A stretch of 64,000 bases of DNA, taken from the IMG/VR virus record IMGVR_UViG_3300023313_000004, positions 1 to 64,000 of that record. One strand, given 5' to 3'. Under the pieces are notes generated by a model. It ran no database searches and was not told where the DNA came from. It was given only the letters and a program-made list of their open reading frames with translations. This document shows positions 1 to 64,000 of the stretch, piece by piece. Numbering within the stretch: the first letter of the stretch is position 1; the number at the start of each line of letters is the position of its first letter. The translations under genes were made by a program, and so were the position numbers. This DNA is from a virus.

Positions 1-62
1 ACCTTTATACCATGCATAATTAACATCGTAGGAAAGAGAAATTTCTTTATTCCTTGTAGCAT
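1..62 (-). CDS. 5' end of a cassette-borne hypothetical protein (runs off the window edge)
   Basis: AGGAGA RBS then ATG at 62, reading MLQGIKKFLFPTMLIMHGIK..., open to position 1; lies just inside attC 89-147. Confidence 0.55.
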   Translation of the reverse strand, partial: MLQGIKKFLFPTMLIMHGIK

Positions 63-88
63 ACGTCTCTCCTATATTTTATGCTTCA

Positions 89-147
89 GTATAACAATTT
101 CATCCAATGGACTACGCTTCGCTTGCCTCTCATGCAAGCCGTTAGGC
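89..147 (+). mobile_element. attC: attC site (59 bp), integron cassette recombination site
   Basis: GTATAAC-AATTT-CATCCAAT...-GTTAGGC; R''/R' boxes, imperfect palindrome, same layout as the neighbouring sites. Confidence 0.8.
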
Positions 148-149
148 TT

Positions 150-350
150 CTAAAAAGCCCTTAATAGCTTATGGTATTTTTGAACATCCTCTTTCAATTT
201 CCATTGGGAATCCCTAACATCATGGAAGGCGTAGTATTCCATGTCTTCTATACAGTTTGCAAAGCCATCTTGGATGTCTTGATATTGCCTCTTAGCTAAA
301 CAACCGTCTGGCAGTCCTTCTACAATGTCTTTTAATGCCCTTGTTTTCAT
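150..350 (-). CDS. cassette-borne hypothetical protein
   Basis: 66-aa ORF with AAGGAG RBS, filling the space between attC 89-147 and attC 373-432. Confidence 0.7.
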   Translation of the reverse strand: MKTRALKDIVEGLPDGCLAKRQYQDIQDGFANCIEDMEYYAFHDVRDSQWKLKEDVQKYHKLLRAF

Positions 351-372
351 GTAAATTCTCCTTTACTTTCAA

Positions 373-432
373 GCCTAACAATTAAATCAAGCAGACCTTC
401 GTTCCTCGGCTGCTTATTCTGTGCCGTTAGGT
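373..432 (+). mobile_element. attC: attC site (60 bp)
   Basis: GCCTAAC AATTA AATCAAGC ...GCTTATT CTGTGCC GTTAGGT: 8-nt L'' with the extra C pairs with 7-nt L'; canonical top-strand architecture. Confidence 0.9.
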
Positions 433-774
433 GTTTAATTCTATCGTGTAAAATATATCCGCTATTGCAGGGGCATTCAGTTGCTCTTGATTGTTAGTGC
501 AGAAAATAAACATCTGAGTATTATCCGTAATAATCCGAGTAACTGCCTTTAAATTCTCTAAGGGGATTTCCCCCTCTACTAGCACTACACTTGCCGATGT
601 ATTTATCAGCGTTAGCTCAAATCTGTTATCTTCTAAAATCTGCTCCATGCTGGCATGAAGGCATTTCCCTTCGGCTTCCGCTAGTTGTTGCGCTAGCAGG
701 GTCTTGCCGCATCCTTGTTGCCCTATGATAAGTAAGGCTTTGCCCTGTTGTTTAATCATTTGTAGTAAAGTCAT
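427..774 (-). CDS. cassette-borne small P-loop NTPase-like protein
   Basis: Walker A GQQGCGKT, hydrophobic strand VVLVE as a Walker B candidate; AAGGAG RBS; stop codon lies in the attC R' box. Confidence 0.65.
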   Translation of the reverse strand: MTLLQMIKQQGKALLIIGQQGCGKTLLAQQLAEAEGKCLHASMEQILEDNRFELTLINTSASVVLVEGEIPLENLKAVTRIITDNTQMFIFCTNNQEQLNAPAIADIFYTIELNT

Positions 775-804
775 TTCATTCTCCTTAAATCCGTCTAGCT
801 ACAC

Positions 805-863
805 ACCTAACAATTTCATCAATCAGACTTCGCTACGCTCGCTGATTATTCGTGCCGTTATAA
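805..863 (+). mobile_element. attC: attC site (59 bp)
   Basis: ACCTAAC AATTT CATCAATC ...GATTATT CGTGCC GTTATAA. Confidence 0.9.
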
Positions 864-866
864 ACA

Positions 867-1046
867 TTACTGATTATGCCAAATCACAATGTCTGCTCTG
901 CACATAAATACACACCATGCTTTTCTTAATCTCCACAGGATGCCAGTCCTGCCTATGGGTCTAGCTAATACCCAGCCGCCCTTAGTTTCAGATAAACAAT
1001 CCCAATTTTTGATTTCCTCTGCTGTAAATTCGCTTACACCTTTCAT
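867..1046 (-). CDS. cassette-borne hypothetical phage protein
   Basis: GGAG RBS before ATG at 1046 (MKGVSEF...WVLARPIG...RLRKAWCVF); fills cassette 857-1073. Confidence 0.7.
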   Translation of the reverse strand: MKGVSEFTAEEIKNWDCLSETKGGWVLARPIGRTGILWRLRKAWCVFMCRADIVIWHNQ

Positions 1047-1066
1047 TTTATCTCCGTTAGCCATGC

Positions 1067-1121
1067 TTATAACAATCGCATCAAGAGGACTCTTCGAGCC
1101 TCTTACGCAGTGCCGTTAGCT
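1067..1121 (+). mobile_element. attC: attC site (55 bp)
   Basis: TTATAAC AATCG CATCAAGA GGACTCTTCGAGCC TCTTACG CAGTGCC GTTAGCT. Confidence 0.88.
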
Positions 1122-1214
1122 TTTTAATAATCTTTCACTGCAAGCTTGTACTACAGGTATAGCAACAGTGTCCCCAATCAAGTCATATAATTTAGGTTTT
1201 TCAATATTTATCAT
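1116..1214 (-). pseudogene. 32-aa remnant resembling the C-terminus (motif X) of a C5 DNA methyltransferase
   Basis: MINIEKPKLYDLIGDTVAIPVVQACSERLLKS*, similar to the Y..IGN.V.IPV motif X; ends in the attC R' box. Confidence 0.45.
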
Positions 1215-1219
1215 GTATA

Positions 1220-1519
1220 TTACTCCTTGGGGCAAAGCATATCATTAAGTTGAACTGCCTCTTGCGCTGCAATACCTATTTGTTTTCGCATACACACATG
1301 AATAGCTGAAACAACCCTGCGCTTTTCTTTCATGCTCAAGACCGAGCGGTCATGCCCTGTTAATTTTATGTACGATGTGCCACTAGCTGTCCAAATAGAT
1401 ATGCTTGGATTAGCTTTAAGCACAAAGCAATACTCATTTTGAACCCATAGCTTAGGATTGTCTTCTATAGCTTTAGCTAACTGCTCTATATCATCCCCAA
1501 TCTTATTCATAAACCACAT
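1220..1519 (-). CDS. hypothetical protein (decayed cassette)
   Basis: ORF track 1220..1555; AAGGAG RBS favours the ATG at 1519; half attC at its 5' end. Confidence 0.65.
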   Translation of the reverse strand: MWFMNKIGDDIEQLAKAIEDNPKLWVQNEYCFVLKANPSISIWTASGTSYIKLTGHDRSVLSMKEKRRVVSAIHVCMRKQIGIAAQEAVQLNDMLCPKE

Positions 1520-1537
1520 AGCCCATCTCCTTATTTT

Positions 1538-1559
1538 GCCTAACAATTTCATCAATCAG
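1538..1559 (+). mobile_element. truncated attC (R''-L'' half only)
   Basis: GCCTAACAATTTCATCAATCAG, nearly identical to the left half of attC 805-863; right half missing. Confidence 0.7.
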
Positions 1560-1578
1560 TAATCGTGGGGGGGTTTTT

Positions 1579-2583
1579 TCATTTAGGTAACTGGAGACGT
1601 ATCTCTTCCGCCAGTAGCTCCGCTAGCCTTGGGGGTACTGCATTCCCCACCATTTTATACCCAGCCAATACATTAGTGTATTTAAACTCAAAATCGTCAG
1701 GAAAAGTTTGTATCCTCGCACATTCCCGTACAGATAACCTTCTGTAAAGATGCTCCGCGCCCTTTTGAAACACATGGGCATCCTTTCCTACCCTTGGCAT
1801 AGGTGGTGCCTGTGGGTGTAAAGGTACTTGCCTCCCCCCTGCTTGTATAGTGAAGGATGGTTCTGCCCAAGACCTAACCCTATTTCTTGACATGAAGATA
1901 GGAGACCACCCTGACACCAGATACTCATGGTTTAGGGTTGAGGGCTGTGCCCTTATAGAGGGGGTGCTTGAAGGAGCTGGGCAGGCACTCCCTTCTAGGT
2001 CAGATATAGCATCTTGCAGGGTTAAGGATCTTTCTTTGTGGGTAGGGGCAGGAAAAACAAAAGTCGTCCCTAAATCCTCGCGCACCCCCACGAAAAAGAC
2101 TCTTTTTCTTGATTGGGGCACTCCATAGTCTTTTGCATCTAAGAGCTTAAAGGATAACCTGTACCCACACCCTCGAAGAAGCACTTTGATACATTCTAGG
2201 GCCTCGCTATTCCTATTGCTTAACATCCCCGATACATTCTCAGCTAAGAAAAACTTGGGTTGCTTCTCCTTAATCACTTTGATGAAATCGAAGAATAACT
2301 GACCTCTTTTATCGTCCAGCCCTCGTAAAGCCCCTGCCTCACTCCAGCTTTGGCAAGGTGGTCCTCCTATAACACCATCACAAGAGGGTATCTCCTCTGG
2401 GCATATAGACGTGATGCTTTTTGTATTGAGGGTTGTGCCCTTATGATTATGCCTAAAGGTATCTGCTATAGTCTTATCATTTTCATTCGCCCAGATAATA
2501 TCAAACCCAGCATTTCTAAACCCTAGGTCAAGCCCCCCTGCCCCAGAGAACAAGGACACCACTCTTAATAACTCTTTTTCCAT
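1579..2583 (-). CDS. DNA cytosine-C5 methyltransferase, M.HaeIII family (probably GGCC)
   Basis: FSGAGG, GGPPCQSWSEAG, ENV, QSRKR, IFMSRNRVRSW.EP.FTIQA.GRQ..LHPQAP target-recognition region, RRLSVRECARIQTFPD, GNAVPP; co-linear with M.HaeIII. Confidence 0.95.
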   Translation of the reverse strand: MEKELLRVVSLFSGAGGLDLGFRNAGFDIIWANENDKTIADTFRHNHKGTTLNTKSITSICPEEIPSCDGVIGGPPCQSWSEAGALRGLDDKRGQLFFDFIKVIKEKQPKFFLAENVSGMLSNRNSEALECIKVLLRGCGYRLSFKLLDAKDYGVPQSRKRVFFVGVREDLGTTFVFPAPTHKERSLTLQDAISDLEGSACPAPSSTPSIRAQPSTLNHEYLVSGWSPIFMSRNRVRSWAEPSFTIQAGGRQVPLHPQAPPMPRVGKDAHVFQKGAEHLYRRLSVRECARIQTFPDDFEFKYTNVLAGYKMVGNAVPPRLAELLAEEIRLQLPK

Positions 2584-2775
2584 AGTGCCTCCAAAAGGTA
2601 CGATACTACTACTGCTACAACTACTCTACGGGTCGTGCCTGTTGAGTCAGCACCTCGTTAGCCTTTTTTAGGCTCTCCAGCTCCAACTCCAGTTTCTCAA
2701 CCCTGTCTGCATAGGCATTTACTAAGCGGGATAGTTCACTACCTGTATCCCCTTGCCTCATCAAAGCACTTAGCT

Positions 2776-3555
2776 TCATCTCGAACCCCCCAATAGTACA
2801 TGCTGTAGGATACTGTGGCCTATAACCTCAGCTATTTGAGGCATGATACTATTCCCTATTTGTTTTAGCCTATCTCTGTCCAGTCGCCGCTGTACCCCAT
2901 CATTAACTCTGCGAACACTGGATTTAACCTGTGTGGGTCGCCCCCCTCCGCTGTCTCGCACTTCCACGTTTTCTGATGTAAATTTTTCAGCACCGTTCCA
3001 CGCAAATAGCATTTCTTTACATCTCTTGGTGTCCCACACCCCAAGGACTTCATATTGGGGTGGTTGCTGTCGCTCACGTTGGGGGTAGGCAATAATCCAA
3101 ATCCTTTCTCTTTTGTGTGGTGCACCAACGGAGGAAGCTGGGATAATGTGCCACTCCGCATCATACCCGATTTCCCATAAATCTTTGAGGACTCGTTCAA
3201 GTCCGTTATTTCGCAGGTTTGCCACATTCTCGATAATTGCATATTTAGGTTTAATCTCCTTTATCAGCCTATGGAACTCACTCCATAAACCACTCCTACT
3301 GCCTTCTTTTACTCCTGCGCCTTTACCTGCAACACTTATATCTTGGCAAGGGAAACCCCCACATATAACGTCAGCAGGTGCGCCCACCATCGTTGTTACG
3401 TCCCCATGGATGGGGGTGTGCTCCCAATGTTTTGATAAAACACGTTGGCATTGCTCGTCCACCTCGCAGAACTGTATAGTCTTAAACCCCCCTGTGCGTT
3501 CTAACCCCAGACTGAATCCGCCTATTCCGCTAAATAAATCAAGTACCGTAAGCAT
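2776..3555 (-). CDS. DNA cytosine-C5 methyltransferase, alpha-type chain (motifs I-VIII and X, no motif IX in this frame)
   Basis: LDLFSGIGG, GGFPCQD, ENV, APHKRERIW, RLKQIGNSIMPQ. Confidence 0.92.
   Translation of the reverse strand: MLTVLDLFSGIGGFSLGLERTGGFKTIQFCEVDEQCQRVLSKHWEHTPIHGDVTTMVGAPADVICGGFPCQDISVAGKGAGVKEGSRSGLWSEFHRLIKEIKPKYAIIENVANLRNNGLERVLKDLWEIGYDAEWHIIPASSVGAPHKRERIWIIAYPQRERQQPPQYEVLGVWDTKRCKEMLFAWNGAEKFTSENVEVRDSGGGRPTQVKSSVRRVNDGVQRRLDRDRLKQIGNSIMPQIAEVIGHSILQHVLLGGSR
2865..3242 (-). CDS. nested alternative-frame ORF, putative beta subunit of the C5 methyltransferase (motif IX)
   Basis: Same strand, shifted frame; LLPTPNVSD and RLNPVFAELMMGYSGDWT (motif IX-like); arrangement as in M.EcoHK31I; start codon uncertain. 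Confidence 0.6.
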   Translation of the reverse strand: MQLSRMWQTCEITDLNESSKIYGKSGMMRSGTLSQLPPLVHHTKEKGFGLLPTPNVSDSNHPNMKSLGCGTPRDVKKCYLRGTVLKNLHQKTWKCETAEGGDPHRLNPVFAELMMGYSGDWTEIG

Positions 3556-3588
3556 ATTATATCTCCTGTGTTGTTTCAGACTAATAAT
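3556..3588. repeat. 33-bp direct repeat copy 1 (RBS leader plus decayed attC R'')
   Basis: ATTATATCTCCTGTGTTGTTTCAGACTAATAAT, identical to 4375-4407. Confidence 0.9.
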
Positions 3589-3605
3589 TTCATTGATTCG
3601 TGGGG

Positions 3606-4376
3606 CTAGGCTTCTAGGAAGCAGCCGCAGCCTCCTATGTCGAACTTATCAATATTCAAAACCCCTGTTTCTACTCCCATCCTAAACTCTTTTAATGAGT
3701 AGTAAAAAAGCTTCTTATTTCTTGTAACTCTCAAAAAGGGGTGTCTCTTGCCTAGTGTTTCAAATAACCTCTCTTGCGCTATTTCAGACTCTTTATACTT
3801 CTCAGGGAAGTGTTTTAATACTTTAGCCCACTGCCCTTGACCTGCTTTGACACATGCCCCGTGGCAGTTGTTGTGGCTAAACCCTAATTGATATAGTAAT
3901 GGTATCGGTAATCCATCGTCCTCCACTATCTTCAACATATCTTTTTTGCTTAGATAAGGTTCTTCGCATAATGGGGCTTCTACCTTGTGTGTCACATGCT
4001 TCCTATGCGTCTCTAACCTGTGGCTCTCTGTCCAATCAATACCAAGATATATTGTAGGGCACTCTCCACCCTCGGCATCCAACCACTTAGCAAACACATC
4101 ACTTTTTAGCGTGGTTGAGCAGTGTGCCACCCTAGAGTTCCCTGCGTATTTTTTGTCCTCAAACACCTCCCATATACCTCGCCCATCACTAATCTTTATA
4201 AGGGGTACACCCAACACTTTCGCTGCTGAGTCTATGAAAGAATACAGGTCGGGGTGTTCTCCCTTAGTGTCTGTAAAGACTAAAACTGTATTCTCTGTGC
4301 CGTGGGCTTCGACTACGCGCTTCGCAGCAACGTAGCTGCCAATACCCCCAGAGAAACTAACTATATGTTTACTCAT
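3606..4376 (-). CDS. PAPS-reductase-like adenine nucleotide alpha hydrolase (PP-loop) family protein
   Basis: VSFSGGIGS PP-loop, FTDT..E, CS..LK, GF.HNNC.G.CVKAG, C-terminal GGCGCF. Confidence 0.8.
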   Translation of the reverse strand: MSKHIVSFSGGIGSYVAAKRVVEAHGTENTVLVFTDTKGEHPDLYSFIDSAAKVLGVPLIKISDGRGIWEVFEDKKYAGNSRVAHCSTTLKSDVFAKWLDAEGGECPTIYLGIDWTESHRLETHRKHVTHKVEAPLCEEPYLSKKDMLKIVEDDGLPIPLLYQLGFSHNNCHGACVKAGQGQWAKVLKHFPEKYKESEIAQERLFETLGKRHPFLRVTRNKKLFYYSLKEFRMGVETGVLNIDKFDIGGCGCFLEA

Positions 4377-4407
4377 TATATCTCCTGTGTTGTTTCAGAC
4401 TAATAAT
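4375..4407. repeat. 33-bp direct repeat copy 2
   Basis: identical to 3556-3588. Confidence 0.9.
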
Positions 4408-4533
4408 CGCTTGTCACGAGCGAAAGCAGGTATGTGTAGTTAAACGCTACGTCCTGCCTAGGGTTATGCGCTTGACTAGCATCCCTTCGCTAATTCACTC
4501 TACAAGCACTACATGGCTAATGCAGCATGTTAA

Positions 4534-4609
4534 GCCTAACAATCTTATCAAGCAGTATAAGTTACTGGTTACGTTATCCAGTGCAGCATTATCGTAGCTG
4601 CCGTTATTC
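4534..4609 (+). mobile_element. degenerate attC-like site
   Basis: GCCTAAC AATCT TATCAAGC ... TGCC GTTATTC; left boxes canonical, L' imperfect. Confidence 0.55.
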
Positions 4610-4945
4610 GACCGAGAACTCCCAATCCATTACACGCTACTGCCAGTTCAAATTGGTAGGCTGCCTTTCAATGCGTAGCACATCACTCGATTTTGTATTT
4701 CTACTGGCTCTTGAAACCTGCCTTTTTGATTATGCTATTAGACAAATAGCACACCCGTAACGGTGGGTGATACCAGTTGTCCGCTATTTATCACGGACTG
4801 ATTTAACCCCATCAGCCGATAAAGGCTACGGTCAAATCTTAGGGTTCGCCACCCATATCTCCCTGCTTGTGCACGTCTACACATATCACACGTCATTTCG
4901 TGTTCATCGTTTAAGCATCGTTGAGAGGCTTAGGGGAGTATTATT
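4610..4945. ncRNA. putative structured non-coding RNA in an ORF-less cassette
   Basis: No credible - strand ORF; tandem hairpins e.g. TGCTATT/AATAGCA, CACCC/GGGTG, GTCCG/CGGAC, CTGAT/ATCAG, ACACG/CGTGT. Confidence 0.35.
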
Positions 4946-4951
4946 TTTTAC

Positions 4952-5004
4952 TTATAACCTGCATAAAGAGGACTCATCGAACCTCTTACGCTGTGCCGTT
5001 ATAT
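4952..5004 (+). mobile_element. degenerate attC, homologous to attC 1067-1121
   Basis: TTATAAC CTG CATAAAGA GGACTCATCGAACC TCTTACG CTGTGCC GTTATAT; shortened spacer, extra C of L'' mutated. Confidence 0.75.
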
Positions 5005-5012
5005 TTCTAAAC

Positions 5013-5225
5013 TTACTGCCTTAACATACCCCTCTGCCTCACTGTCTTAGAAGGGTAAAACAGGCACGAACTACATACCCCTTTACCTGCTATAGCTATT
5101 CTGTGAAGTACCGCTGATTTACCGCGTCTCCACACATTAGGTAATCTAACTAATAGCCTACCTCTATAGCTCCATGATGCAGTGGTGGTAGTCATCCAAT
5201 GCCTCTCATGAGGTAATAATCTCAT
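5013..5225 (-). CDS. hypothetical protein (decayed cassette)
   Basis: 70 aa, AAGGAGG RBS; between attC 4952-5004 and a half site at about 5240. Confidence 0.5.
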   Translation of the reverse strand: MRLLPHERHWMTTTTASWSYRGRLLVRLPNVWRRGKSAVLHRIAIAGKGVCSSCLFYPSKTVRQRGMLRQ

Positions 5226-5234
5226 TCCACCCTC

Positions 5235-5271
5235 CTTCAGTACAACAATGTCCCCCCAACCAGACTTCGCT
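5235..5271 (+). mobile_element. decayed half attC
   Basis: CTTCAGTACAACAAT matches CTTCAGTATAACAAT at attC 89; CAGACTTCGCT matches attC 805. Confidence 0.5.
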
Positions 5272-5615
5272 TATAGGGGGTATTCAGCTCTCTTCTCAAA
5301 CCCTTCAGACACTAACAACTCAGATAGTGTTTTCACTCTATCTTGTAAGAGCACCGTAGCTATCCAACGACCATACTTCCCTGATTTCTCAGTTAGGATT
5401 GTAACTTCCTTGCCTTCTATCAAGTCTATAACCCTGTTCTTAGCCAGAATACCATGCTTACGTTCCGCCTCAGTCTTTGGTCGCCAAGTCTCTGGGGTGT
5501 CTATCCCCCTAAGCCTAAACCGTATTGCCGCAGTCATATGAAACCCTAGGTCTACCTTTGCATCAAACGTATCCCCATCTACCACTCTTGTAACCAATAC
5601 TCTATACCTATACAT
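5271..5615 (-). CDS. thermonuclease (staphylococcal nuclease-like)
   Basis: RVVDGDT, RLRGIDTPE, GKYGRWIA; start MYRY after GGAGG. Confidence 0.9.
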   Translation of the reverse strand: MYRYRVLVTRVVDGDTFDAKVDLGFHMTAAIRFRLRGIDTPETWRPKTEAERKHGILAKNRVIDLIEGKEVTILTEKSGKYGRWIATVLLQDRVKTLSELLVSEGFEKRAEYPL

Positions 5616-5834
5616 CCCTCTACCTCCTGTATGCAATAACAACTCTTAATATCTCTTCAGCGTATCTAACCGCCCCATCTCTTCCAACATCCCAACATTC
5701 TGCCTCTTATTCCTGTCCACCTTCATCTGGAGGGTGTACCACCTAGTAGTGGCTGCATCTATCTTATGGTCACTCTCTGGGCGGAGTGTATTCCCCTGAC
5801 CCAACTCTTTAGCTGTCATGCCCCAGAACCGTGC

Positions 5835-6038
5835 CTAGCGTAATACTCCTTCGACCTTGCCAAGGACAGTCTCCTGAGCTCTATCAGCAGTTTGTGCTTC
5901 TCTATCATTAACGCTGTCACCTTCATAACCCTTACCCTTGTTACTCAATTCTCTTAATTCCCTTTCCAGAAGGGTAATCTTACGCTCATATTGCGCTATC
6001 TTCCCTAGAAGTACAGCCCTTTCCTCTACTACCCTCAT
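5835..6038 (-). CDS. hypothetical coiled-coil protein
   Basis: GGAGG RBS, 67 aa. Confidence 0.5.
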   Translation of the reverse strand: MRVVEERAVLLGKIAQYERKITLLERELRELSNKGKGYEGDSVNDREAQTADRAQETVLGKVEGVLR

Positions 6039-6052
6039 AACCCCAAACCCTC

Positions 6053-6343
6053 CTAAAACTGCCTAATAATATATGTGCCCACCTCAGGCACTGGTATCAC
6101 CTGTGTCCACAGCTCCAAGTCCCCAAGAGACGCGATAGCATCATAATCCCTAATAAAAGCCTCTAACGTATCCTCTCTATACTCACAACAAATAGAGACA
6201 CCATCAAACTCCTGCCCCTTACCTTCTTCCTCTTCCGTCAGGTACTCAAACAATGCCCTTCGCCCCTCAACACTGAAAGACTCCTCTCTGTCCATATCCC
6301 TAAACCACTGCACAAACATGCTCTCTGTCAACTCTATATACAT
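6053..6343 (-). CDS. hypothetical phage protein
   Basis: acidic 96 aa with F...F....R...FS.EG..ALFEYL and ICCEY.E pattern; AAGGAGG RBS. Confidence 0.7.
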   Translation of the reverse strand: MYIELTESMFVQWFRDMDREESFSVEGRRALFEYLTEEEEGKGQEFDGVSICCEYREDTLEAFIRDYDAIASLGDLELWTQVIPVPEVGTYIIRQF

Positions 6344-6376
6344 ACCCTAACCTCCTTTTCTTATTGTCATATACCG

Positions 6377-6586
6377 TTATATTTCTAAGCTGTCTTGTTC
6401 TTCTTCACTTAATGCTAGGAACCTGTCTATCATCTTATAAAACTTCTGCCCGACCCTCTCTCTTGGCTCAAAGTTCTTTTTCACAGGGTGCGGTGGTGTC
6501 ATCCTGTTTCTTGAATACTCAAACATCCACCCTTCATACTCATAGAAGGTAGGCATAGATATATGTATTAGGTTAAATTCACTCAT
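6377..6586 (-). CDS. hypothetical protein
   Basis: ATGA overlap with upstream gene; ends in CCGTTATATTTCTAA, the same 15-mer as the R' end of attC 4952-5004. Confidence 0.6.
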   Translation of the reverse strand: MSEFNLIHISMPTFYEYEGWMFEYSRNRMTPPHPVKKNFEPRERVGQKFYKMIDRFLALSEEEQDSLEI

Positions 6587-6795
6587 TGCACCTCCTTAAT
6601 ATAAACCCATAACGGGGAGTATTTACTAGTGTAATTTTTACTTGTCTTGTAATAAAGCCTTAAATGCCTGCCACTGGTCTTACCCGATTTCATGTATTTA
6701 TCTGCTTGAATAAGAGCACTCTCAAAAGCTCTATCCACAAAGAAACGTACGCCACCTCCGTTCATATCCACTATTTTACATTTTTGTTCTGACAT
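6583..6795 (-). CDS. hypothetical protein
   Basis: AGGAGG RBS; L''-like remnant ATTTCATCAATCAG at 6808-6821. Confidence 0.6.
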   Translation of the reverse strand: MSEQKCKIVDMNGGGVRFFVDRAFESALIQADKYMKSGKTSGRHLRLYYKTSKNYTSKYSPLWVYIKEVQ

Positions 6796-6817
6796 ACACC
6801 CTCCTATATTTCATCAA

Positions 6818-7021
6818 TCAGGCCTGACTTACCTTGCCAGTACATGCATTCACATCGTGTAGCAGCTCCCCAGTCCCAAAAGGGCTGAATATCTGAGCCC
6901 CACACTTTGGACAACCTCGGCTGGTTCTACACTCCATCTTGAAATGTTCGCATTCAGTCACATACCCGTTGCGTGTATCAATAATATCAGTACCACATTT
7001 TCCGCAGGAAAAACTACTCAT
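6818..7021 (-). CDS. small Cys-rich (zinc-ribbon) hypothetical protein
   Basis: CGKCG and CPKCG motifs. Confidence 0.55.
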   Translation of the reverse strand: MSSFSCGKCGTDIIDTRNGYVTECEHFKMECRTSRGCPKCGAQIFSPFGTGELLHDVNACTGKVSQA

Positions 7022-7331
7022 CCTCGCCCCCCAAAACACCCAAGCAGTCCTTCAGCACATGCCCCAACAAACTCTCTGTATTGGCTAACACAGCGCAGAT
7101 ACGCACACCCTCTTGATGATGCCCCTGCCCACACATCTCCACCCACTGCAAATACTTCCTGACAATCAACAACTCTTGGTCTGCATCCTCAAAAGGCAAA
7201 AACAAAAACGCCTCCGTCTCACTGATGCACACCTCAGGTTCTAACTCCCCACTCAACCGCACAGTGAAGTCAGGGTACAACCACTTAGCCAAGATGACCT
7301 GCTCCTGCAATGTAGTCCCTTCTAAAACCAT
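7014..7331 (-). CDS. hypothetical protein, first gene after the promoter at 7385
   Basis: GGAGGG RBS before ATG 7331. Confidence 0.6.
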   Translation of the reverse strand: MVLEGTTLQEQVILAKWLYPDFTVRLSGELEPEVCISETEAFLFLPFEDADQELLIVRKYLQWVEMCGQGHHQEGVRICAVLANTESLLGHVLKDCLGVLGGEDE

Positions 7332-7356
7332 ATACCCTCCGTCACCACTAAGAATA

Positions 7357-7385
7357 ATACTACTCCTTAGTGATACACTTGTCAA
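7357..7385 (-). promoter_or_regulatory. sigma70-type promoter driving the accessory/cassette region
   Basis: TTGACA-N17-TAGTAT, AT-rich upstream. Confidence 0.75.
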
Positions 7386-7691
7386 CATAATAAATAAAAC
7401 CCCAAGAAAATCCCCCAGTATTTTTTTGTATTGCCAGCACAGCGCACCCAAACACTATCTGATTTCTGGTATTGCCCTGCCTATAACTACCCTATATTAA
7501 GATATGCCCTAGAAACTTTTTCACGGTGTTTTTGCAAAGTTCCTGAGTAAGAATGGCTAAATACTCCCATTGTTGGTTTTTGAAAAAAGAGTATTTAGAT
7601 GACTATTTCTACTTTTTGCCCTTAAGCACCCTTTTTTGCCCTTAAATAAAAATATACCAACACTCCCCCTGCTTGGTCATAACCGCCCAAC

Positions 7692-7714
7692 ACCCCCATG
7701 AACTTAAGTGCATA
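7692..7714. repeat. near-palindromic motif ACCCCCATGAACTTAAGTGCATA
   Basis: identical 23-mer at 59512-59534; 20-bp inverted copy at 10946-10965. Confidence 0.85.
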
Positions 7715-8430
7715 CCCCCTTACACAACACTTCCGCCCCTGCTGACTTAACCACCCTAACTGCCCAATATATATAGCCTTATATGAAAATATTACTAAAA
7801 ATACCCCATGCATTTACGGTACTATAACCAAAAACGAGAGCCAAAACGCCCCCCCAAATGGAAGCCTAGAGGGGGTGGGGGTTAGCGGCTCAAATTATTT
7901 TTCATCGGGGAAATCCAGAAAAACCCCGATAAAAACCCCATATGCCATTCCGAAATAGACGGCGGAGTTCCAACCTGTGATGCTATCTAGTGCCAGCAGT
8001 GGAATAAGAATAGCGAACCACATTATAATCAGGAAGCCTATAGTGCAGGTTACAGGGGCTTGGTTGTCGTTATGTGTTACACCTTACCCCCCTGCAAGCT
8101 TGGCTTGTAAGCATGAAGCATAAGCCCTTGATTATAATACATAAAACCCTTCGCGTGTGTTGTCATTATATCGCCTCCTATGGCTATGTTGTCTCTAATA
8201 TCCAGCGGCATAGCGTACAGGCAGCGGCTATAAAGCTGGACTTAGAATGTGTTATTGATTTATTCTTGCTATGTTATTGCTATGTTATTAACTGTCCTGC
8301 TGTGTTACTGAATGTTGTTTATTGTTTCTATTTCCGTGTTACATTTACTCTTATTATTCTATTGTTGTTTATCTATATTATTATACTAATCGCCCCCTAA
8401 TCCTTTTTCATATCATTTATATTGTGGGTT

Positions 8431-8458
8431 ATTCTAAGCCCTTCTTTACACTTGTCAA
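8431..8458 (-). promoter_or_regulatory. sigma70-type promoter
   Basis: TTGACA-N16-TAGAAT with the shared TTGACAAGTG -35 context. Confidence 0.6.
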
Positions 8459-8476
8459 CATTTATTATTTTGTGTA

Positions 8477-10189
8477 TCAATGCCTATGCATAACATAAGT
8501 ATAGTTACCGATAGCGGGTGCTATCCACTGCGTATAATACGCCCCTCGCAGGGGTAAGGGTCTTAAATTCCTTGTATGCGTATATTCTATTTCTTGTCTT
8601 AATAAAACGCGGCGCGTTCTCTCTGCATTGTTTATAGTAGTGATTGCTTCTAATTCTTTTTTATATTTTAAGTTCGCCGCGCTCAATGCTTGGACTTGAT
8701 AGAATGCTTTCGTTATGCAATCGTCACATATATTAGCGTTATCTGACTCTCGCAACTCGTCAATATCAACATACTGGCAACACTCCGAACACTCCCCTAT
8801 CCCCTCATTCTCTGCACAATCCTCATCACAATAATAGTGCCCGTTTTGTGCTTCTATGCTATCGCAAGTATGAATAGGGTCACAACATGATGAGCAGTGC
8901 CCTACCCCCTCGTCCTCAGCACATTCAGAACTACAATACGGCACCTCATCAGGGCTAACAACTTCTACACTATCTTGACTTATCATATCGTCACAATGCC
9001 CGCAGGGGTATATATCGTCTTGCGCCGCACAATAATGTGAGCAATAGTAAGAAGTATGGCTGCTTCCCGCGTGACTATGCGCGTCATCTATTGCTATAGT
9101 CTCTTCGCAGTTATCACAATGAACGTAATCATTAGAACAATTTTCACAAACAGGGTCGCCGCCTGCGTTGTAGCCTTGGGTGTCCTCGTCACACCTATCG
9201 CCACAATCTGCACATTCGCCCCCGAACCATTGCCCCGTTGTCACGCTCGCTACCTTTGCATCTATATTACATGCCGGGGTACTTAGTGTTATCCCCCCGT
9301 CCTCAGCACAATTCAGAGAATCCAACCAAGGGTATTGATTAGCCCCGTCCAGCGGCTCGGCTAAGTGATGAACTAGCGCTGGCAGCTCTTCACTATTATG
9401 ACAACCCGCACCCGTTTTATCGTAACAGTACCAGCCATGTTTTTCTGCTAAGTTTTTCGTTAGCTCCCGCGTGTCTGGAGTTGAGGGGTACGCCCTATCA
9501 ACTAAGTAAGATTTGTTGCCTTCCATATCTTCAACCGCCCACAAAAAAGCGCGGACTGCGGCCACATTCTCCCCTTTTGTGATAGCATATGGCAGGTCGC
9601 TCCAGATTAAAGTATATGCTCCCTCTGCTGCTGAGGGAGTGGGGTTTATTAAAGGTTTATCGTCTGTAATCGCTAACGTCTCGTTTAGCTCTGCCCACCT
9701 ATGATACGTATTATCTAAAGCATCATCTATGCTCTCTTTGTTCTCTAATGCAGGCCCTTCCATACAACTCCCGCTCCGATACCCGTAATGGCGCGGCAAG
9801 ATTTGACCTTGTAAACTTTGATATATTTTGGGGGTGGTGCTGAACCCCTCATTTTGGGCTAACGGGTGATGTTTTAAAAGAGCGACAATAAACTTATGCA
9901 GGTCTGACTCTGATAACTTTATACTATCAGCAAGCCACCTTTTTATTAGTTTATTAGCCTTCATTTTTTTTGTTCTAGTACATGACTCTTGTTTTTGTGA
10001 GTATGCTAAGTGTGTTCTTTCTGTACTACTGAATCTTGCGCTGTCTGGCATATTACAAAAAATATCGGGCATGCCTACGCTCCCGTCTTTGGGCAGTAGC
10101 ATGTTTATATGCTTTATAGCTTCATGTGCTAACGCCTCTCTAAATACTCTTATTGCTTTTTTTGTTGTATCATCTTGTGATAAACACAT
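8477..10189 (-). CDS. Cys-rich multi-zinc-ribbon phage protein
   Basis: SCM...RAFLW...DRAY...PWLDSL domain followed by many CxxC/CxxxC pairs. Confidence 0.75.
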   Translation of the reverse strand: MCLSQDDTTKKAIRVFREALAHEAIKHINMLLPKDGSVGMPDIFCNMPDSARFSSTERTHLAYSQKQESCTRTKKMKANKLIKRWLADSIKLSESDLHKFIVALLKHHPLAQNEGFSTTPKIYQSLQGQILPRHYGYRSGSCMEGPALENKESIDDALDNTYHRWAELNETLAITDDKPLINPTPSAAEGAYTLIWSDLPYAITKGENVAAVRAFLWAVEDMEGNKSYLVDRAYPSTPDTRELTKNLAEKHGWYCYDKTGAGCHNSEELPALVHHLAEPLDGANQYPWLDSLNCAEDGGITLSTPACNIDAKVASVTTGQWFGGECADCGDRCDEDTQGYNAGGDPVCENCSNDYVHCDNCEETIAIDDAHSHAGSSHTSYYCSHYCAAQDDIYPCGHCDDMISQDSVEVVSPDEVPYCSSECAEDEGVGHCSSCCDPIHTCDSIEAQNGHYYCDEDCAENEGIGECSECCQYVDIDELRESDNANICDDCITKAFYQVQALSAANLKYKKELEAITTINNAERTRRVLLRQEIEYTHTRNLRPLPLRGAYYTQWIAPAIGNYTYVMHRH

Positions 10190-10221
10190 ATTAAAACCTT
10201 CCTTGTTTTAGTTTTTAGTTT

Positions 10222-10482
10222 TTAGTTTTTGCTTTGTAAAAAGAAGGCCGCACCTTTTACTTTTATCGCTGTACTTACTGCAATATTTAAATAAGTGTCT
10301 AAGCATTCTCGTTGTGTAGTTGTTATGTTAGCCCCCGCAATGCGGCGCATAACCCTATTGAGTTGGTTCTTTGTCTTTGCCGCAAAAATAGCATTTTGAT
10401 AAAACACTAATAACGGGTGAGCGGTGTGGGGTTGACGTAATATCATAATGTTAAGCTGGCCGCTGCTACTGTTACAGCCCAT
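10222..10482 (-). CDS. hypothetical protein
   Basis: 86-aa ORF, start uncertain. Confidence 0.45.
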   Translation of the reverse strand: MGCNSSSGQLNIMILRQPHTAHPLLVFYQNAIFAAKTKNQLNRVMRRIAGANITTTQRECLDTYLNIAVSTAIKVKGAAFFLQSKN

Positions 10483-10571
10483 GACTCTGCTAAGCTTAGT
10501 CCTGCCCCCCCTGCCACTAATAATACGGGAACCACTAATAGTATAGTTTTTAATATGCTTTTCTTATTCAT
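10443..10571 (-). CDS. small membrane protein
   Basis: MNKKSILKT plus hydrophobic stretch; downstream of the promoter at 10634. Confidence 0.5.
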   Translation of the reverse strand: MNKKSILKTILLVVPVLLVAGGAGLSLAESWAVTVAAASLTL

Positions 10572-10606
10572 TATGAACCGCCTTTTTTCTCTTACTGTAT
10601 GACGAG

Positions 10607-10634
10607 AATATATCGGCTGAATTTCACTTGTCAA
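10607..10634 (-). promoter_or_regulatory. sigma70-type promoter
   Basis: TTGACA-N16-TATATT. Confidence 0.6.
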
Positions 10635-10803
10635 CAAAAAAGATTTTTCGCCCTGATACCCTTATTTTTCGCATGGAATTTGTCATATTTTTTGAAAAAA
10701 CAACGCACAATAATCCCACCTAGGCAAGGATAATCTCACTTTTTTTTGGCCAGTGGAATCTAACATTTTCTCAAAGTTTTGACCCATCTGACCTCCCATA
10801 ACT

Positions 10804-10825
10804 GAAACCCCCTTAAAGGGGTTTC
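10804..10825. terminator. GC hairpin downstream of terL
   Basis: GAAACCCC-loop-GGGGTTTC stem; weak U tract. Confidence 0.35.
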
Positions 10826-10945
10826 CCCTGAGCATTTTATTTTCGGATTTGAAAGTTTTTGGGTATCGTTTTTAGTAGGTCATAATCCCTATTATTTTTG
10901 CATAGAAAAGTCTATGGTATTTTGGTACTTTTACCTATGCTAGGC

Positions 10946-10965
10946 TATGCACTTAAGTTCATGGG
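10946..10965. repeat. inverted copy of the 7695-7714 motif
   Basis: TATGCACTTAAGTTCATGGG is the exact reverse complement of 7695-7714. Confidence 0.85.
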
Positions 10966-10972
10966 TATAGGG

Positions 10973-13225
10973 CTACCCTTCTATGGATTTAGCTGCGGAC
11001 AATGCTTGTACACTATCTGGTATGCTCTGAGGGGTTATCCCTGCCTCTAGCCATAGGTCTCCCCTCGTAATCAAGCCATATAAAACTCCTGCCATTGAGT
11101 CAGCCACATCTTTAGAGTTATGTACTACTGCCCCGTTAGCTAAGCAGAAGTTCTCGTTAGGGTATGCTCCTAGGTCATACACAGGGATAGGCACGGCGTG
11201 GCTCACCACCTCTACTTGAGTAATGGTAATAGTGTCTCCCCTCTCTGTTGGTAGGTGGGGGTTTACATCCCTAGAGATTATTGTGTCTCCCCCTACTAAA
11301 GAGTCCGTCCTTGCCCAGCCCCTAGAGACGAGGACTTTATGCTCCCCTGTAAGCTCCATGACTACGCCCTCGGAGGAGTAAACCCTGTATGTCTCAGTAG
11401 TTTCTCTAGTTACCCTCGGATGTAGTACCTCTTGTGGTACGAATACCTCTAGGTCTTCATTGTACCCCTGCACTACATACCTTTCTCCCCCTGTATGCCC
11501 TAGAGCCATGTCTGCTATAGTCCTAGTGACACCACTACTATCTTTAATAAGGGTTGAGCCTATTAAACTACCGTGAGGAGGGTGGTCTACCTTACCTTTC
11601 TTTGTGTCTAGTTCTAGTTGTACCAGCTCTGTACAAAGCCTCTCGTGGTAGGGCATCTCTATTCTACCATCATACAAGGCCTGCTTAACAACGTCATAGG
11701 GCGCGGTTGTTCTATCTATAGACTGTACCCCTGCCCTAAAATTCTTAGTCCTTAGGATTTGGATAGTGTCTGCTGACTGATATGTATCTAGTGACACCCA
11801 CCCGATAGGTATCCCTAGCTGGTCTCTTAATGCGTATATCAGCTCCCTTATCTTCCAGAACTGTATTTCTCCCCCTAGAGGTGGTGCTATCTCTAAGGTC
11901 ATATCTATTACAAATTTGGGGAGTATCTCAAACGTACCACCTCTATCTACTTTAACAAACCTCTCTATGTGCCCCATAGCAAAGCCTGCGCTATCCCCCG
12001 TGAGAGCTAAATCCATATGAATCCAGCGTTTAGCTGTGGGGTTTAGGAGGTTCAAGGTACTAAGTTCTGCTGAAGTACTAACAAAATCAACCTCTACATT
12101 CGATGCTATAGACTCTAAGGTGCAGGCATCAAATATCTTCGTGCTATCTAAGATGAAGGGGTGCAGAGCCATGGTGGCTTTGCCAGCAATATCTCTTAGG
12201 CTACTCATCATATCATTTTGGAAATCTTTTCTGAAGTCCTCTGGGATACGGTCATACAGCTCTTCCTCCCCCTCAGGGATAACAAAGTCTGGCTCTTCTA
12301 TTCTGGGTGCTCTAGTTAAGTCTCCTGTGAATATCGTAAACCACCCAGACACAAACTCTTGGGGTTTAATATCCCACAACCTTTTAGAGTATATAAATAT
12401 ACTGGGGTCATTTACTGCCTCTTTCTCTTTGCATTCAGTGAAGTCTCCGGGGTAATGCTTAGAGGAAACTAGGCATAGTACTCCCGGAAGGTTTCCTTTC
12501 TGCATAAACCTAGATTTCCTTCTCCTAGCTATAGAGTTATATATCTCTACTGCTTGGTCGAAGGTGTCTCCCGTTCTGCTCTGCTTGGATTTCTCTGTGA
12601 TGCTAAAGAAGTTAATCTCATCTATCACACCTCCAAATACATTCTGCCCTATCGTGGCGGTAGAGGAGGCTGATACGGGGCGCACATACACCCTATTAGG
12701 GAATTGTAGTTCTGACTCTATATCTTTATTGTAAGGGTAGTGGTTCTTAAAATAAGGGGAGTTATCTATGAGAGCCTTGAACCTCGCATAGTCTACCTGC
12801 TTGGCCACCTTCTCCGTTACCGATTGGAATATGAATACTATCTCTGAGGCAGGGTCTAACCCGTATTCTGCTTGGGGGTCTACTAAGCAGCTTAATAGGT
12901 ACAGTTGGTATCCTGTGGTGGCAAGGGCTGCTGTGGACTTACCTACCCCAATAGCCCCTGTAAAGACTCCTTCATCGTACTTGCCTGTATTAAGTTCTAT
13001 CATGTCAGTCATGACAGAGGGGTATAGTGCCCCTTCATAATTAAAAAGGTTAGGGTCTGTAATAAATGTTTCAAAAGATACAGGTATATCTCTGTACTTA
13101 CCTAAAGTATGAAGGGGTGCTGCATCCCCCTTCATGGCTGCCTGTAAGGCCTTATATATCTGAGCCCTAGCTTCTGGGTCAGGGAGTCTCGCTACCTCTG
13201 GGAATAGACCCTCAATGTTCTTCAT
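10973..13225 (-). CDS. terL: terminase large subunit, intein-containing
   Basis: Walker A GAIGVGKS, Walker B GVIDE, RNase H-type nuclease HMDLALTGD...D.YQS...DHPPHG/SKDVADS. Confidence 0.9.
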   Translation of the reverse strand: MKNIEGLFPEVARLPDPEARAQIYKALQAAMKGDAAPLHTLGKYRDIPVSFETFITDPNLFNYEGALYPSVMTDMIELNTGKYDEGVFTGAIGVGKSTAALATTGYQLYLLSCLVDPQAEYGLDPASEIVFIFQSVTEKVAKQVDYARFKALIDNSPYFKNHYPYNKDIESELQFPNRVYVRPVSASSTATIGQNVFGGVIDEINFFSITEKSKQSRTGDTFDQAVEIYNSIARRRKSRFMQKGNLPGVLCLVSSKHYPGDFTECKEKEAVNDPSIFIYSKRLWDIKPQEFVSGWFTIFTGDLTRAPRIEEPDFVIPEGEEELYDRIPEDFRKDFQNDMMSSLRDIAGKATMALHPFILDSTKIFDACTLESIASNVEVDFVSTSAELSTLNLLNPTAKRWIHMDLALTGDSAGFAMGHIERFVKVDRGGTFEILPKFVIDMTLEIAPPLGGEIQFWKIRELIYALRDQLGIPIGWVSLDTYQSADTIQILRTKNFRAGVQSIDRTTAPYDVVKQALYDGRIEMPYHERLCTELVQLELDTKKGKVDHPPHGSLIGSTLIKDSSGVTRTIADMALGHTGGERYVVQGYNEDLEVFVPQEVLHPRVTRETTETYRVYSSEGVVMELTGEHKVLVSRGWARTDSLVGGDTIISRDVNPHLPTERGDTITITQVEVVSHAVPIPVYDLGAYPNENFCLANGAVVHNSKDVADSMAGVLYGLITRGDLWLEAGITPQSIPDSVQALSAAKSIEG
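11117..11569 (-). mobile_element. mini-intein (151 aa, Ser1) in TerL
   Basis: SLIGST start, block B LTGEHKVL, block F VYDL, HN/S end; splits DHPPHG|SKD; no homing endonuclease. Confidence 0.88.
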
Positions 13226-13886
13226 CTATAATTGCCTCTTGGAACACCGTAGCTGCTTCATCAGGGACTATGTTGGATAGCTTAGTCTCGATGGACTTAA
13301 GCACGTCTTGCATAGATATAGTGTCACTCTGTAACAGGTTAGAGTATGCTTTATCTGGGTTGATAGCTTTGTACATACCTGCTTGGGATAGGAATCTGTG
13401 CTTACTATCCTCGGCACTAACTGCCGCCCCTAGTGCTTGTAGTCGCACCTTCTTATCCTTCTCTGTTTCGTCAGTAGCTATTCTCAGAGCTACCTGCTTA
13501 GCTTCCTCGTAGAACCCCATTGTCTCCCCCACAAAAAGGGGGAAGTCTAACTGCATAACATTTTGTCGTATCTGCTTCTTCATAGCATTTATATCAGAGT
13601 ACACTGTCTTTAGGTGTATGCCTAACTTCTCTGCTATGTCATTCTTATGTATGCCTCGCATTAGAAGTTGTTGTACCTTTGTCCTGCGTACAGCTAATTC
13701 CTCTTTGGTTATTTTTGCAAACCTCTCTCCTCCCGTATCCCCATGAGACTCCTCTGTTAGCTCTCCCAGAATAGTGTCCATCTCCTCGGAGCTGGCATGT
13801 TTATATACCTTGCCCCCCTTGGACTTCTTCCCTGTTATGAGCTCCACATCTAACTCTGCCCCTCTTCTTTGTATTTTTACGCTCAT
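13212..13886 (-). CDS. terS: terminase small subunit (HTH)
   Basis: HTH (DIAEKLGIHLKTVYSD), directly upstream of and overlapping terL. Confidence 0.65.
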   Translation of the reverse strand: MSVKIQRRGAELDVELITGKKSKGGKVYKHASSEEMDTILGELTEESHGDTGGERFAKITKEELAVRRTKVQQLLMRGIHKNDIAEKLGIHLKTVYSDINAMKKQIRQNVMQLDFPLFVGETMGFYEEAKQVALRIATDETEKDKKVRLQALGAAVSAEDSKHRFLSQAGMYKAINPDKAYSNLLQSDTISMQDVLKSIETKLSNIVPDEAATVFQEAIIDEEH

Positions 13887-14353
13887 TATGTTCCCCTCAG
13901 GATAGTGGTTAAGCACCACTCCCCTTTTTTTGGGTAGGGTAGTGTTGCTATCTTAATTTGTCCAACCTCATGAATAGAACTGTCTATGCGAATCCGCCCA
14001 TTAAGGGTGTATATCCCTACTGAACTTAAGTGCAGAGTGCAGGTGTTCTTATCTAAGATAAGCGGCACAGGGGCTAGTATAGGCAGCCCTACTTTAGGGT
14101 GCTCCTTAAACCCTTGGGAGGCACTATAGATAGCATTACATACCATCTGTGCCCCCAGTGGGGATGACCTCCTTATAGAGGCATACATTTCTTTATGGAG
14201 TGTTGTTCTGCCGTAACGGTGTAGGGCCTTCCCTCTTTTTGTTACTTGGGCACACTGATTCTTATACTCCTGCAACAGGGCATAAAGCTTAGACTCCTGC
14301 TCCTCTGAGGGGTATAATATTATCTCTTGGGTGTGGGTGCGGTGCTCCCTCAC
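13886..14353 (-). CDS. TnpB (IS200/IS605) N-terminal-domain-only protein lacking RuvC
   Basis: LYPSEEQ..KL, LHKEMY..IR...PLGAQMVCNAI, YTLNGRIRI, KKGEW resemble the TnpB WED/REC region; ends before RuvC-I. Confidence 0.65.
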   Translation of the reverse strand: MREHRTHTQEIILYPSEEQESKLYALLQEYKNQCAQVTKRGKALHRYGRTTLHKEMYASIRRSSPLGAQMVCNAIYSASQGFKEHPKVGLPILAPVPLILDKNTCTLHLSSVGIYTLNGRIRIDSSIHEVGQIKIATLPYPKKGEWCLTTILRGT

Positions 14354-14817
14354 CTAGAGTAACTAGGGGGTAGTTTGTTGATACCTTTTTTTATACAGGC
14401 TTGTATTAGGGGATTAGTAGACTCCTTGGGTAAACCTGCTTTAGGTGCAGCTATCCGTGGAACTACATACCCCGTAGTGTTCTTTTTGGGTATTTTCTTT
14501 CTTGCTTTAGTTACTTTAACCTTGGTGGTGTCGGTTGAGGGCTTTTTCTCTAGGCTTCTTAGGTCTAGCCACCGCCGCCGCAGCTCCTTAGCTGTGTGGT
14601 GGTACTCTAGGCTCAGCCCTTTAAAGCTCCTCCCTGATTTTACATATCGTTGGAGTAGTTCATCTGGGAGGGCAATTCTTGGGTCATCAAATACTTCCCC
14701 TGCTGCCTCCAGTACCTCAACTACCCTAGCCACACTCACTCTAAAAGTGAGTGCTACATGCTTAATCTTCAGCCCTCTTCGGTGGAAGGCTACGACTCTA
14801 TTGCTTAAATCATCCAT
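14350..14817 (-). CDS. hypothetical HTH-like basic protein
   Basis: GLKIKHVALTFRVSVARV..VL; AGGAGA RBS. Confidence 0.55.
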   Translation of the reverse strand: MDDLSNRVVAFHRRGLKIKHVALTFRVSVARVVEVLEAAGEVFDDPRIALPDELLQRYVKSGRSFKGLSLEYHHTAKELRRRWLDLRSLEKKPSTDTTKVKVTKARKKIPKKNTTGYVVPRIAAPKAGLPKESTNPLIQACIKKGINKLPPSYSR

Positions 14818-14982
14818 ACTCGTGGTTGCTCTCCTATTCTTGTCCGTCCTTAACTTATAGGTGGCTACAGGTCACACTTATTACTGCTCTGTATTGTTTA
14901 CTATACTTGGGTGTGCCTGTAGCCCCTAACTGGTGGAGGGGGGGGGGGGTGTTGTTGTGCCCTTATGCCCTGCCCCCTTATG

Positions 14983-15819
14983 TTACAATGTTGCTGTGAT
15001 GGATACCTCTGGGAACACCCTATCAAATACCTGTAGTACCTCTTCGGCTGATGATTCCTGCATTAAGGATACCATAGTTACCTTAGCACCACTACTGCCA
15101 GCAGATGTATTAGTGCTGCCCATGTAGTCCATACAAATATACTCTAAGGCTACCCCATCATACTCAGTGTCTGCTGCATCCTTAGCCTGACCTATAGCAT
15201 CCTGCACTATCTCCTTCTGGTCATCGTGAACTTTGAAAGTGAGGGTGGTAACAGTAGAGGCCTCTTGCTCTAACGCAACAGTGTCTGTCTCTTCCCCCTC
15301 AGAATCTTTCATAGCACGGATAAACTCTTGAATTTGTAGTACGGTCATGCCTGCTGCTCGCTCCGCCCACTCATCTACGTTATCTAAATTTAGGATTGAG
15401 CTTAGTACTCTGAGTTTTGTCCACCCCAGCCCTGAGACTTTTTCCCATGGAATCTCGTTCTCCACAATATCATTGTAAATCTTCATAAGGTACATGGCTT
15501 TTCGTAGCTTCATACCAAACATATCTTCTACTAAATCTTTAAACCCATCATACCCTGTGTGCCATGCATTTGTGTATATGGCATCTAGTATGCCCCCTAA
15601 GACAAACAGGTTCTCATCTGCTGAGTCTAGGGCATCCTTTGCTTTTTTTAGTGCGGTGCTCTCATCCAAAGACTCAATTAGGTGTGTTGATTGTTGTAGT
15701 ACGTCCAGATGCCCTACCTTCTCCATAGCTCTCTGTGTTTTTTTCGTCATGGTGCCTTTAGCCCCCTTTGTTAATAGGGCTAAGGTGGTGCTTCCTGTAC
15801 TATTATCTACTGTACTCAT
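14983..15819 (-). CDS. hypothetical protein (DUF3102-like region)
   Basis: GY..F..LVE..FGM..RKA.YLM.IY...LGWTKL. Confidence 0.6.
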   Translation of the reverse strand: MSTVDNSTGSTTLALLTKGAKGTMTKKTQRAMEKVGHLDVLQQSTHLIESLDESTALKKAKDALDSADENLFVLGGILDAIYTNAWHTGYDGFKDLVEDMFGMKLRKAMYLMKIYNDIVENEIPWEKVSGLGWTKLRVLSSILNLDNVDEWAERAAGMTVLQIQEFIRAMKDSEGEETDTVALEQEASTVTTLTFKVHDDQKEIVQDAIGQAKDAADTEYDGVALEYICMDYMGSTNTSAGSSGAKVTMVSLMQESSAEEVLQVFDRVFPEVSITATL

Positions 15820-15846
15820 ATGTCTATACTCCTATGGTATGTCGTC

Positions 15847-15875
15847 ATGTTACTGTTCTTTCTTTCACTTGTCAA
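15847..15875 (-). promoter_or_regulatory. sigma70-type promoter
   Basis: TTGACA-N17-TAACAT. Confidence 0.65.
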
Positions 15876-15878
15876 TGC

Positions 15879-16409
15879 TTAAGCCTTGTTCAAGAAGGAT
15901 GTTATATACTGCACCTTCTCCAAAGCCTCTAGGTTAATCTTAGGCATAGGTATTCCGTGCCCTCTTAGGGATAGTCCTATGTGGGCTAAGCCTATCGCAT
16001 CGGCCACGTTATCATTACTGGTCTCAAAGCCAAACCGCTTATACGCCTCCAGTATCATAACATCCTTTTTGCAGTTTCCTTTCCCACTCACAAACTTCTT
16101 CAGTGCGGTGGGGGCAACCTCATACCAGTTTAGATGGTTAACATGCCAATACAAGCGCATAACCGTGCCTAGTTCTACCATAGTGGCAAGGTTAAACTTG
16201 GCATGGAGGGCGTACCCCTCCGTAACTATTATGTCAGGTTTGTACTCCTGTACCCTAGCAAGAATACTCTCTGCTATGTTTGTCGCCCTCTCTATCCCTT
16301 TCATGCCCTTAGGGTAAGCTAATTCTTCTTGCTGTAGTACCTCCCCTTCTTGGGATACTAGGGCTAGCCCTGTTTTTGTGGAGGCATCAACGCCTAGGCA
16401 GGTAATCAT
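15879..16409 (-). CDS. ruvC: RuvC-like Holliday junction resolvase
   Basis: LGVD.S..TG, VTEGY, KKFVSGKG..KK, DNVADAIGLA. Confidence 0.85.
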   Translation of the reverse strand: MITCLGVDASTKTGLALVSQEGEVLQQEELAYPKGMKGIERATNIAESILARVQEYKPDIIVTEGYALHAKFNLATMVELGTVMRLYWHVNHLNWYEVAPTALKKFVSGKGNCKKDVMILEAYKRFGFETSNDNVADAIGLAHIGLSLRGHGIPMPKINLEALEKVQYITSFLNKA

Positions 16410-17341
16410 GCTGGTTCTTCCTCTGGGGTACTCTCTTCTGGTCGCCATTTAAGACCTATAGGGTGATTCCCAGAGAAGCAGGCTGCTGTTACATGGCATT
16501 GGGTAGCCCTTTTGCAGAATGCTACTGAGCATATGCCCTCAGGAATAACCCCCAAGTCCCTAGAGGTTCTGACCGCCCATGCTCGCCTAACAGGTAAGTC
16601 CGTAAGCGTGTCGTCTCTATGGACAATGAACTCCTTAAACGGGCTTATCCTATCATCCCTAAAATCATAGTCCCCCACCTCCGTATCCTTAACTCCATGA
16701 CCTTTAGACCTATAAAGTATTACTGCGGTGTTGGTGTCTATCTTATCCTTATTTGGGTTGTTGCTTTCTGCTATAGAGCGCAAGTATAGGCACGTTCTCT
16801 GCTTATGCTCGGCTAGCGGTGCTTTTAGCCCCCCTTTCTTTTTTGGGTCAGGGTCTTTAAATTTATTTCTATCTATAGTCTTTAGCTCTACAGGGCATAG
16901 TAATGGTCTGCCTACGTCTAGGAATAGGTCTATTCCACAAGACACGCCGCTCTTTTCTGATGTGAACCTTACCTCTCTATACACTAGGCTTCTACTATTA
17001 CACTTAACGCAGGTATGCGGTACTTTTGTGAATAGGTGGAGATGCCCACACTCCTTACACAACCAATCCCCTACGGCTAAGTCTCTTAACCACCTGTCCG
17101 CTACCATAGAGTTATTTTCTTCTCCATGGTCGAATGTGATAGCAAGGGCTGTCCCTATAAACTCATCCTTAGCCTTTACGTTAAGCACATCCATTAGCCG
17201 TACTTCTCTAGGACAGTACTCTGGCTTGGTAACATCAGAGGCATGTATCCTCTTATACCCCCTAGCCTCTCGAAACCCTGATAGCCTTTCGTGGATTAGT
17301 CTCTTTATTGATATTTTCTTTACATGCTTTGTTATTTTCAT
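16406..17341 (-). CDS. Cas4-like PD-(D/E)XK exonuclease
   Basis: HAS...YCPR, GID...ELKT, Q..LY, C-terminal Cys cluster. Confidence 0.75.
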   Translation of the reverse strand: MKITKHVKKISIKRLIHERLSGFREARGYKRIHASDVTKPEYCPREVRLMDVLNVKAKDEFIGTALAITFDHGEENNSMVADRWLRDLAVGDWLCKECGHLHLFTKVPHTCVKCNSRSLVYREVRFTSEKSGVSCGIDLFLDVGRPLLCPVELKTIDRNKFKDPDPKKKGGLKAPLAEHKQRTCLYLRSIAESNNPNKDKIDTNTAVILYRSKGHGVKDTEVGDYDFRDDRISPFKEFIVHRDDTLTDLPVRRAWAVRTSRDLGVIPEGICSVAFCKRATQCHVTAACFSGNHPIGLKWRPEESTPEEEPA

Positions 17342-17361
17342 ACCTGTGCCTCCCAACCTAA

Positions 17362-17709
17362 CTAAGTAGTGAGCTCTCTAAACTCAGACTCCCTCACTAA
17401 CACCCACTTTCCCCCTCTAACTGGGGAGCCTGTAGCGTCAACAAAAGTTACTGATAGTGCTGGCATCTTTTGTTCTGCTAAAGCCTCAGCCTCTATCTTT
17501 AGCAGCCAATCTAATTTTACGCTCATACTCTTGTGTATCGTACTCTTTGCCTCTAGCAAGTAGGTGTTGAGTTCAACGTCCCCCTTGCACCCCTCTAACG
17601 CCCCAGAGGCAGGTCTAGTCCTGCCCCCTAAGCGTTTTGCTACCAACCTCTCGGAGTTAGTGCCGTGGCACCTCTTATTCCTTCTTGCTAGGTACAGGCT
17701 GCTACTCAC
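17362..17709 (-). CDS. Hjc-like PD-(D/E)XK resolvase/nuclease
   Basis: E..VAK.LGG...PASGA...KGDV...LLEAKST. Confidence 0.75.
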   Translation of the reverse strand: MSSSLYLARRNKRCHGTNSERLVAKRLGGRTRPASGALEGCKGDVELNTYLLEAKSTIHKSMSVKLDWLLKIEAEALAEQKMPALSVTFVDATGSPVRGGKWVLVRESEFRELTT

Positions 17710-17962
17710 CTTCAGCTTCTGGTAAGGGTAACAGTAGCCCTCTCTTGTGTAACTCCCAATTAGTAATGGCCTTTACAATCATACTCCTAGTTTTTGATGA
17801 GGGGTACATATACTCCGCTACTTTTTTTGCCTCTTCCCCTGTGCTTTCAATAACATTTGCTTCCACAGCCGCCGCTTTAGTAGGGTATTCTTTCCCTTCT
17901 GAGGTGACATATACATCTCTACTTTCCACACTAATTTCTGGTACTTCATAGTTAATAGTCAT
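17702..17962 (-). CDS. hypothetical protein
   Basis: overlap-coupled ORF in the operon. Confidence 0.6.
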   Translation of the reverse strand: MTINYEVPEISVESRDVYVTSEGKEYPTKAAAVEANVIESTGEEAKKVAEYMYPSSKTRSMIVKAITNWELHKRGLLLPLPEAEGE

Positions 17963-19002
17963 TCTCTTTCTCCTTGTGCTTCTTCTATAGCTCTCGCAAA
18001 AATAGCAGCCTTCACCTTATCTAGGTTTTCTACCGTGCCATACACTGTCTCCATACACTGCTTCTGGGTATCATGCTCTTCCCCAAATAGCTGCCACCCT
18101 TTGCCGCCCTCTACCTTACCTAACCACCCGTACTGCTTTAGGTACGCTTGTATAGCAGGGTAATCATGGCACTGCCCTGCAAGTAGCCCGTTGTGTCCTA
18201 CCATGGCCATTTCAAACTTACAGGTGCCCCCTGTGGTTTGTACTTTTTTCTTCTTAATAATTACACTCGTCTCTTTCCTGCAAGCCAAGTCAGGGTGTAC
18301 ATGCTTCTCTATAATATCCTTACCATAAAACCGTAGGCTTAGGGATGCTGCAAACTTAGGGGCATTCCCGCCGGGAAGGGTCTCAGGGTTCCCAAACATT
18401 ACTCCTATCTTCAGGCGTATCTGGTTTATATATATGACTGTGGGGGCTCTCCCCTCTCTCCTCGCTACGGCAAGACCCTTAATCACTTTCCTAGTTAGTT
18501 TCCCTACTACTAACGCATTTCCTCCTACCACCGCTTTCTCTGCGGAGGAGCTGCCCTCATTTGCGGTCATCATGGCTGCCAGAGAGTCGATAGCTATTAG
18601 CCCCACATCTTCTGCCTCTAGGAATGCGTCTACCATATCCACTACTTCTTCTGCATAATCAGTTTGGATTAGTACCAGCTTTTTAGGGTCTACCCCCAAT
18701 TTAGTTGCCCATACAGGGTCAAAGGCATTCTCCATGTCAACAAAAATACATTTAAGGTGGGGGTGTATCCTCTGGTGACTAGCGATAGCTTTGAGGACAG
18801 TGTTTGTCTTATTGCTCGACTCTGTACCGTACACTATAGATAGCTTTCCTCTGGGGAATCCTCCTCCTGTGATAAGGTCTAGGGAAAAGATGCCTGTAGG
18901 TACACGCTCCAAGTCTATAACCGTGTCCGCCTTAGTTACAGCTGCTTCCCCGTAATCCTTCCGCATAGCTGTCATTAGCTCGTCTACTGTAGGCCCAGCC
19001 AT
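17959..19002 (-). CDS. recA: RecA recombinase
   Basis: PTGIFSLD...GGGFPRG, YGTESSNKT, IDSLAA, INQIR.KIGVMFGNPET.PGG.A.KF.AS. Confidence 0.95.
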   Translation of the reverse strand: MAGPTVDELMTAMRKDYGEAAVTKADTVIDLERVPTGIFSLDLITGGGFPRGKLSIVYGTESSNKTNTVLKAIASHQRIHPHLKCIFVDMENAFDPVWATKLGVDPKKLVLIQTDYAEEVVDMVDAFLEAEDVGLIAIDSLAAMMTANEGSSSAEKAVVGGNALVVGKLTRKVIKGLAVARREGRAPTVIYINQIRLKIGVMFGNPETLPGGNAPKFAASLSLRFYGKDIIEKHVHPDLACRKETSVIIKKKKVQTTGGTCKFEMAMVGHNGLLAGQCHDYPAIQAYLKQYGWLGKVEGGKGWQLFGEEHDTQKQCMETVYGTVENLDKVKAAIFARAIEEAQGERE

Positions 19003-19301
19003 TAAGTAGCCTCTTGGACTTCGTCTAATAGTGCTCCTAGTTTGGTGTCACACCAGTCCTGAGCAAACTCAAATACTCCATCCTGCTCCCCAATAGTGCA
19101 GGGGCAATGGCAACTAACCTGTAGCTTTATATTCTCATAGTTACCTAGGTTTACTGTTTTTGACATAGAGATGCCTACATTCATTACCTGCTCGCTACTT
19201 ACCACCTCCGAGATAATGTGGGTGTCTTGTGTCGTACTATTTGTCCTGCTATCAGAAGTTGACGTACTTCCTGTGCCTAGGTATTTGTCTTTATCTATCA
19301 T
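19002..19301 (-). CDS. hypothetical protein
   Basis: TVNLGNYE motif; coupled ORF. Confidence 0.65.
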   Translation of the reverse strand: MIDKDKYLGTGSTSTSDSRTNSTTQDTHIISEVVSSEQVMNVGISMSKTVNLGNYENIKLQVSCHCPCTIGEQDGVFEFAQDWCDTKLGALLDEVQEAT

Positions 19302-19693
19302 AATTCACTCCATGTTATAAAAGGGTCTGACCCATCTTTAAAGTACCTCTTTAGTAGTTCTACTTGGTGCTCTGTATAGTACCTCTGACTACTAGGAAGG
19401 GTGTGTTTAGGTATGGCATTACTTCTCTCTAAGGGTAGTAGTCCGTGTATCGAGACGGGGCTGTCTAGTACTACCCTTCTGGCGTTATGCCCTACTACCT
19501 CTCGCCCTCCAACAATGAATACCTTTGTCCTGCTCTCTGCCTTGGGTTTTCCAGACCTATACCTATCGCACTGCTTTATTGAGGTGTCTCTGTACACCTT
19601 ATCCTCTTTATATCGCTCTCTACGCTTAGCATTATACTCGTCCTTCTGCTTGTCATACCACGCTTTAAATCGTCCTGCATCCGCATCTGTCAT
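19298..19693 (-). CDS. hypothetical protein, MerR-like C-terminus
   Basis: basic N-terminus; IP.....RYYT..QV.LLK. Confidence 0.55.
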   Translation of the reverse strand: MTDADAGRFKAWYDKQKDEYNAKRRERYKEDKVYRDTSIKQCDRYRSGKPKAESRTKVFIVGGREVVGHNARRVVLDSPVSIHGLLPLERSNAIPKHTLPSSQRYYTEHQVELLKRYFKDGSDPFITWSEL

Positions 19694-20127
19694 CTAGGCC
19701 TCCATTTACTATGCATCTCTCTTAGGGCATCTATCTCCCTCTGCCCCCCTACCCTCCTAGCCGAGAAATAAGACTTTATAAGCCTAAACTGGGAGGGTGT
19801 GTATCTCTTAGCCTGTGTGTCTAAAGTGTGGGGGGGTATCACCTTCTTTTTACACAATGAATAGAATCTGTTAAGGCTTATGCCTAGGGATATGGCTACA
19901 TACCTTACTGGGTATTGGGTTTTACCCCCCCTAACCAACTGCTGAACCGCCTTTTTATGCCCATTCTTTAGTCGGGTGTAGTAGTCAGCAACCGCCGCCT
20001 TTAGGGTGTCCTTCTTTAAGGCATACAGTTCCTTCCGACTATTAAGTATGTGCTCTTTATTTCTCGCATACCATTGCCTGTTGTTTTCCCTAAGCTGTTT
20101 CCTTCTCCGTGCTGATACTTTGGGCAT
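19690..20127 (-). CDS. hypothetical protein, MerR-like HTH
   Basis: VA..LGIS...Y....K.VIP....RYT..Q; resembles 19298..19693. Confidence 0.55.
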   Translation of the reverse strand: MPKVSARRRKQLRENNRQWYARNKEHILNSRKELYALKKDTLKAAVADYYTRLKNGHKKAVQQLVRGGKTQYPVRYVAISLGISLNRFYSLCKKKVIPPHTLDTQAKRYTPSQFRLIKSYFSARRVGGQREIDALREMHSKWRPR

Positions 20128-21908
20128 TAGTACACCTTTCTCTTGATGACCTCTGCCCCCACCTTTCTATACCACCTGAGGCGTTTATTGTAGTACTGCT
20201 CAAAGAGAGAAGAGTCTGGGTCTCTAATATCAAGAACCATTGGTGTTTTTTTGCTAGGATACTCCCGTAATATCCTGCCAATAATCTGCACTACATCTGA
20301 GCGAGGGGTGCATAATACGCAGGTGTCTAACCAAGGAATGTCTGTCGCCATTGAGCACATTTTATAGGTAGCTAGGATAACTGGTGCTTGCTTTGCCTTC
20401 TCCCTAGCCTTCTCACTCATACCCCCAACATAGTAGGCTATATCCTTGTCCTTAATACCTAATGACCTTAATATTGGGTGTAATTTCTCTAGGTGATTCT
20501 CCCTAAGGTCTGAGAATAATATAGTCCTCCTGCCTTTTTTATAGGCAGCAGCGGTAAACTTAGCAATCATATTGTTTCTATCTCTATCCGCCCCCAATAA
20601 CTTATTAACATGCATAGTTTTTCCTGCGTTAATAGGCATAGGTACTATAACAGTGATAGGCTTATTCGTTTTATTGCACTTGGTAGTCCTCCTTACACGA
20701 GGTAATTTGAAGGAGCTGCATACCGTCATTACCGTGGGGGTAAGCATAAGGGATTCACTTACTACTTTTATCTCCCCGATATGGCTTTTAAATATAACAT
20801 CCTTACCATCTGACCTATAAGGAGTAGCGGATAGACCTAACCTGTATTTAGAGGCGTACATCCCACATGCCTTACTAAAGCTCTCCGCCCCCATCACATG
20901 ACAGTTATGCACTATAAGCCCATTAGCCACAAAATTATGGTTATCTCTTACGCTTATATCGTACACCCTAGTTTCTGTATGTGGTGCTATCTCAACCACC
21001 CTCTCAGGTCTATGCGTCCCCTCAACACTCTCTGGGGTTTTTAGGTTATCCCCTATTAGTAGGTCTTTAGCTTCTACCCACGAGCCGCCTACTAAGAGGA
21101 GCTTATGGTCAGGGGTGCACACTATCGTTACCCCCGATTTAGTGCGGATACATAGGGTTTTTCGCACCCCCTTATCGAAGGCTTTTGTTACAGGCTTATA
21201 CTCTACGCACTTAAGTTCTTCATTATAAGTAAGTACATCTATCTTGGTGTTAGCGGCTACGGCCTTACACAGGGTATCCAGTCTCAGTAATCCTGTGGAG
21301 GTGCGTATCTTGGCTGCCCCTGATATGCACTCATCAAAGATGGTAAGCCCAAACTCCCTCTTTACAGCAGAAGGGTACTTATCTTTGGCTAGGGAGTGTA
21401 CCATCGCTATAACTACTTTCTTACCCTTAATGTCGCACCTATCCTGCTGCATGTACCCTATATCTTTATCTGTCAGACCTAGGAACTTCTTAGCTGCGTC
21501 TCTCCACATACCCATAATATCCTGCTTGGGTACCACCACTAGGGTTTTTAGCCCTAATTTACCTGCTATAAACATCCCCATAAATGTTTTTCCTACGCCA
21601 GTGGCAGCCTGCATAATATGGGACTCATCTTTATTAAATAACTGTATGCTCTCCGTAATTAGACGTACCTGCTCCTCATTCCTAGGTTGCCCTATAGGAG
21701 GCATGGGTAATATTGGGGTACCTGTGACCCTCTTATCCTCTAAGCCCATGGGGTTTCCTTCTCTGGGTACATATATAAACCCGTCCTTCTCCCTGTAGGA
21801 ATGGTACTCCTCGCCATACCTAGAGGTATAGGTGTACTTCGTCTTTAATTTCTGGGTGCTTTTATACACGGAACAGGCACCTGTCCACAAGGGGGTACTA
21901 CTCGCCAT
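20127..21908 (-). CDS. superfamily 2 (DExH, UvsW-like) helicase, intein-containing
   Basis: AATGVGKT, DE|CH, GLSATP, QIIGRILR. Confidence 0.9.
   Translation of the reverse strand: MASSTPLWTGACSVYKSTQKLKTKYTYTSRYGEEYHSYREKDGFIYVPREGNPMGLEDKRVTGTPILPMPPIGQPRNEEQVRLITESIQLFNKDESHIMQAATGVGKTFMGMFIAGKLGLKTLVVVPKQDIMGMWRDAAKKFLGLTDKDIGYMQQDRCDIKGKKVVIAMVHSLAKDKYPSAVKREFGLTIFDECISGAAKIRTSTGLLRLDTLCKAVAANTKIDVLTYNEELKCVEYKPVTKAFDKGVRKTLCIRTKSGVTIVCTPDHKLLLVGGSWVEAKDLLIGDNLKTPESVEGTHRPERVVEIAPHTETRVYDISVRDNHNFVANGLIVHNCHVMGAESFSKACGMYASKYRLGLSATPYRSDGKDVIFKSHIGEIKVVSESLMLTPTVMTVCSSFKLPRVRRTTKCNKTNKPITVIVPMPINAGKTMHVNKLLGADRDRNNMIAKFTAAAYKKGRRTILFSDLRENHLEKLHPILRSLGIKDKDIAYYVGGMSEKAREKAKQAPVILATYKMCSMATDIPWLDTCVLCTPRSDVVQIIGRILREYPSKKTPMVLDIRDPDSSLFEQYYNKRLRWYRKVGAEVIKRKVY
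20904..21329 (-). mobile_element. mini-intein (142 aa) in the helicase Walker B motif
   Basis: CISGAA start, CTPDHK block B, VYDISVRDNHNFVANG.IVHN/C end; inserted in DE|CH. Confidence 0.92.
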
Positions 21909-21944
21909 TATCCTACCTCTCGATTAGTAATATAAGTGTAAATA

Positions 21945-21965
21945 AAGGGGGCAATAGCCCCCCTT
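21945..21965 (-). terminator. intrinsic terminator-like hairpin after ssb
   Basis: AAGGGGGC-aata-GCCCCCTT followed by TTTATTT on the - strand. Confidence 0.55.
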
Positions 21966-21981
21966 ACCATGTGAGTAATGC

Positions 21982-22683
21982 TTATAAATCCTTATTAAAG
22001 TCAGGGATACTTGCATCTGTAGCTGTGCTTATGGCATTAGCAGGAGACGTGCTCATCCCTAGGAGATTACGCATATCCTCTGCCTTGGTGTACACAACTT
22101 CCTCCTCATAATTAAGAGGTTCTGCTTTTTTCCCCCACTTTTCAACCAGCTGGTCTCGGTCTAATTTGGCGGAGAAATCAAATAAGTCTCCGACTGCTGG
22201 TACCTTATCTCCCTCTTGTCGAGATACATCGAAGGTAGCACCTGCAAGACCGCCTCGTTTAGTCGCAAGACGTTGTAGTATTTTTCTAGTGCCTTGCTTC
22301 ATCACAAAGAGTTTAACCGTGTCAGAGTACTCCTTTCCGTCCTTCTTAGACACATAGGTAGAGTGGTCAATAATGGTCATTATGGCTACGCAAGCAGGGT
22401 TATCTCCTGACTCACAGATAGGGCAAGGCTCAACATCCCCTGTACAAGTAAATAGATTGCCCCATTTACCGTTTAGCTTTAAGTTATGTTCATAGAAAAC
22501 AGGTACATCTAGTAACCCATTAGCATCTAGTTCTCCATCCACAAACGTAATTTGTGTTTCCCCACCAGAAGGTAGCCAGAACCTAAAGGCACCGTGCTCT
22601 TTCTCTCTGAGGTCTGCTTTTAACTTCTCTTTCTTCAGTATCTCTTGTGCATCTGCACCTTTCTTTAAAAAACTAACGGCCAT
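21982..22683 (-). CDS. ssb: single-stranded DNA-binding protein (gp32-like)
   Basis: EH...FTC.....CPIC zinc site, acidic C-terminus, own promoter and terminator, in the replication module. Confidence 0.7.
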   Translation of the reverse strand: MAVSFLKKGADAQEILKKEKLKADLREKEHGAFRFWLPSGGETQITFVDGELDANGLLDVPVFYEHNLKLNGKWGNLFTCTGDVEPCPICESGDNPACVAIMTIIDHSTYVSKKDGKEYSDTVKLFVMKQGTRKILQRLATKRGGLAGATFDVSRQEGDKVPAVGDLFDFSAKLDRDQLVEKWGKKAEPLNYEEEVVYTKAEDMRNLLGMSTSPANAISTATDASIPDFNKDL

Positions 22684-22700
22684 ATCATCACTCCTAATTT

Positions 22701-22738
22701 GCTGTACCTAGACAGCTTATTTCTCGTACCTAGACGAG
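22701..22738 (-). promoter_or_regulatory. twin 5'-UTR stem-loops with an identical loop
   Basis: mRNA CTCGT-CTAGGT-ACGAG and GCTGT-CTAGGT-ACAGC. Confidence 0.55.
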
Positions 22739-22745
22739 TTGTGGT

Positions 22746-22774
22746 AGGCTATTCCTGACCTTACCACTTGTCAA
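22746..22774 (-). promoter_or_regulatory. sigma70-type promoter of ssb
   Basis: TTGACA-N17-TAGCCT. Confidence 0.6.
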
Positions 22775-23730
22775 GGGGTATTAAGTTTCAATACATCCCC
22801 TAGCAATTCTTGTAATTCTACTACGGTCATATCTCCTGCATCACTCTTGGGGGTGTACTGGGCAGTGACAGTGTTCCCTAGATACTTCCTCATGTTCTTC
22901 CTAGCAATATCGCCCCCATGCCCCGCGTCAAAGAGAGTTACTATCTCCACCGCGTCAGCTAGGCGTAGGGTTTTCTTCTTACTAAATGAGCATGAAAATC
23001 CTGCCACCACATTTGGGTACACCCTCTTGATGCTCGCTACATCAAATACAGACTCTGTGACTAATAGGGGTTTGTCTAGGGACATAGTGTCCTCTCCATA
23101 CCAGAGGTGTAAATTTGTTTTGCCCTCGTACTGGTACTGGTAGTACCTTAGGGTATTGCTATCTAGGATAGCCCTCCCATTCATACCCACTAATAGACCT
23201 TCTTGGTTCCTGTAGGGAAAGCAGACTCTTTGTTGTTGTTCATCCCACCGCATATCTAAGTCCACAGCTACATCTGGTGTTATCTCCCTAGTAGTTAGGT
23301 AGGCGCAGGCAGACTCGGACTCCAAGACAGGGGGGTAATTGTTTAGCCACCAATCAGGAAAATCCCAGTCTATAGTAGGGACTTTAGAGTACTCCTCATA
23401 ATCAGGGATGCTATCTGCAGATACCATAACCTCGTCCGCTGCCCCTGCACAAACCTCCATAAGTAACTTAATATTCATCGTAGTAGGCTTGCCTGAGTAC
23501 AGTGTTGCGACTTCTATCGCTAAGTCCATTAAATCCCCACTGCTGTTGCAGGAAAAGCAATGGTATCTGCCAGTAGGGTCATCACATTGGATGCCAAAGC
23601 TAGGGTTGCTATCCTTACCACTATCATGCTTAAAGGGGGCAAAGGGGCAGGGTAGGATTACCCACGCCCCCCTTTCTGTATGCCCATTCCCAAGGATGCT
23701 AGCTATATTTAGGGCTGTAGCCCTATGCAC
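22771..23730 (-). CDS. dnaG: DNA primase
   Basis: CPF..H...CFSC zinc finger; TOPRIM VTESVFD...FDA...GD. Confidence 0.85.
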   Translation of the reverse strand: MHRATALNIASILGNGHTERGAWVILPCPFAPFKHDSGKDSNPSFGIQCDDPTGRYHCFSCNSSGDLMDLAIEVATLYSGKPTTMNIKLLMEVCAGAADEVMVSADSIPDYEEYSKVPTIDWDFPDWWLNNYPPVLESESACAYLTTREITPDVAVDLDMRWDEQQQRVCFPYRNQEGLLVGMNGRAILDSNTLRYYQYQYEGKTNLHLWYGEDTMSLDKPLLVTESVFDVASIKRVYPNVVAGFSCSFSKKKTLRLADAVEIVTLFDAGHGGDIARKNMRKYLGNTVTAQYTPKSDAGDMTVVELQELLGDVLKLNTP

Positions 23731-24175
23731 TCTTAACTACTACTTTTCTCGCACCACTCTGGTTGGATTCCAAGACTGTGCCCCTTTGTTCTGGGGTGAG
23801 GTAATCATCCACATCACTTAATTTTATGGAGACCAACTCCATAAATACCTCTTCCCCCAGTAAGTCTCTAATGCGGTGCATATCCTTCACTGACCTAGAG
23901 GTGGCTTTAGCCCCTACAGTAACAACACTTGTCCCGTCATTATACACTTGGGACTCCTCCGCATCATGGGCAGTATCAAAAGCCGATATGAGGGCTTTTT
24001 TTGTTGAGGCCTCTAATTTCTTGGCTGACAGGTACTCAGGACTAGCGTTTAGCTTAGTGAATGTACTTTTAGCTTTGCCAAAGGCTTCAGCTAAGGATGT
24101 AATCTCCTCTTCCGTGGTAGTTGTGGGGGTGATTGTGTCCTGCTTACTTTTTTTCTTTAAAATGTTTACTGGCAT
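23723..24175 (-). CDS. hypothetical protein
   Basis: 150 aa, AGGAGA RBS. Confidence 0.65.
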   Translation of the reverse strand: MPVNILKKKSKQDTITPTTTTEEEITSLAEAFGKAKSTFTKLNASPEYLSAKKLEASTKKALISAFDTAHDAEESQVYNDGTSVVTVGAKATSRSVKDMHRIRDLLGEEVFMELVSIKLSDVDDYLTPEQRGTVLESNQSGARKVVVKSA

Positions 24176-24234
24176 ATTGTGTTTCTCCTTGTCCCCCTTT
24201 AGGTATCTGGGGGGTTTTTTATTAGGTATGTGTA

Positions 24235-24702
24235 TTACTTGTTCCCGCTAGAGCCAAACCCTTCTGCGCCCCTGTTGGACTCAGATAGTTCAGTTGTCTG
24301 TTGTAGGCGCACATTGACTAGAGGTACTAGGAGCATTTGTGCTATCCTATCCCCCTTAGTTATATGATATGGTGTATTTTTCTCCCCCATACCCCCCAAT
24401 TTAGTTAGGAGTACCCCTACTTCCCCTCTATAATCTGAGTCGATAGTTCCAACACCGTTAACTAGCATTATCCCTTGCTTGTATGCCAAGCCTGACCTTG
24501 CGCGTATCTGCAGTTCGTAACCCTCTGGTACCTCTACTGCGAACCCCGTCCTTACCAATGTGCAAACCCCTGCAGGTATATCAGCACTCTCTGCTGCTCT
24601 AATATCCATCCCTGCCGCCCCTACCGTCTCATACTGGGGTGGTACTCCCCCTTCCAGTAAAATAATAGGTAGGTCAATAATATTTCCTGCATAATTTTCC
24701 AT
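24235..24702 (-). CDS. dut: dUTPase (trimeric)
   Basis: AAGMDI, RSGLA, GTIDSDYRGE, GDRIAQ, RGAEGFGSSG. Confidence 0.95.
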   Translation of the reverse strand: MENYAGNIIDLPIILLEGGVPPQYETVGAAGMDIRAAESADIPAGVCTLVRTGFAVEVPEGYELQIRARSGLAYKQGIMLVNGVGTIDSDYRGEVGVLLTKLGGMGEKNTPYHITKGDRIAQMLLVPLVNVRLQQTTELSESNRGAEGFGSSGNK

Positions 24703-24726
24703 AGGATTCCTCGTATGTATCATTAG

Positions 24727-25065
24727 TTAGTATTGCCCCTGCTGCTGTAGATGTGTCATCCACTCAGGGTCTTTATCTTCGTGCTCTTCTTCTGTGCTGG
24801 GAGGGTTGGACATATATTCTAGTAGTTCCACCCTAGTCTCTTCCTCTAGGTCATGGAGAACACCTAAGAAAGGGTTTCCTAGAATGTTATTCTCTGGGGT
24901 GTAGGTGGTCGCCTCTAGCCCCACTGTAACGGCTTCTAGGGTAGTGTCCCCATCTGCATCATCCCACGAGAAGAATACATTTATGGGCTGTTCTTCTACC
25001 CCTACATAAGTACTCGTGAATAGCACCGCGCTAGTTTGACCTAGTATCTGTATCTTTTTTTGCAT
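24727..25065 (-). CDS. hypothetical acidic protein
   Basis: AAGGAGG RBS; TTGACAAGT at 25118 upstream. Confidence 0.6.
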   Translation of the reverse strand: MQKKIQILGQTSAVLFTSTYVGVEEQPINVFFSWDDADGDTTLEAVTVGLEATTYTPENNILGNPFLGVLHDLEEETRVELLEYMSNPPSTEEEHEDKDPEWMTHLQQQGQY

Positions 25066-25444
25066 AATAACCTCCTTGTCTTGGGTGGTAGTCTGACAGA
25101 CCTATCTTAACTTGTCAACATGGGATTATAGGAAGGCATTTATTTGTTTCTTCCTCCACTTTTTAGATTGGTGCTCAAACTTAACTAAGGCTTGTGCTGC
25201 ACCTAGGCACCATTCCCTCCCCCAATGTAACACTGCTTTCGCTTTAGCCTGTACTTTCTTATTCTCTGCTTGTGTGTCAGTACTCATACTGCTTTTCTCT
25301 CCTGTGTATAGACCCTTGCGTTGGTCTGGTTATCAAAAACAGTGCGATACCCTGCTTCTATATCTATGCCTCTCTCTTGTAAGTAAGTAAGTAAGGCTAC
25401 TCGGTCTAGCCCTTCAGCCTTGTGCTCTGGTATTATAACAGTAA

Positions 25445-25825
25445 TCATTCTTCCTCCGCTGGGGACTCAAAATCCTCATTTATGTAATCGTCACCAAATC
25501 TCTCTACTTGTCTGGCTCTTAAATTATCTGGGTCGTAGTCTGCCAATAAAAAAGTGGCGTGGGGTATTAACGCCTTAATAAAGTTACGCTGTGCCTTCTT
25601 AGGGGTTATAGCAGCAATGCACACACTTACCCCTTGTTCTGACAGTAGTGCTGCGACTCCTGCCAGTGTTCTTACATTAGTGTCTCTAGCTTCTGCACTT
25701 AATGACCAATTTTTAGACCTAACCCTTACGGCGTGGGAGTCTAACTTAACCCCTTGGAATTGATTAAGTATCTTTGTTTTTCCTGAGCATGGAGGGCCAT
25801 AAACCCAAACGACTTTGCCTTTCAT
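25445..25825 (-). CDS. adenylyl-sulfate (APS) kinase-like P-loop kinase, shortened
   Basis: VVWVYGPPCSGKT, LD...VR, S...R..NVR....VA.LL..QGV.V..A.ITP...R as in CysC; C-terminal part shorter. Confidence 0.65.
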   Translation of the reverse strand: MKGKVVWVYGPPCSGKTKILNQFQGVKLDSHAVRVRSKNWSLSAEARDTNVRTLAGVAALLSEQGVSVCIAAITPKKAQRNFIKALIPHATFLLADYDPDNLRARQVERFGDDYINEDFESPAEEE

Positions 25826-26400
25826 ACCAACACCTCTCTCTTTATACTATCTGCTATTACCTTAATTTTAGCTAGGTAATGTGTTAAGCCTTTACTATTT
25901 ATAACCCTTACTGTCTTATACTTGTCTGGGTACCCCTTCTCTGAGGCGTGTTCCTCCCCCCCTGTAGTAGTAAAGGGGTTATTGGGGCGAATGACATGGA
26001 TTATTATGCCTCCAGTAGCCCTTACCCACGCTGCCTCATCCTCAAACCTGCAATCACTAAGTACAACATACTTACTCCCAGCAGCCCCAGCAGCCTCTAT
26101 CGCCAGCTTTGCTCGTAATACCCAGAAATCACCCCCGAAAGTGCCCCTAATAGCTTCTGTCCCAAACTTCTGAAGCATATCCCTATGGGTTAGTCCCCAC
26201 TTAGGGCTCATAGCGGCTTTCCCTTCCTGTGTGTGGAAGGTACTAACGTCCACTCCAAATAAAATAGCTGCTGCCTTCTTTAGGGGGTCTGCAAAGGCTA
26301 TCTCTGTTGCATGTAGTGCTGTTACTAGCTCTGAAGCCATAGTGGACTTACCAGAGCCCATAGCACCAGATATAGCTATAATTTTAGGTTTAGTCTGCAT
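25822..26400 (-). CDS. deoxynucleoside monophosphate kinase
   Basis: ISGAMGSGKST, FADPLK, R..LQ.FGTE, SDCRF.DE, H.SE. Confidence 0.88.
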   Translation of the reverse strand: MQTKPKIIAISGAMGSGKSTMASELVTALHATEIAFADPLKKAAAILFGVDVSTFHTQEGKAAMSPKWGLTHRDMLQKFGTEAIRGTFGGDFWVLRAKLAIEAAGAAGSKYVVLSDCRFEDEAAWVRATGGIIIHVIRPNNPFTTTGGEEHASEKGYPDKYKTVRVINSKGLTHYLAKIKVIADSIKREVLV

Positions 26401-27643
26401 TCAAATCTCCAAAATCTTCTTCTTTCCACTCAGAAAAATCCATATTGCTGAAGTCCCAGTTTATCTTAAACGTGCCTTGTTCACCACTCCTTCCTTTTAG
26501 TACACTAACCTCTCTTGATTGGAGGGTTTCCACTGTGTCACTTTGTAACATCCCTAGGACAATACTGGACAGCTGCCCTATAGCATCTGACCCTGCGATA
26601 TGTTCTAGCCCAGTGCTATCCCCCGTAGAAGTTTTTACTTTTGTGGCTTCCCTGTTTAGTTGGTACGATAAACATGCAGGTATATCTAATTCCGTGGCTA
26701 GGTTCTTAAATAACTCGCAGTTTGCCTCTATCCTTGCAGGCTTAGATAAGTAGGTGTCCTTATGCCTAACTAAGTACGCCCCATCAATAAATAAAACGTC
26801 AGGTGTTAGCTGCTGGGATAGCATCCATATATCTTCAGCTGTTGAGCTGAGTGCCCCATCAATAACATAAAAGGGTACATTAGACTCTTTTACTTCCATC
26901 ATGGCATGAAAAAAGTCTTTATAGTCTTGGGTGATAAACCCTGCTTTCATTAAGTGCGTTAGGTTTTTGCGAGTGTACATGGCAGCTAGTCGTTGAAAAA
27001 TCACCAAGGGCTTCATCTCCATAGACACGAACACTACCGCCTTACCATGCTTCTTCCACGCATTTAGAGCGACAAACAACAGTAGGAATGTCTTTCCCAT
27101 AGCAGGGCGACCAACTATAGAGAGTACATCTCCTCCACCAATACCCCCTGTCATATCATCTAGGAACTCCCACCCAAAAGTTAGGGCATAGTCATCCCCC
27201 TCCATAATGGTCTGTTTGTATGTACCAAGTAGAGACTCTCTTGCCTCCCTAAAATCCATAATTTTACTACCATGGTTTACCCTTACTAACGCCATCACGT
27301 CTGCCATGAGAGAATCTAATGCCTTCTCTGGGTTCATATCCCTGAGGGATGTGCTAGCGGATACCACTGCCCTCTTTAGCATACCATGTAGGTGTTTCTT
27401 CTTAACCGCATCCTCGTAGTACTTTAGGGGTTCTGCAGGGGCACTAACTTGCAGCCCGAACTTATGCTCCACCGTCTCTACCGCAGGGATAGTGCCGTAT
27501 TTGGTGACGTGGGTGTGGATGTAATCGTACACCTCTGCCTCATTGGCACCCAAATAAGATGCATCAACATCAAGGTGTGCAAAGGGGGCTACCTTAGCCC
27601 CGATAAGGACACTGTGTATTAAACTCATTCCTGCACTACTCAA
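26390..27643 (-). CDS. dnaB: replicative DNA helicase, DnaB family
   Basis: GRPAMGKT, SMEM, FIDG.YL, QLNR, SDAIGQ, KGR.G. Confidence 0.9.
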   Translation of the reverse strand: MSSAGMSLIHSVLIGAKVAPFAHLDVDASYLGANEAEVYDYIHTHVTKYGTIPAVETVEHKFGLQVSAPAEPLKYYEDAVKKKHLHGMLKRAVVSASTSLRDMNPEKALDSLMADVMALVRVNHGSKIMDFREARESLLGTYKQTIMEGDDYALTFGWEFLDDMTGGIGGGDVLSIVGRPAMGKTFLLLFVALNAWKKHGKAVVFVSMEMKPLVIFQRLAAMYTRKNLTHLMKAGFITQDYKDFFHAMMEVKESNVPFYVIDGALSSTAEDIWMLSQQLTPDVLFIDGAYLVRHKDTYLSKPARIEANCELFKNLATELDIPACLSYQLNREATKVKTSTGDSTGLEHIAGSDAIGQLSSIVLGMLQSDTVETLQSREVSVLKGRSGEQGTFKINWDFSNMDFSEWKEEDFGDLNAD

Positions 27644-27657
27644 AATAACACCTCCTC

Positions 27658-28242
27658 TTAATCAATTATGTTCTTAAAATGGTTGGTAATATGGCTCTTA
27701 AAAGGTGCTCCGTAATCATCAGATAGTGCTCGCATATCCTCTACATATATCACGGTCTGCTGCCCTTTAGCATACCTACTGTACAGCATCCCTAAAATAA
27801 GGGACGTTTGCCAGTCTGGAACTCTCCCCCCAGAGGACTGCCTGTAAAAGAAGTTAGGTATAAGTAACACTGTGGCATCGACTGTGCCTCCCTTCTTATA
27901 CACCTCTATAACCTCTTGTATGGTGAATACCTGTGCTCGAACAAAGTTACGAAGGAAGCAGCCTGCTAAAGCAAACATCTTAACCCCTACATCTCCACAT
28001 GCACCAGAGTAAACCAATCCCCCGTTCTCGGAGAGGGGGAGCTTCCTTAGTGCCCGAACCCAGCACCTCTCCTCCTCACCACAAAAATCCGATAGCTTAG
28101 TGTACACCATCTGCTTAGGGATATGGGCATCAGTAACGATACTCTCCAACTCTCCTACCAGCCTAGCATGTTTAGTGGGGTCTAGTACCCCAGAGGAGTA
28201 GCACTCCTTATACCGCAAGACGTGGGCATCAATATCATCCAT
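27658..28242 (-). CDS. putative degenerate DnaC/IstB-like helicase loader
   Basis: lies between initiator and DnaB; GLVYSG, VLLI and LYSRY...QTVI pattern of a DnaC-like fold without intact Walker motifs. Confidence 0.45.
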   Translation of the reverse strand: MDDIDAHVLRYKECYSSGVLDPTKHARLVGELESIVTDAHIPKQMVYTKLSDFCGEEERCWVRALRKLPLSENGGLVYSGACGDVGVKMFALAGCFLRNFVRAQVFTIQEVIEVYKKGGTVDATVLLIPNFFYRQSSGGRVPDWQTSLILGMLYSRYAKGQQTVIYVEDMRALSDDYGAPFKSHITNHFKNIID

Positions 28243-29299
28243 GTGTGTCTCCTTGTAATTCAAGTTCTATTGCTTCCATCTCTGCTAAAGTCACTTTCTT
28301 AGCCAAGTTACTGCTACTAATGCTAACGGAGGGGGAAGAAGGCTTAGGATTTAGGGTACCCAAGGACACTGAAGGGGTATAGAGGCTCTGCTTAAAGAAT
28401 TGGGGGATGTAGTCTACACTAACCAACATAAAACCTAACTGTGGCTGTTTAGGGGGGTTATGCCCTCCAGACTTAGACTTAACAAAGTAAGAGAACGAAT
28501 CCCAGTTTAGCAAAGCATACTGGTAAGCCTCTGAGTTCTCAGCCCCCAATTTGGAGATAAGGTGCTTAAATTGCCCAATACTCTTAGAAGTTAGGGGTAA
28601 AGGGGTCATATCGTACTCCTGCCTACAAGTTTCTAACCAGAATTTAGACACATTATTGTACGAAAAATCCCCTAGTAGGGAAGGTTTTGCCTTCTCTAGG
28701 GAAATATCTAAAATATCAGTAACAGTAACAGAAGCCTTTATATACTTAGGTTTCTTCCCTGATTTTAGGGTTGTCCCTAGAGGTTTGTCAGGGAAAGATT
28801 CATCTTTTCCTTGTATTCTCTTGGTAGTCTCTGTAGAAGTATAATGGTTGCATAGTGCCATTTTGGCATTATGCATAGTGCCATTTTGGCACTTTGGGAT
28901 AGTGCCATTTTGGCACTTTGGGAAATATTCCCCTTTCTCCTCTTTTTCCTGTTCTACAGCCCAGTCCTCTACAGCCTTATTTAGGGTGATTTTCTCTAGG
29001 CAATACCACTTTGTTCTATCCGTATTCATCCTATTGTATTTTGAGGTGCTTAGTATTACCCCTGCCTCCTCTAGCTCCTTCATATCCCTCTTAAGGGTTC
29101 TTTCTGAATAGAAGGGTAACTGCTCTATCCATGCAGGGTATGTATTCCACACCCACGAGATACCATCCCTGATATTCTTTTGGTATTTAGCCCAGTACTG
29201 TATTTGTTGTATGAGTATCGCTTTCTTTAGTCCAAATACCTTTATTAGGGTAGGTTGTACTACTAAAGGGGACTCCTCTATTAAGTATTTCATGTTCAC
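28235..29299 (-). CDS. phage replication initiator (winged-helix) with internal iterons
   Basis: GL..AILIQQIQYW, WVWNT...W..QLPF.SERT..R....LE..G.I, N....DRTKWY. Confidence 0.85.
   Translation of the reverse strand: MNMKYLIEESPLVVQPTLIKVFGLKKAILIQQIQYWAKYQKNIRDGISWVWNTYPAWIEQLPFYSERTLKRDMKELEEAGVILSTSKYNRMNTDRTKWYCLEKITLNKAVEDWAVEQEKEEKGEYFPKCQNGTIPKCQNGTMHNAKMALCNHYTSTETTKRIQGKDESFPDKPLGTTLKSGKKPKYIKASVTVTDILDISLEKAKPSLLGDFSYNNVSKFWLETCRQEYDMTPLPLTSKSIGQFKHLISKLGAENSEAYQYALLNWDSFSYFVKSKSGGHNPPKQPQLGFMLVSVDYIPQFFKQSLYTPSVSLGTLNPKPSSPSVSISSSNLAKKVTLAEMEAIELELQGDTHG
28851..28922. repeat. iterons, putative replication origin
   Basis: three copies of ATAGTGCCATTTTGGCA spaced 23 and 24 bp inside the initiator gene. 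Confidence 0.75.
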
Positions 29300-29514
29300 C
29301 CCCTCCCATAATAGGGTAGCCCTGCTATGAAACCCCCCAATGTCGCCTTAGTAGTACTAGGTATCTCTTTTTTCTTTTGTGGTCTTAGGGTTGCCCTGAG
29401 CCGTTGTACTGTTGTGGCACTACGACCTAGCTCTAGTCCTATCGCCTTATTGGACTCCCCTCTCGTGATACCCTCTGCCATAAGGGTTAGTTCCTCTTTA
29501 GTAACCCTACCCAT
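29296..29514 (-). CDS. small HTH protein
   Basis: GESNKAIGLELGRSATTV. Confidence 0.65.
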   Translation of the reverse strand: MGRVTKEELTLMAEGITRGESNKAIGLELGRSATTVQRLRATLRPQKKKEIPSTTKATLGGFIAGLPYYGRG

Positions 29515-30019
29515 TAGTAGTATCTCCCTGTAAGCTACCCAACACCCCTAGCCTTTCTTTACTAGAAGTGCCCCACAAGTAGTCCTCAGCAACCCCCAGT
29601 ACCATCTCTTTGAGTTCCTCTGTCTTCCTCTTCACCTCTTGCAGCCCAAGGATTGAGTCTAGTTCAAATAATAGTTGGTCTACAATACTGGAGGCACTCT
29701 TTATAGCACTTCCAAACTCTACTCTCTCTGATAATAGTATTGCGGACACCTCCATACTTAAATAACCTACCCCCATGTAGTCATAAAGGATTGGTAATGT
29801 TTTTCTCGCGTAGTCCTTATCTACTTCCCCTCCTACTCCTGCTACAGTAAGAACAAAAACTATACGCAATAACTTACTGTCCTTAGGGTATGCAGATACT
29901 CTTGCTGATACCTGCATCTTACTATCAACATACACCAATACTTCCTCTGCCGTCTTGCTCATACTTAACTCTCCCTTTGTTCCCATACACCCCTTTAAAC
30001 TGCCCGTTACTTCATACAT
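29507..30019 (-). CDS. hypothetical protein
   Basis: ORF in the operon, start uncertain. Confidence 0.55.
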   Translation of the reverse strand: MYEVTGSLKGCMGTKGELSMSKTAEEVLVYVDSKMQVSARVSAYPKDSKLLRIVFVLTVAGVGGEVDKDYARKTLPILYDYMGVGYLSMEVSAILLSERVEFGSAIKSASSIVDQLLFELDSILGLQEVKRKTEELKEMVLGVAEDYLWGTSSKERLGVLGSLQGDTTNG

Positions 30020-30157
30020 ACGAATACCCCTCTCTCATAGCATCCAATCTAGGGCATAAATATATAACCCTAAGGCTAGGTATCCTGCCGCTGCGTTGCG
30101 TATGTTGTACCAATGTAGTTCCATATATCTCTCCTATCTATTTATGCACTTAAGGGC

Positions 30158-30186
30158 ACAGTACCCTCTTTTCTTTCACTTGTCAA
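30158..30186 (-). promoter_or_regulatory. sigma70-type promoter of the replication operon, next to an operator-like motif
   Basis: TTGACA-N17-TACTGT; TATGCACTTAAG at 30143-30154 near the predicted start site. Confidence 0.6.
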
Positions 30187-31330
30187 CTAGCAACTCTCTT
30201 TTTACACAGACCAAACAATGCTGCACTACTTCTGCAGGGGTGTACCACCCTTTGTGTTCTTCTGGGGGGAATATAGGGGCAACAGGCGTGTCTAAGCACA
30301 AGGAGGTGATGTACTCCTCCGCAAAGAGTATAGCCTCTGCACGGGGCATCCCTGCAAAGGTGATAATCGTGTCTACTCGTCCTGCCCTGTATAGCTCTAG
30401 GGGCAAGGCCTTTACGTCATTAGTTGTCATAATCGTCAGGACTCTAGTGGTGTGTTCTTGTAGCCACCATAGGATATGGGATAGGAGTCTATATTGAACC
30501 CCATCATCGTCCTTGTTATTAAATATCTTTTCTACTTCGTCAATGAGCATTATGCAGGGAGCTTCGTTATCTACTTGGTTAAGTGCTTTTGTTAAGTTAC
30601 CCTCACTCTCCCCTACATATTTGCCCATAAGACCCCCTATATCCAATCTGTATAGGGGTATATTTAGCTCGTTCGCTAAGTGCTTAGCACCTAGAGTTTT
30701 ACCTGTCCCTGCATCCCCACCAAATAAAAGTCCTCTAGGGGTAAGGGCGGCATGGGGGCTATCTAAAAAGAAAGGTGCTTCTTCCATAACCCATTTCTGT
30801 ACAGTCACCTGAGGCGCATAGAAGGGGGTGGTAGTATCTACTTGGGTAAGTCCTCTTGTAGTTGGGGTATAGAGCCTTCTAGTCTTAGCCACCCCTGTAG
30901 CAGTAAGGCTACCATCCCTAGACATAGTAAGCCTAGCCACTTCCCCCACATCCTTTAAAGTTAATCCACCCATAAAAGGAAGGATACCATTGACGGAGGA
31001 GTCGTCTGGCAATACTGAGCGCAGGAGCTGACCTACCATAGTCTTGGGGGTAGGGATAACCCCTGCATCATAGGCAGAGATATTATGCCCCTCTGGGTTT
31101 ATAATTATTAGAACACACTCTTTTTCTACCAGCAAACTATACAGTCTTTCTGGTGAGGGTTTACTCATATACCCAATGCAGTACGTAAACTCATGGGCTG
31201 TGGGGCTGGAGGGGGTGAACGGAACAAAATCTTTTCCTGTTACATGAGATAACACCTCAACCACATTAACTAGGTCTGTGGTGCTAACTTCTATAAGAGG
31301 GATACCTGATTCTACAACTAACTTAAGCAT
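30176..31330 (-). CDS. AAA+ ATPase (Ycf46-like)
   Basis: GDAGTGKT, KYVGESE, IDEVEK, TTN...LP.ELYRAGRVD; AAGGAG RBS before ATG 31330. Confidence 0.85.
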   Translation of the reverse strand: MLKLVVESGIPLIEVSTTDLVNVVEVLSHVTGKDFVPFTPSSPTAHEFTYCIGYMSKPSPERLYSLLVEKECVLIIINPEGHNISAYDAGVIPTPKTMVGQLLRSVLPDDSSVNGILPFMGGLTLKDVGEVARLTMSRDGSLTATGVAKTRRLYTPTTRGLTQVDTTTPFYAPQVTVQKWVMEEAPFFLDSPHAALTPRGLLFGGDAGTGKTLGAKHLANELNIPLYRLDIGGLMGKYVGESEGNLTKALNQVDNEAPCIMLIDEVEKIFNNKDDDGVQYRLLSHILWWLQEHTTRVLTIMTTNDVKALPLELYRAGRVDTIITFAGMPRAEAILFAEEYITSLCLDTPVAPIFPPEEHKGWYTPAEVVQHCLVCVKRELLVDK

Positions 31331-31361
31331 ATACTGACTCCTTGTATTGACACTGGGAATC

Positions 31362-31390
31362 AGTCTACACCTCTTTATTTCATTTGTCAA
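31362..31390 (-). promoter_or_regulatory. sigma70-type promoter
   Basis: TTGACA-N17-TAGACT. Confidence 0.65.
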
Positions 31391-31398
31391 CGGAGGGG

Positions 31399-31839
31399 CT
31401 ACTTTATAAGTAGGAGTATCCCTAGTAGCACCTCTAAGGCTGTATGCTTAATGTCATTTATCTCTGCCCATTTACGCTCCTCTGCTAGGGCATCTCGCAG
31501 CCTCTCCGCAGCTCTCAAAGTAGCTCTATCCGCCACTTCTATATTTTTCATCGCGTCCCTTAACAGGCGTAGCTGTCTAGCCTTATCGGATAATGCCTTA
31601 TCTAGGGCAGTAACGGTAAGCCTATCTAACTTGTGCTGCTCGTGCCGTAGGGACACGGATGAAGGGGTTAGGTCAGGCATACTAACTAGGGGGGCTAACC
31701 TAGTTTCAGTGTATGGGGCTATAGCAATAGCATCTGCCAGATAGGGTTGTGCATCTATAGCCTCTAACCTATCTATCAAAGTATTGTTAGCACAGCCGCC
31801 CAATAAGAGCAGCACCACGACCAACCACCTATTATTCAT
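31399..31839 (-). CDS. lipoprotein, spanin-like
   Basis: lipobox LLLGGC, coiled coil, C-terminal hydrophobic segment; lysis module. Confidence 0.55.
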   Translation of the reverse strand: MNNRWLVVVLLLLGGCANNTLIDRLEAIDAQPYLADAIAIAPYTETRLAPLVSMPDLTPSSVSLRHEQHKLDRLTVTALDKALSDKARQLRLLRDAMKNIEVADRATLRAAERLRDALAEERKWAEINDIKHTALEVLLGILLLIK

Positions 31840-32191
31840 TATTTAAGTACGCCAGTAGTTCTTTGGTGGTTCTCTTAGGGTACTTTCGTAAATGTACTCG
31901 TGCTGCCCTTTGTTGTAGGGCCACCGCCTCTTTTTTATGTTCTTCTGATAACGTACCTGCAGTTACGGATTCCCGTACACTGGTCTGTGCCGCAGCCATC
32001 GCTGTAGCTCGTAGTATATCTTCTTCCATATCTATCGCAGCAGCCCTAGAGGCAAAGCTTTCTTTAGCCGCAGAGAACTTAGCCCTACCTAGGAGTGCAA
32101 AAAGCAATACTACTACTGCTCCTGCCAGTAACCCTGTGTGCGCTTTAATAAAGGCCCACCCTTCTAATAACATATAATTGACTTTATTCAT
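31832..32191 (-). CDS. membrane-anchored coiled-coil protein, i-spanin-like
   Basis: N-terminal TM plus Ala-rich helix. Confidence 0.5.
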   Translation of the reverse strand: MNKVNYMLLEGWAFIKAHTGLLAGAVVVLLFALLGRAKFSAAKESFASRAAAIDMEEDILRATAMAAAQTSVRESVTAGTLSEEHKKEAVALQQRAARVHLRKYPKRTTKELLAYLNNE

Positions 32192-32498
32192 TTAGTATCT
32201 CCTCCTTCCTTTTCTCATGTATTACTATTTCATCAGTAATATCATCTAAATCATCTCGGAGGGAGTTTTGCTCCTCCCTATCCTCGGCTCTACGCAAGGC
32301 TCTTTTAATTTCTCGTTTTTCTTTATTATAGGAGTTTATCTCCATCTGGATTATGGAGGCTTTTACTTGCCTCATATCCGCAGCCTCTGCAAAAGTTGCT
32401 TGCATCCAGAAAACAGAACCTACTAACGCACTAGCCACCCCTACTACACCCATAATAACCCCCATGTACACTCTTAGTTTCTCCGCGAAAGAAGGCAC
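32184..32498 (-). CDS. membrane protein in the lysis module
   Basis: N-terminal TM plus charged coiled coil. Confidence 0.55.
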   Translation of the reverse strand: MPSFAEKLRVYMGVIMGVVGVASALVGSVFWMQATFAEAADMRQVKASIIQMEINSYNKEKREIKRALRRAEDREEQNSLRDDLDDITDEIVIHEKRKEEILNE

Positions 32499-32749
32499 TA
32501 TTTACTCGTCTTAGCAGACATTTTTGATTCAATAACATTAAAACCAAAGTAGGCTACTACTATCCCAGAGAAGGATATATACATCCAATCAATGATACCC
32601 TCCGCAGCCGTAACCCTACTTACAGGGACGATAGAGGTGTCTACCAATACCATGATGGATATTATCACCTGCATAACTAAGGCAGTGTAGGACATTCTCC
32701 GTCTATGTTTCCACCTTTTACTCTCTAACTCTAACTCATCGGTACTCAT
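32498..32749 (-). CDS. putative holin (2 TM)
   Basis: RWKHRRRM then two TM segments, adjacent to the endolysin. Confidence 0.6.
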   Translation of the reverse strand: MSTDELELESKRWKHRRRMSYTALVMQVIISIMVLVDTSIVPVSRVTAAEGIIDWMYISFSGIVVAYFGFNVIESKMSAKTSK

Positions 32750-32777
32750 AGTTACTCTCCTATAGGGGGTTATTTAT

Positions 32778-33383
32778 TTACGCTAAGCTAGCAAGTATGC
32801 CTGCAGCCATGGCCTCTGCCAAATAAGAGTGCTTATTGGATAATAGCCACTCCTCACAAAAACCATTATTATCTATATACCCTATTTCTGGGATAAAGGC
32901 AGGGCAGTTAGTCTTCCTTAAGAAATAATCCGCTTGTTCTGGAGGGTTATTACCCCAGTACCACCCCTGCCTAGCACCTAAGTCCTCTAGCCCTATGTAC
33001 TCGGACATGCGATAAGACATCTCAGCAGCCTCTCCCCGCCTAATGTAAGCTAGGCTATCCTGCTGACCATAAGAACCATGAGGGCAGTACATAACCATAC
33101 AGCCATGACCCCTTGTGTCATCCCTATCCTCAGGGTCTAACCTATCGAAGTCAGCATTAAAGTGTACGTCCACAGCCATATCAAAAGAGCCAGCATTTAT
33201 AGTATTAACCTTTCTCCTCAGACCCCCACCAACCACTACGGGGGTATGCCCAAGTGCCTTTAGCAGGTCGAACAACACCCCTACTACTACACTAGCCTCA
33301 TCAAACTCATTTAAGGAGTACTTCTTATTAACTGCACCTTTTGCAGATTGCTTATGCCCAGCGCACAACGCTATTTTAGCCAT
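32778..33383 (-). CDS. endolysin, N-acetylmuramoyl-L-alanine amidase (Amidase_3)
   Basis: AGH...GA...E, VHFNA, FLRKT.CPA.I.EIGYIDN. Confidence 0.88.
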   Translation of the reverse strand: MAKIALCAGHKQSAKGAVNKKYSLNEFDEASVVVGVLFDLLKALGHTPVVVGGGLRRKVNTINAGSFDMAVDVHFNADFDRLDPEDRDDTRGHGCMVMYCPHGSYGQQDSLAYIRRGEAAEMSYRMSEYIGLEDLGARQGWYWGNNPPEQADYFLRKTNCPAFIPEIGYIDNNGFCEEWLLSNKHSYLAEAMAAGILASLA

Positions 33384-33852
33384 GATTATAACCCTTAGCC
33401 TCACCTACATATATCGGTTGGGGGTTTCCCATAACCGAAAGTATTGCCTTTGCCTTCAGCCTTTTAATCGGCGCGTAGGGGATATTAAGTTTTTTGGATA
33501 GCACTTCTAGTACCCACTCATGGCAGTACACTTTACTACTATCCTCTACCCCTGCTAGCCACCCAAAGACACCTAACCAATCATACTTCCTACCCATTTG
33601 GGCATTTACCCACCGCAGTACCTCTTCTTGGGTAGCAGCGGTATCAGGAGCACCCACATCATAAATGGCTACCTGCCTAGAGCCATAATCTGATAATCTC
33701 TTGCCAAACCACACATACCCTCGTACCTCAGAGGCATCATATATCTGACCACCCACTACTACTGCAGAGTGGGAGTAAGGACTCCTAGTTATAATAGATA
33801 TAAATATGGAGGCTAAGCTTGTGTAATCCGTGTTAAAAAATACTACTTTCAT
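33376..33852 (-). CDS. permuted papain-like NlpC/P60 (YiiX-like) protein
   Basis: T.SPYSH, G..YDW.G, YC.EWV. Confidence 0.75.
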   Translation of the reverse strand: MKVVFFNTDYTSLASIFISIITRSPYSHSAVVVGGQIYDASEVRGYVWFGKRLSDYGSRQVAIYDVGAPDTAATQEEVLRWVNAQMGRKYDWLGVFGWLAGVEDSSKVYCHEWVLEVLSKKLNIPYAPIKRLKAKAILSVMGNPQPIYVGEAKGYNHG

Positions 33853-33854
33853 AA

Positions 33855-34139
33855 TTACCTCCACGCCGCATAAACTTTGAGAGTAGTTACATCCCCCATA
33901 CCTGTCCACCCCGGCAGGGTTAAGTGCGCCTGTAGCTTATACTTTCCTGCTAGAGGTATATCAGCACTGCTAGTAATATGCTCAATAGTATTTTTATCTG
34001 CACCCACAACAGCAGGCCAAGAGGAGATTACCCCTAGTGGGTTCTTCACCTGTATAGTTATGGCGGATGCAAGGCTCATATCTGCACCCATATTCAATAT
34101 TACTCTTGTGCCATCGTCCCCTGCATATATTTTAGCCAT
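33855..34139 (-). CDS. small virion protein (BppU N-terminal-like Ig fold)
   Basis: IYAGD.GT...DMS.A...I.VK.P.G...W...G.Y.LQA. Confidence 0.55.
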   Translation of the reverse strand: MAKIYAGDDGTRVILNMGADMSLASAITIQVKNPLGVISSWPAVVGADKNTIEHITSSADIPLAGKYKLQAHLTLPGWTGMGDVTTLKVYAAWR

Positions 34140-37100
34140 TACTTACCCCGTCTATTATCGCCGTATTGAGTGCTATTTCAGTAGTTACATCAGTAGTTAA
34201 TGCCACACTTAAGGTAATGAAGGTATCAGCCCTAAATATTTCTTTTACTGTTACCCCTACGGTGGCAGAGGCTAGCCCTACATCACCTGATTGGGCTAAG
34301 ATTATATGGTTGCCCTTAATGGTACCTACTAGGACACCTATATCCCCTTCTTGTTGTACTACCATATGGGATAGTATTCCAGAATGGGTCAAGGAGCTTA
34401 GGGCAGAGACCCCTTCTTCATAAGAACTAATGGCACCCTTGCCCTCTATGGTAGAGTCCCATAAGGTATAGTCCCCTTCTGGAATCCCTACCCCTCCGCC
34501 CTCTATAATCGCTGTGACTCCCTCAGAGGTTACATCGCCATGCTGTATAGAGGATAATACCCCCATTAGGGTACTTGACCCTACAATTAAGGTCGTATCC
34601 CCCTCTAGTAAACCAGTTATAGCACCTTTGGTACTACTGACGGATAGGACGGAGGAGTTATTCCCTTCTTGGGTCAACCCAGAGTACAACCCTACCAATG
34701 GGATAGGGGTTATAAGGCTTGTAATCGCAGTATTATTCCCCTGAGAAGATTGAACAGTTGCTGCAAGAGGGGACAGTGCCCCTACTGTAGAGGTATTACC
34801 GTCCTGTACCACAACCCCATAGGATAGAAGAGGTGTAGCCGCTGACACTACTGACGTTACAGAGTCCACCCCACTACTACTATAGGTATTTAGAACGGAA
34901 GTGGTGTACACCGTTCCAACATCCCCCCCTTGGGTAGTGTCCACCCCTAGGAATACCTGTGCAGTATTACTCGCAGTAAGAGGGGTGTCCCCTTCTTGCT
35001 GTATTACCACTCCTGCCTGTGCTAGGACGGTTAAACCCTCGGAGGATATATCTCCACCTTGGTAAACGCCTGACAACGCATGTATCTGACCAGAAACCCC
35101 ACTAGAGGAGGTATTATTACCCTGAGTACCTAGGGTAGTTGCTAAGAGGGCACTGTTACTATGTATAATAACTGTATCAGACTCTTGACCCGACAGGGAA
35201 GTACCTGCGGGGGTGGTAGCACCTGTAATTATGGTCGTGTTGCCGTCCTGTAAAAGAGATATAACACTATTAGGGGTGGATTTAATAACCCCTGTATCAC
35301 TCCCTTGTACACCCACGAATACTGATACTAAGCTAGTAGTACTAACACTAATAGTAGAGTTGCTACCCTGAGGGGAGACACTACCTGATTGTATTAGGGT
35401 GGTTAAACCCTCGGAAGCGGTGTCACCCCCCTGATTAGAAAGTATGCCTGCAGGGAGGGCAGAGGTTATACCTCCTATAGAACTATCACCCCCCTGAGGT
35501 AAGGATACCACAACAGCAATAGGGACTAGGGCACTAGAGCTAGAGCTATCGGATACTTGGGTACTACTACCCCCCGATTGGACTAAGGTGGTGACACCCT
35601 CGGAGGATATATCTGACCCCTGCAGGGAGGACACCCCAGAGTTATTGTCTAGGTACCCGTATATGGAGGCACCATCCCCCTGCTGGGAGCTAAGGATAGA
35701 ACCACTACTAGATGCTAGACCAGCATACCCACCGTAATCCCCCTGTTGGAGGAGCACACCTGTAAGGACAGGTACTACTTGTGCACTATAAATACTAGTA
35801 TTACCACTTTGGGTATTTACTACATATATTGCCCCTGCCCCCCCTATAATAAAGGAAGGGCTAATATCATTACCTGCAGTAGAGACCACACCCGATTGGG
35901 CAATAGTTGTAGCACCCTCTGTTGATGTATCCCCTACCTGTAAGGCTTGTATTTGTGCTTGGGTACTAGAGGAGGACTGACTTAGACCCCCATCCCCCTG
36001 CACATACACTAAGGAGTACACATTACCAGAGGTGGCTGCAGAAGAGGCAGTGCCGTCCCCCTCCTGTGAGTAACTACCCTCAGCATTAGTGGTACCATCA
36101 AGAGTTGTTGCACCTACATCCCCTGCCTGCTCCGCCAGAGCTAAACCTTTAATGCTGGCTTTTGCAGCCTCAGATGAGATATTATCCTCTAAGAATACAA
36201 AGGAGGCGGATTCAAGGCTAGAGAAGGAGGCTATAAAAGTAGTGTCCCCGTCTTGGTACAAGGATATTTTACTTTTAGGTGTTGCCTGTGCAGCCATACC
36301 AGAGGTGTGGGCATCCTGAGAGGATACTATCCCCCCAGTAGTGGCACCTATAGTTACCGTGGTTATGGAGGTGTTACTCGTCTGGGTAATAACCACCCCA
36401 GATTGGATGAGAGCATTAAGGTATTCTACGGCAATATCGCCTGCTTGCACTACAGTTACGGACGCAGTAAGGGCACCTGCTATACTGCCCATAACACCGA
36501 AATCTCCTTCTTGGGTAGATATACAATTAAGGGCAGAGACACTCGTTATCCCTGCGGAGAGGGTAACGTCTGAGGTCTGCAGAGATAAGACACTGCCTGT
36601 AGTTAGTGCCGACCCCACAAAGGTAATCCCTACCTGCCCCTCCTGAGGAGTAGTTATACCCCCCTGTAAGGTAGAGGTAGTTCCTTCTGTGGTAATATCC
36701 CCCCCTTGGGTGTTCACTACATGGGAGGTGATAGCCCCTGATTGCACCGCTATAAGAGAGGTATCCCCTTCTTGTGCACTTAAGGTCACAGAGTTGGAGG
36801 GGGTAGAGGAAGATGTAATAGAGAAATAACTCTCTTGGGTTGATACTATTACCCCAGAGACTGCACCTGAGGTAGCAGAGGTAACACTGACCCCATTATC
36901 TTGGGTAAGTACGACCCCTGCTTGAAGGGGAGCTAGAGCTACTTCAGTACCTACATCCCCTGCCTGTGCCGAGGCCATGTTCGCCGTTATAGCACCAGAC
37001 GATATACTTATAGTGGTGCTATCCCCCCCTTGGGGAGTGGTACTTAACGCCACCAAAGTAATGGCAGCATATCCTTGTAGGAAATCCCCTTCTTGTGGGG

Positions 37101-37389
37101 ATATAATCACACAACTTGCTTCAGTTAGGGAGGTGGATAGAGCGGCATTAGACCCCTGATAAGACACGCTGCTGGCGGTGGCGGATACGCTTGCCTGAGC
37201 AACAGATATATCACCCCCCTGCGCCCCTGTAATAACGGCGAGCGCGAGGGCAGCTACTGTAACTAGACTACTATTACCTTCCTGAGCTATATCAGAGACG
37301 GACTGAGGGTTTGTATTTCCTGCTACAGTAGTATCGTGTAGGAGTACGCCCCCAATTATAGTAGGGTCTCCTAAGTATATATTAGCCAT
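34132..37389 (-). CDS. 1085-aa low-complexity Q-x-G-[D/N] repeat virion protein
   Basis: dozens of Q.G[DN] units about every 21 aa; S/T/G/A/V-rich, nearly no K/R. Confidence 0.75.
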   Translation of the reverse strand: MANIYLGDPTIIGGVLLHDTTVAGNTNPQSVSDIAQEGNSSLVTVAALALAVITGAQGGDISVAQASVSATASSVSYQGSNAALSTSLTEASCVIISPQEGDFLQGYAAITLVALSTTPQGGDSTTISISSGAITANMASAQAGDVGTEVALAPLQAGVVLTQDNGVSVTSATSGAVSGVIVSTQESYFSITSSSTPSNSVTLSAQEGDTSLIAVQSGAITSHVVNTQGGDITTEGTTSTLQGGITTPQEGQVGITFVGSALTTGSVLSLQTSDVTLSAGITSVSALNCISTQEGDFGVMGSIAGALTASVTVVQAGDIAVEYLNALIQSGVVITQTSNTSITTVTIGATTGGIVSSQDAHTSGMAAQATPKSKISLYQDGDTTFIASFSSLESASFVFLEDNISSEAAKASIKGLALAEQAGDVGATTLDGTTNAEGSYSQEGDGTASSAATSGNVYSLVYVQGDGGLSQSSSSTQAQIQALQVGDTSTEGATTIAQSGVVSTAGNDISPSFIIGGAGAIYVVNTQSGNTSIYSAQVVPVLTGVLLQQGDYGGYAGLASSSGSILSSQQGDGASIYGYLDNNSGVSSLQGSDISSEGVTTLVQSGGSSTQVSDSSSSSALVPIAVVVSLPQGGDSSIGGITSALPAGILSNQGGDTASEGLTTLIQSGSVSPQGSNSTISVSTTSLVSVFVGVQGSDTGVIKSTPNSVISLLQDGNTTIITGATTPAGTSLSGQESDTVIIHSNSALLATTLGTQGNNTSSSGVSGQIHALSGVYQGGDISSEGLTVLAQAGVVIQQEGDTPLTASNTAQVFLGVDTTQGGDVGTVYTTSVLNTYSSSGVDSVTSVVSAATPLLSYGVVVQDGNTSTVGALSPLAATVQSSQGNNTAITSLITPIPLVGLYSGLTQEGNNSSVLSVSSTKGAITGLLEGDTTLIVGSSTLMGVLSSIQHGDVTSEGVTAIIEGGGVGIPEGDYTLWDSTIEGKGAISSYEEGVSALSSLTHSGILSHMVVQQEGDIGVLVGTIKGNHIILAQSGDVGLASATVGVTVKEIFRADTFITLSVALTTDVTTEIALNTAIIDGVSNG

Positions 37390-37846
37390 TGCCGTTTCCA
37401 GTTACTTGGGGATTTAGAGGTATAGATACCGCTGTCTCAAAGCCTACAGTAGTACCTTGGTCGGGTATCATCATAACCATAGGTAGGTGGTCATCAGGGA
37501 GTGCTAGTTTAGAGAAGGCTACCCAACCAGTATCTGCGGTTGTCTGGGTAGGGTGCCCTGTAGGATGAAAGGAGGTGTATATACCTAGAGGGTAGTCCGT
37601 ATCTAAGACCCCCGTAATGCTATTGATAATAAATACCCTGATTCCATTTGCCGCCAAAGAGGCATCTGCATTGAATACTGTTGCAGTGTAATACCTAATA
37701 ACAGGCTGTATGACCACCCCAGAAGAAGAGCCTGTAAACGAGCCCAAACTCCCCTGTGCAGTAGCCTGCAACCCTCCCGGTATAGTTTGGTTAGCTGCAG
37801 CCCAGTTCCCCGCAGTCGATACGTTCCTAGCATACCAAGTAGCCAT
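37382..37846 (-). CDS. putative virion structural protein
   Basis: 154 aa in the fibre module. Confidence 0.6.
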   Translation of the reverse strand: MATWYARNVSTAGNWAAANQTIPGGLQATAQGSLGSFTGSSSGVVIQPVIRYYTATVFNADASLAANGIRVFIINSITGVLDTDYPLGIYTSFHPTGHPTQTTADTGWVAFSKLALPDDHLPMVMMIPDQGTTVGFETAVSIPLNPQVTGNGNG

Positions 37847-39189
37847 TAGTCATACGCCTTATCAGCGGTTATTGTCCATACAATAGTACCGTCTGTTACT
37901 AAATCACCCACTGCTAGTCCAGTCCATACAGGAGGGGTAAGCCCTGAGACCCCTGCTGTAGTACACACCGCATGTTGCCCTGCTGAGGTAGGAGCAACTA
38001 AAGTGGCAGGTATGCCCACGGCTGCTACTACACCTGTCATACTAGCTGACCAAAAACCTAGCTGGTATCCTTTTACGGCGTTGGTGCATATAGTTTCAAC
38101 GGTACGCATTGTCCACACGACTGCACCATCAGTAACAGTACTCCCCTCTACTAAGTTTAAGGTACCCCATAAAGGCTCAGACGCGCCTGTTGCACCCCCC
38201 GTTGTACATAAAGCAACTAATTTAGCATACTCCGCTGGGTTAATTTGAGCACCCACACCATATACTGCTGCTTGCCATAAGTTGCCACTGGCTGGGTCGG
38301 GCACAACATAAAAATACTCTGCTACATCACCAAAGGCTCTCGTGAATACCACCTCCCCAACACCAGTTGCTGGAGGCGCAATATTGGGGTCTGCAGAACC
38401 AATACCTGCAACGCCAAAGCCTATTAGCCCCACATTACCCGTATGCGCCATAGTCAAAGCATCGTACTCGTAAACCTTTGTTCCTATAGGTAGGGGCACC
38501 CCTTTGGAGTCGTGAAAACGCTCCCTGTTTTCTACGAGAGCCCCTGTAACGGCGGGGGTCTCAGTAGTTATTAGTATGTATGCTGCCAGTAACCCACCTG
38601 CCGCCCAGCCTGTTGTAAACTTAATACCAGAGGATGTGCCGCCATTCCCTACAGCCCTCATTACTAGGTGCCCACCTACGGGGACGGTCACTGTTTTTGC
38701 CGCAGTACCCGTAGTAGCAAAAACACCTGTAGGGTTCACCCAAGAACTAGCAGACCCAACATATGTACCTAAGGGCACAGATGCCACGCGAGTAGACGCA
38801 GTACCTGCACCATTAACTGAGTACGCATCCACAAAGTACTTATGAGAGGCTGAGCGTTTTAGGCTACCCCTAAATTTATCTACCCTTACTTTAGTGGCTT
38901 TCGTATAGGCAGCCCCTAAACAAAAAGAGCCAACGGAGTAGTATGTTGCAGCCCCTGTAGATATACCAGACATTAACTGAGTTGTAGAGGCTACAGTCAT
39001 ACCCCCTGCAGCACTGGGAGGGGCAGTAAGCGCAGTGTTTTGTACAGGGGCAAGGATTAAGTGGTCTTTCCATGCGGCGTTCTTTGTTACGGCCGTGTTG
39101 GCAGGCTTAGCAGCTGCAGCACCCGGAGTAACAAACCCCGGCATTAACGTGGTAGCCGCTGCACCAATAATACCAAAATACTTAGACAT
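37846..39189 (-). CDS. tail fibre/appendage protein with Trp-containing carbohydrate-binding-like repeats
   Basis: two W....CTT.G.[TS]G...P.W.....G..VTDG..VWT repeats. Confidence 0.65.
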   Translation of the reverse strand: MSKYFGIIGAAATTLMPGFVTPGAAAAKPANTAVTKNAAWKDHLILAPVQNTALTAPPSAAGGMTVASTTQLMSGISTGAATYYSVGSFCLGAAYTKATKVRVDKFRGSLKRSASHKYFVDAYSVNGAGTASTRVASVPLGTYVGSASSWVNPTGVFATTGTAAKTVTVPVGGHLVMRAVGNGGTSSGIKFTTGWAAGGLLAAYILITTETPAVTGALVENRERFHDSKGVPLPIGTKVYEYDALTMAHTGNVGLIGFGVAGIGSADPNIAPPATGVGEVVFTRAFGDVAEYFYVVPDPASGNLWQAAVYGVGAQINPAEYAKLVALCTTGGATGASEPLWGTLNLVEGSTVTDGAVVWTMRTVETICTNAVKGYQLGFWSASMTGVVAAVGIPATLVAPTSAGQHAVCTTAGVSGLTPPVWTGLAVGDLVTDGTIVWTITADKAYD

Positions 39190-39201
39190 AGTTATAACCC
39201 C

Positions 39202-39552
39202 TTACTTAAATGAGAATCTAGCATCAAACATAGTAACCACTTGTAGCTCATCCAGCTTCCAAGTGTGTAGGGCACTAGAAACGCCTGCAGTAGGCTTCCC
39301 ATTAGTGCATTTATCTATCTCTTTGAACACTACAGAGAACACGTCATACCTGTCTAATTTACCATTAGGTGTGCCAAGAGCATAATGCTTCGCTGCAAAG
39401 ACAAAAGCCTCTAGCTGCATCTTGGTTACAGTCCTTGACCTAGCATTTTCTAAGGTACTACCTTTAACGTACACAATAAGCTCATCGAACAATTCTTCTA
39501 AAGGGTAGGCACTACGAACCTCGCCCCTGCTTCTAAATCTAGTGATTGCCAT
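39202..39552 (-). CDS. hypothetical protein
   Basis: 116-aa ORF. Confidence 0.55.
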   Translation of the reverse strand: MAITRFRSRGEVRSAYPLEELFDELIVYVKGSTLENARSRTVTKMQLEAFVFAAKHYALGTPNGKLDRYDVFSVVFKEIDKCTNGKPTAGVSSALHTWKLDELQVVTMFDARFSFK

Positions 39553-41056
39553 GTAAGACCTCTAATAACTCTGAAAGATATTTCTTATAGGGTGTCGCCC
39601 TGTTCACGCTAGAACTATACAAAGGCTTAACTACTTGGGCTAAGGACGCTGTACGCACGTTCCTTTTTAGGTTATAAAAGGATGTGCATCCCTCCTCAAA
39701 AGGTACCCCTATATAATTAAGAATGCCTTGGGTGGTCTCCCTCTGGTTAGTGACCATATCCTCATAGTTAACTTGATGTATCGTTCCTTTGGGAAGGATA
39801 CTGCCCCATAAGTCCATTAGCCATAGGTGGTGATTGTACTCCTTGCCTAACTCTGTTTGGTCAAAGGAATAATCATGCCTATGTGCAAAGAGGGTAGTAA
39901 GGCAAGAGAAACAGTTATCTACTGCATCTCTTTTACAATAAATAAATTTGGCAGTTGGGAACATTGCGTAGATAAGAGGGATAAACTTGTAGTTTGCAGG
40001 CATTTTATCCACCGCAAATTTAGTGTCAAAATGCCTCACCCTATCGGATAAGTATGTCTCTGCTAGGTCTTCTGGGCAGGAAGGAACATCACTACTATGC
40101 TGCGCCCAGAGCTTACTAAAATCATGGGCGGACTCTGATACAGACATTAGTTCCCCAAGGGCAGTAATATCACTATGGCTACCTAGTATCTGCTCTACCA
40201 AAGTAGTACCACTTCTTGGCATACCAAAAACAAATACTAAGGGGGATTCACCCTCTGTAGGAGGCATCTCTTTAAAGAAGTCCTTAGTGAATACCTCTTT
40301 ATACTTCGTAGCTATATCTTTATAGTTAGGATAATTAACCCTACTCTTCTTCACAGTGTCATTGGCGGTGTTGTACGCCCCCCAAGAACCCTCTACATCC
40401 CCTCTTTGCTCCAAGAGCCTACCTAGCCCATTATATAACATAGGTAATTTATCTTTAGGGGTGGAAAGCCTTGATAAGACCTCTCGTACTTTCGTCTCTG
40501 TGCATACAGAGGAAGCGGCATGGTCAAATAGAGGGAGTGCGTGGCAGTACGCTAGCCAAGAATCAGGCCTAGCAGAGATAATATCTTCAAGGTAAGAACA
40601 AGAGACTTTTATCTCAGAGCACTCAACTAATAACTCCGCCACCACCAATTTTAGTTCAAGGTTCTCTCCGCAGTTTATACCCCTCAATACTTCAGATGCT
40701 TTAATAGACTCAAATTCAGAGATAAGGGCTTTAGCATATCCTAGTCCTATACTAGCATCAAAGGGGTTAAGGGTGTATGCCCTCCCCATTAGAGAGGTAT
40801 CCCCCATTAGGCTGCCTACGATAATAAGGACACTAGGGTCATCACTATAAAGGCGTAGTAGTGTAGCAGCCACTTTTTTAGCTTCATCTATATGCCCCTG
40901 AGCGTGGGCAATTTGTGCCATACCTATCAAAGCATCCTTATTGTCTGGGTCTTGGGATAATACGATATTAAACCCCTGCTCCGCAGCGAGGGGGTTTCCT
41001 TGGTCTAAATACATGGTCGCGCTATTTAGGTGCTCTATAAGCTGCCCTTTTTTCAT
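39539..41056 (-). CDS. TPR-repeat sulfotransferase
   Basis: N-terminal TPRs; FVFGMPRSGTTLVEQILGSH, DKMPANY, RDAVDNCFS, RTAS.AQV.KPLY..SV.R. Confidence 0.92.
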   Translation of the reverse strand: MKKGQLIEHLNSATMYLDQGNPLAAEQGFNIVLSQDPDNKDALIGMAQIAHAQGHIDEAKKVAATLLRLYSDDPSVLIIVGSLMGDTSLMGRAYTLNPFDASIGLGYAKALISEFESIKASEVLRGINCGENLELKLVVAELLVECSEIKVSCSYLEDIISARPDSWLAYCHALPLFDHAASSVCTETKVREVLSRLSTPKDKLPMLYNGLGRLLEQRGDVEGSWGAYNTANDTVKKSRVNYPNYKDIATKYKEVFTKDFFKEMPPTEGESPLVFVFGMPRSGTTLVEQILGSHSDITALGELMSVSESAHDFSKLWAQHSSDVPSCPEDLAETYLSDRVRHFDTKFAVDKMPANYKFIPLIYAMFPTAKFIYCKRDAVDNCFSCLTTLFAHRHDYSFDQTELGKEYNHHLWLMDLWGSILPKGTIHQVNYEDMVTNQRETTQGILNYIGVPFEEGCTSFYNLKRNVRTASLAQVVKPLYSSSVNRATPYKKYLSELLEVLHGNH

Positions 41057-41469
41057 AGAGTTACACTCATAGAGGAGATAGATACTTTATCAGAGGTAGT
41101 AATGACTGTCCCAGCAGCCCCGTCTGCCAGCTCCATATCCGCACCTGAGCCTACAGCCCCAACATCCCCATCCATAATGTGGGCGGCTAAGGAAGGCACA
41201 ATATTGTCGTACATTCTGAACCATGTAGCTGACCCATTAGCATCCCCTAGTAAATCGGAGGCGGTTGCGTTTAGGGTCGCTGTGCGTAAAACAGAAGCAT
41301 TAAATGGCGATGCACTTAATGGTATAGTTGCTAAGGTTATGCCTGTGGCGGCAGTGTCAGGTGTTAAAGGTCTAACCCCAGTGCGTAGCTCTAAGCAGCC
41401 ATTGGAGAAAGGTATTAGGAAGGAATCTATAGCTGTATTCGCCCCCAAAATTGAAATAGAATAAGCCAT
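41053..41469 (-). CDS. small virion structural protein (paralogue of 41529..41948)
   Basis: L..RTG..P..PD.A.TG..LATI, GSATWFR, MDG.VG..GSGADM. Confidence 0.7.
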   Translation of the reverse strand: MAYSISILGANTAIDSFLIPFSNGCLELRTGVRPLTPDTAATGITLATIPLSASPFNASVLRTATLNATASDLLGDANGSATWFRMYDNIVPSLAAHIMDGDVGAVGSGADMELADGAAGTVITTSDKVSISSMSVTL

Positions 41470-41490
41470 TATTAGTCCTCTAAATGATTA

Positions 41491-41520
41491 AGAAAAAAGG
41501 AGGGCTGTGAAGCCCCCCCT
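41491..41520 (-). terminator. intrinsic terminator
   Basis: GGGGGC-ttcaca-GCCCTCC followed by T7 on the - strand. Confidence 0.55.
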
Positions 41521-41528
41521 AGTGGGTA

Positions 41529-41948
41529 TTATGCGTTACCAGCTGTGCGAGTCAAAGTGTTAATGTTTACCGTTTGAGTATTAGCTACAGATACGTTATC
41601 CATAGTCATATCACCACCACCGCCTGTAGCAGTTACCGTTCCTTGCTCATGGCATACTGTGCCTGCTGAGTCATAGATACGGTAGGCTAACACTGCTGTA
41701 CCTGCTGCGGCTGCTGCGATACCAGTAACGGTAAACGGTGCGCCCAAGATAGTTTTTGCACCTGCTGATGCAGTAGTAGACCAATCTGCAGGTAGTGTGC
41801 CTGTAGCGATAGAGACAGCTGTAGGTGCTGTACCGCAGTTTACAGGGTTTGCTCCGTCATATAAACGAACAATAGGAGAGGTACCAATAGTGGTCTCCCA
41901 TGCGTCTAGCTGAGCATTTCTTACGGATACTGAATATTGTAATGCCAT
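41529..41948 (-). CDS. small virion structural protein
   Basis: RNA.LD......G....RLY.G..P, QGTVT.TGGGGDM..DN.S; AAGGAGG RBS and own terminator. Confidence 0.75.
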   Translation of the reverse strand: MALQYSVSVRNAQLDAWETTIGTSPIVRLYDGANPVNCGTAPTAVSIATGTLPADWSTTASAGAKTILGAPFTVTGIAAAAAGTAVLAYRIYDSAGTVCHEQGTVTATGGGGDMTMDNVSVANTQTVNINTLTRTAGNA

Positions 41949-42002
41949 GGCGTATAGCCTCCTTACTTAAGTGCGACCAACCCTAGATGCCCCGAATAGT
42001 CT

Positions 42003-42410
42003 TTACAACTCTCTTACGATAGGAGGGTCGCCCTTCCTACGGTGGGGGTACAAGGCTAAACCTTCTTCCCCTAGCACAATAAACCTACGAATAGCTATGA
42101 TATATGCGTAGGCAAATAGCGTTAGAGACAGGGAGAGCAGTTCTTCTACAATAGCATAGGCCTTATCCTCAGGGGCTATTAGGGTATAATAAATATGCAG
42201 TGTTTGTAATACACAGACTAGGGATGCCGCGACTGCACCTGAGAACACTACAAGGATATTAGCATACATCTGTAGCCTTTCGTACACACTACGTTGGGGG
42301 TTGTTTGAGTATTGTTCCTTAGGTTGAGTATAAATATTAGCTAGCTTATATAGTAGGCAGATACACCCTATGTATGCGGCTAGGTTTATTATATCAATAT
42401 ATAGGTACAC
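42003..42410 (-). CDS. membrane protein (3 TM)
   Basis: three hydrophobic segments, C-terminal RRKGD. Confidence 0.6.
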   Translation of the reverse strand: MYLYIDIINLAAYIGCICLLYKLANIYTQPKEQYSNNPQRSVYERLQMYANILVVFSGAVAASLVCVLQTLHIYYTLIAPEDKAYAIVEELLSLSLTLFAYAYIIAIRRFIVLGEEGLALYPHRRKGDPPIVREL

Positions 42411-42412
42411 CC

Positions 42413-42730
42413 TTAGCTCTTCCCTACTGCGACTAGAGCCGCTGCTGCGAAGCCCAGAAATATTATAGCAGCAATACTTTTTCCTAATGAGGAGAAGAAC
42501 CCTTCCCCCATACTATCCATCCTATGCATCCAAGTCTGAAGAAACTTATGCTCCTCGTCATGGGTGGTGTGTAGCTCCGCCTTTATAACCTCTGCCACTC
42601 TTCTTAGCTCTGAGGCTTCGTGCTCTTGTATCATTACTTTTACAGCGGCAAGAGTCTCTTCCCTAGACCTAGAGTGTTCTTCCTTAATAAGTTGCATAAG
42701 TACCTGTAAGTCTGAGCCCTCAATAGCCAC
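42413..42730 (-). CDS. hypothetical protein with C-terminal TM
   Basis: H.EEH.F...W then a hydrophobic tail. Confidence 0.6.
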   Translation of the reverse strand: MAIEGSDLQVLMQLIKEEHSRSREETLAAVKVMIQEHEASELRRVAEVIKAELHTTHDEEHKFLQTWMHRMDSMGEGFFSSLGKSIAAIIFLGFAAAALVAVGKS

Positions 42731-42734
42731 CCTA

Positions 42735-43064
42735 CTACACCTGTACTTGTACTACTACAGCACCTGTACCTGTTCTAACTGCCTGCACAAAGTTGTACTT
42801 AGCTGGGAGAACGTAAAGAGACCCTACGGTGGTCAAAGCAGCAACTGTATAAATATCTACCCATGGGGCGAGGGGGGTTAACTTAGCCTGTACCACTACG
42901 GATGTAGCTGCAGGGGTAGGGGATACTTGGACTATACTAGGGGCAGAGGCCACCAAAGATGTGTTAGCGTCTATACCTGTAATAGCTAGGGCTGTATCTA
43001 GTATCGTGTATGCAGGGCTCTCCTGCTTATCTTGCATAGTAATTAAAGGCATATATCTCTCCAA
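42735..43064 (-). CDS. putative structural protein
   Basis: beta-rich ORF in the tail module. Confidence 0.55.
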   Translation of the reverse strand: MERYMPLITMQDKQESPAYTILDTALAITGIDANTSLVASAPSIVQVSPTPAATSVVVQAKLTPLAPWVDIYTVAALTTVGSLYVLPAKYNFVQAVRTGTGAVVVQVQV

Positions 43065-43100
43065 AGTGTTGCGCTACGGTAGCCCCTCCTAGGGGGGCAA

Positions 43101-43325
43101 TCAAATATAGAATATGGGCAGGGTGCTAACCCCTTTTACTTGTCCTGTGATAATACCATTCCTCACCCTTACATCCACACCTACAGGGTGCGACCCCTCT
43201 AATTCCACCGTACCCTTGATGGTAGAAAGGAGGACTTTAGACCCCTGACTAGATAGGACGGTGCCAGTATAAGAATCCCCCGATGATAATAGGAGTCTTA
43301 AGGACGCTAGGCTGTTAGTAGGCAT
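43101..43325 (-). CDS. small tail-tip protein
   Basis: GTV...G...V.VG..V.V.NG.I.G pattern at the end of the tail operon. Confidence 0.55.
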   Translation of the reverse strand: MPTNSLASLRLLLSSGDSYTGTVLSSQGSKVLLSTIKGTVELEGSHPVGVDVRVRNGIITGQVKGVSTLPIFYI

Positions 43326-43620
43326 ATCTAAGGACTTGTAACTCTGTAACTGTATCTGTAGCACTGCTTAGGTGTCTTATGCGGATTATCTTGCCTCTCC
43401 ATGAAGACCCTGTGAGGGCATCAAAGGCTTCCAACAACATACCCCTAACAACCCCTGCGCTATAAATAACCGTCAAAGTTACGGTACTACCCGCCAAAGA
43501 ATTGGCATCTAGCTCACTAGCACCTCTAGCCAAGGCTACGGAGGTGGTAGAAAGAAGGGGGGACACTATGCCTTCACCAAAGGTACTTCCCCCCACCCTA
43601 GATACAACAATATCTATCAT
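43315..43620 (-). CDS. tail-tip/hub-associated protein
   Basis: I.SPLLST..VALARG..ELD...W.GKI. Confidence 0.55.
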   Translation of the reverse strand: MIDIVVSRVGGSTFGEGIVSPLLSTTSVALARGASELDANSLAGSTVTLTVIYSAGVVRGMLLEAFDALTGSSWRGKIIRIRHLSSATDTVTELQVLRYAY

Positions 43621-44135
43621 ACAATAGGGTCTATAGAGGCGTTGCCAGTAATATATACTACTATGGAGAACACTGATTCTCCTCCCATAGTGGCAGGAGA
43701 TGCAATTTTAAATGCTTCAAAACCAGTAGTGTACACTACTTTTAATGCCCCTACTCCTGTCGTAGAAGCCACAAGTTGGTTCTCCTCTGTAACAGTTATG
43801 GAGCCTAGGCTTTTCCCTAGCCATGTGAAGCTACTAAGGGATTTTACAGGTTTGCTAGAGGTAGCAACATTAGAACCCGCATATGTGAGTATCTCTGTTA
43901 CCTCCATAGTCCCAGAACCCATACTAATAACAGAACCATAAGAGGCCTCCTGAGTTATCAGGTTTTGGGATACTGAAGCAGTGGTGTATAGTAGGTAATA
44001 TGCATCGTCTCCCGGAAAAAAAGAGGTCTTGCCTTTGTTATATCCGTCTGCCCTACCGTCTATTTCTGCAGAAAGTATGCCTGTGGCATCTAAGGTACCA
44101 AATTGGACTACTATGCTAGTGGTTACTTCACCCAT
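43617..44135 (-). CDS. tail protein
   Basis: E.LT......S.SKPV...W.G motif shared with the C-terminus of 44135..46057. Confidence 0.6.
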   Translation of the reverse strand: MGEVTTSIVVQFGTLDATGILSAEIDGRADGYNKGKTSFFPGDDAYYLLYTTASVSQNLITQEASYGSVISMGSGTMEVTEILTYAGSNVATSSKPVKSLSSFTWLGKSLGSITVTEENQLVASTTGVGALKVVYTTGFEAFKIASPATMGGESVFSIVVYITGNASIDPIV

Positions 44136-46057
44136 TACGTTGCCTCCACGACAAATTGTGCTTTACTTCCTACTACGCCAGAAACTCGATACTTTTGGTA
44201 CTTAGTGGCGTATGTTACCTCTGCTAAGGACTCTGAAGGTGTGCTGGACGTTAATGTGTTGCTTCCAGCGACAAAAGTAACGCCGCCTAACGGAACATTC
44301 AACCAAAGCACCTTGGATAGGGTATAGATAGGCTTGCTTAGGGAGGCACTACCCCTAACAAATTCCACCGTTTCTGTTAGTGTCTCAGAGACCCTACCCT
44401 TGTTTACCATAGTGGTGTTTGCACCAGAGGTGTGACGCACAGAGTAGTTACTTCTTAGTGGGCTCAAAAAGACTTTTAAGTCCCCTACTGAGGGGTCTAG
44501 CTGGTCAGCTTTATATTCTGCACTATCCCCGTATGATGCATCAGAATCAGCTATCCGTATCTTATCGAATTTTTTGGTGATATTAGCTGATTCTGAGGAA
44601 GAAAGGACATCCGTATAGTCACTATATACCCTATCTGGGACATGCTCTGCATATTGTTGTACAGGTATAGGGAATTTCTTTCTGGCATACAGCTTCCCAT
44701 CAGGGGCGCACTCCAGAACCCCCCCAGCGGCGGTCACTATATTTTTTACTATAGATAAAGGGGCTGCGCTAGAGGCACTCAATCTGTTAGGGGGGATAAT
44801 CCAATCCACAATACCCCAAGTAACAGTACCTACCCCCAGTAACTCATCTGCGACACTACTTGCTAATGTGGGGGTGCTCCATACTTTAGTCACAGCCTCG
44901 GCATAGTCACCTGTGTAGAGGATAGTGGGGCTAATACCTGTAACAGTAAACGTCCTCTCGGAGGGGGAGGACTGACCCCTAGATTTAGAGGGGGTAATCA
45001 TAGCGTACACTTCCCCCATTAAGTGCAGGGAAAAAGGCTCCCCTAGCACAAAAAGGGCTAAAGCCCCTTCTGAGACCAAGCCTAAAGTACAGTTCCATGC
45101 AGGGTTGCCCTCCTCCGCTACTACCTCCGCAGATAACAAGGGTATCTTTGCATTGCCTATCATAACGTAGGGGGGGATATTTGTTATAGTGGTAGTAGCC
45201 TCATCTCTTAAGCTCCATCTCCCAGAGATAGACGTAGAGACTTTGTTACCTGTACCAAGGGAGTAAGGTATATCGACTCCTGCCTCCACAGGAAAGGTGA
45301 AGTCACATAATGACTGAAGGCTAGAAGCGGCTACGCTCCGTAGGGTATAGGGCATACTAATATGCGAGCCAAGAGTAAGACTAAGAACATCATATCCTAT
45401 GGCCACATCAGACCCAACCACACTTGCATTACTATATTGAAAAGATACTGACCCCTGCGTAGTGCTCCGTAATGAGTAAAGGCTCTGGGTGTAGGCTGCT
45501 ACAGTCACAGAGTTCCCATACACCCCCGTATTAGAGGAGGCAACCTTACTTCTTAGGGTGTACACCCCTCCTGTAGAAGACAATACGGTAGCAGCGTTGG
45601 AGTAGGTAGATTTTGCTGTGGAGGACACTTTGCTCCTTAAAGTATAACTGCTCCCCACAGAGGCAGATACGGTAGTACTATCGGAGTATGTTGTTAGGGC
45701 GGAGGAGGCAACCTTACTTCTTAGGGTGTACTGGGCGGAGGCACTGGAGGCTACCGTAGCGGCATCACCATAGACCCCCGTAGTACTAGACCCTGTGATA
45801 CCAGTGTAGGTGGATGTTAGGCTACCCTCTACTGGGGTGTATAATAAAAGGTCATATACTCCCAGACCCCCACCACTATACACCTTAGAGGTGGATATAT
45901 AAGGCAAGGCTAAAGAGCTGCCCATAGGAGCACTCCAATTACCCTTAAGTGCAGAGGATACCAGCAGCCCATATTCCGAGGGGAGGGCACTACCTACCCT
46001 AACCACCATGGCTGACCCATTTATATACCCAGCATTTATTGCACTTATATTAGGCAT
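44135..46057 (-). CDS. tail protein with N-terminal YTLRSKV repeats and a hub-like C-terminal region
   Basis: S/T/Y repeats; IV.AAGGVL...PDG.L. Confidence 0.65.
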   Translation of the reverse strand: MPNISAINAGYINGSAMVVRVGSALPSEYGLLVSSALKGNWSAPMGSSLALPYISTSKVYSGGGLGVYDLLLYTPVEGSLTSTYTGITGSSTTGVYGDAATVASSASAQYTLRSKVASSALTTYSDSTTVSASVGSSYTLRSKVSSTAKSTYSNAATVLSSTGGVYTLRSKVASSNTGVYGNSVTVAAYTQSLYSLRSTTQGSVSFQYSNASVVGSDVAIGYDVLSLTLGSHISMPYTLRSVAASSLQSLCDFTFPVEAGVDIPYSLGTGNKVSTSISGRWSLRDEATTTITNIPPYVMIGNAKIPLLSAEVVAEEGNPAWNCTLGLVSEGALALFVLGEPFSLHLMGEVYAMITPSKSRGQSSPSERTFTVTGISPTILYTGDYAEAVTKVWSTPTLASSVADELLGVGTVTWGIVDWIIPPNRLSASSAAPLSIVKNIVTAAGGVLECAPDGKLYARKKFPIPVQQYAEHVPDRVYSDYTDVLSSSESANITKKFDKIRIADSDASYGDSAEYKADQLDPSVGDLKVFLSPLRSNYSVRHTSGANTTMVNKGRVSETLTETVEFVRGSASLSKPIYTLSKVLWLNVPLGGVTFVAGSNTLTSSTPSESLAEVTYATKYQKYRVSGVVGSKAQFVVEAT

Positions 46058-46103
46058 AGAAACCCCTCATCAAAAAAGCCCACTTTACAGGGTCATAATA
46101 CTA

Positions 46104-46913
46104 TTATCTATCGGGGTAGAATAACTCATAGAACCATGAGCCTCTGGCTTTTATATCAGAGCTTATATGCTCCCCTAGTATATCGTCCCAGTCTGTGGGG
46201 GGCGCGGATACAGAACCCTGTACCTCATGCTCTCCGTAGGGGGCATGAATATGGTCATGCTCGAAGGTAGTCCCCACTACCCCCTCATAAGTGTGCCCCT
46301 CAAACCATGGCAGACCGCAGTAATCATACACTCTTTTTAGCTCTCGCTCTGGGTCAGCACCCAAGTCCTCCGCTCTTACCACTAGCATACTAGAAAGAAA
46401 CCCTCTCTGGTGTGCTTCCAATAACATTTCTAACGCATTACCTAGGGGGGAGTCAGAGAGATACCCCTCCACCCTATTTTGCAGGGTAATACCTTTGTTA
46501 TCCTTCCCTAGCGGTGTAAGAAGAGTAGGATTGCCTCTATGTAACTTTTCTAAACTGGCAACACACCCTCTAATATCCCTAATAGGAACTATCACTTTTG
46601 GTTGGGGGTACATTGCTAGCAGAAGGTCAAACTTCCCTAACCAACCCCTACTCTTATCAAAACATTCGCCTTTAGCTGTGTCTGCAAAGTAACCTCGTAC
46701 TACTCCTCTCATAGCACCTAGCATACTCCTATCTAAGGTGTCCTTATCTAGGGCTCTACAGGTAGAGGAGTTACTCCTTGTCCCCACCATACCAGTAAGT
46801 AGCTCCACAAGGGGGCTAGTAGGTGTGGTGTGGAACTCAGGGTTTTGTGCCAATAATGCAGTCAAGATAGTGGAGTTAGACCTAGGGAGTCCTCCTAGGA
46901 AGTGTACCGTCAT
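46104..46913 (-). CDS. sulfotransferase family protein
   Basis: FLGGLPRSNST.L..LL.QNP, FDKSRGW, RDIR..VAS.E, VR.EDL...P. Confidence 0.85.
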   Translation of the reverse strand: MTVHFLGGLPRSNSTILTALLAQNPEFHTTPTSPLVELLTGMVGTRSNSSTCRALDKDTLDRSMLGAMRGVVRGYFADTAKGECFDKSRGWLGKFDLLLAMYPQPKVIVPIRDIRGCVASLEKLHRGNPTLLTPLGKDNKGITLQNRVEGYLSDSPLGNALEMLLEAHQRGFLSSMLVVRAEDLGADPERELKRVYDYCGLPWFEGHTYEGVVGTTFEHDHIHAPYGEHEVQGSVSAPPTDWDDILGEHISSDIKARGSWFYELFYPDR

Positions 46914-47230
46914 ATATCCACTGCCCCAACGTAATCCCCTTGTTTAAGTATCCCATAGCATTTTTTTAAAATATCCGAGGTGAGGACACCCGTAGTTGGG
47001 GGGTTAAGGGATACAGGGGTTGCAACCTCATCTAGGTGGGAAAAAGGGACTATCTTCCTCTCTTTAGACAAAGGAGTAGGGATATATTCTACTGCAGGGG
47101 AGGTACTCCCAGAGGGGATACTGTGGGTAAACACCCTAAAGCCCACTTTCTTCTCATCGTTATTAACCCTCACCACTGCTATGCGTACTACAGTTTCCAC
47201 CCCATTAGTATCTGTAACTAATAATGCCAT
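46910..47230 (-). CDS. putative tail fibre assembly/accessory protein
   Basis: follows the fibre gene; C-terminal Y..LK...Y.GA.D. Confidence 0.5.
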   Translation of the reverse strand: MALLVTDTNGVETVVRIAVVRVNNDEKKVGFRVFTHSIPSGSTSPAVEYIPTPLSKERKIVPFSHLDEVATPVSLNPPTTGVLTSDILKKCYGILKQGDYVGAVDI

Positions 47231-50200
47231 TACCCATCTCCTATCAATATACCTTTAAAGTATGCTCGTACAAATCCTGTTCCAGCTATAGTCACTTCTG
47301 TATCTAAGACAGCTAAACCACTGCTGACTAAGGGGGTGTAACTAACCTTACCCCCATCAGCCATAATACCTGTAGCTACAGGTGCGACAATACTACCCAC
47401 CGAGCCCCACTGCAAGGTGGCGGAAGTAGTAGCCCCATTATTAGCTATGACACCACACTCCGACAGGTAAAATCTAGTCCCTACGGGTAGGGCTATGGAG
47501 GTGATACCAATCAATGAAAGGTCTATATAGTCTGTTAGCAGTACCACCTCTGCTGTATTTCCCCCCACATGCGTAGCAGGGACTGCAGCTAAAGGGAGGG
47601 TATTCCCCACGGAAGGGGCAATTAGAGGCTTAGAAAGTACGCTAGTATAAGGGATGCTATTAACCGCACCAGACCCTAACGCCATAGCATCTACAGCACT
47701 TACAGAAGTATTTGCACCTAGGGCAGTAGCATTAACGGCACTTGCTGAAGCATACGACCCTAACGCCATAGCATCTACCCCTGAGGAGGCAGTACTTCTG
47801 CCCATGCCTATAGCCCTCGTACCCCCCACAATAGATAGGTGTCCGATGGCTGTGGCATCTAGCCCTGAGGTGGAGGCTCTATTCCCTACTGTTACTGTAC
47901 TCTCTGCAGTAGAGGTAGCATAGTTTCCTAATGACAGCCCCAGATGTGCGCCAGAAGTAGTACTAGTCCCTATGCATATAGAGTTAGCCCCCGCGTAACC
48001 AGTGCCCCCTGCGGAGGTACCTATAGCGATAGCACTACTACCGTGACGAATGGGGGTAAGAAGGGTGCCTATAGCTATACCTGAGTAGGAGGTGCAGTAA
48101 GTATCGTACCCTATACCCACCCCATACTCCTTACTCGTCCCTGCTCCATACCCTACCGCAGTGCCTTGGTAGTAAGCATATGCCCCCCTACCTATAGCAG
48201 TGCCGTACTCCTCCGCCCCTGCAAAGGCACCTACTACCGTGGTATCGCCACCCTTAGTATAGGATTCATACCCTAAGGCCACCACATGGCGGGAGCTGGA
48301 GGTAGATACCTTGGTTAATAACCCTAATGAGCCAGTGCCTAGGGCTAGATTGGAGATACCTCCAAAGGAGGAGGCTGTAGACCTAATACCAAAGTTGCTT
48401 TTAAAAGGCCATTCCTTAGCTGTTGTGCCCTCTAATGCCCTCTCTATTAGGGCAGTACCAAGATTAGACCATAGCACTTTCACTATCTCAAAGGAGTCCT
48501 CATTGGGGGTAGACAATGTAGCAATATAATAGTCTAGGGTAGACACAGGGATAGAGGTTCCCCACCCCTGCACCCCAGTCATACCTAAATACCCCGTATA
48601 AAAATTATTTGAGGGCATATACCTTGCCATATATGTAAATTGTGCGCCTAAGTATTTGTGGGTTATCCCATCTGGGGTTACAGAGGCTCCTACTACAACC
48701 CCCCCAGAGGAATACTGCATAAAGCAATAAATACTATCTCTTCCGGGGTAAATGGCAGTAATATCCCCTAATGCGTTCCCTGATGATAATGCCCAAGAAA
48801 TACCACTATCAAAAGACCTTAGTAGTTTAGCTCCTGCTGCACCAGCGTACCCTATGCCTCTATGGAACCCTACAGAGTGCATATCCGATGCCCATCCTAC
48901 GGGAGTACCAGCTTCCGTCCAAGTAATGAAGTCATCTGTGTAAAGGACTACGCCCCCTGCGCCAACACCCACCCATCTTGAAGTATTATCAACATTTCTT
49001 AGGTCTGAGAACCCCCCTAGAGGTATGCCGGGAACTATATGTTGCACCCAAGTATCTACTTCCTTAACCCACACTGAAGAAACATCATCCCAAGCTACGG
49101 TAGTACCAGAGTCTAGTGTTTGCACCCCTATAAGGTTCTCTGTCGTAAACTTTTTCATCGTCCTTTCTTGGGAAGCTAACCATATCCCTGCTGGGCCTAC
49201 CACTATACCAGCACTACCTTGTTTTAATCCTGTAGGGGGGCCGTATATATCTACCCATGTAGCCCCAGTATCAGTAGTCTTAATAACGGAGCCACCCTCA
49301 CAATCTAGGTATGTTGTCGTGCCGTCCGATACTAACGCACCCATCGCCACAGTATTTCCTGCCCTTACTATGGGCATAGCAGTAGCTGCTGTAAATGTAA
49401 CGACATTATCCACACTGTAGTATATAGACCTAACCAGTCCATCCACACTACCCAAAAGGAATACGTTTCCTGCAGCACTACGCACACCATAAAAGTTGGT
49501 TAGTGTGGGTGCGAACGTCTGGGTCGTCCAAGTAATACCATCTGGGCTAGTCACTACTACGGGGGCTGTACCTGCCGCACCATGCCCTGCCACCACAAAG
49601 ACAAACCCATTATGGGTGATGCTGAGGTCAGTCATAGTATCAATAGCAGTGCCTGTAGTCAGGGTTGTAAAAATCGCCCCCCCTGTGACAGTGCTCTGCA
49701 ACCCTGCTATGGAGGAGGTGATTATACCAATAGTACCATCCGTCTTGAAGTCAGTGGGCGTACCTATAGGGTTGCCTGTGGCATTTTGGTAGATTATACC
49801 ATCACTACTATACATGCAGGTATTATTGTTTGTAATCAGGTAGACCCCATTACTATAGTGCAGGCGAGACCCTACAGAAATAACGGTAGGGGTTGGGTTA
49901 TTAGGGGCGTGGGTAGCCCAAGACCCCTCAAGTCCTGTTAGGCTAGAGGTCACTAGGGGGTCGCCCACTATCCCAGCGTCCAGTACCCCCATATATTTAG
50001 ACCCATCAAAAACAACAGAGTGGGGGGCATGGCGCAAGGGTAAAGAATACCAGTAGTCAAGAGTGGATTCAAGAATTTGGGGTGGTTGTATTGTACCAGA
50101 ACCAGAAAATAATACATTGCCTGTGGAGGATACACCCCCTCCTACTAGGGAAGGAGTGTGGGCATCTATAGGGTAATAAATTGACCCCTCATAAATGGTG

Positions 50201-50430
50201 TCATCCGCCCTAATGGTTCTTAGTCCCCCCCTTGCAATGCCTTCATCCCAAGCATCTATAACTGCGGAAGTCCCATAAGAAGCGATATATGTGGGCACGA
50301 AGTTAGGTATGTAATTTAGGGTAGGGAAGTTAGCACTATCAGATAGCCCCATAGACACTACAGACCCTGTAGCGGAAAGGTGTGCTGTGGTAGTACCTGC
50401 AGCATTATTAGCGTAAATTCTGTTTCCCAT
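47230..50430 (-). CDS. tail fibre/receptor-binding protein (BNR-like S.DG..W repeats plus YadA-head-like A.A.G repeats)
   Basis: SPDGITW, SFDSGISW, TTDTGATW; a run of (A/S).AIG motifs; EIVKV...IERALEGTTA. Confidence 0.8.
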   Translation of the reverse strand: MGNRIYANNAAGTTTAHLSATGSVVSMGLSDSANFPTLNYIPNFVPTYIASYGTSAVIDAWDEGIARGGLRTIRADDTIYEGSIYYPIDAHTPSLVGGGVSSTGNVLFSGSGTIQPPQILESTLDYWYSLPLRHAPHSVVFDGSKYMGVLDAGIVGDPLVTSSLTGLEGSWATHAPNNPTPTVISVGSRLHYSNGVYLITNNNTCMYSSDGIIYQNATGNPIGTPTDFKTDGTIGIITSSIAGLQSTVTGGAIFTTLTTGTAIDTMTDLSITHNGFVFVVAGHGAAGTAPVVVTSPDGITWTTQTFAPTLTNFYGVRSAAGNVFLLGSVDGLVRSIYYSVDNVVTFTAATAMPIVRAGNTVAMGALVSDGTTTYLDCEGGSVIKTTDTGATWVDIYGPPTGLKQGSAGIVVGPAGIWLASQERTMKKFTTENLIGVQTLDSGTTVAWDDVSSVWVKEVDTWVQHIVPGIPLGGFSDLRNVDNTSRWVGVGAGGVVLYTDDFITWTEAGTPVGWASDMHSVGFHRGIGYAGAAGAKLLRSFDSGISWALSSGNALGDITAIYPGRDSIYCFMQYSSGGVVVGASVTPDGITHKYLGAQFTYMARYMPSNNFYTGYLGMTGVQGWGTSIPVSTLDYYIATLSTPNEDSFEIVKVLWSNLGTALIERALEGTTAKEWPFKSNFGIRSTASSFGGISNLALGTGSLGLLTKVSTSSSRHVVALGYESYTKGGDTTVVGAFAGAEEYGTAIGRGAYAYYQGTAVGYGAGTSKEYGVGIGYDTYCTSYSGIAIGTLLTPIRHGSSAIAIGTSAGGTGYAGANSICIGTSTTSGAHLGLSLGNYATSTAESTVTVGNRASTSGLDATAIGHLSIVGGTRAIGMGRSTASSGVDAMALGSYASASAVNATALGANTSVSAVDAMALGSGAVNSIPYTSVLSKPLIAPSVGNTLPLAAVPATHVGGNTAEVVLLTDYIDLSLIGITSIALPVGTRFYLSECGVIANNGATTSATLQWGSVGSIVAPVATGIMADGGKVSYTPLVSSGLAVLDTEVTIAGTGFVRAYFKGILIGDG

Positions 50431-50498
50431 AGTAGTACTCTCCTAAAAAAAGGAACTGTAACGGCTCTTACGCCCTAGGTCACTAATGTATCCTTCTG

Positions 50499-51749
50499 TT
50501 ATATATCGAAGAGTATAGACCTGCCATTACCTAAGATGCTACCCCTATCCAATAGAGCCCCTATACTGGATGTACCTGTGTACCTATACCGTTTTATACC
50601 AGCTAGGTCTAATTCATACCGCACAGGGTTAGCAGCATCCGTGAACGTAATATCTAACCCGTTAATAACGAGACCCTCTGACTCAATAGTGATAGTTGGG
50701 GTATCAGGCCTACCATAATACCTAGTATTTAGGGATACAGCCTTGCATAGCTGGAAGTACTTATTGCCATCTATCCATACTCCCGGCGTGTACACCACGG
50801 CACCCCCCATCCAAGAGACGACAACAGCCCTAGCCTCCACCGTTCCTAGGTAGGGAGGGGAGAGCACCCCCCTTATATATTCTGGTATCCCTGCTGCAGA
50901 GACACCAAAGTAGGCTCTACTATCCACATCAACAGTATCTATGAGAGGAGAAGTGGTACTCCTTTCCTCTGCGGCAATTACAGTAGCATAGCTTTTAAAA
51001 TCAGTTCTTATTTTCTGGTATATGCGTGTTGTACCTGCATCAACGGTACCATTCCTTATCTCCCAAGAGGTGGTTACACCTTCTGTAACTCTCTCAAATA
51101 CTCCACCGATATACCCTGTATTCTCCCCCCAATTAAAGGTTTTCCAATCCCCATACACCCCCCCAGCTATAGGGATAGAGCGTTGGTACTGTAGTACCTC
51201 CCCTGTTTGGGGAAAAGCATCGGGCACTAGATTAAAGGCATGAAGGATAGCACCCTCTGAGGCTGTACCATAGGCACCAACTGCTATCAATCCTACCCCT
51301 CCCCCTCCTGCCATGGGATGCACTACCACATCATACTTATCCATATACAGAGCGTTATTAACAGTACCTCCCGGAGGGGGTATGGTTACATTAGGTCCCA
51401 CAGGCCCTACAGTTAAGTCTATTGTTACCCTGCCAAACCTATAGCTAGAAGGGTTTAATATATCTATCTCCTCATAGGAGATGTCTAGCCCATCGGGCTG
51501 CTGATTCCCCGTAGATTGACTATCCCACACCCTCGTTGTAGCGTAAGTAGTAGGCCCTATTTTCACCATCCTATCCACACTCCCCCCGAAGAAATAAGTG
51601 TAGTAATTAGCTAGGGGGTAGGGGCTGGTCAGATATAGCTGCCTAGTATCATCAGGAATGGCGGGGGTACCACCACCTCCACCACCAGAAGCAGGGGGGA
51701 TATACTTTATAGGGCTAGAGAAAGGGTTAATACAATTATTTGACAGCAT
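50499..51749 (-). CDS. putative tail protein
   Basis: 416 aa with Gly/Pro linkers, tail module. Confidence 0.55.
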   Translation of the reverse strand: MLSNNCINPFSSPIKYIPPASGGGGGGTPAIPDDTRQLYLTSPYPLANYYTYFFGGSVDRMVKIGPTTYATTRVWDSQSTGNQQPDGLDISYEEIDILNPSSYRFGRVTIDLTVGPVGPNVTIPPPGGTVNNALYMDKYDVVVHPMAGGGGVGLIAVGAYGTASEGAILHAFNLVPDAFPQTGEVLQYQRSIPIAGGVYGDWKTFNWGENTGYIGGVFERVTEGVTTSWEIRNGTVDAGTTRIYQKIRTDFKSYATVIAAEERSTTSPLIDTVDVDSRAYFGVSAAGIPEYIRGVLSPPYLGTVEARAVVVSWMGGAVVYTPGVWIDGNKYFQLCKAVSLNTRYYGRPDTPTITIESEGLVINGLDITFTDAANPVRYELDLAGIKRYRYTGTSSIGALLDRGSILGNGRSILFDI

Positions 51750-52014
51750 AACTCTGCCTAAGCTCTGCCTTCGCCATTAAGGCTGAGGAAGTAATAGTGG
51801 TAGTAAGTACGGCTGCAACAGGTAAATCTCTAAACGTCAGCTCTAGGGTGTGCCCTGCACCATCTACCATAGTAACGGACTTCACTACCTCTACAGCTAT
51901 TGCGGAGGAGTCTTGGGGGTATGTTGCAGACACCCCACCAGAGTAAACCCAGACTGTCCCAGACACCCTTTTTCCCTCAGAGTAGTTACGGATAGGACTA
52001 TTATTCTCTGCCAT
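51736..52014 (-). CDS. putative tail protein
   Basis: AGGAGA RBS, 92 aa. Confidence 0.5.
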   Translation of the reverse strand: MAENNSPIRNYSEGKRVSGTVWVYSGGVSATYPQDSSAIAVEVVKSVTMVDGAGHTLELTFRDLPVAAVLTTTITSSALMAKAELRQSYAVK

Positions 52015-52024
52015 GGTTTATCTC

Positions 52025-53266
52025 CTAGGAGGATGGGTTATTATCAGGAGCACTAATAGTATAGTTACCTGTAGCTCCTGTAATACTAGAGGAGAATATC
52101 ACAGTCTCAGAGGATATACTAGAGGATGCAGGTAATGGGAGCGTGTACACCCAAGATTGTACTGTGTACTGGTAGGAAACCCTTAACTGCCCCGTCATAG
52201 GTAGGGCTACCCCGTCATAGAGCAGGGCTATCTCGTTAAGCTTTAGGGTTGTTGCACTGGTTATGATATACCTTTTTGTCGCACCCTCTGCCTCTGAGGG
52301 AGGCAACCAAGACCCTATTTGTATTACGTCCCCACCCACGGCTATAACAGGGGACATCTGCCCTCCATTCATATTGGTCATAGACCCTGCATATACCGTT
52401 TTAGGTAAGCCTAGAGCAGTATCATTAGGGGTATTAGATAAAGTGAACCTAGAAGTATTCTCAGCAACAAAAGACTCATCTAACTCCCTATCCGTCTGGC
52501 CTAAATACTTAACTACTGCTAGGGTGTTAGATGCTTTGGCAGACACTAAGGAGGAAGCCACAACATCTATATAAGACACTAGGCTCATAGTGCTACTAGC
52601 GGTATCATGGACAAATCGAGAGGGGGTTATAACCCCTGCCCCAGACCCTGTTCCTTTAGTGGTGGCTAGAGGAGGCAGTCCACCATAGGACTCTAAGGGC
52701 TCAAACGCTGGGGAAGTGTATATGGCAGTCAGCCCAGAGGAGGACTCCACAGCTACTATAGAGGCAGATTCAAAGGGTGCTTTCCCTACAGGCCCACCCC
52801 TATGGGCTATGGAGACTAGGGCGTAAGTGTAATCATAATCTAGCCTCATCACTAAGGCATACTCTGCATCAAGAATAATCGTATTAGAGGGTGCGTCATA
52901 AGTCATGCTGATACTGCGGAAAGGCACTGTCGCGCCTTGCCTGTTAAGTGCAGTACCTACCCCCTGCATAGAGACAAGACCCCCCTTAGGTATATGGGGT
53001 ACAGCCACGGAATTAGAGAACTCCACTACTACCTCCGTGGAGGCATGGGCAACATTACCCGTGCTGTCTATGGAGGTGGAGGCGGCAGTTAGTAACTTTA
53101 TGGTAGGGGTAGGTAGGTTGCCTGACACCAACCTCACATACTTATACCCCAACTGGGGGTGGGATGCTTTATGCGCCTCAAAAGAGACACCCGTAGTCTT
53201 CCCTCCTACCCCCTCTGCTTTTAAGGGGGCAAAGGAGGTCGCTAAGGAAGCATTAACCTCTGCCAT
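52025..53266 (-). CDS. putative tail protein
   Basis: 413 aa, beta-rich. Confidence 0.55.
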   Translation of the reverse strand: MAEVNASLATSFAPLKAEGVGGKTTGVSFEAHKASHPQLGYKYVRLVSGNLPTPTIKLLTAASTSIDSTGNVAHASTEVVVEFSNSVAVPHIPKGGLVSMQGVGTALNRQGATVPFRSISMTYDAPSNTIILDAEYALVMRLDYDYTYALVSIAHRGGPVGKAPFESASIVAVESSSGLTAIYTSPAFEPLESYGGLPPLATTKGTGSGAGVITPSRFVHDTASSTMSLVSYIDVVASSLVSAKASNTLAVVKYLGQTDRELDESFVAENTSRFTLSNTPNDTALGLPKTVYAGSMTNMNGGQMSPVIAVGGDVIQIGSWLPPSEAEGATKRYIITSATTLKLNEIALLYDGVALPMTGQLRVSYQYTVQSWVYTLPLPASSSISSETVIFSSSITGATGNYTISAPDNNPSS

Positions 53267-53269
53267 TAG

Positions 53270-54271
53270 TTAGGCACTCTCTCCTTCTACGGCAATAACC
53301 ATGCTATTACCTGCTAATGACCCTGCCAAAGGAGGTACAACCCTTTTTAACCATACAGGTTGTGCCGCAGGGGTAGAAGTGAAAGTGATAGTATCACCTG
53401 AGGTAAACACTCCTGTAAAGCCGTTGGATACCATACTGAAATACGGAAGCCCATAGTCTGGGTTATTGATACTTACGCCTGAGGTGGTATTACCCCCTCC
53501 TATAACACCCAATGTAGCACCTACCACATCAAAGGCAGTAGATGAAGTGAAGGTGAGTGTCCAATCTTCGTGAACCGCAGCCATATTCTCAGTTGTAATA
53601 GGGTTTAGTAGCGCATCATAAGCACCTGTTCCCACAGCATTTACAGTCAACGTACCTACAGAGGATGCTACATCCCCTACCGCCATCATAGAGGAGACTT
53701 TACTATTTGATGCTAAATAAGAACCTGTAATCGTGCTAACTAGAGTAAGCGTTGCAACATTACCTGTAATCGCCACACCCCCTACCGCAATAATACCATA
53801 TTCCGTCTGGCCAGTAGTCACTAAATCAGGCTGGTTGGAGATACGGACTCTATCCCCATCCCTAAAGATGGTGACAGTACCATCTTCAAGGAGTACAGAG
53901 ATAGTCGTGTCTAACGCTGTAATATCCGCATTAAGCTTTGCCGCACCGTAGAGGGGCTCAGACCCTGTTATGTCAAACTGAGTATCTATCTGGGTACCTG
54001 CAAAAGCAGTAACGCTATCATCCCCTGCAGTAAGAGCCTCTAGGAATACATAAGCACTAATCAAATCTAGGTTTGCGGAGTTATCTACCTTCATAAATAT
54101 TTTACGATAGTTAGTTACCCCTGCTGTACGGTCAGCCAAAGACACATCAGGGAATATATTGTTTTTTACCCCTGTGCTAATAGGGGAGACAGATAGCACC
54201 CCACCGTTAGTTGCGGTGTCGTTCATATTTTTTGACCTGTACCATACTAATTCACTTGTTGTAATTGCCAT
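53270..54271 (-). CDS. tail protein
   Basis: NGG......GVKNNIFPDV..A.R.AG...YRK.F; VWLKR.VP. Confidence 0.7.
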   Translation of the reverse strand: MAITTSELVWYRSKNMNDTATNGGVLSVSPISTGVKNNIFPDVSLADRTAGVTNYRKIFMKVDNSANLDLISAYVFLEALTAGDDSVTAFAGTQIDTQFDITGSEPLYGAAKLNADITALDTTISVLLEDGTVTIFRDGDRVRISNQPDLVTTGQTEYGIIAVGGVAITGNVATLTLVSTITGSYLASNSKVSSMMAVGDVASSVGTLTVNAVGTGAYDALLNPITTENMAAVHEDWTLTFTSSTAFDVVGATLGVIGGGNTTSGVSINNPDYGLPYFSMVSNGFTGVFTSGDTITFTSTPAAQPVWLKRVVPPLAGSLAGNSMVIAVEGESA

Positions 54272-54283
54272 GACCTGCTCCTG

Positions 54284-54667
54284 TTATACCGTTATAAGTT
54301 TTATGCTACCTGTGTAGTAATCTGTGCTTAAATATACTTGCTTGCTTAATATAGGGGATGCCACTACAGCAGACCCCTCACTATGAAAGAACATCACGGT
54401 ATGAGTGCTCCCATGTATATCTAGGGGGTAGGTGCTTCCTGCTACAGAAGCCAAGGTTATTAACTCGTCTACTTGCGCTTTTGTTAGCCACCCTTGGTCA
54501 GAGACTGCATCGAGGGTTATTCGCCGCCCTTTGGTAGTAGCACTACTGGTTATAACGGCTGCACCCCCCAAGGTACGCGCCGTACTTTGTACTACAGGCT
54601 GGTAATTAAGTGCATCAGACCAAATCATATGAGGGGACAAACTTAAACCGCCTAAAGTAATAGCCAC
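54284..54667 (-). CDS. distal tail-like protein
   Basis: immediately after the tape measure; W.D.....V.Q...RTL.G....GR.ITL. Confidence 0.65.
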   Translation of the reverse strand: MAITLGGLSLSPHMIWSDALNYQPVVQSTARTLGGAAVITSSATTKGRRITLDAVSDQGWLTKAQVDELITLASVAGSTYPLDIHGSTHTVMFFHSEGSAVVASPILSKQVYLSTDYYTGSIKLITV

Positions 54668-57600
54668 TACACACCCTCTTGCTGTAACATTTTAAGGGCA
54701 TTAACTAAGCCATCTACTTGGTCTCTGTCCCCTTGGACGGCAAACCTACCACCGCCTAAAGTGATATTCAAATCAACAGAGTCCCTCTGTGCGGAGGATA
54801 CTAGACCCCCTGCTGCAAACTTCTTAATGCTAGGGCTTCTAAATGAGGGGGCAGACACAATACCTCCAGCGGCAAAAGCAGGTCTGGGGGCGGACATAGT
54901 ATTTATCATATCCATGAAATTAGTTCCATACTGCCTTACTGCCGCAGCAGTCATAACAAACTCCCCATTAGAAAGCATAGCAGGGATGGAGTCAGATGTG
55001 CCTGTACCTGCCCCTGTAACCTGCCCCCCCTCAGCGAAGGTAGGGGCACTTTTATAACCCCCCGATATAGCATTCTTAGCCTTAACTATCGCCTCTAGGA
55101 TGATAGGGTGGGATTTATTTAGGGATTGTACCTTGTTTAGTACCTTCTCATACAGTGTAAGAGTAGAGGCAGGGTCATAGGCTACTTTTACAGGGACTAT
55201 AGGTGCAGCATCTGCAAGGGGCTGGAGGGCATCCTTTAGAGTACCATTGTCTACAACTACGGGGACTACGATAGACTCCCCTAATGCATTTTTAATTTTA
55301 GACTGCTCCACCTTAACTGCAGTATCTACACCCTCAATAGCCTTTAGCTCTGCTATTATAGGGATGGTAACGCCCTCTACACTTTTAGCTATAAGGGCAG
55401 CCTTCTCAATCTGGGTTATTAACCCCCCTATATTTGTGTCCTCCAGCCCTGCCACCACAATCTGTATCTTGATAACCCTGTCCTTTATCTTATACAAAGA
55501 AGCTAGACGCTCCTCAACAGAGGCTATCTTCTCTAGCGCAGATTGCTCGCCTTCAATAACCCTAGCCATATTCAAAGGTTTGCCTGCAGCCTCTACGGCT
55601 TTAGCCAGTGCCACAAATTGTTTAGCTTGGTATTTACTCTTACGCGCAAAAGCAGGATTATCTTGGGCTAGTTTGGCATACAGCTCTGAGTTTACTTTTA
55701 GCAGGTCTTTGGCTTTTTTGTAAGCGGCAGCCTTATCATCTGAGCTTGCACCTGTATCGTTAATGGTGCTAAGCAGCCCTCTTAAAGTTCTGGCATCAGC
55801 TATTGCTTCCTTATTATAAGCCCTCTCTTTCCCCCTCTTCTCAGATGCGGTATCTTGTACTTGGTAATTATCTTGGATACTGGCTAAGTAATCGGCGGAG
55901 GCTTTTGCCAACCCCTCCTTCTCTTTTAGAAAGCCTTTATACTGGGTAACAGCCTGATTAAGGAGGGATTGCTCCAATGCAATATTCTTACCCAACTCCG
56001 CCCTTAGAGCAGAATAGTTATCTTGTGCAGCGGACTTTAGGGCTTTCCCATCAGTCCTATACTTACTGACAATATGCGTGAATCTCTTTGAGAAGGCTTG
56101 CATATGACTATTAAGCCTTACACTAGCATTAGCCATACTGGAGACAGATTTATTGTTGAAGTCCTTAAATGCGGCGAGACCATCAACGGCAGCCCCCTTA
56201 ATACTTTTAGAAAAAGATGTTATTGCCGCAGCATTCTTTGCATATGTGGAATCTATCTCCACCTTGGATAATTCATGCACCCTCTTCGTGAAGTCTCCTG
56301 CAGACAAAGCAGCTGCTCCATAAGAGGACACCAGCCTAGATAGGGCTAGAGTAACCCTCTTCAGAGAGATGCTATCTCGTACTGCAGCTAATGCTACGGC
56401 GGCGGAGGATGCAGCAATCCTAGCCTTGGCTAACTTTAAGTAGACCTCAGCATTCTGAGCTGTGCTCCTAAGGAGGAATACATTATGTGCCCGAACCACA
56501 TCTTTATCTTTACTTAGTAGGTCTTTATGCTGACTAAAGTGGGAGGCTACTTTTTTAGTTAGCTCCTCTTGCGCCCTAGCTGTTTTATTGGCGGCGGAAT
56601 TATAGTTGTCAAACCAAGAGCCTATTTTAGTCCCCCAATCGAAAGCCGACCCTAATGCGAGTAGAGCAACGGTTATGGCTGCTATAGCTAACCCTACAGG
56701 GTTGGCTAGTAGGGTTAATCCAGCAGCAGCTACAGTCCTGAGAGTAAGAGCCAGTGTAGCTAAGAACCCTGATGCTGTGGCTGCGCCTGCCGCGACACCA
56801 CCAAACCTAACTACCATGGCGGCTAGGGCAGGATTGGCAACCAATAACTTAGCAGTGATAGCTACTAGCCCTGTGCTCATAGCAGCTAGTAACCCTTTGC
56901 CCACCATATAGGCTAGAGCTACCCCCAAAGCGGCGAAGGAGATAACAAGGGCATCCACGAGGCGAGGCATTGCTGTAAAGACAGTCGTTACACCCTCCAT
57001 AATGTGAGACAGTATCTCTAACGCAGGTACCACGGTACGGAGGACTAAATCCCCTATTTTTGCGAAGGATACCCCCACACTATTTGCAGCCACATCAAAT
57101 CGAGAAGCTAAGGTGTCTGATATTTTACCGAAAGCCTTGTCTGTTGCCCCTGCCTTATTGGTTTGGTCTTCTAGGGCAGCAGTAAACCCCTTCATGCCAT
57201 TTCTAGTCAGGGCTAGGGTTGCTAGTAGGGCCTCATCAGTACCTACTAATACCTTTAGAGCCCCCACATTGCCTTTGGATGCCTCACTTACTTTCTCTAT
57301 AGCAAAGGCTAGTCCTCTAGTTTTTATGGCAGCCTGTGCGTTACCACCAAAATCATGGAATATTTTATTCAATTCTGTAGAGGGGCGTATCAGACCTGAG
57401 ATAACACCTTTAAGTTGAGTTATAGCTTCTGGGGTCTTTGTGCCGCCGATAGTAATATCAGCGATAGCAGCATTTACTTCCTCTAGGGATACTCCTGCAG
57501 CAGCCGCGATAGGGGCTACTTGGGCAAAGGATGCAGATAACTCTGTAAGTGTCGTGCCGCCGCCTTTAACCGCTGTGAAGAACGAATCAGACACCAGCCC

Positions 57601-58860
57601 TGCAGATAGCATACTCATACCAAAAGAGTTAATAGTAGATGCTAATAATTTAGTAGTGGTCTCAACATCGGATACCCCAGCCTTAGCTGATTTCATAGCC
57701 GTACCTAAAAGCCCTTGGGCAGATGCGGCATCACTAGCACCTAAGGATATAGCCTGATACATAGCCTTAGCTGAGGAGGTTAAGTCCTGACCAAAGGTGG
57801 AAGATAATTCCGATACTATATCTGCATATTGAGCTGCTTCTTCTGCCCCCCCAGACAAAAGTGTATTTACCTCCCCCATTGCCCTACCAAACTCTAAGGC
57901 TTTTACTACTGCAAAGGCTGCACCTGATAGAGAGGCGATAATCGTTAAGGCTTGTTGGGTCTTGAATAAAGAGAACCCCACTTGGTCTACCTGCTCTTTA
58001 AACCCTATGGCAGCGACACCACCCTCTTTAAATCCTCTCTCTAGGGAGTTTAATCTTTCATTAGAAGACAACTTCCCTACTGAGGCAGAAAGCCCTTTGA
58101 CGCTATTAGCGGTTATAGCTGCGGATACTTTTACATTAGCGGCAGCGGCAGATACTTTCTTTAAGGACGCGCTGGCCTTGCCCCCCTTCTTAGACATACT
58201 CTCCATAGAGGAGGATAATCCTTTTACAGCAGAGCTGGCTTCTTTTGCGGTAGCCCCTAATTTCTTACTTGCAGCCCCTAGAGCACTTAAGGAAGTCCCT
58301 TTTATTTTTCCTAGGGAGGTAGCAGCACTATTGGTCACGGCATTAAATGCCAGCATAGACGCACTAATATCTTTTACTTGTATATCTAGGGTGTCTAATT
58401 GGGCGGTAAATGTACCTAGCTTATGCCCCTTCCCTAGACCTTTTATAGCTGCCCTAAGCTCTTTTATTGATTTTGTTAGGGCAACACTAGAGGTAAGAAC
58501 CCTATCTAGGTCAGACCCCACAGCACTAACCTTAGTCCCAGTATTGAAAGTGCCTAATAAAGTCCGTACCTCTTTTAGGGGGTTGTGTACTTTCGTGGCA
58601 GCTTCGCCTATGGACTCCAGAGTTACTTTTAGGGACGTTAATTTTGTGGTTACGGAGACGGAGTTTACTGCTTTGGATAAAGCCCTGATACCTTTTGCAG
58701 TATCTTGTACTGGTATCTTTATGTTCCTAAATGCTAGGGATATAGATTTAGCCTTTGAGGACGCTACCTTAGACGTGGCAAGGAGAGCCTTAGTTACCTC
58801 TTGCAAGTCTGCAGATACAGTAGACTTTATGGAAATAGGTATCTCTAATTTATCTACCAT
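54667..58860 (-). CDS. tail tape measure protein (TP901-type core)
   Basis: 1397 aa, helical and Ala-rich; M.EVNTL...YQAIS.G...G.TT..EL core; C-terminal FA.GG.V.G.GTGTSDSIPAMLSNGEFV. Confidence 0.92.
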   Translation of the reverse strand: MVDKLEIPISIKSTVSADLQEVTKALLATSKVASSKAKSISLAFRNIKIPVQDTAKGIRALSKAVNSVSVTTKLTSLKVTLESIGEAATKVHNPLKEVRTLLGTFNTGTKVSAVGSDLDRVLTSSVALTKSIKELRAAIKGLGKGHKLGTFTAQLDTLDIQVKDISASMLAFNAVTNSAATSLGKIKGTSLSALGAASKKLGATAKEASSAVKGLSSSMESMSKKGGKASASLKKVSAAAANVKVSAAITANSVKGLSASVGKLSSNERLNSLERGFKEGGVAAIGFKEQVDQVGFSLFKTQQALTIIASLSGAAFAVVKALEFGRAMGEVNTLLSGGAEEAAQYADIVSELSSTFGQDLTSSAKAMYQAISLGASDAASAQGLLGTAMKSAKAGVSDVETTTKLLASTINSFGMSMLSAGLVSDSFFTAVKGGGTTLTELSASFAQVAPIAAAAGVSLEEVNAAIADITIGGTKTPEAITQLKGVISGLIRPSTELNKIFHDFGGNAQAAIKTRGLAFAIEKVSEASKGNVGALKVLVGTDEALLATLALTRNGMKGFTAALEDQTNKAGATDKAFGKISDTLASRFDVAANSVGVSFAKIGDLVLRTVVPALEILSHIMEGVTTVFTAMPRLVDALVISFAALGVALAYMVGKGLLAAMSTGLVAITAKLLVANPALAAMVVRFGGVAAGAATASGFLATLALTLRTVAAAGLTLLANPVGLAIAAITVALLALGSAFDWGTKIGSWFDNYNSAANKTARAQEELTKKVASHFSQHKDLLSKDKDVVRAHNVFLLRSTAQNAEVYLKLAKARIAASSAAVALAAVRDSISLKRVTLALSRLVSSYGAAALSAGDFTKRVHELSKVEIDSTYAKNAAAITSFSKSIKGAAVDGLAAFKDFNNKSVSSMANASVRLNSHMQAFSKRFTHIVSKYRTDGKALKSAAQDNYSALRAELGKNIALEQSLLNQAVTQYKGFLKEKEGLAKASADYLASIQDNYQVQDTASEKRGKERAYNKEAIADARTLRGLLSTINDTGASSDDKAAAYKKAKDLLKVNSELYAKLAQDNPAFARKSKYQAKQFVALAKAVEAAGKPLNMARVIEGEQSALEKIASVEERLASLYKIKDRVIKIQIVVAGLEDTNIGGLITQIEKAALIAKSVEGVTIPIIAELKAIEGVDTAVKVEQSKIKNALGESIVVPVVVDNGTLKDALQPLADAAPIVPVKVAYDPASTLTLYEKVLNKVQSLNKSHPIILEAIVKAKNAISGGYKSAPTFAEGGQVTGAGTGTSDSIPAMLSNGEFVMTAAAVRQYGTNFMDMINTMSAPRPAFAAGGIVSAPSFRSPSIKKFAAGGLVSSAQRDSVDLNITLGGGRFAVQGDRDQVDGLVNALKMLQQEGV

Positions 58861-59159
58861 TACTCGCTCTCCCTCACAACCTTATCCACGTCCTCCTTGT
58901 CCCCATGCTGGGCTAGTCGGCTAAGGAGCATAGCTGTTATGCTCTCTCTAGTTTTACGCTGTCTTACGGAGTGTATAAACACTTCTACTTGTTCAAGCGT
59001 GTATTGCATCACCTCCGACTTTAGGTGTCCACAGGATATTAGTTCTTCTACATTGTGTACAAGCTGTGAACACCAGCCTAAGGTTACAGAGGGCTCTTTA
59101 GAGGGGGTAGGTTTACTTCTGGAGGAAGCTCCACTCCCGTCAATGACAGTAGGTTTTTT
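58860..59159 (-). CDS. -1 frameshift extension of the tail assembly chaperone (GT product)
   Basis: slippery A AAA AAC at 59159-59153; -1 frame open to TAA 58860, encoding ...LISCGH..EV..YTLEQV..F. Confidence 0.75.
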   Translation of the reverse strand, partial: KKPTVIDGSGASSRSKPTPSKEPSVTLGWCSQLVHNVEELISCGHLKSEVMQYTLEQVEVFIHSVRQRKTRESITAMLLSRLAQHGDKEDVDKVVRESE

Positions 59160-59503
59160 ACTACTGCCATAAATTCTTTTGGGTCATATACTGTAAGCCC
59201 CCATATCTTGTCTAATGCTATGACTTGGGCACTTAATGGTAAGGCTCTAGCGTTCTCTGTTAAGACCTCTAAATCTCCTTCCTCATGCGTAGATACAGCA
59301 ATTATAGCCGCCACAAAACTAGGGGCTTCCACTACCATAGCAGGGACTTCCATCTCCCCACTGAATAGGGCATTAAGGGACTCTTTATGAGAGCTAATTA
59401 GAGTTGCTAGGTTATCTACTGTTAGAGGGTGGACAGTAAAGCTATCCGCCCCTACGGTTACTTTTTCTGATTTTGCGGTCAGGCTGGCTAATGACATGTA
59501 CAA
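59084..59503 (-). CDS. tail assembly chaperone (G)
   Basis: between tail tube and tape measure; contains the slippery site. Confidence 0.8.
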   Translation of the reverse strand: MYMSLASLTAKSEKVTVGADSFTVHPLTVDNLATLISSHKESLNALFSGEMEVPAMVVEAPSFVAAIIAVSTHEEGDLEVLTENARALPLSAQVIALDKIWGLTVYDPKEFMAVVKNLLSLTGVELPPEVNLPPLKSPL

Positions 59504-59511
59504 CTCCTAAT

Positions 59512-59534
59512 ACCCCCATGAACTTAAGTGCATA
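59512..59534. repeat. copy of ACCCCCATGAACTTAAGTGCATA
   Basis: identical to 7692-7714; between the tail-tube terminator and the chaperone RBS. Confidence 0.85.
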
Positions 59535-59567
59535 AAAAAAAGGGGCTGTTTTTCAACAACCCCCCCA
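59534..59567 (-). terminator. intrinsic terminator after the tail tube gene
   Basis: GGGGTTGTT-gaaa-AACAGCCCC followed by T8 on the - strand. Confidence 0.65.
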
Positions 59568-59586
59568 ATATAACTACACCTAATGC

Positions 59587-60363
59587 TTAGGCAAGGATTC
59601 TTTGACGGAAATACTTAGACCCTGTAGTTTTAGTATTATCAGCTAGTGCGCCACCTGCTAGTTGAATTTGACCAATATCTTCAGAGATAAGAGCCAATTC
59701 TGCTAGAGGGTCAGCAGTGAATTTAAACACATCCACAGTTACTGATTTATTACCTGATGCAGTGTTAAGACCTTCAAAGCGCAACCATCTTTCTGGTTGT
59801 GATGTAGTGAGGGCATCTACTTGGTCGTAAGCAGCGTAGTTGTATGTTGCTTCTAACGCCTGACCTGCAACAATACTACCCCCAACGAGGATATTTATAG
59901 AGCCTACTTCTGGGTTCATAGTGTAGTCTGTACCCTCTACATAAGTGGTTACAGCACCTGTGTCTGTAAGAACTAGAGGAGTAACGGTGTCCACACCAAT
60001 ATGCGCTAATGCTACTGTCTGACCTAGAACCAAAGGAGCAGTTACTGCTTCAGATACTACTGCGCCGCCTGCCATAGTAGTGTCCGTACCATAAAGACCC
60101 AAGGACAAGTTCTTAATATCAAAGCTTTCCATAGTTACATTAACAGAGGCCTTAACTTCAGTGGTTAATCTAAGGTCAATGCCACGCGCTCCAGAGGTAG
60201 ATTCTTTGTGTTCTACAACAGAGGTAGCAATAGCAATGGAGAGGGCGGAGCAGTTACCGATAGGAGTAAACCCTGTAGGGTTTCCTGCAACATCACGGCT
60301 CGCCATGAGCACAGTTCCTTGCCCTGAGTAGTATTCTGATACAACATTATTCTGTGCAGCCAT
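59587..60363 (-). CDS. major tail tube protein
   Basis: YYSGQG.V...R...G.P.GF..IGN.S.L, HKES.SG.R, LRFEGLN. Confidence 0.85.
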   Translation of the reverse strand: MAAQNNVVSEYYSGQGTVLMASRDVAGNPTGFTPIGNCSALSIAIATSVVEHKESTSGARGIDLRLTTEVKASVNVTMESFDIKNLSLGLYGTDTTMAGGAVVSEAVTAPLVLGQTVALAHIGVDTVTPLVLTDTGAVTTYVEGTDYTMNPEVGSINILVGGSIVAGQALEATYNYAAYDQVDALTTSQPERWLRFEGLNTASGNKSVTVDVFKFTADPLAELALISEDIGQIQLAGGALADNTKTTGSKYFRQRILA

Positions 60364-60375
60364 TATGGTCTCCTG

Positions 60376-60564
60376 TTACTTTTTACTAGGTTTATTCTTT
60401 TGGCGAGAAAAGCGGCTAATAGGGGCTGCCTCTACAGCAACCTCAGCCCTTTTCCCACTTATAAGACTATCTGCTGCAGGGTCACTAATATCTACTACTG
60501 TCCCAGCAAGGCAAATAACCCCACGCAATTCAATATCTACTAAAAGTTTAACTTTCATGGGCAA
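60376..60564 (-). CDS. small hypothetical protein
   Basis: G.....G.VVDI....A..LI..K.A pattern; GGAGG RBS. Confidence 0.55.
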   Translation of the reverse strand: MPMKVKLLVDIELRGVICLAGTVVDISDPAADSLISGKRAEVAVEAAPISRFSRQKNKPSKK

Positions 60565-60601
60565 ACATTACCTCCACCTTATAATGTTGACTAGCACTAC
60601 T

Positions 60602-61048
60602 TTAGCTAGTAAGGATGACATTAGTTTGCCATCGTTGTATGTATATAAGGTTATTATCCTCGTCATAGGGGTAGGGTGCTTCCGAAACAAACTGCCATTT
60701 ATGACCTGTAGGGTTACTACTATTCCTAAAAGATGCTCTAATCTCATCTAGGGTAAGAGTAATGTCATGCTTATCCTCTACAATACTGGTGTACTGGGCA
60801 GGTGCGCCTAAAACAAATAAGCTCAGTCCTAATGTAGCGGCTAGACCAGAGTTGTTCTTTGTAGCCTGAGGTACTAGCCCCTCATACCACACCCCTACAA
60901 TAGGGTAGGTGGATAGGTGCTCCGCCTTGTCCACAAACTCGGCATCGGAATACACATACATCACGTTATCTTTATTTATGGTGGGTATATCTTTTAGTTT
61001 GTTTTCTGCCTCCACCATCACCTGAGAGACAATATTTATACCTGCCAT
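60602..61048 (-). CDS. tail terminator/completion protein
   Basis: position just before the tail tube gene, 148 aa. Confidence 0.55.
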   Translation of the reverse strand: MAGINIVSQVMVEAENKLKDIPTINKDNVMYVYSDAEFVDKAEHLSTYPIVGVWYEGLVPQATKNNSGLAATLGLSLFVLGAPAQYTSIVEDKHDITLTLDEIRASFRNSSNPTGHKWQFVSEAPYPYDEDNNLIYIQRWQTNVILTS

Positions 61049-61521
61049 TACTTAAACCTCCTTTTAAACCTAGAGCGCATAGTATTAAAGGCTCTTCTTT
61101 CATCCTTCTTAGTTGCAAATAGGAAGGGTCTAGCAGGGTTTTGTATTTTAGCACCGCTTACAGTAGTGCTCTCACCCCCAAAATGGTGTATTCTTCCATA
61201 CACAGCCGCCGCAGGGTCATTGATATACACCGCCAGCCCCCCTCTTTGGGTCTCTCTTATAGCTAGGCTGTTATACAGTCTCCCAGTATCCTGTAGGGTA
61301 CTATTAGTCCCTCGTTTTTTTCTACGCCTGCGCGAGGCAGTACTCTCTGACCACTTAGCCCCTGTAGGGGATATATGCTTTAGGAACCGTTCCTTTATGT
61401 ACTTTAGCTGTAACTCGGCTACCTCAGATAAAAGCCCTGCTCCACCTACCTCTTTCTGTATCTGCTCTGTCCTAGCAGCCATAAAAGCTTTAATGGACGC
61501 AGGGCTAAAAGGTCTGCTCAT
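61048..61521 (-). CDS. virion morphogenesis / tail completion protein (Mu G / P2 S-like)
   Basis: RF....SP.G.KW, L.DTGRL.NS, YG.IHHFG, PARPFL. Confidence 0.85.
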   Translation of the reverse strand: MSRPFSPASIKAFMAARTEQIQKEVGGAGLLSEVAELQLKYIKERFLKHISPTGAKWSESTASRRRRKKRGTNSTLQDTGRLYNSLAIRETQRGGLAVYINDPAAAVYGRIHHFGGESTTVSGAKIQNPARPFLFATKKDERRAFNTMRSRFKRRFK

Positions 61522-62123
61522 AGAATAGGCTTATTAGCATGAGGGTACATTCTTACATGGGCAGCCAACAATGCTTTCAGCATAACTGGTTCCCCTGCCA
61601 TAGCCTCTTTCTTTTGTGCCTTACGGAAAGGGGCTTGGCTGTTAACCCTATACACCACATATTGCGTAGCCAGCTCTTTGAGCCAAGAGGGTACTTCCAA
61701 AGGAGTGTAGACACCCCCTAGAGAGGTAAACCCATAAGAGTACTCAACCTGCAAGTACCTAGGGGTGCGAGGAGTATTGTACAGTACGCACACACCATCC
61801 TCACTCATCTCATACTCAGAGGCAGGGAGGACGATAGGGGATGCTTTTAGTGCCCCTAAAGTATTGGCGTAGGACACTGTTACGGTAGCAGTATCCACAA
61901 ACCCATTTTTTACTGCCAGCGTCCCATGGGGTAGCGTTGTTCTAACCCCCTCAAAGTAGAATATATCCTTTGTAGTGGCGGCATCAAAAGAGGTAAGGAG
62001 CTCCCCCTCCAAAAAGAGGCTAGCGGCTAAACCCATTGTCTCCAATAGGTCTGCCACCTCAGGTATATCCCTTTGCCCTGTCCTAACCATCAACTGGTCA
62101 GTATCTATTAACATGCTAGGCAT
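61518..62123 (-). CDS. head-tail adaptor protein
   Basis: V.Y.YGF....VP.WLKE; position after the capsid gene. Confidence 0.7.
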   Translation of the reverse strand: MPSMLIDTDQLMVRTGQRDIPEVADLLETMGLAASLFLEGELLTSFDAATTKDIFYFEGVRTTLPHGTLAVKNGFVDTATVTVSYANTLGALKASPIVLPASEYEMSEDGVCVLYNTPRTPRYLQVEYSYGFTSLGGVYTPLEVPSWLKELATQYVVYRVNSQAPFRKAQKKEAMAGEPVMLKALLAAHVRMYPHANKPIL

Positions 62124-62138
62124 GATATACCCCCTGTA

Positions 62139-62486
62139 TTATACTTTAGCCTGCACAATATTAGCTTTGTGTGGGGCATGACGCTTCCCTTTTTCAGACT
62201 TCTCTTTGTCATGCTTCCCTTTCTTTTGTGAAGGGTGCTCACCTTTCTTAGCTAAAGGGGCAGCTTTATCAGTATCAGTCCCAGCAGAATCATTATCATC
62301 CCTATTCTTAGACTTAGCTCCTCCATTCTCTGTCGCTCCCTTAGCGAAGTATTCCTTACCTTCAGCGTCACAGCTATCTAGCAATGTAGCTGCTAGGGTA
62401 TCACTAACAACGTAAGACTTCCCTGCTATAAATAATTTGTCTTGTATTGCGTATCTCTGTGCGCCAACTAATTTAACTGTGTGCAT
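62139..62486 (-). CDS. hypothetical protein downstream of the capsid gene
   Basis: 115 aa with a charged low-complexity tail. Confidence 0.6.
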   Translation of the reverse strand: MHTVKLVGAQRYAIQDKLFIAGKSYVVSDTLAATLLDSCDAEGKEYFAKGATENGGAKSKNRDDNDSAGTDTDKAAPLAKKGEHPSQKKGKHDKEKSEKGKRHAPHKANIVQAKV

Positions 62487-62657
62487 ATGTATCTCCTATT
62501 TATGTATTTCTAGGGGGGTATAATAGACTACACCACTAAAAAGATAAAGGGAGCCTAGCATAAGCTAAGACCCCCCTTTTTTCTATACCACTTAATCATT
62601 GCATCCCTGAGTACAAGTAAGTACTACAGGAGGAGGAGGGCCTAAGCCCCCCAACTA

Positions 62658-63647
62658 TTAACCAATGTTAGAGTATTTAACTACAGCAAGCTCTTCTTCG
62701 ATTTTGAAGTCAACTCTTGCAGTTAGTACAATAATGTACTCACGAGCGCGAATATCTTTCTCAACTTCGATAGAAATGTCACGTTGGATACCAAAAATCA
62801 AGTTTTGTGGGTCACACAACAAACCGCTGGCTGCTGGCATTAAAGCAACTGGCTCAATGCCTGTGCCGAATGCGAATAGACGGTTTTGACCTTGCAAGTT
62901 TGCATCGCCCAATGCTGTTTGACGGTTAGCCAAAGTATCACGATACTCTGTTTCATTATCAATGCTGATGTAGTTGCGTAAAGATGAACGATTACGCAAG
63001 TACTGGTCAGGCATAGCGATAACGCCTGCTTTAAAGATACCTTTATTGATAGGTGCAGCTAATGCATCTACAACATTAGAGACAGACTGTGTTAAGTAGC
63101 CGTCTTTAAGTGCCAAATAAGGGTCTGCAACATTAGCAGTATTACCCAAGAGTGCTAACTCTTCTAAGTCAAGTGCCGCACGTTCAGCAATCATATCCAT
63201 GATTACATCTTTAATGCCGCCAGATGTGCCTGTAGCACCGCTGTCGCCCTGTACGCCTACGTTCCCACGCTCAATGTTGTCTTCAATAACATCATAAGGC
63301 AGGCGAATCTCAGCAATAACTTCGCTAGTGTTCAACAACACTTTGCTAGTCTGGGCTTTAGCGCGTAATGTTGCTTCCACTACTGGGTCAAATACGCCAT
63401 CTACAGCAGCACCTGATAGAGGTACACCAGCACTAGCTGCGCGTAAAATACGCTTACCAAAACCGATTTTATTGATTTCTTTTTGTGAACCTGTCATTAC
63501 CACTGTGCGAGCAGCGTTAAGTAATGTAGGTTGTACTAGCAACTTCTTAATGAAAGCATTTGATTGCTCTGGGTTTAACAACCCGCCGTTAGCTGCCAAA
63601 TCTGCAACAGCCATATCAGCCTTTTGAATTAGATTACCGTTTTGCAT
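62658..63647 (-). CDS. major capsid protein (HK97 fold)
   Basis: GGLLNPEQ..F, IEDNIE, A.DLEEL...G, P.NLIFGIQRDI.IE..KD......I.LT.RVDF..EE. Confidence 0.9.
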   Translation of the reverse strand: MQNGNLIQKADMAVADLAANGGLLNPEQSNAFIKKLLVQPTLLNAARTVVMTGSQKEINKIGFGKRILRAASAGVPLSGAAVDGVFDPVVEATLRAKAQTSKVLLNTSEVIAEIRLPYDVIEDNIERGNVGVQGDSGATGTSGGIKDVIMDMIAERAALDLEELALLGNTANVADPYLALKDGYLTQSVSNVVDALAAPINKGIFKAGVIAMPDQYLRNRSSLRNYISIDNETEYRDTLANRQTALGDANLQGQNRLFAFGTGIEPVALMPAASGLLCDPQNLIFGIQRDISIEVEKDIRAREYIIVLTARVDFKIEEELAVVKYSNIG

Positions 63648-63687
63648 AATAAAGGACTCCTCATCTCTTTTTTTAGGTTTTTAATTA

Positions 63688-64000
63688 TTAGCGGTCAAGA
63701 ATGTCAAGCGCAGTACCTGTAAATAAACCGCCCTCTTCAAACTTAGCTACTGTAGTGCTAGGTACTTCTTCTTCCGTAGAACCTGACATCACTGTGCCAG
63801 ACACTGCATCCATAGCTAACGTAGCATTACTGTCAGCTTTCGCTACTTGCTCGCCCAAAGCTTGATTGCTCGTTACGAGAGAATCAACCTTTTCCGATAA
63901 GGCTAGTATAGTGGCTGCCATGCCAGTAATAGTTTCTAGTAGTGCCTTGTGTGCGTCTACCTCAGGCTCTGGGTCATCCTCTGCTGTAGGCATATCTGCC
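63688..64000 (-). CDS. C-terminal part of the capsid scaffold/prohead protease (runs off the window edge)
   Basis: acidic coiled-coil frame open to the window end, directly upstream of the capsid gene. Confidence 0.55.
   Translation of the reverse strand, partial: ADMPTAEDDPEPEVDAHKALLETITGMAATILALSEKVDSLVTSNQALGEQVAKADSNATLAMDAVSGTVMSGSTEEEVPSTTVAKFEEGGLFTGTALDILDR

Follow-up and report, generated by a model that had tools for sequence, protein, structure and literature searches.

Clusters of attC sites lacking an integron integrase (CALINs) have already been described in phages. Qi, Rajabal, Ghaly, Tetu and Gillings (2023, Front Microbiol, PMC9892861) reported 17 of them, which makes outdated the premise of the original prediction for the present locus, namely that integrons are a feature of cellular DNA. 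Methyltransferases were part of the cargo of those phage CALINs, and IntI1 recombined the attCs of Pseudoalteromonas phage PH101 and Tetrasphaera phage TJE1, the bottom strands being more active (PMC9892861). In their text the PH101 layout is described as typical for bacterial arrays, with no mention of reversed orientation. In regard to cassettes that are found off their platform, Loot et al. (bioRxiv 10.1101/2022.09.11.507474) proposed that cassettes inserted outside integrons are domesticated through the deletion of the attC hairpin by replication slippage.

The stretch of DNA analysed here (the window, 64,000 nucleotides) corresponds to bases 1-64000 of the IMG/VR record IMGVR_UViG_3300023313_000004, which is 75,572 bases long. 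We propose, with a probability of roughly 0.7, that its first ~7 kb, together with ~360 bp across the join of the circular genome, form a CALIN that lies in the accessory region of a tailed phage of virulent type and whose cassettes are swapped by a host IntI acting in trans. The nearest described case is Pseudoalteromonas phage PH101 (H101, NC_029094), also a virulent-type phage without intI, whose attC cluster carries one small ORF per unit and methyltransferase genes among the cassettes, is matched by our covariance model (R1, see below) and has its genes antisense to the attC top strand. Unlike PH101, the present phage is uncultured, and it has a longer array, from which decayed sites trail off over ~7 kb. 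With class 1 and sedentary Vibrio integrons the locus shares the attC architecture, the G|TT signature, one promoterless gene per cassette and recognition by R1, but it has no intI and no recognisable attI (a site without a general model) or Pc, its genes lie on the attC bottom strand, and the attC precedes the gene in the mobile unit, whereas the bacterial cassettes that we sampled were sense in 21 cases and antisense in none. With the attC x attG insertions of Loot et al. (10.1101/2022.09.11.507474) it has in common cassettes off a platform and a bare GTT left boundary, and its hairpins are lost as those authors predict from replication slippage; their insertions concern the E. coli chromosome, with no phage target and no orientation bias.

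The phage genome and its recombinase complement

The record comes from a microbial-mat metagenome, and one public run holds the sequence. Its first 127 bases recur at its end, which points to a circular assembly, and CheckV rates it as complete. Nearly all genes of this tailed phage are on the - strand, and among them are those for a tape measure protein, a tail protein, a helicase and a portal that is ~40% identical to the portals of Stenotrophomonas, Rhizobium and Vibrio siphophages. The gene thyX (ThyX) sits directly left of position 1, across the circular join; together with phage structural genes it borders the array on that side, phage replication genes border it on the other, and all of these genes share one strand. 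Independent contigs of the source microbial-mat run cover the whole of 1-7500. Given the circular closure, the flanking phage genes and these contigs, the left end of the window is phage DNA, neither a host integron nor a chimera; the array does lie inside a tailed-phage genome, as had been supposed. Elsewhere in this genome, a 750-aa ORF (10973-13225, -) has no PHROG match; towards its C-terminal part it shows a weak match to an intein splicing domain, which at E 2.8e-5 falls short of the Pfam cut-off.

An IntI encoded beyond the window edge had also been envisaged, with intI and attI to be sought left of position 1. The complete 75.5-kb genome does not provide one: it has no match at E<=1 to PF00589 (tyrosine recombinase) or TIGR02249 (integron integrase), and no match, even at E<=1, to serine recombinase domains or Y1 HUH transposases. 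At the left boundary there is a bare GTTATATTT beside thyX and no recognisable attI, a site for which no general model exists. A CALIN is defined by at least two close attCs without intI, and here six R1 matches on one strand lie within 5 kb of an integrase-less genome. Since no recombinase is found in the complete genome, the element is an integrase-less attC cluster and not an integron. Promoters and terminators show no excess in 1-7500 and none occurs at the intact sites, which speaks against a reading of the sites as regulatory hairpins.

Attachment sites and cassette units

The attC architecture predicted for four sites is present at each of them, on the + strand as top strand: S1 (89-147), S2 (373-432), S3 (805-863) and S4 (1067-1121). 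S2 and S4 are identified by fold, alignment and R1, the bottom (-) strand of S2 forming R and L stems with a bulged T and an unpaired G, and S4 having the L stem CAAGAGG/CCTCTT. S3 is an R1 match with a 55-bp stretch that recurs in an unrelated phage (see below). S1 (fold, alignment and R1, 67.6 bits as a training member) has clear R boxes and weak L-box pairing, in agreement with the looser L boxes that had been noted for it. The four sites align with ten sites from other phage contigs, and the 14 sequences have invariant TAAC...GCCGTTA ends and a common layout, R''-spacer-L''(extra C)-loop-L'-spacer-R'. Within the R'' and R' cores (RYYYAAC and G|TTRRRY) TAAC and GTTA are invariant in all 14, S1-S4 included, and are found also in the two further sites S6 and S7 of this window.

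Changes in the inner stem are compensatory (CAAGCAG/CTGCTT, CAATCAG/CTGATT, CAAGAGG/CCTCTT and CAAAAGCG/CGCTTT). When pairing and compensation were scored over the 14-site alignment against 500 shuffles, on a structure specified by us, 84.5% of L-box cells paired compared with 78.8% in the shuffles, none of which reached 84.5%. Two-sided compensatory changes numbered 12 cells against 5.6 expected, a value matched by one of the 500 shuffles, and they fall in three L-box pairs; S1 and S6 pair poorly. The - strands of S2-S4 fold into an L stem whose 3' arm has a bulged T and, six bases from it, an unpaired G. Such a bulged T and unpaired G are the bottom-strand signature of attC sites, and the six-base spacing is one that we take to be canonical, judging by attC aadA7. 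The folding energies of the sites are no better than those of shuffles, which is evidence neither way, short, bulged hairpins usually folding no better than shuffled sequence.

Only the 14 phage sites went into R1. When the complete 75.5-kb genome was searched with filters off, the model returned six matches, all on the + strand and all within the first 5 kb: S1-S4 and two sites on which it was not trained, the long attC-like S6 with a degenerate stem (4532-4611, +; 19.3 bits, E 0.016) and S7 (4950-5006, +; 27.5 bits, E 8e-5), a diverged copy of S4 followed by GTTATATTTCTAA. Five to seven attC sites are still intact. In published records the model picks up four attCs belonging to the class 1 integron that phage P1 MH445380 carries and four PH101 sites (NC_029094), together with a single site of phage TJE1 and, in Vibrio phage MK672802, VCR-like sites that lie downstream of intI. 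Since one model detects the class 1, Vibrio, TJE1 and PH101 attCs, and IntI1 recombines the TJE1 and PH101 sites, S1-S4 and their kin group with validated attCs and are putative recombination sites. An Rfam scan of 1-12000 returned no attC family and just two chance-level matches.

Each unit between S1 and S4 holds one small ORF, as predicted, and all three are on the - strand with a Shine-Dalgarno motif. They encode 66 aa (150-350; AAGGAG ahead of the ATG, no family match), 115 aa (427-774; small P-loop NTPase-like, Pfam AAA E 1.3e-4) and 65 aa (867-1064; phrog_21988, E 1.2e-7). The ribosome-binding sites of the cassette genes abut the R'' box, and the stop codon of the 115-aa ORF is a TAA within the R' box. 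For the 115-aa protein a single distant homologue (45%) was found among 5.8 billion proteins, on a contig whose 541 bp offer no usable context. Next to thyX, at GTTATATTT (genome 75214), begins the leftmost cassette (unit 0); it contains a 94-aa ORF on the - strand which starts within 1-63 and runs over the circular join into genome 75223-75507. Right of S4 follows a cassette ORF of up to 111 aa (1220-1555, -) with no family match.

The ends of each unit are exactly complementary (GTTAGGCTT/AAGCCTAAC, GTTAGGTGT/ACACCTAAC and GTTATAA/TTATAAC), just as they had been quoted, and in this window the matches reach 6, 6 and 4 nt beyond the GTT. Over six phage arrays, a match of at least 4 nt beyond the GTT occurs in 25 of 28 pairs of adjacent sites, in 4 of 34 comparisons within a site and in 36 of 182 non-adjacent pairs. 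Such unit-end complementarity is the trace that a site-specific crossover at G|TT leaves, and that homologous exchange between repeats would not; each unit once existed as a circular cassette, with its bounds at the attC G|TT crossover.

Decay, fixation and sharing of cassettes

To the right of S4 the sites degrade, and remnants reach ~7 kb. The first is a truncated attC (1539-1559, +) of which the R'' + L'' half is left, identical to the left half of S3. A G7T6 run (1560-1578) directly follows this half-site, just past the stop codon of the first methyltransferase, and may mark the deletion that took the right half. At 3577-3615 (+), comparison with sites of another phage array (G001) reveals a collapsed attC that has kept its R''-like and R'-like ends and lost the central hairpin, which fits the slippage-driven domestication of Loot et al. 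Further remnants are a possible decayed attC at 4396-4469 (+; CAGACTAAT-AATCGC ... GGTTATGC), recognised by eye only and missed by R1, fragments at ~5240-5275 and 6370-6388 (CCGTTATATTTCTAA), also read by eye, and a left-half remnant at 6806-6821 (+; ATTTCATCAATCAG).

Between these decayed sites the genes of 1579-4376, all on the - strand, are probably former cassettes: two C5 cytosine methyltransferases (1579-2583 and 2776-3555), a PAPS-reductase-like gene (3606-4376) and a 52-aa ORF. A run of small genes on the same strand (5013-6795, -), including an SNase-like nuclease (5271-5642), follows, and then a 73-aa Zn-ribbon-like gene (6818-7039, -). The older sites being truncated or without a hairpin, their genes, among them the two methyltransferases, the PAPS-reductase-like gene and the nuclease, are now fixed in the genome. 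The region also contains an exact 33-bp repeat (3556-3588 and 4375-4407), a 5' leader with ribosome-binding site and ATG that serves the second methyltransferase and the PAPS-reductase-like gene, each copy entering a decayed attC. Just upstream of S7 a sub-threshold Rfam match to abiF RNA (4908-4931, -; 26.5 bits against a gathering threshold of 37, E 0.34) is probably due to chance.

A pattern scan of IMG/VR, in which the present phage is G000, gave further arrays (G001-G005). G001 is a 38.9-kb record with terminal repeats that has 12-13 sites and encodes a terminase, a portal, head and RecE-like proteins; G002 is complete at 40.7 kb; G003 and G005 likewise carry arrays, and G004 a single site. 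No PF00589 (tyrosine recombinase) match was found in G001-G005 or in five more array-bearing viral fragments. Compared by blastn and tblastx, the present phage and G001 have only attC sites and one gene in common. The 55-bp attC stretch of S3 is 100% identical between the two genomes, and the gene is that at 6818-7039, with 82% nucleotide and, in the - frame only, 87% amino acid identity to its G001 copy. Intact attCs flank it on either side in G001, where it is a cassette; here only a remnant lies beside it, and it is the sole gene common to the two unrelated phages. Beside or inside the attC arrays of G001 (L035:3876-4757) and G002 (L037:7313-8476) there are genes for a RecE-like exonuclease and a RecT-like annealing protein.

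Within the source run, other contigs carry sites 2-4 and diverge right past GTTATA (862) and GTTAG (1119), and in one contig an intact attC of the S4 type is joined to a gene start resembling that at 3536-3567; the source of these contigs may be other phages or a host array. A search of the run over 1-7500 showed no join across a removed cassette and no circle junction, and it covered assembled contigs, which drop rare variants and are therefore uninformative on excision. Among the matches listed for a loose attC pattern run over genome contigs there were almost only chance matches in coding DNA and no host integron. The exact S3 22-mer had no match in metagenome contigs, where a broader attC pattern gave 12 stretches, mostly on the same phage contigs and on short fragments. 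R1 returned just scattered single matches in five bacterial genomes, the attC pattern of the window was absent from 120 sampled Planctomycetota genomes, and blastn of S3 against phage and plasmid collections gave no match.

Gene orientation and the proposed moving enzyme

All cassette ORFs of this locus are on the - strand and the attC top strand is +, which is antisense to the canonical orientation; the canonical layout, with the gene on the attC top strand and the attC 3' of it, fails for every cassette. Every gene has the bottom strand as its coding strand, and a mobile unit, followed in the order of transcription, consists of attC, then ribosome-binding site, then gene, opposite to the order in bacterial cassettes. 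The strand call rests on the behaviour of R1 in known arrays: in the class 1 integron its matches lie on the aadA/cmlA strand, just 3' of the genes, and in TJE1 and in the Vibrio integron they again share the strand of the genes, so that the strand modelled by R1 (the + strand of the window) is the canonical top strand. For PH101, the top strand according to the primers of Table S3 of Qi et al. is the + strand of the record, which is the strand called by R1. The antisense geometry recurs in G001, G002, G003, G005 and PH101. The original reading as integron-type cassettes is thus right as to cassettes carried in a phage, but it missed the antisense layout of their genes.

The orientation of viral and bacterial sites was then surveyed with one strand-specific pattern and one ORF-strand pipeline, over one attC subfamily, with crude ORF calls and possible near-duplicate contigs, and with PH101 as one viral locus; a crude L-stem filter, which also rejected most true bacterial attCs, was left out. 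On IMG/VR contigs, all pattern matches together gave 73 antisense, 25 sense and 22 mixed cases, and the R1-confirmed sites 34 antisense, 2 sense and 10 mixed. In 401 sampled gammaproteobacterial genomes there were no antisense, 21 sense and 1 mixed, the R1 matches all falling on the pattern strand. This systematic reversal and the separate pool that it would imply are the part of which we found no description in the literature searched; phage CALINs as such were already known (Qi et al. 2023, PMC9892861).

We infer that an IntI of the infected host is used in trans, and that cassettes are probably excised, captured and swapped by this integrase on folded attC bottom strands. The cassette genes would serve accessory or anti-restriction functions and be expressed by read-through from phage promoters. 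If transcription and replication are co-directional, the reversed layout would put the recombinogenic strand on the lagging-strand template, which would allow the exchange of cassettes within a single infection; in V. cholerae, excision rises from undetectable to ~3% when the chromosomal integron is inverted and its bottom strands thereby lie on the lagging template. The GC skew of the + strand is negative throughout the phage genome, which is compatible with replication running with transcription and may reflect transcription instead. (The skew is most negative at 4001-8000, the region of decayed cassettes, at -0.315, the values elsewhere being -0.04 to -0.19.) The reversed layout would also keep phage cassettes as a pool apart from bacterial ones. 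We therefore advance, tentatively and at somewhat less than even odds, the broader idea that phage attC arrays are not bacterial strays and form a separate, mirror-oriented pool, with the bottom strand on the coding and probably lagging-template strand, from which host integrases swap accessory and anti-defence genes within one infection cycle.

Evidence against a host integrase lies in the distribution of the sites, since the attC subtype of the window was found mostly on the same phage contigs in the metagenome scan, was absent from the 120 Planctomycetota genomes and had no blastn match in the phage and plasmid collections. This phage-biased distribution leaves room for a phage-associated enzyme, and no IntI is linked to this attC type, the role of a host IntI being what we infer. 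One could accordingly imagine a mirror-image, attC-like system that is associated with phages and driven by a non-IntI recombinase supplied by other phages, prophages or hosts, or else plain homologous recombination between repeated hairpins, as in the cassettes of T4-type phages. Those T4-type promoter-early stem-loop (PeSL) cassettes are promoter-plus-terminator elements thought to act via homologous recombination, and they resemble the present units in being small phage accessory genes parted by repeated hairpins and shuffled between genomes, but the locus described here has no excess of promoters or terminators and its unit ends bear the mark of site-specific crossover. The reversal of genes relative to bacterial cassettes in nearly all viral matches, the occurrence of the exact attC subtype mainly on phage contigs and the RecE/RecT-type genes beside the G001 and G002 arrays would all suit such a system. 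We nevertheless consider it unlikely, given that one model detects both these sites and validated attCs, with which they have strand-specific bulges in common, that IntI1 recombines the PH101 sites, which have the same geometry, better on the bottom than on the top strand, that unit-end complementarity indicates a fixed G|TT crossover, and that a tyrosine recombinase gene is missing from all 11 array-bearing viral records, of which three have terminal repeats.

The gradient of sites from intact to collapsed could also be that of a frozen relic, in which cassettes entered once, by illegitimate recombination or attC x attG, and now decay without exchange; the left boundary at GTTATATTT beside thyX, with no recognisable attI, would agree with this, as would the ability of IntI to insert cassettes at GWT sites anywhere in a genome (Loot et al.). 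A relic is hard to reconcile, however, with a 100% identical attC and a common cassette in an unrelated phage, or with the same attCs adjoining several alternative sequences in the same sample, and a one-off bacterial donor is unlikely because the sampled bacterial cassettes of the same pattern are never antisense (0 cases), so that we regard this history as quite improbable. As for an assembly chimera or host contamination, by which a fragment of a bacterial integron would have been fused to a phage contig, nothing favours it except the general risk of metagenome assemblies, and it is scarcely credible for a contig that closes on itself with a 127-bp overlap, whose array is bracketed on one strand by thyX and structural genes and by replication genes, and which an independent assembly of the run spans over all of 1-7500; similar arrays, moreover, occur within other complete phage genomes. 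The capture and exchange of cassettes by a host IntI in trans is the reading that we retain.

Phages with attC cassettes can trade genes via bacterial integron integrases and move cassettes between bacteria. To this the present case adds a cassette in common with an unrelated phage and a complete phage genome with live and decayed sites, in which it can be seen how cassettes become fixed phage genes. The orientation contrast, if upheld by a full survey, would mean that phage cassettes are a distinct pool under different constraints, and that they would be misassigned by standard annotation, in which the gene is sought upstream of the attC. A separate pool, if true, would further imply that cassettes can be assembled in either orientation, a point relevant to the question of cassette origin. 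One IMG/VR contig (L287:1490-3613) departs from nearly all others in that its three R1 matches mostly run sense to the ORFs around them; it may be a fragment of a bacterial integron that was misfiled among the viruses, or else carry a sense array like that of TJE1.

Follow-up and report, generated by a model that had tools for sequence, protein, structure and literature searches.

A CALIN-type cassette array in a complete one-strand phage genome, with genes reversed relative to their attC sites

The window analysed here is a stretch of 64,000 nucleotides, positions 1 to 64,000 of the IMG/VR record IMGVR_UViG_3300023313_000004. It belongs to a complete 75.6-kb phage genome (G000) from a microbial mat, in which all genes are coded on one strand. 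Positions 62-1559 contain four full attC sites and one half site, with the attC top strand on plus throughout, and further plus-strand attC sites lie beyond this main cluster at 4534-5004. The sites are listed below with their scores in two models, R1 and R2, the latter a covariance model built from 17 canonical bacterial attC sites plus that of aadA1.

89-147, plus strand: attC1, with R'' GTATAAC and R' GTTAGGC; R1 67.7 bits, R2 34.3 bits; seen by alignment and fold.
373-432, plus strand: attC2, with R'' GCCTAAC; R1 61.1 bits, R2 46.7 bits; seen by folds and R-box matching.
805-863, plus strand: attC3, with R'' ACCTAAC; R1 75.5 bits.
1067-1121, plus strand: attC4, with R'' TTATAAC; R1 55.9 bits, R2 34.2 bits.
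1538-1560, plus strand: truncated attC of family D1, consisting of R''-L'' alone, with the L'-R' half absent.
4534-5004, plus strand: second attC cluster, with a weak site at 4534-4609 (R1 14 bits, R2 14.8 bits) and a site at 4952-5004 (R1 42 bits, R2 19.9 bits).

The sites have the attC architecture R''(RYYYAAC)-L''-loop-L'-R'(GTTRRRY), with paired R and L boxes and an extrahelical base on the R''-L'' arm; attC2, for example, has a bulged C in AAT[C]AAGCAG. The four full sites of the window score 55.9-75.5 bits in R1. The attC alignment includes 15 pairs and is 87.6% paired overall, and pairing reaches 92.6% in its L-box helix, where 4 pairs show compensatory changes. The folding energies of the phage hairpins range from -2.5 to -8.2 kcal/mol, with z-scores that are not significant, versus about -18 to -22 kcal/mol for bacterial sites. 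The hairpin of attC1 is weak because its L'' and L' arms derive from two different attC types. The 55-nucleotide core of attC3 is identical (blastn 55/55) to an attC of an unrelated phage, G001, and the half site at 1538-1560 is identical to the left arm of attC3 at 21 of 21 positions. Rfam models at the gathering score gave no match in the whole window, and a blastn search of 60-1570 against plasmids and phages gave only chance matches.

A CALIN is a cluster of attC sites lacking an integron integrase, a term from Cury et al. 2016 (PMC4889954). The region 89-1560 has the corresponding form, namely at least two same-strand attC sites within 4 kb, with no gene for an integron integrase close by. 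The integrase model TIGR02249 has no match in the whole 75.6-kb record, and neither IntI nor any other tyrosine recombinase was found in G000 or G001. G000 does not have the intI gene, adjacent attI site and Pc promoter of a complete integron. A junction of the form ...GTATTACCTAG|TTA is conserved in three phages at the position where attI would stand, and was rejected as an attI candidate on finding that it is not conserved beside viral intI genes.

A circularised scan of open reading frames (ORFs) places all six cassette ORFs on the minus strand, in the direction of every other gene of the phage.

75223..62 of the circular genome, minus strand: ORF0, 94 aa, crossing the circular junction; context before the ATG ATAGGAGAGACGT.
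150-350, minus strand: ORF1, 66 aa; context before the ATG AAAGGAGAATTTAC; ribosome binding site (RBS) AAAGGAGAA.
427-774, minus strand: ORF2, 115 aa; context before the ATG TTAAGGAGAATGAA.
867-1046, minus strand: ORF3, 59 aa (65 aa with a start at 1064); RBS GGAGA; context before the ATG ACGGAGATAAA.
1116-1214, minus strand: ORF4b, 32 aa, the second gene of a two-gene cassette; RBS AAGGAG; context before the ATG CCAAGGAGTAATATAC.
1220-1519, minus strand: ORF4a, 99 aa; RBS AAGGAG; context before the ATG ATAAGGAGATGGGCT.

Each cassette ORF has a GGAG-type RBS located 2-30 nucleotides from R'' and a stop codon in or just beside R'. The 5' end of ORF0 occupies positions 1-62 of the window, with the RBS AGGAGA at 68-73, and ORF1 starts 22 nucleotides from R'' of attC2 and stops 2 nucleotides past R' of attC1. 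The stops at 427-429 and 1116-1118 are inside the R' boxes of attC2 and attC4, respectively (the TTA of G|TTA), and those at 150-152 and 867-869 are 2-3 nucleotides beyond R', inside the gene's own cassette. No cassette gene reads across the crossover for its stop; all stop at or before it. The original prediction, made from the letters of this DNA, had stated that every cassette ORF lies on the minus strand, is inverted relative to attC, has its own (AA)GGAG site beside R'' and stops in or beside R', and all of these statements hold for the six ORFs.

The predicted products have few relatives. ORF2 encodes a short P-loop/AAA-like protein (PF00004, 22.9 bits) with one metagenomic homologue at 45% identity, and ORF3 matches phrog_21988 (E = 1e-7). 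ORF4a has 21 remote homologues of 79-98 aa, the nearest of which (47% identity) is an ordinary gene without attC in the phage contig IMGVR_UViG_3300013233_000298. Searches of Pfam and PHROG gave no match for ORF0, ORF1 or ORF4b, and no close relatives of ORF2 or ORF4a were found among viral contigs. No toxin-antitoxin family of Pfam or PHROG matches any cassette ORF, and the two-gene cassette at 1116-1519 has no assignment. The gene beyond ORF0 is thyX (PF02511). A 127-bp terminal repeat of the record ends within attC1, and it may not be a true terminal repeat but an overlap left by the assembly of a circular contig.

The polarity of these cassettes depends on which strand is the attC top strand. 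The extra base, a C, is on the 5' arm in all 17 aligned sites. The attC of aadA1 from plasmid R100, read on its coding strand, aligns better to the plus strand than to the reverse complement for 16 of the 17. When the minus strand is folded, the bulge is on the 3' arm, as it is in the aadA1 bottom strand. Model R2 gives 34.2-46.7 bits on the plus strand of the window attC sites and no match on the reverse strand at these sites, even with filters off and E values up to 10. In a bacterial control, the top strand called by the model points away from a divergent intI gene in four of four bacterial integrons with IntI. Complementarity of R'' and R' was considered as a strand test and dropped, being symmetric and so unable to decide the strand. 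Homology, bulge position and model R2 agree on plus as the attC top strand in the window, and the recombining strand is assigned by homology. Two ways of checking this call had been proposed with it, namely folding both strands and looking for a covariance model that chooses minus; both outcomes agree with the original assignment.

The R boxes indicate how the units were formed. Across the intervening ORF, R'' and the facing R' match at 7 of 7 positions in 14 of 15 cases, comprising 3 of 3 in the window, 10 of 11 in G001 and the single case in another phage contig, L060. In the window, R'' of attC2 is complementary to R' of attC1, R'' of attC3 to R' of attC2, and R'' of attC4 to R' of attC3. 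Within a hairpin as it now stands, R'' and R' match at 1-7 of 7 positions, and at all 7 in only 3 of 18. The matches identify the units, which run from TTRRRY through an opposite-strand ORF and its RBS to R''-L''-loop-L'-G, as true cassettes that were once circular. By the homology-based strand call, the coding strand of these reversed cassettes carries the bottom strand of attC, the one that recombines in bacterial integrons. Because the cassette genes are reversed in this manner, the array runs with all other genes of the phage.

Canonical cassettes have the ORF on the attC top strand, running towards attC, and none of the six ORFs in the window is arranged in this way; their reversed polarity is a confirmed observation. 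Orientation across arrays, that of the window included, was scored as the strand of the ORF adjoining R'' relative to attC, with arrays found by one model. Bacterial arrays gave 21 cases on the same strand and 3 on the opposite strand, and phage arrays, from four unrelated phages, gave 15 opposite and 2 the same (Fisher p = 2e-6, with unclear cases, 8 of 32 bacterial and 3 of 20 phage, omitted and the simple ORF rule unreliable in GC-rich contigs). The original prediction that the cassettes would be antisense to Pc in a classical integron is supported. CALINs in phages are already known (Qi et al. 2023, PMC9892861), but we found no published description of genes reversed relative to attC in phage arrays.

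The attC family of the window is known from four viral contigs only. The reversed layout recurs in the other three, G001, L060 and L059, which are different, unrelated phages; across the set, the attC family, one identical attC and two cassette genes are shared. L060 carries a C5-methyltransferase cassette, intact and reversed, with 86.7% DNA identity over 760 nucleotides to window positions 2825-3584, and its left junction consists of G|TTAGGC alone, without a hairpin. A DNA contig from the source sample departs from the window at position 1119 and then continues as in L060, and contigs of that sample change partners at attC sites. The exact type A/B attC pattern is absent from 185,579 species genomes and has one match in metagenomes, the GC-rich contig L007, in which ORF orientation is ambiguous by length and looks reversed by RBS. 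Pattern matches in L002, L003, L058 and L063 were rejected as arrays, being due to chance.

Beyond its well-preserved part, the array extends to about 7040 as decayed ex-cassettes.

2776-3600, minus strand: C5 DNA methyltransferase ex-cassette, with the gene at 2776-3555 (PF00145) and a mutated R''-L'' remnant at about 3562-3600.
5013-5270, minus strand: 70-aa ORF at 5013-5225, whose RBS is GAAGGAGG, and after it a remnant of R''-L'' at about 5240-5270.
6797-7021, minus strand: zinc-ribbon ex-cassette, with the ORF at 6818-7021 adjoining an R''-L'' half site at 6797-6821.

The C5 methyltransferase has a dN/dS of 0.18 relative to the L060 cassette. The zinc-ribbon ORF is 87-91% identical in amino acids to an ORF of G001 that occurs as a cassette between intact attC sites, with a dN/dS of 0.03. 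Both dN/dS values speak for coding on the minus strand. A search for homologues that are phage genes flanked by attC in the same inverted orientation, as had been suggested, finds both of these genes in reversed cassettes. Half sites beside genes retain R''-L'' and have lost the L'-R' half, and replication slippage readily deletes folded attC sites (Loot et al., bioRxiv 10.1101/2022.09.11.507474). The suggestion of a phage-adapted cassette pool is substantively supported by the recurrence in G001, L060 and L059, by phage-type cargo, including the phrog_21988 match of ORF3 and the non-cassette phage relative of ORF4a, and by the shared cassettes.

The original prediction further held that the array is read from a promoter at 7385, where the analysis found a promoter-like site.

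7357-7385, minus strand: promoter-like site TTGACA-17-TAGTAT, a consensus match only, about 25 nucleotides upstream of the ORF at 7014-7331.

A consensus scan found 13 such sites, against 18 expected from shuffled sequence, and a distance of 5.8 kb that includes terminator-like hairpins separates the one at 7385 from the array. Inside the cassettes, only weak 9/12 promoter matches were found. The RNA data are one tiny metatranscriptome, available as contigs without strand information, with three pieces at 3942-4169, 5400-5550 and 7031-7170, none of them on the array, and nothing on 1-3900.

Other phages do encode an integron integrase. The phage contigs L148, L113 and L118 carry IntI together with reversed cassettes that read towards intI, and L113 also has a terminase and a portal gene. 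In all three, intI and attC keep their normal divergent geometry and the ORFs alone are flipped, which gives intI and the cassette genes the same direction. No partner IntI for the attC family of the window was found in a set of 80 viral IntI loci. The original prediction took a host integron as the counterpart of the array; the IntI-encoding phage contigs are a further candidate.

Several other readings of the locus deserve consideration. If the strand had been miscalled and the true top strand were minus, the cassettes would be ordinary ones with genes running towards their attC. The sites are near-palindromes, the R boxes carry no strand information, and the coding strand indeed looks canonical, with a stop in an RYYYAAC box and a gene start after a GTTRRRY box. 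However, the position of the bulge, the aadA1 alignment and the bacterial-only model all select plus, and the same model assigns a canonical top strand relative to ORFs and intI in bacteria. These four lines of evidence already contradict a miscall, which we consider extremely unlikely. Alternately, the hairpins might be repeats of the phage's own that merely resemble attC, with a regulatory or recombination role similar to that of the PeSL repeats in T4-type phages and with no integron integrase involved. The absence of IntI from G000 and G001, the thermodynamic weakness of the hairpins, a conserved leader (TGAAACAA) that many units have between R'' and the RBS, and the lack of exact type A/B sites in bacterial genomes are all compatible with such repeats. 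Yet homology to aadA1 and bacterial attC sites reaches even the loop CGCTTCGC, complete R-box partners across ORFs are the signature of a G|TT crossover in a circular cassette, and unrelated phages without a common recombinase contain the same units. Moreover, 5 of 6 phage attC sites tested recombined with IntI1 (Qi et al. 2023, PMC9892861). An origin as phage-own repeats is thus very unlikely.

It is also conceivable that the phage took up part of a host chromosomal integron passively, one in which the cassettes happened to be reversed, with no phage-specific pool. Sedentary integrons do contain a minority of reversed cassettes, toxin-antitoxin cassettes for instance, and 3 of 24 classifiable bacterial cases here are opposite. 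A single host array usually has near-identical attC sites, and those of the window are near-identical too. Against this, reversal affects all six ORFs of the window and, over four unrelated phages, 15 of the 17 cases that could be classified, and the reversed phage cassettes are all co-directed with the phage's own genes. The cargo is of phage type (C5 methyltransferase, a PAPS-reductase-like gene and PHROG members) with no toxin-antitoxin family match, ORF4a is closest to a plain phage gene, and IntI-encoding phage contigs have an identical layout. Passive capture is therefore unlikely. Our preferred reading, which we regard as probable, is that 62-1559 is the best-preserved part of a CALIN-type cassette array in a complete one-strand phage, with genes reversed relative to bacterial cassettes and, we infer, with IntI acting in trans and a pool shared among phages.

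Under this reading of the locus as a phage cassette array, its genes would be translated from phage read-through transcripts by way of each cassette's own Shine-Dalgarno site. Gain, loss and exchange of cassettes could be driven in trans by IntI from the host, a co-resident phage or a prophage; IntI-encoding phage contigs with the same reversed layout do exist. The cassettes might belong to a common pool moving between unrelated phages that share a habitat. Useful cassettes may become fixed and the L'-R' half of their hairpin lost by deletion, leaving R''-L'' half sites, and the genes out to about 7040 that lie beside half sites (methyltransferases, a PAPS-reductase-like gene and a nuclease) would be such domesticated genes. 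As to why the genes are reversed, it is possible that a phage array captures cassettes only where its attC bottom strands fold, which in a one-direction genome would be on the strand that is non-template or lagging-template. Of the cassettes captured, only those whose genes then lay in the phage sense direction would be kept.

The usual view treats integrons as bacterial devices whose choice of attC strand makes promoterless genes face the Pc promoter. We tentatively propose, with slightly less than an even chance of being right, that tailed phages run a version of their own. In this version, the gene is on the recombining bottom strand and is expressed within a one-direction operon; IntI lies downstream and is reached by read-through in some phages, and many, G000 among them, have only the array and use an integrase in trans. 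Ordinary phage genes, methyltransferases for example, would enter the pool, and would leave it by loss of half a hairpin. If the reversal is consistent, the same recombination chemistry would serve another logic of expression, operon read-through with an RBS for each gene. Phages of one habitat would likewise exchange small early genes in the form of cassettes, among them DNA methyltransferases, which can shield phage DNA from restriction. How cassettes arise is a standing question in integron research, and these phages would offer natural material on the birth of cassettes from ordinary genes and on their later re-fixation. Tools that presume cassette genes on the attC strand would mis-describe reversed arrays.

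The closest known systems are the phage CALINs described by Qi, Rajabal, Ghaly, Tetu and Gillings 2023 (PMC9892861), which, like the window, have same-strand attC sites less than 4 kb apart and no IntI, are inside tailed-phage genomes and include methyltransferases among their cargo. Those cassettes all face one way, described as 'typical of bacterial arrays', and no reversal of genes relative to attC was reported. In contrast, every gene in the window is antisense to the attC top strand, and the layout, identical attC sites and cassettes are common to unrelated phages. Classical arrays, whether class 1 (aadA1 on R100) or sedentary chromosomal, share with the window the R''/L''/L'/R' boxes, the bulged base, the length of 54-60 nucleotides, the G|TT crossover signature and tightly packed cassettes of one or two small ORFs. 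The window differs from them in its reversed gene polarity, a Shine-Dalgarno site for each gene, AT-rich and weak hairpins, and the lack of IntI, a recognisable attI or a Pc promoter.

Reversed cassettes of sedentary chromosomal integrons (PMC13108822) also have the ORF antisense to the attC top strand. They are a minority, have their own promoters and are mostly toxin-antitoxin pairs, whereas in the window the entire array is reversed, no toxin-antitoxin family was detected, and the 2-30 nucleotides from R'' to the start codon leave little room for a promoter. Integrons of the 'inverted integrase' type, as in Treponema denticola (Cury et al. 2016, PMC4889954), resemble L148, L113 and L118 in that intI and cassette genes are co-directed. 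They differ in that the phage contigs keep the normal divergent geometry of intI and attC with genes read towards intI, and the window has no intI at all. Finally, work on insertion at attG sites and domestication (Loot et al., bioRxiv 10.1101/2022.09.11.507474) concerns, as do the phages here, cassettes outside an integron platform, and proposes loss of attC by slippage, and half sites are seen in the window; that work dealt with canonical cassettes in E. coli chromosomes and does not treat phages or reversed polarity.

The attC array at 62-1559 is laid out as follows, with - strand ORFs occupying the spaces between attCs in an ORF scan.

89-147, +, full attC (attC1), 54-60 nt class
373-432, +, full attC, 54-60 nt class
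805-863, +, full attC, 54-60 nt class
1067-1121, +, full attC, 54-60 nt class
1538-1560, +, R''-L'' arm alone, 21-nt copy
75223..62 (across the record ends), -, cassette ORF, 94 aa
150-350, -, cassette ORF, 66 aa
427-774, -, cassette ORF2, 115 aa
867-1046, -, cassette ORF3, 59 aa
1116-1214, -, cassette ORF, 32 aa
1220-1519, -, cassette ORF4a, 99 aa

Each full attC conforms to the pattern R''(RYYYAAC)-AATT-L''-loop-L'-GCC-R'(GTTRRRY). In an alignment of 17 sites, five from the window and 12 from another phage (G001, IMGVR_UViG_3300013233_000191), pairing is 87.6% across the R and L helices and 92.6% in the L box, where compensatory changes occur at four pairs. No control with shuffled sequence or slid register comes near these values. 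The extra C is on the 5' arm in 17/17 sites. The site attC1 looks like a hybrid, with a left arm of the CATCCAATGGAC type and a right arm of the CCTCTCATGCAAGCC type, the latter seen in G001; its L box is unpaired because the arms are of different types.

The original prediction placed the attC top strand on +, and three comparisons bear this out. The aadA1 attC on the aadA1 coding strand (plasmid R100) reads GTCTAAC AATTC GTT[C]AAGCCGAC...GGCTTAAC TCAAGC GTTAGAT, and the window + strand has equal polarity, for example GCCTAAC AATTA AAT[C]AAGCAGAC...CTGCTTATT CTGTGCC GTTAGGT; for 16/17 sites, alignment with the aadA1 site is better in the given orientation than after reverse complementation. 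Folds of the - strand carry their bulges on the 3' arm, as does the aadA1 bottom strand. Finally, a covariance model was built without phage sites, as an independent strand test, from aadA1 and bacterial-genome attCs that were found by a degenerate pattern and kept if the upstream ORF ends in R''. This model assigns every window site to + (46.7, 37.7, 34.3, 34.2, 19.9 and 14.8 bits), with no reverse-strand matches at these sites when filters are off and E is up to 10. Textbook integrons have attC top strands directed away from a divergent intI, and the model gives this direction in four bacterial integrons with true IntI. The refuting outcome named with the original prediction, a model that puts the top strand on -, was thus not obtained.

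All six cassette ORFs are thus inverted relative to attC, and the reversed layout is confirmed. Each ORF also has the predicted ribosome binding site, a GGAG-type sequence 5-10 nt upstream of its ATG, and starts 2-30 nt from R''. Stop codons were expected in or beside R'; they lie within it at 427-429 and at 1116-1118, where the stop is the TTA of G|TTA, and 2-3 nt past it elsewhere. No gene of this array is read in a locked frame through the crossover point. Judged from sequence comparisons, the ORFs are real genes on several counts: ORF2 shows a weak P-loop match and has one homologue (45% identity), ORF3 matches phrog_21988, ORF4a has 21 remote homologues, and two more ex-cassette genes of the window have dN/dS of 0.03 and 0.18 in the - frame, indicating purifying selection.

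When an array is built by G|TT crossover, each R'' is expected to pair with six bases at the start of its own cassette, across the ORF. A 7/7 match of R'' to the R box across the ORF is found in 3/3 window cassettes, 10/11 of G001 and 1/1 of a third phage contig, L060; within a hairpin, R'' matches the R' now present 7/7 at only 3/18 sites. This pairing is uninformative on strand, but the matches across the ORF imply site-specific assembly and show, at the level of sequence, that the window units are true cassettes.

One rule was applied to all sites from one model, in which an open frame ending at R'' is scored as same and an other-strand ORF starting beside R'' as opposite. GC-rich DNA makes this rule a rough one, so the figures below are counts, not rates.

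Bacterial loci: same 21, opposite 3, unclear 8
Phage loci: same 2, opposite 15, unclear 3

The split between phages and bacteria is significant (Fisher p = 2e-6), and 16/20 phage versus 2/32 bacterial cases have a Shine-Dalgarno motif ahead of the opposite-strand start (p = 6e-8). On a 62% GC metagenome contig (L007, Ga0265294_10035961, 2900-3750), the genes beside two attC-like sites also appear to be on the opposite strand, judging by their ribosome binding sites; one site has G instead of C as the 5'-arm bulged base.

The array is reversed, lacks an integrase, and has cassettes and attC sites in common with unrelated phages. G001 (38.9 kb) encodes terminase, portal, RecE-like and NinB proteins and shares no backbone genes with the window's record. 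Its 12 attCs (5467-9033) are of the window's types, one core being identical to window 806-860 (55/55), and its cassette genes are on the strand opposite the attC top strand. Phage relatives flanked by attC and likewise inverted include a G001 cassette ORF resembling window ORF 6818-7039 (87% identity in a blastp alignment of 63 residues; 91% for the first 58 codons) and, in L060, which carries a T7-type head-tail adaptor, a C5-methyltransferase in an intact reversed cassette with 86.7% DNA identity to window 2825-3584. A further contig, L059, carries terminase, and the start of its PAPS-reductase-like gene adjoins an R''. One G001 cassette (6472-6675, -, between attCs 6223-6285 and 6713-6771) has a convergent gene pair, a reversed ORF facing a KTSC-like ORF (by eye) that is the sole top-strand gene seen in that array. 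In a further phage contig, the closest relative of ORF4a is a tightly packed, ordinary gene without attC, which hints at recruitment of phage genes into the cassette pool.

The DNA is from a microbial mat metagenome. Contigs from the same sample part from the window in or at attCs (398, 1119, 4563 and 5009), and the one diverging at 1119 continues as sequence found after an attC in L060; thus, several attC-bearing phages or cassette variants coexist in the mat. The complete record (75,572 bp; IMG/VR completeness 100%) has 127 bp common to both ends (window 1-127 and 75446-75572). We take the assembly to be circular or terminally redundant, in which case sequence left of base 1 resumes at 75445. 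The repeat terminates within attC1, and it could be the assembler's circular overlap instead of a real terminal repeat of virion DNA. With TIGR02249, neither an integron integrase nor any other tyrosine recombinase is detected in the record.

The array is longer than the stretch 62-1559, and remnants persist past 1560.

~3562-3600, mutated R''-L'' beyond the methyltransferase start, homologous to an intact L060 site
4377-4411, ~35-nt leader and mutated R'', same leader as 3556-3590
4534-4609, weak or partial attC
4952-5004, weak or partial attC
~5240-5270, partial attC, R''-L'' half site
6372-6388, R' remnant
6797-6821, R''-L'' half site

The clearest half sites (1538-1560, ~3562-3600, ~5240-5270 and 6797-6821) retain the R''-L'' arm beside the next gene's ribosome binding site, without L'-R'. 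Loss of folded attCs by slippage has been suggested (Loot et al., bioRxiv 10.1101/2022.09.11.507474) and would fit these half sites. The ~35-nt leader ATTATATCTCCTGTGTTGTTTCAGACTAATAAT (ribosome binding site, TGAAACAA leader and mutated R'') precedes two different genes, for the C5 methyltransferase and a PAPS-reductase-like protein, and the TGAAACAA leader is also upstream of many G001 and L060 cassette genes. The string GTTATATTTCTAA (R' box and first cassette bases) occurs at 75214 of the record and at window 4998 and 6374, each time at the stop end of a different ORF. At the array end where attI would stand (5' end of the top strand), a ~65-nt non-coding stretch ending ...GTATTACCTAG|TTA is conserved in three unrelated phages with different neighbouring genes.

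Window's record, 75214 (75150-75220), next to thyX
G001, ~9468-9540, next to ninB
L060, ~12106-12180, next to another gene

The motif is absent next to the viral intI genes examined.

The original prediction also held that a promoter at 7385 reads a phage-adapted cassette pool. The interpretation is partly supported: the reversed layout and shared phage cassettes favour such a pool. The site at 7385-7357, just upstream of ORF 7014-7331, is promoter-like and matches 10/12 consensus positions, yet the consensus scan shows no enrichment relative to shuffled sequence, hairpins resembling terminators separate the site from the array, and none of the contigs of a very small metatranscriptome falls on the array. 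Cassettes may be expressed by phage read-through with a ribosome binding site per gene, exchanged by IntI supplied in trans, and fixed by hairpin loss. Nearly all genes >120 aa in the record are on -, and GC skew is monotonic. If the genome is transcribed, and probably replicated, one way, bottom strands would fold solely on the non-template or lagging-template strand, and selection would retain just those cassettes that then have their gene in sense orientation. Capture bias combined with selection is our best guess for the reversal, held with low confidence.

CALINs (attC clusters without integron integrase) and some integrases in phages are already published (Qi et al. 2023, PMC9892861), and genes reversed relative to attC are not among the features reported there; a full-text literature search found no paper on such reversal in phage arrays. 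A profile of four bacterial IntIs identifies 163 IMG/VR viral contigs with full-length integron-integrase relatives. In the 80 loci fetched of these (L079-L158), identity is 46-75%, the window's attC family is absent, and most loci have attCs upstream of an intI in divergent geometry. Some contigs are canonical, such as L101 with class-1-like attCs. Low-GC contigs such as L148, L113 and L118 have reversed cassette genes with Shine-Dalgarno sites, reading towards intI, and L113 also encodes terminase, portal and a Mu-type transposition protein. Treponema-type geometry, with attCs on the intI strand and downstream of that gene, is seen in a few contigs (L100, L114, L120, L126, L134 and L153).

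Follow-up and report, generated by a model that had tools for sequence, protein, structure and literature searches.

What process put together the row of small genes, separated by recurring imperfect palindromes, with which the window of this study opens (64,000 nucleotides of a phage record)? The record is a circular assembly of 75 kb from a microbial mat, and what lies to the left of the window is the other end of the record. The initial annotation regarded the palindromes as attC sites of an integron cassette array, of which the distal part had decayed. Our results suggest that the region from genome position 75157 to about window position 7040 (Table 1) is probably an integrase-less, integron-type array, i.e., a CALIN plus a docking site, whose distal genes were fixed by site loss.

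Table 1. Features of the array in window coordinates, unless genome positions are given
Feature	Position	Strand	Remarks
attI-like site	genome 75157–75213 (outside window)		circular reading; attI-like alignments in phage contigs
First cassette gene (start)	1–62, rest at genome 75223–75445	−	94-aa ORF, adjoins attI-like site
attC, full length, chimeric	89–147	+	covariance model 68.5 bits, mismatched pairs
Cassette gene	150–350	−	66 aa, no known family
attC, intact	373–432	+	covariance model 61.3 bits
Cassette gene, P-loop NTPase-like	427–774	−	115 aa; stop codon is TTA of R' box
attC, intact	805–863	+	55/55 identical to S1 of unrelated phage G001
Cassette gene	867–1064	−	65 aa, PHROG 21988
attC, intact	1067–1121	+	covariance model 57.8 bits
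Two ORFs, no site between	1116–1213, 1220–1519	−	32 aa and 99 aa
Remnant	1532–1559	+	leader and R''-L'' arm only; loop and right arm gone
C5 DNA methyltransferase 1	1579–2583	−	334 aa; Pfam PF00145, E 4e-93
C5 DNA methyltransferase 2	2776–3555	−	259 aa; fossilized cassette, as judged from G405 homolog
Remnant	3564–3615	+	leader, mutated R'' (TAAT), right arm with mutated R' (GCTAGGC)
PAPS-reductase-like protein	3606–4376	−	256 aa; Pfam PF01507; stop overlaps mutated R' box
Fragment	4376–4407	+	exact 32-nt copy of leader and R''-like stretch 3556–3587
Degenerate site	4534–4609	+	good left arm (4534–4557), disrupted middle, R'-like end GCCGTTA
attC, structurally complete	4952–5004	+	covariance model 39.9 bits, E 2e-8
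Weak remnant	5235–5271	+	leader, R''-like stretch, loop (CAGACTTCGCT); right arm gone
Four tightly packed genes	5271–6343	−	SNase-like nuclease (Pfam PF00565) and three small ORFs
Remnant	6374–6388	+	R' box and cassette start (CCG|TTATATTTCTAA)
Remnant	6797–6821	+	leader and spacer-L'' part (ATTTCATCAATCAG); R'' and right arm gone
Zinc-ribbon gene, former cassette	6818–7039	−	73 aa
Sigma-70-like promoter, predicted	7357–7385	−	TTGACA-17-TAGTAT; consensus scan only

The alignment of 17 sites of 53–63 bp from two phages revealed the build of attC: an imperfect palindrome within the range of 50–150 bp, in which R'' (RYYYAAC) and L'' are followed by a loop, L' and R' (GTTRRRY). TAAC and GTTA were invariant among all aligned sites. 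In the L box, 95% of the cells were paired as compared to 18–52% in slid controls, and the compensatory changes, which involved 4 pairs and 26 cells, were matched in none of 500 shuffles. The R''-L'' arm also possessed the extrahelical bases that mark the bottom strand: ATcAAGCAG pairs with CTGCTTAT, and its unpaired base is in register with that of GTTcAAGCC in the aadA1 attC. Similar to this attC, which is from the class 1 integron of plasmid R100, the phage sites contain RYYYAAC, a 5-nt spacer, L'' with an extra C and A, a loop containing CGCTTCGC, L', a 6–7-nt spacer and GTTRRRY. No Rfam family matched the window. We also considered a reading of opposite polarity, in which the minus strand would be the top strand, crossover would take place at the R'' end and the genes would have classical orientation. 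Two observations led us to reject it: it is the top strand of aadA1 attC that the sites resemble in their extra bases and spacer lengths, and the conserved terminal element sits where attI belongs.

Each R'' paired with the R' one site earlier in the array rather than with its own R', as expected for crossover at G|TT. The match between R'' and the preceding R' was 4.1/6 in phage G001, versus 1.9/6 for its own R' (reached in 0 of 20000 permutations), and 5.0/6 versus 1.25/6 in the phage of the window, G000 (p = 0.04). In a third phage contig, G405, TCCTAAC is paired with GTTAGGA. Such shifted R''/R' complementarity is a hallmark of integron cassette arrays and shows that site-specific recombination at the canonical G|TT point has joined the cassettes. 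It cannot come from homologous exchange between repeats, which speaks against the view that the repeats are regulatory stem-loops of the phage (terminators or promoters) shuffled by homologous recombination, like the PeSL of T4-type phages. PeSL are promoter/stem-loop cassettes that bear promoters and act by homologous recombination. Similar to PeSL, the repeats in this study are short, flank small accessory early genes and accompany modular shuffling in phages; moreover, two sites are chimeras with the joint inside the loop, a sign of some homologous exchange. Different from PeSL, however, the sites follow the crossover logic of integrons, and a consensus scan found no consistent promoter within them. 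Their hairpins are weak and without a T-run, with folding energies not distinct from those of shuffles, and their anatomy matches the aadA1 attC arm for arm. Regulatory stem-loops are thus a hardly credible explanation.

Five full attC sites, starting at 89, 373, 805, 1067, and 4952, respectively, were identified in G000. The sites up to position 1121 had been annotated as intact. They are all of full length, but the first one, 89–147, is chimeric, with left and right arms of different subtypes and with 3 of the 8 L-box pairs disrupted; its halves match sites S8 (28/29) and S5 (25/25) of G001. The R'' of 373–432, GCCTAA, is the complement of TTAGGC, the R' before it. Between R'' of 805–863 and the preceding R', 5 of 6 positions outside the TAA/TTA core are complementary, or 8 contiguous bp when the core is counted (ACACCTAA with TTAGGTGT). 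The site 1067–1121 is 94% identical to the attC behind the methyltransferase cassette in G405. It is also 90% identical to 4952–5004, in which the spacer is shortened by 2 nt and A replaces the extrahelical C. The latter had been described as a mutated copy of the 1067 site; it is, however, structurally complete and thus more than such a copy.

The initial annotation also predicted an insertion point to the left of the window. When the record is read as a circle, a 60-bp attI-like site indeed terminates with ACCTAG|TTA at genome position 75213, 232 bp left of window position 1. This 60-bp stretch is kept in three unrelated phage contigs with different genes behind each, and in all three it is followed by typical cassette starts. 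Its conservation and its position at the junction suggest a docking (attI) role. The region to the left contributed the attI-like site and one more cassette, but neither a further intact attC nor an IntI. Another candidate site, at genome 75275–75330 inside the first ORF, only reached the 99th percentile of controls and was discarded as doubtful. Six-frame searches for PF00589 (E ≤ 10) did not find any match in G000, G001 or the fragment that represents G405, and all control genomes matched. IntI was not detected anywhere in the 75-kb record of G000; unlike in a complete integron, no intI, i.e., a tyrosine recombinase with the IntI-specific insertion, adjoins the attI-like site. With five full sites, G000 belongs to the CALIN class of IntegronFinder, which has at least two attC and no integrase nearby.

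All array genes were antisense to attC, on the bottom strand, and each had its own ribosome-binding site. The ribosome-binding sites adjoin R'', and the stop codons are in or beside R'. In a complete integron, the ORFs are top-strand genes that point to their attC and are transcribed from Pc at attI, which is not the case in this array. In R100, for instance, Pc beside attI1 drives a top-strand gene that is directed toward its attC. Unlike R100, the genes in this study run the opposite way, toward the attI-like site. This reversal of the classical orientation counts against an integron-type array, and so does the fact that no integrase, host or recombination event was observed. If the array is of this type, the recombinase would be an integron integrase supplied by the host cell. 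Transcription would start from the promoter-like site at 7385–7357 and proceed toward the attI-like end, and this site is predicted to drive the whole array leftwards.

Beyond the full sites, seven fragments were found at gene borders, all on the plus strand (Table 1; that of the degenerate site spans 4534–4557). As a control for chance, the model matches outside the full sites were counted in the 6.96-kb array region and in the 68-kb core. At ≥26 bits, there were 7 matches on the plus strand of the array region, versus 2 on the plus and 0 on the minus strand of the core; at ≥28 bits, there were 5 versus 0. The covariance model of the full site gave no match over the 68-kb core. The remnants listed by the initial annotation, when tested against the rest of the genome, were largely real, with a fragment density about 30 times that of the core. 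The half site reported at 1538–1559 becomes, with its flank, a stretch of 28/28 identity to S2 of G001 (nhmmer E 0.016 with a profile made from G001 sites only). The one at 3581–3600 extends to 3564–3615 (leader and R'' 27/30, right arm 22/25) and represents a site with an internal deletion of about 26 nt of the stem-loop. CCGTTATATTTCTAA, which had been seen at both 4996 and 6374, is 15/15 identical between them (4996–5010) and has a further 14/14 copy at genome 75214; the TTA of the 6374–6388 remnant is the stop codon of gene 6377–6586. The match at 6808–6821 is 14/14 identical with an 11/11 flank at 6797–6807, and the Smith-Waterman score of 34 exceeds the null maximum. For 4534–4609, the left arm is good (Smith-Waterman 43 versus a null maximum of 33), but the match to the full covariance model is weak (E 0.039). 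The 5235–5271 remnant has matches of 14/15 and 11/11, but its Smith-Waterman score of 33 equals the maximum of 400 core control windows. Finally, 4400–4470 does not qualify as a remnant; 4376–4407 alone stands, and no recognizable site was found behind it.

Do these remnants form the polar decay gradient that was proposed? The intact sites are concentrated near the attI-like site (Spearman rho −0.58, p = 0.015), and the four attI-proximal sites are all full length (hypergeometric p ~0.003–0.01). The order, however, is not monotonic, given that the nearest site, 89–147, is chimeric and 4952–5004 is complete although far from the attI-like site. Moreover, the far fragments (6374 and 6797–6821) are 100% identical to live sites and show no gradient of divergence, so the sites were lost by deletion and not by age-graded divergence. 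Polarity is thus a real tendency but not a clean age gradient. The same observations would fit an array that is real but whose pattern of intact and decayed sites does not reflect age at all, with hairpins deleted by chance or under selection near the promoter. Under selection, a hairpin would be a burden in front of early genes in heavy use, e.g., the methyltransferases, and the attI-like end would just be the promoter-distal one. The losses are stem-loop deletions, the promoter-like site is at the decayed end, and in G001 12 of 12 sites are intact whatever their position, with no decay. A pattern independent of age is possible, but we would stop short of calling it probable: it has to account for the four full-length sites next to the attI-like site and for a methyltransferase that is the live first cassette of G405 but lies as a fossil deep in the array of G000. 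In the integron-type array that we favor, the four cassettes adjoining the attI-like site would keep full-length sites. Further in, most sites would have lost the stem-loop or one arm by deletion and would no longer be able to fold, by which the methyltransferase, the zinc-ribbon gene and probably other genes would be fixed in the phage genome.

The attC family and the attI-like site were also found in two unrelated phage contigs, G001 and G405. In G405, the homolog of methyltransferase 2 occupies the first cassette, flanked by the attI-like site and an intact attC, with identities of 86.7% over 760 nt and 84.8% at the amino acid level. As judged from these sequences, the live homolog is direct evidence that methyltransferase 2 is a fossil cassette. 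The methyltransferase is accompanied by attC of different subtypes in G000 and G405; either cassettes swap their sites, or a site does not strictly move together with its gene. Similarly, the zinc-ribbon gene is 82% (nucleotide) and 87% (amino acid) identical to a G001 gene between the intact sites S5 and S6. The idea of a fossilized array is supported for these two genes, whose homologs are live elsewhere, but not for the nuclease block, where no site traces were found between the genes of 5271–6343 and the junction scores were at the null level. Methyltransferase 1 is a candidate former cassette, and the ORFs within 1116–1519 are probably two fused cassettes. Loss of attC may have fixed such genes, as the initial annotation suggested. 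For the P-loop cassette protein, only one distant relative was found.

Alternatively, a block of a bacterial chromosomal integron, with attI and without intI, was captured once and has been decaying since then, with no cassette traffic in phages. The lack of a detectable integrase in three contigs would agree with a single capture, and generic attC of similar build occur in marine gammaproteobacterial genomes. However, the same platform is present in three unrelated phages with different cassettes and different genes behind it, one site is 55/55 identical between two unrelated phages, and within one sample the same sites are found with alternative neighbors. Antisense cassette genes with their own ribosome-binding sites are also unlike the bacterial array sampled, and the bacterial genomes searched yielded no copy of the attC family or of the attI-like site. 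Among 151 genomes of one gammaproteobacterial order, there were only generic attC of ≤48.7 bits with classical gene orientation. Matches to the attI-like pattern in 401 bacterial genomes were no commoner than those to a control pattern. A search of bacterial genomes with a 20-nt left-arm pattern was swamped by chance matches, and 0 of the 80 listed loci scored with the model. Two metagenome scans identified no additional members of the attC family, and the relatives of thyX, the zinc-ribbon gene and the PAPS-reductase-like gene revealed no further arrays. We consider a single capture unlikely.

The evidence from the source sample consists of assembled contigs, not raw reads. These contigs branch at the sites and show the alternative neighbors mentioned above; in one variant contig, an attC left arm of intact type is joined to the region just upstream of methyltransferase 2 (up to 3567). 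Contig breakpoints were found at 1207, within 1116–1519, and at 4565, within 4534–4609. That the array order is an artefact of assembly, in which cassettes of the community were stitched together at shared repeats, would be in line with this branching and with contig ends that fall in a site (127-bp end overlap). The sites, however, are 53–60 bp long and thus shorter than the 127-bp overlap, and the contig depth is even over cassettes and distal genes (166–230, with 215 at 420–835 and 216 at 6648–7320), which makes an artefact very improbable.

Similar to sedentary chromosomal integrons such as the Vibrio arrays, the array in this study has one homogeneous attC family with R'' complementary to the preceding R', and its cassettes are small, most of them without a known function. 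Different from them, it has no intI, its sites are 53–63 bp long, its genes are on the bottom strand, and it is found in phage genomes of 28–75 kb. Qi, Rajabal, Ghaly, Tetu and Gillings (2023; PMC9892861) described CALINs in virulent phages, of which 5 of 6 attC sites tested in assays were recombined by IntI1, and co-oriented cassettes were described as typical. Those CALINs share with the present array attC and cassettes in phage genomes, the lack of an integrase and DNA methyltransferase cargo. Different from those CALINs, the arrays of three unrelated phages in this study are bounded by a conserved 60-bp attI-like site. In addition, all genes in this study are antisense to attC and one array shows stepwise site loss; the words "decay" and "degenerate" are absent from the main text of PMC9892861.

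Tentatively, we propose that unrelated phages of one microbial mat share an integrase-less platform, formed by the 60-bp attI-like site and one attC family, and trade phage-adapted antisense cassettes via the integrase of the infected cell. With the antisense build, the bottom strand that recombines would coincide with the G-rich coding strand, probably the template of lagging-strand synthesis, and read-through transcription of the phage could express the cassettes. Hairpin loss might then fix the useful ones, turning, e.g., anti-restriction methyltransferases into fixed phage genes.

Our results provide a gene-by-gene view of one possible route to the accessory regions of phages: a docking site receives genes in the form of integron cassettes, and deletion of the recombination site then makes some of them permanent. 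The same methyltransferase is live in one phage and fossil in another. The results also point to host-enzyme-dependent cassette traffic between unrelated phages. Integrons are now known to store anti-phage defenses. Cassette traffic in phages would link integrons with the counter-defense repertoire of phages.

The repeated sites of the phage record under study (G000) are true attC-type sites. Five full sites from G000 and 12 from an unrelated phage contig, G001 (IMGVR_UViG_3300013233_000191), were aligned; the lengths of these 17 sites ranged from 53 to 63 bp and their TAAC and GTTA ends were invariant. Their L boxes showed double-sided changes in 4 pairs and 95% of cells paired, which was equaled by 0 of 500 shuffles, while slid-partner controls were 18–52% paired. 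On the plus strand, their build was the same as that of the top strand of the aadA1 attC of plasmid R100, which has an extra C and A in the R''-adjoining arm and spacers of 5 nt (R'' side) and 6 nt (opposite side). Thus, plus is the top strand and the genes of the region, all on the minus strand, are on the bottom strand. With a covariance model built from all 17, full sites were identified at 805, 89, 373, 1067, and 4952 of G000 (E 2e-8 or better), and there were zero matches in its core. The site at 4952–5004, considered degenerate in the initial annotation, is attC-related but structurally complete. The sites described as intact up to 1121 were full length, but that at 89–147 was a chimera of two subtypes whose halves were joined in the loop. 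A second chimeric site, with arms of different subtypes, was found at 7271–7329 of another DNA stretch (L019), and the junction in both was the shared loop motif CGCTWCGC, which suggests homologous or microhomology exchange besides integrase crossover.

In a cassette array, R'' is expected to pair with R' of the preceding site, not with its own R'. In G001, the six non-core bases of R'' matched the previous R' at 4.1/6 vs 1.9/6 for their own R', a match reached by 0 of 20000 permutations. The corresponding values in G000 were 5.0 and 1.25 (p 0.04, three junctions). Moreover, pairing across several junctions spanned 7–8 bases, such as TTAGGTGT with ACACCTAA. Integron-type recombination produced this array.

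The G000 record is 75572 bp long, of which the window covers bases 1–64000, and its ends share a 127-bp repeat (1–127 = 75446–75572), the signature of a circular assembly. Thus, the insertion point that had been predicted left of the window would lie at the opposite end of the record, which was examined in full. There, GTATTACCTAG|TTATATTTC at 75213|75214 ends the stretch between thyX (74573–75151) and the first cassette. In G001, a ninB-like gene is preceded by the identical 14 bases together with a partly conserved sequence of about 60 bp, and this attI-like stretch also precedes yet another gene in a further unrelated contig, G405 (IMGVR_UViG_3300023313_000024). Conservation ends at G|TTA, and the sequences beyond it are typical cassette starts (TTAGGCTTC or TTATATTTC). 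By position and junction, this stretch is as expected of attI and appears attI-like. No tyrosine recombinase was detectable in the records of G000, G001, and G405. Given that the proteomes of G000 and G001 have one cassette gene and nothing else in common, no common phage-encoded recombinase is in view.

Site remnants were searched by short-query BLAST with the sites and their 15-nt flanks. Excluding full sites, the plus strand of the 6.96-kb region gave 7 matches of at least 26 bits and 5 of at least 28 bits, vs 2 and 0 on the plus strand and 0 and 0 on the minus strand of the 68-kb core. The remnants proposed at 1538–1559, 3581–3600, 6374, and 6808–6821 (the latter 14/14) were all recovered within the matches listed below, while that at 4400–4470 had no score. 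A profile from the G001 sites only also recovered 1538 (E 0.016), followed by 4534 and 6808. Each left-arm remnant directly preceded a start codon on the minus strand, while R' remnants were all at stop codons, an arrangement also found in intact cassettes.

Remnants of attC sites in the window
Position	Strand	Retained portion
1532–1559	+	left arm only; 28/28
3564–3615	+	leader and R'' 27/30, right arm 22/25; stem-loop lacks about 26 nt
4376–4407	+	exact duplicate of 3556–3587
4534–4609	+	good left arm, broken middle; covariance model E 0.039
5235–5271	+	weak; Smith-Waterman 33, equal to the maximum among 400 control windows
6374–6388	+	R' and cassette start; 15/15
6797–6821	+	11/11 and 14/14

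The duplicated 32-nt leader, a ribosome-binding site plus a degenerate R'', precedes two adjacent unrelated genes, those for methyltransferase 2 (a C5 DNA methyltransferase, 2776–3555, minus strand) and a PAPS-reductase-like protein. Related leaders (TTGTTTCAG adjoining R'') were found in G001 and G405 cassettes. A small hairpin is at 4407–4423, and the 540 bp or so at 4410–4950, flanked by two remnants and without a convincing gene, are possibly a cassette that has decayed or lacks a gene. Among the best core flank matches were 33376–33392 (+, 17 nt, 94%) and 33569–33581 (+, 13 nt exact), which are 200 bp apart, within ORFs and without attC structure, and are probably due to chance.

The proposed polar decay held as a trend, as integrity scores were lower the further a site ranked from the attI-like end (Spearman rho -0.58, p 0.015, n = 17) and the four attI-proximal junctions were all full length (post hoc hypergeometric p about 0.003–0.01). 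The gradient is, however, not clean: the nearest site is chimeric, 4952 is complete, the distal fragments that persist match live sites with 100% identity, sites were altered by deletion rather than by accumulated substitutions, and G001 has 12 intact sites with no gradient. Moreover, a promoter-like site (TTGACA-17-TAGTAT, 7385–7357, minus strand) is at the decayed end, so selection against hairpins near a promoter would give the same polarity. This promoter-like site and another strong sigma-70-like promoter at 8458–8431, also on the minus strand, belong to an ORF-poor region of about 1 kb (7452–8476) with a terminator-like hairpin at 7874–7849, which is probably an early control region.

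Direct evidence of fossil cassettes, as proposed for the methyltransferases, came from G405, whose first cassette past the attI-like site encodes a methyltransferase with 84.8% protein identity to methyltransferase 2. The DNAs were 86.7% identical over 760 nt, from 2825 through the leader up to TAA of R''. In G405, the junction TTA serves as the stop codon of this gene, and the gene is followed by an intact attC (54 bits) that shares 94% identity with G000 1067–1121, whereas only the deleted remnant 3564–3615 follows in G000. Similarly, the zinc-ribbon gene at 6818–7039 had 82% DNA identity to a G001 gene flanked by intact sites. Contigs of the source sample branched at sites, with loose ends at 69, 398, 862, 1119, 1207, and 4565, and in one of them an intact-type attC left arm was joined to the sequence immediately upstream of this methyltransferase gene, as in G405. 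Their even depth (166–230) argues against chimeric assembly. The block 5271–6343, including the nuclease also suggested as a possible cassette gene, had no internal site traces. In another frame, methyltransferase 2 contains a 125-aa ORF (2865–3242, minus strand; 11648–12025, plus strand, in the G405 stretch L180) with 88.7% amino acid identity in G405 vs 84.8% for the main frame, which fits a real second product. A 32-aa ORF at 1116–1213 (minus strand; containing DLIGDTVAIPVV) resembles by eye motif X, at the C-terminus of C5 methyltransferases, and is possibly part of a gene that remained in a cassette.

The source of G000 is a microbial mat metagenome, and its DNA polymerase shares about 42% identity with the polymerase of SIO-2-like Vibrio phages. 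Clusters of attC in virulent phages were published in 2023, and some were recombined by IntI1 in assays (PMC9892861). We infer that folded bottom strands are probably the substrate of a host integron integrase working in trans, which inserts cassettes at the attI-like site. Coding and G-rich, the bottom strand is probably also the lagging-strand template, where folding would be favored. Later hairpin deletions would then probably fix single genes in the phage genome. New here are an attI-like platform common to the three contigs, a consistent antisense build, and one gene in both live and fossil states.
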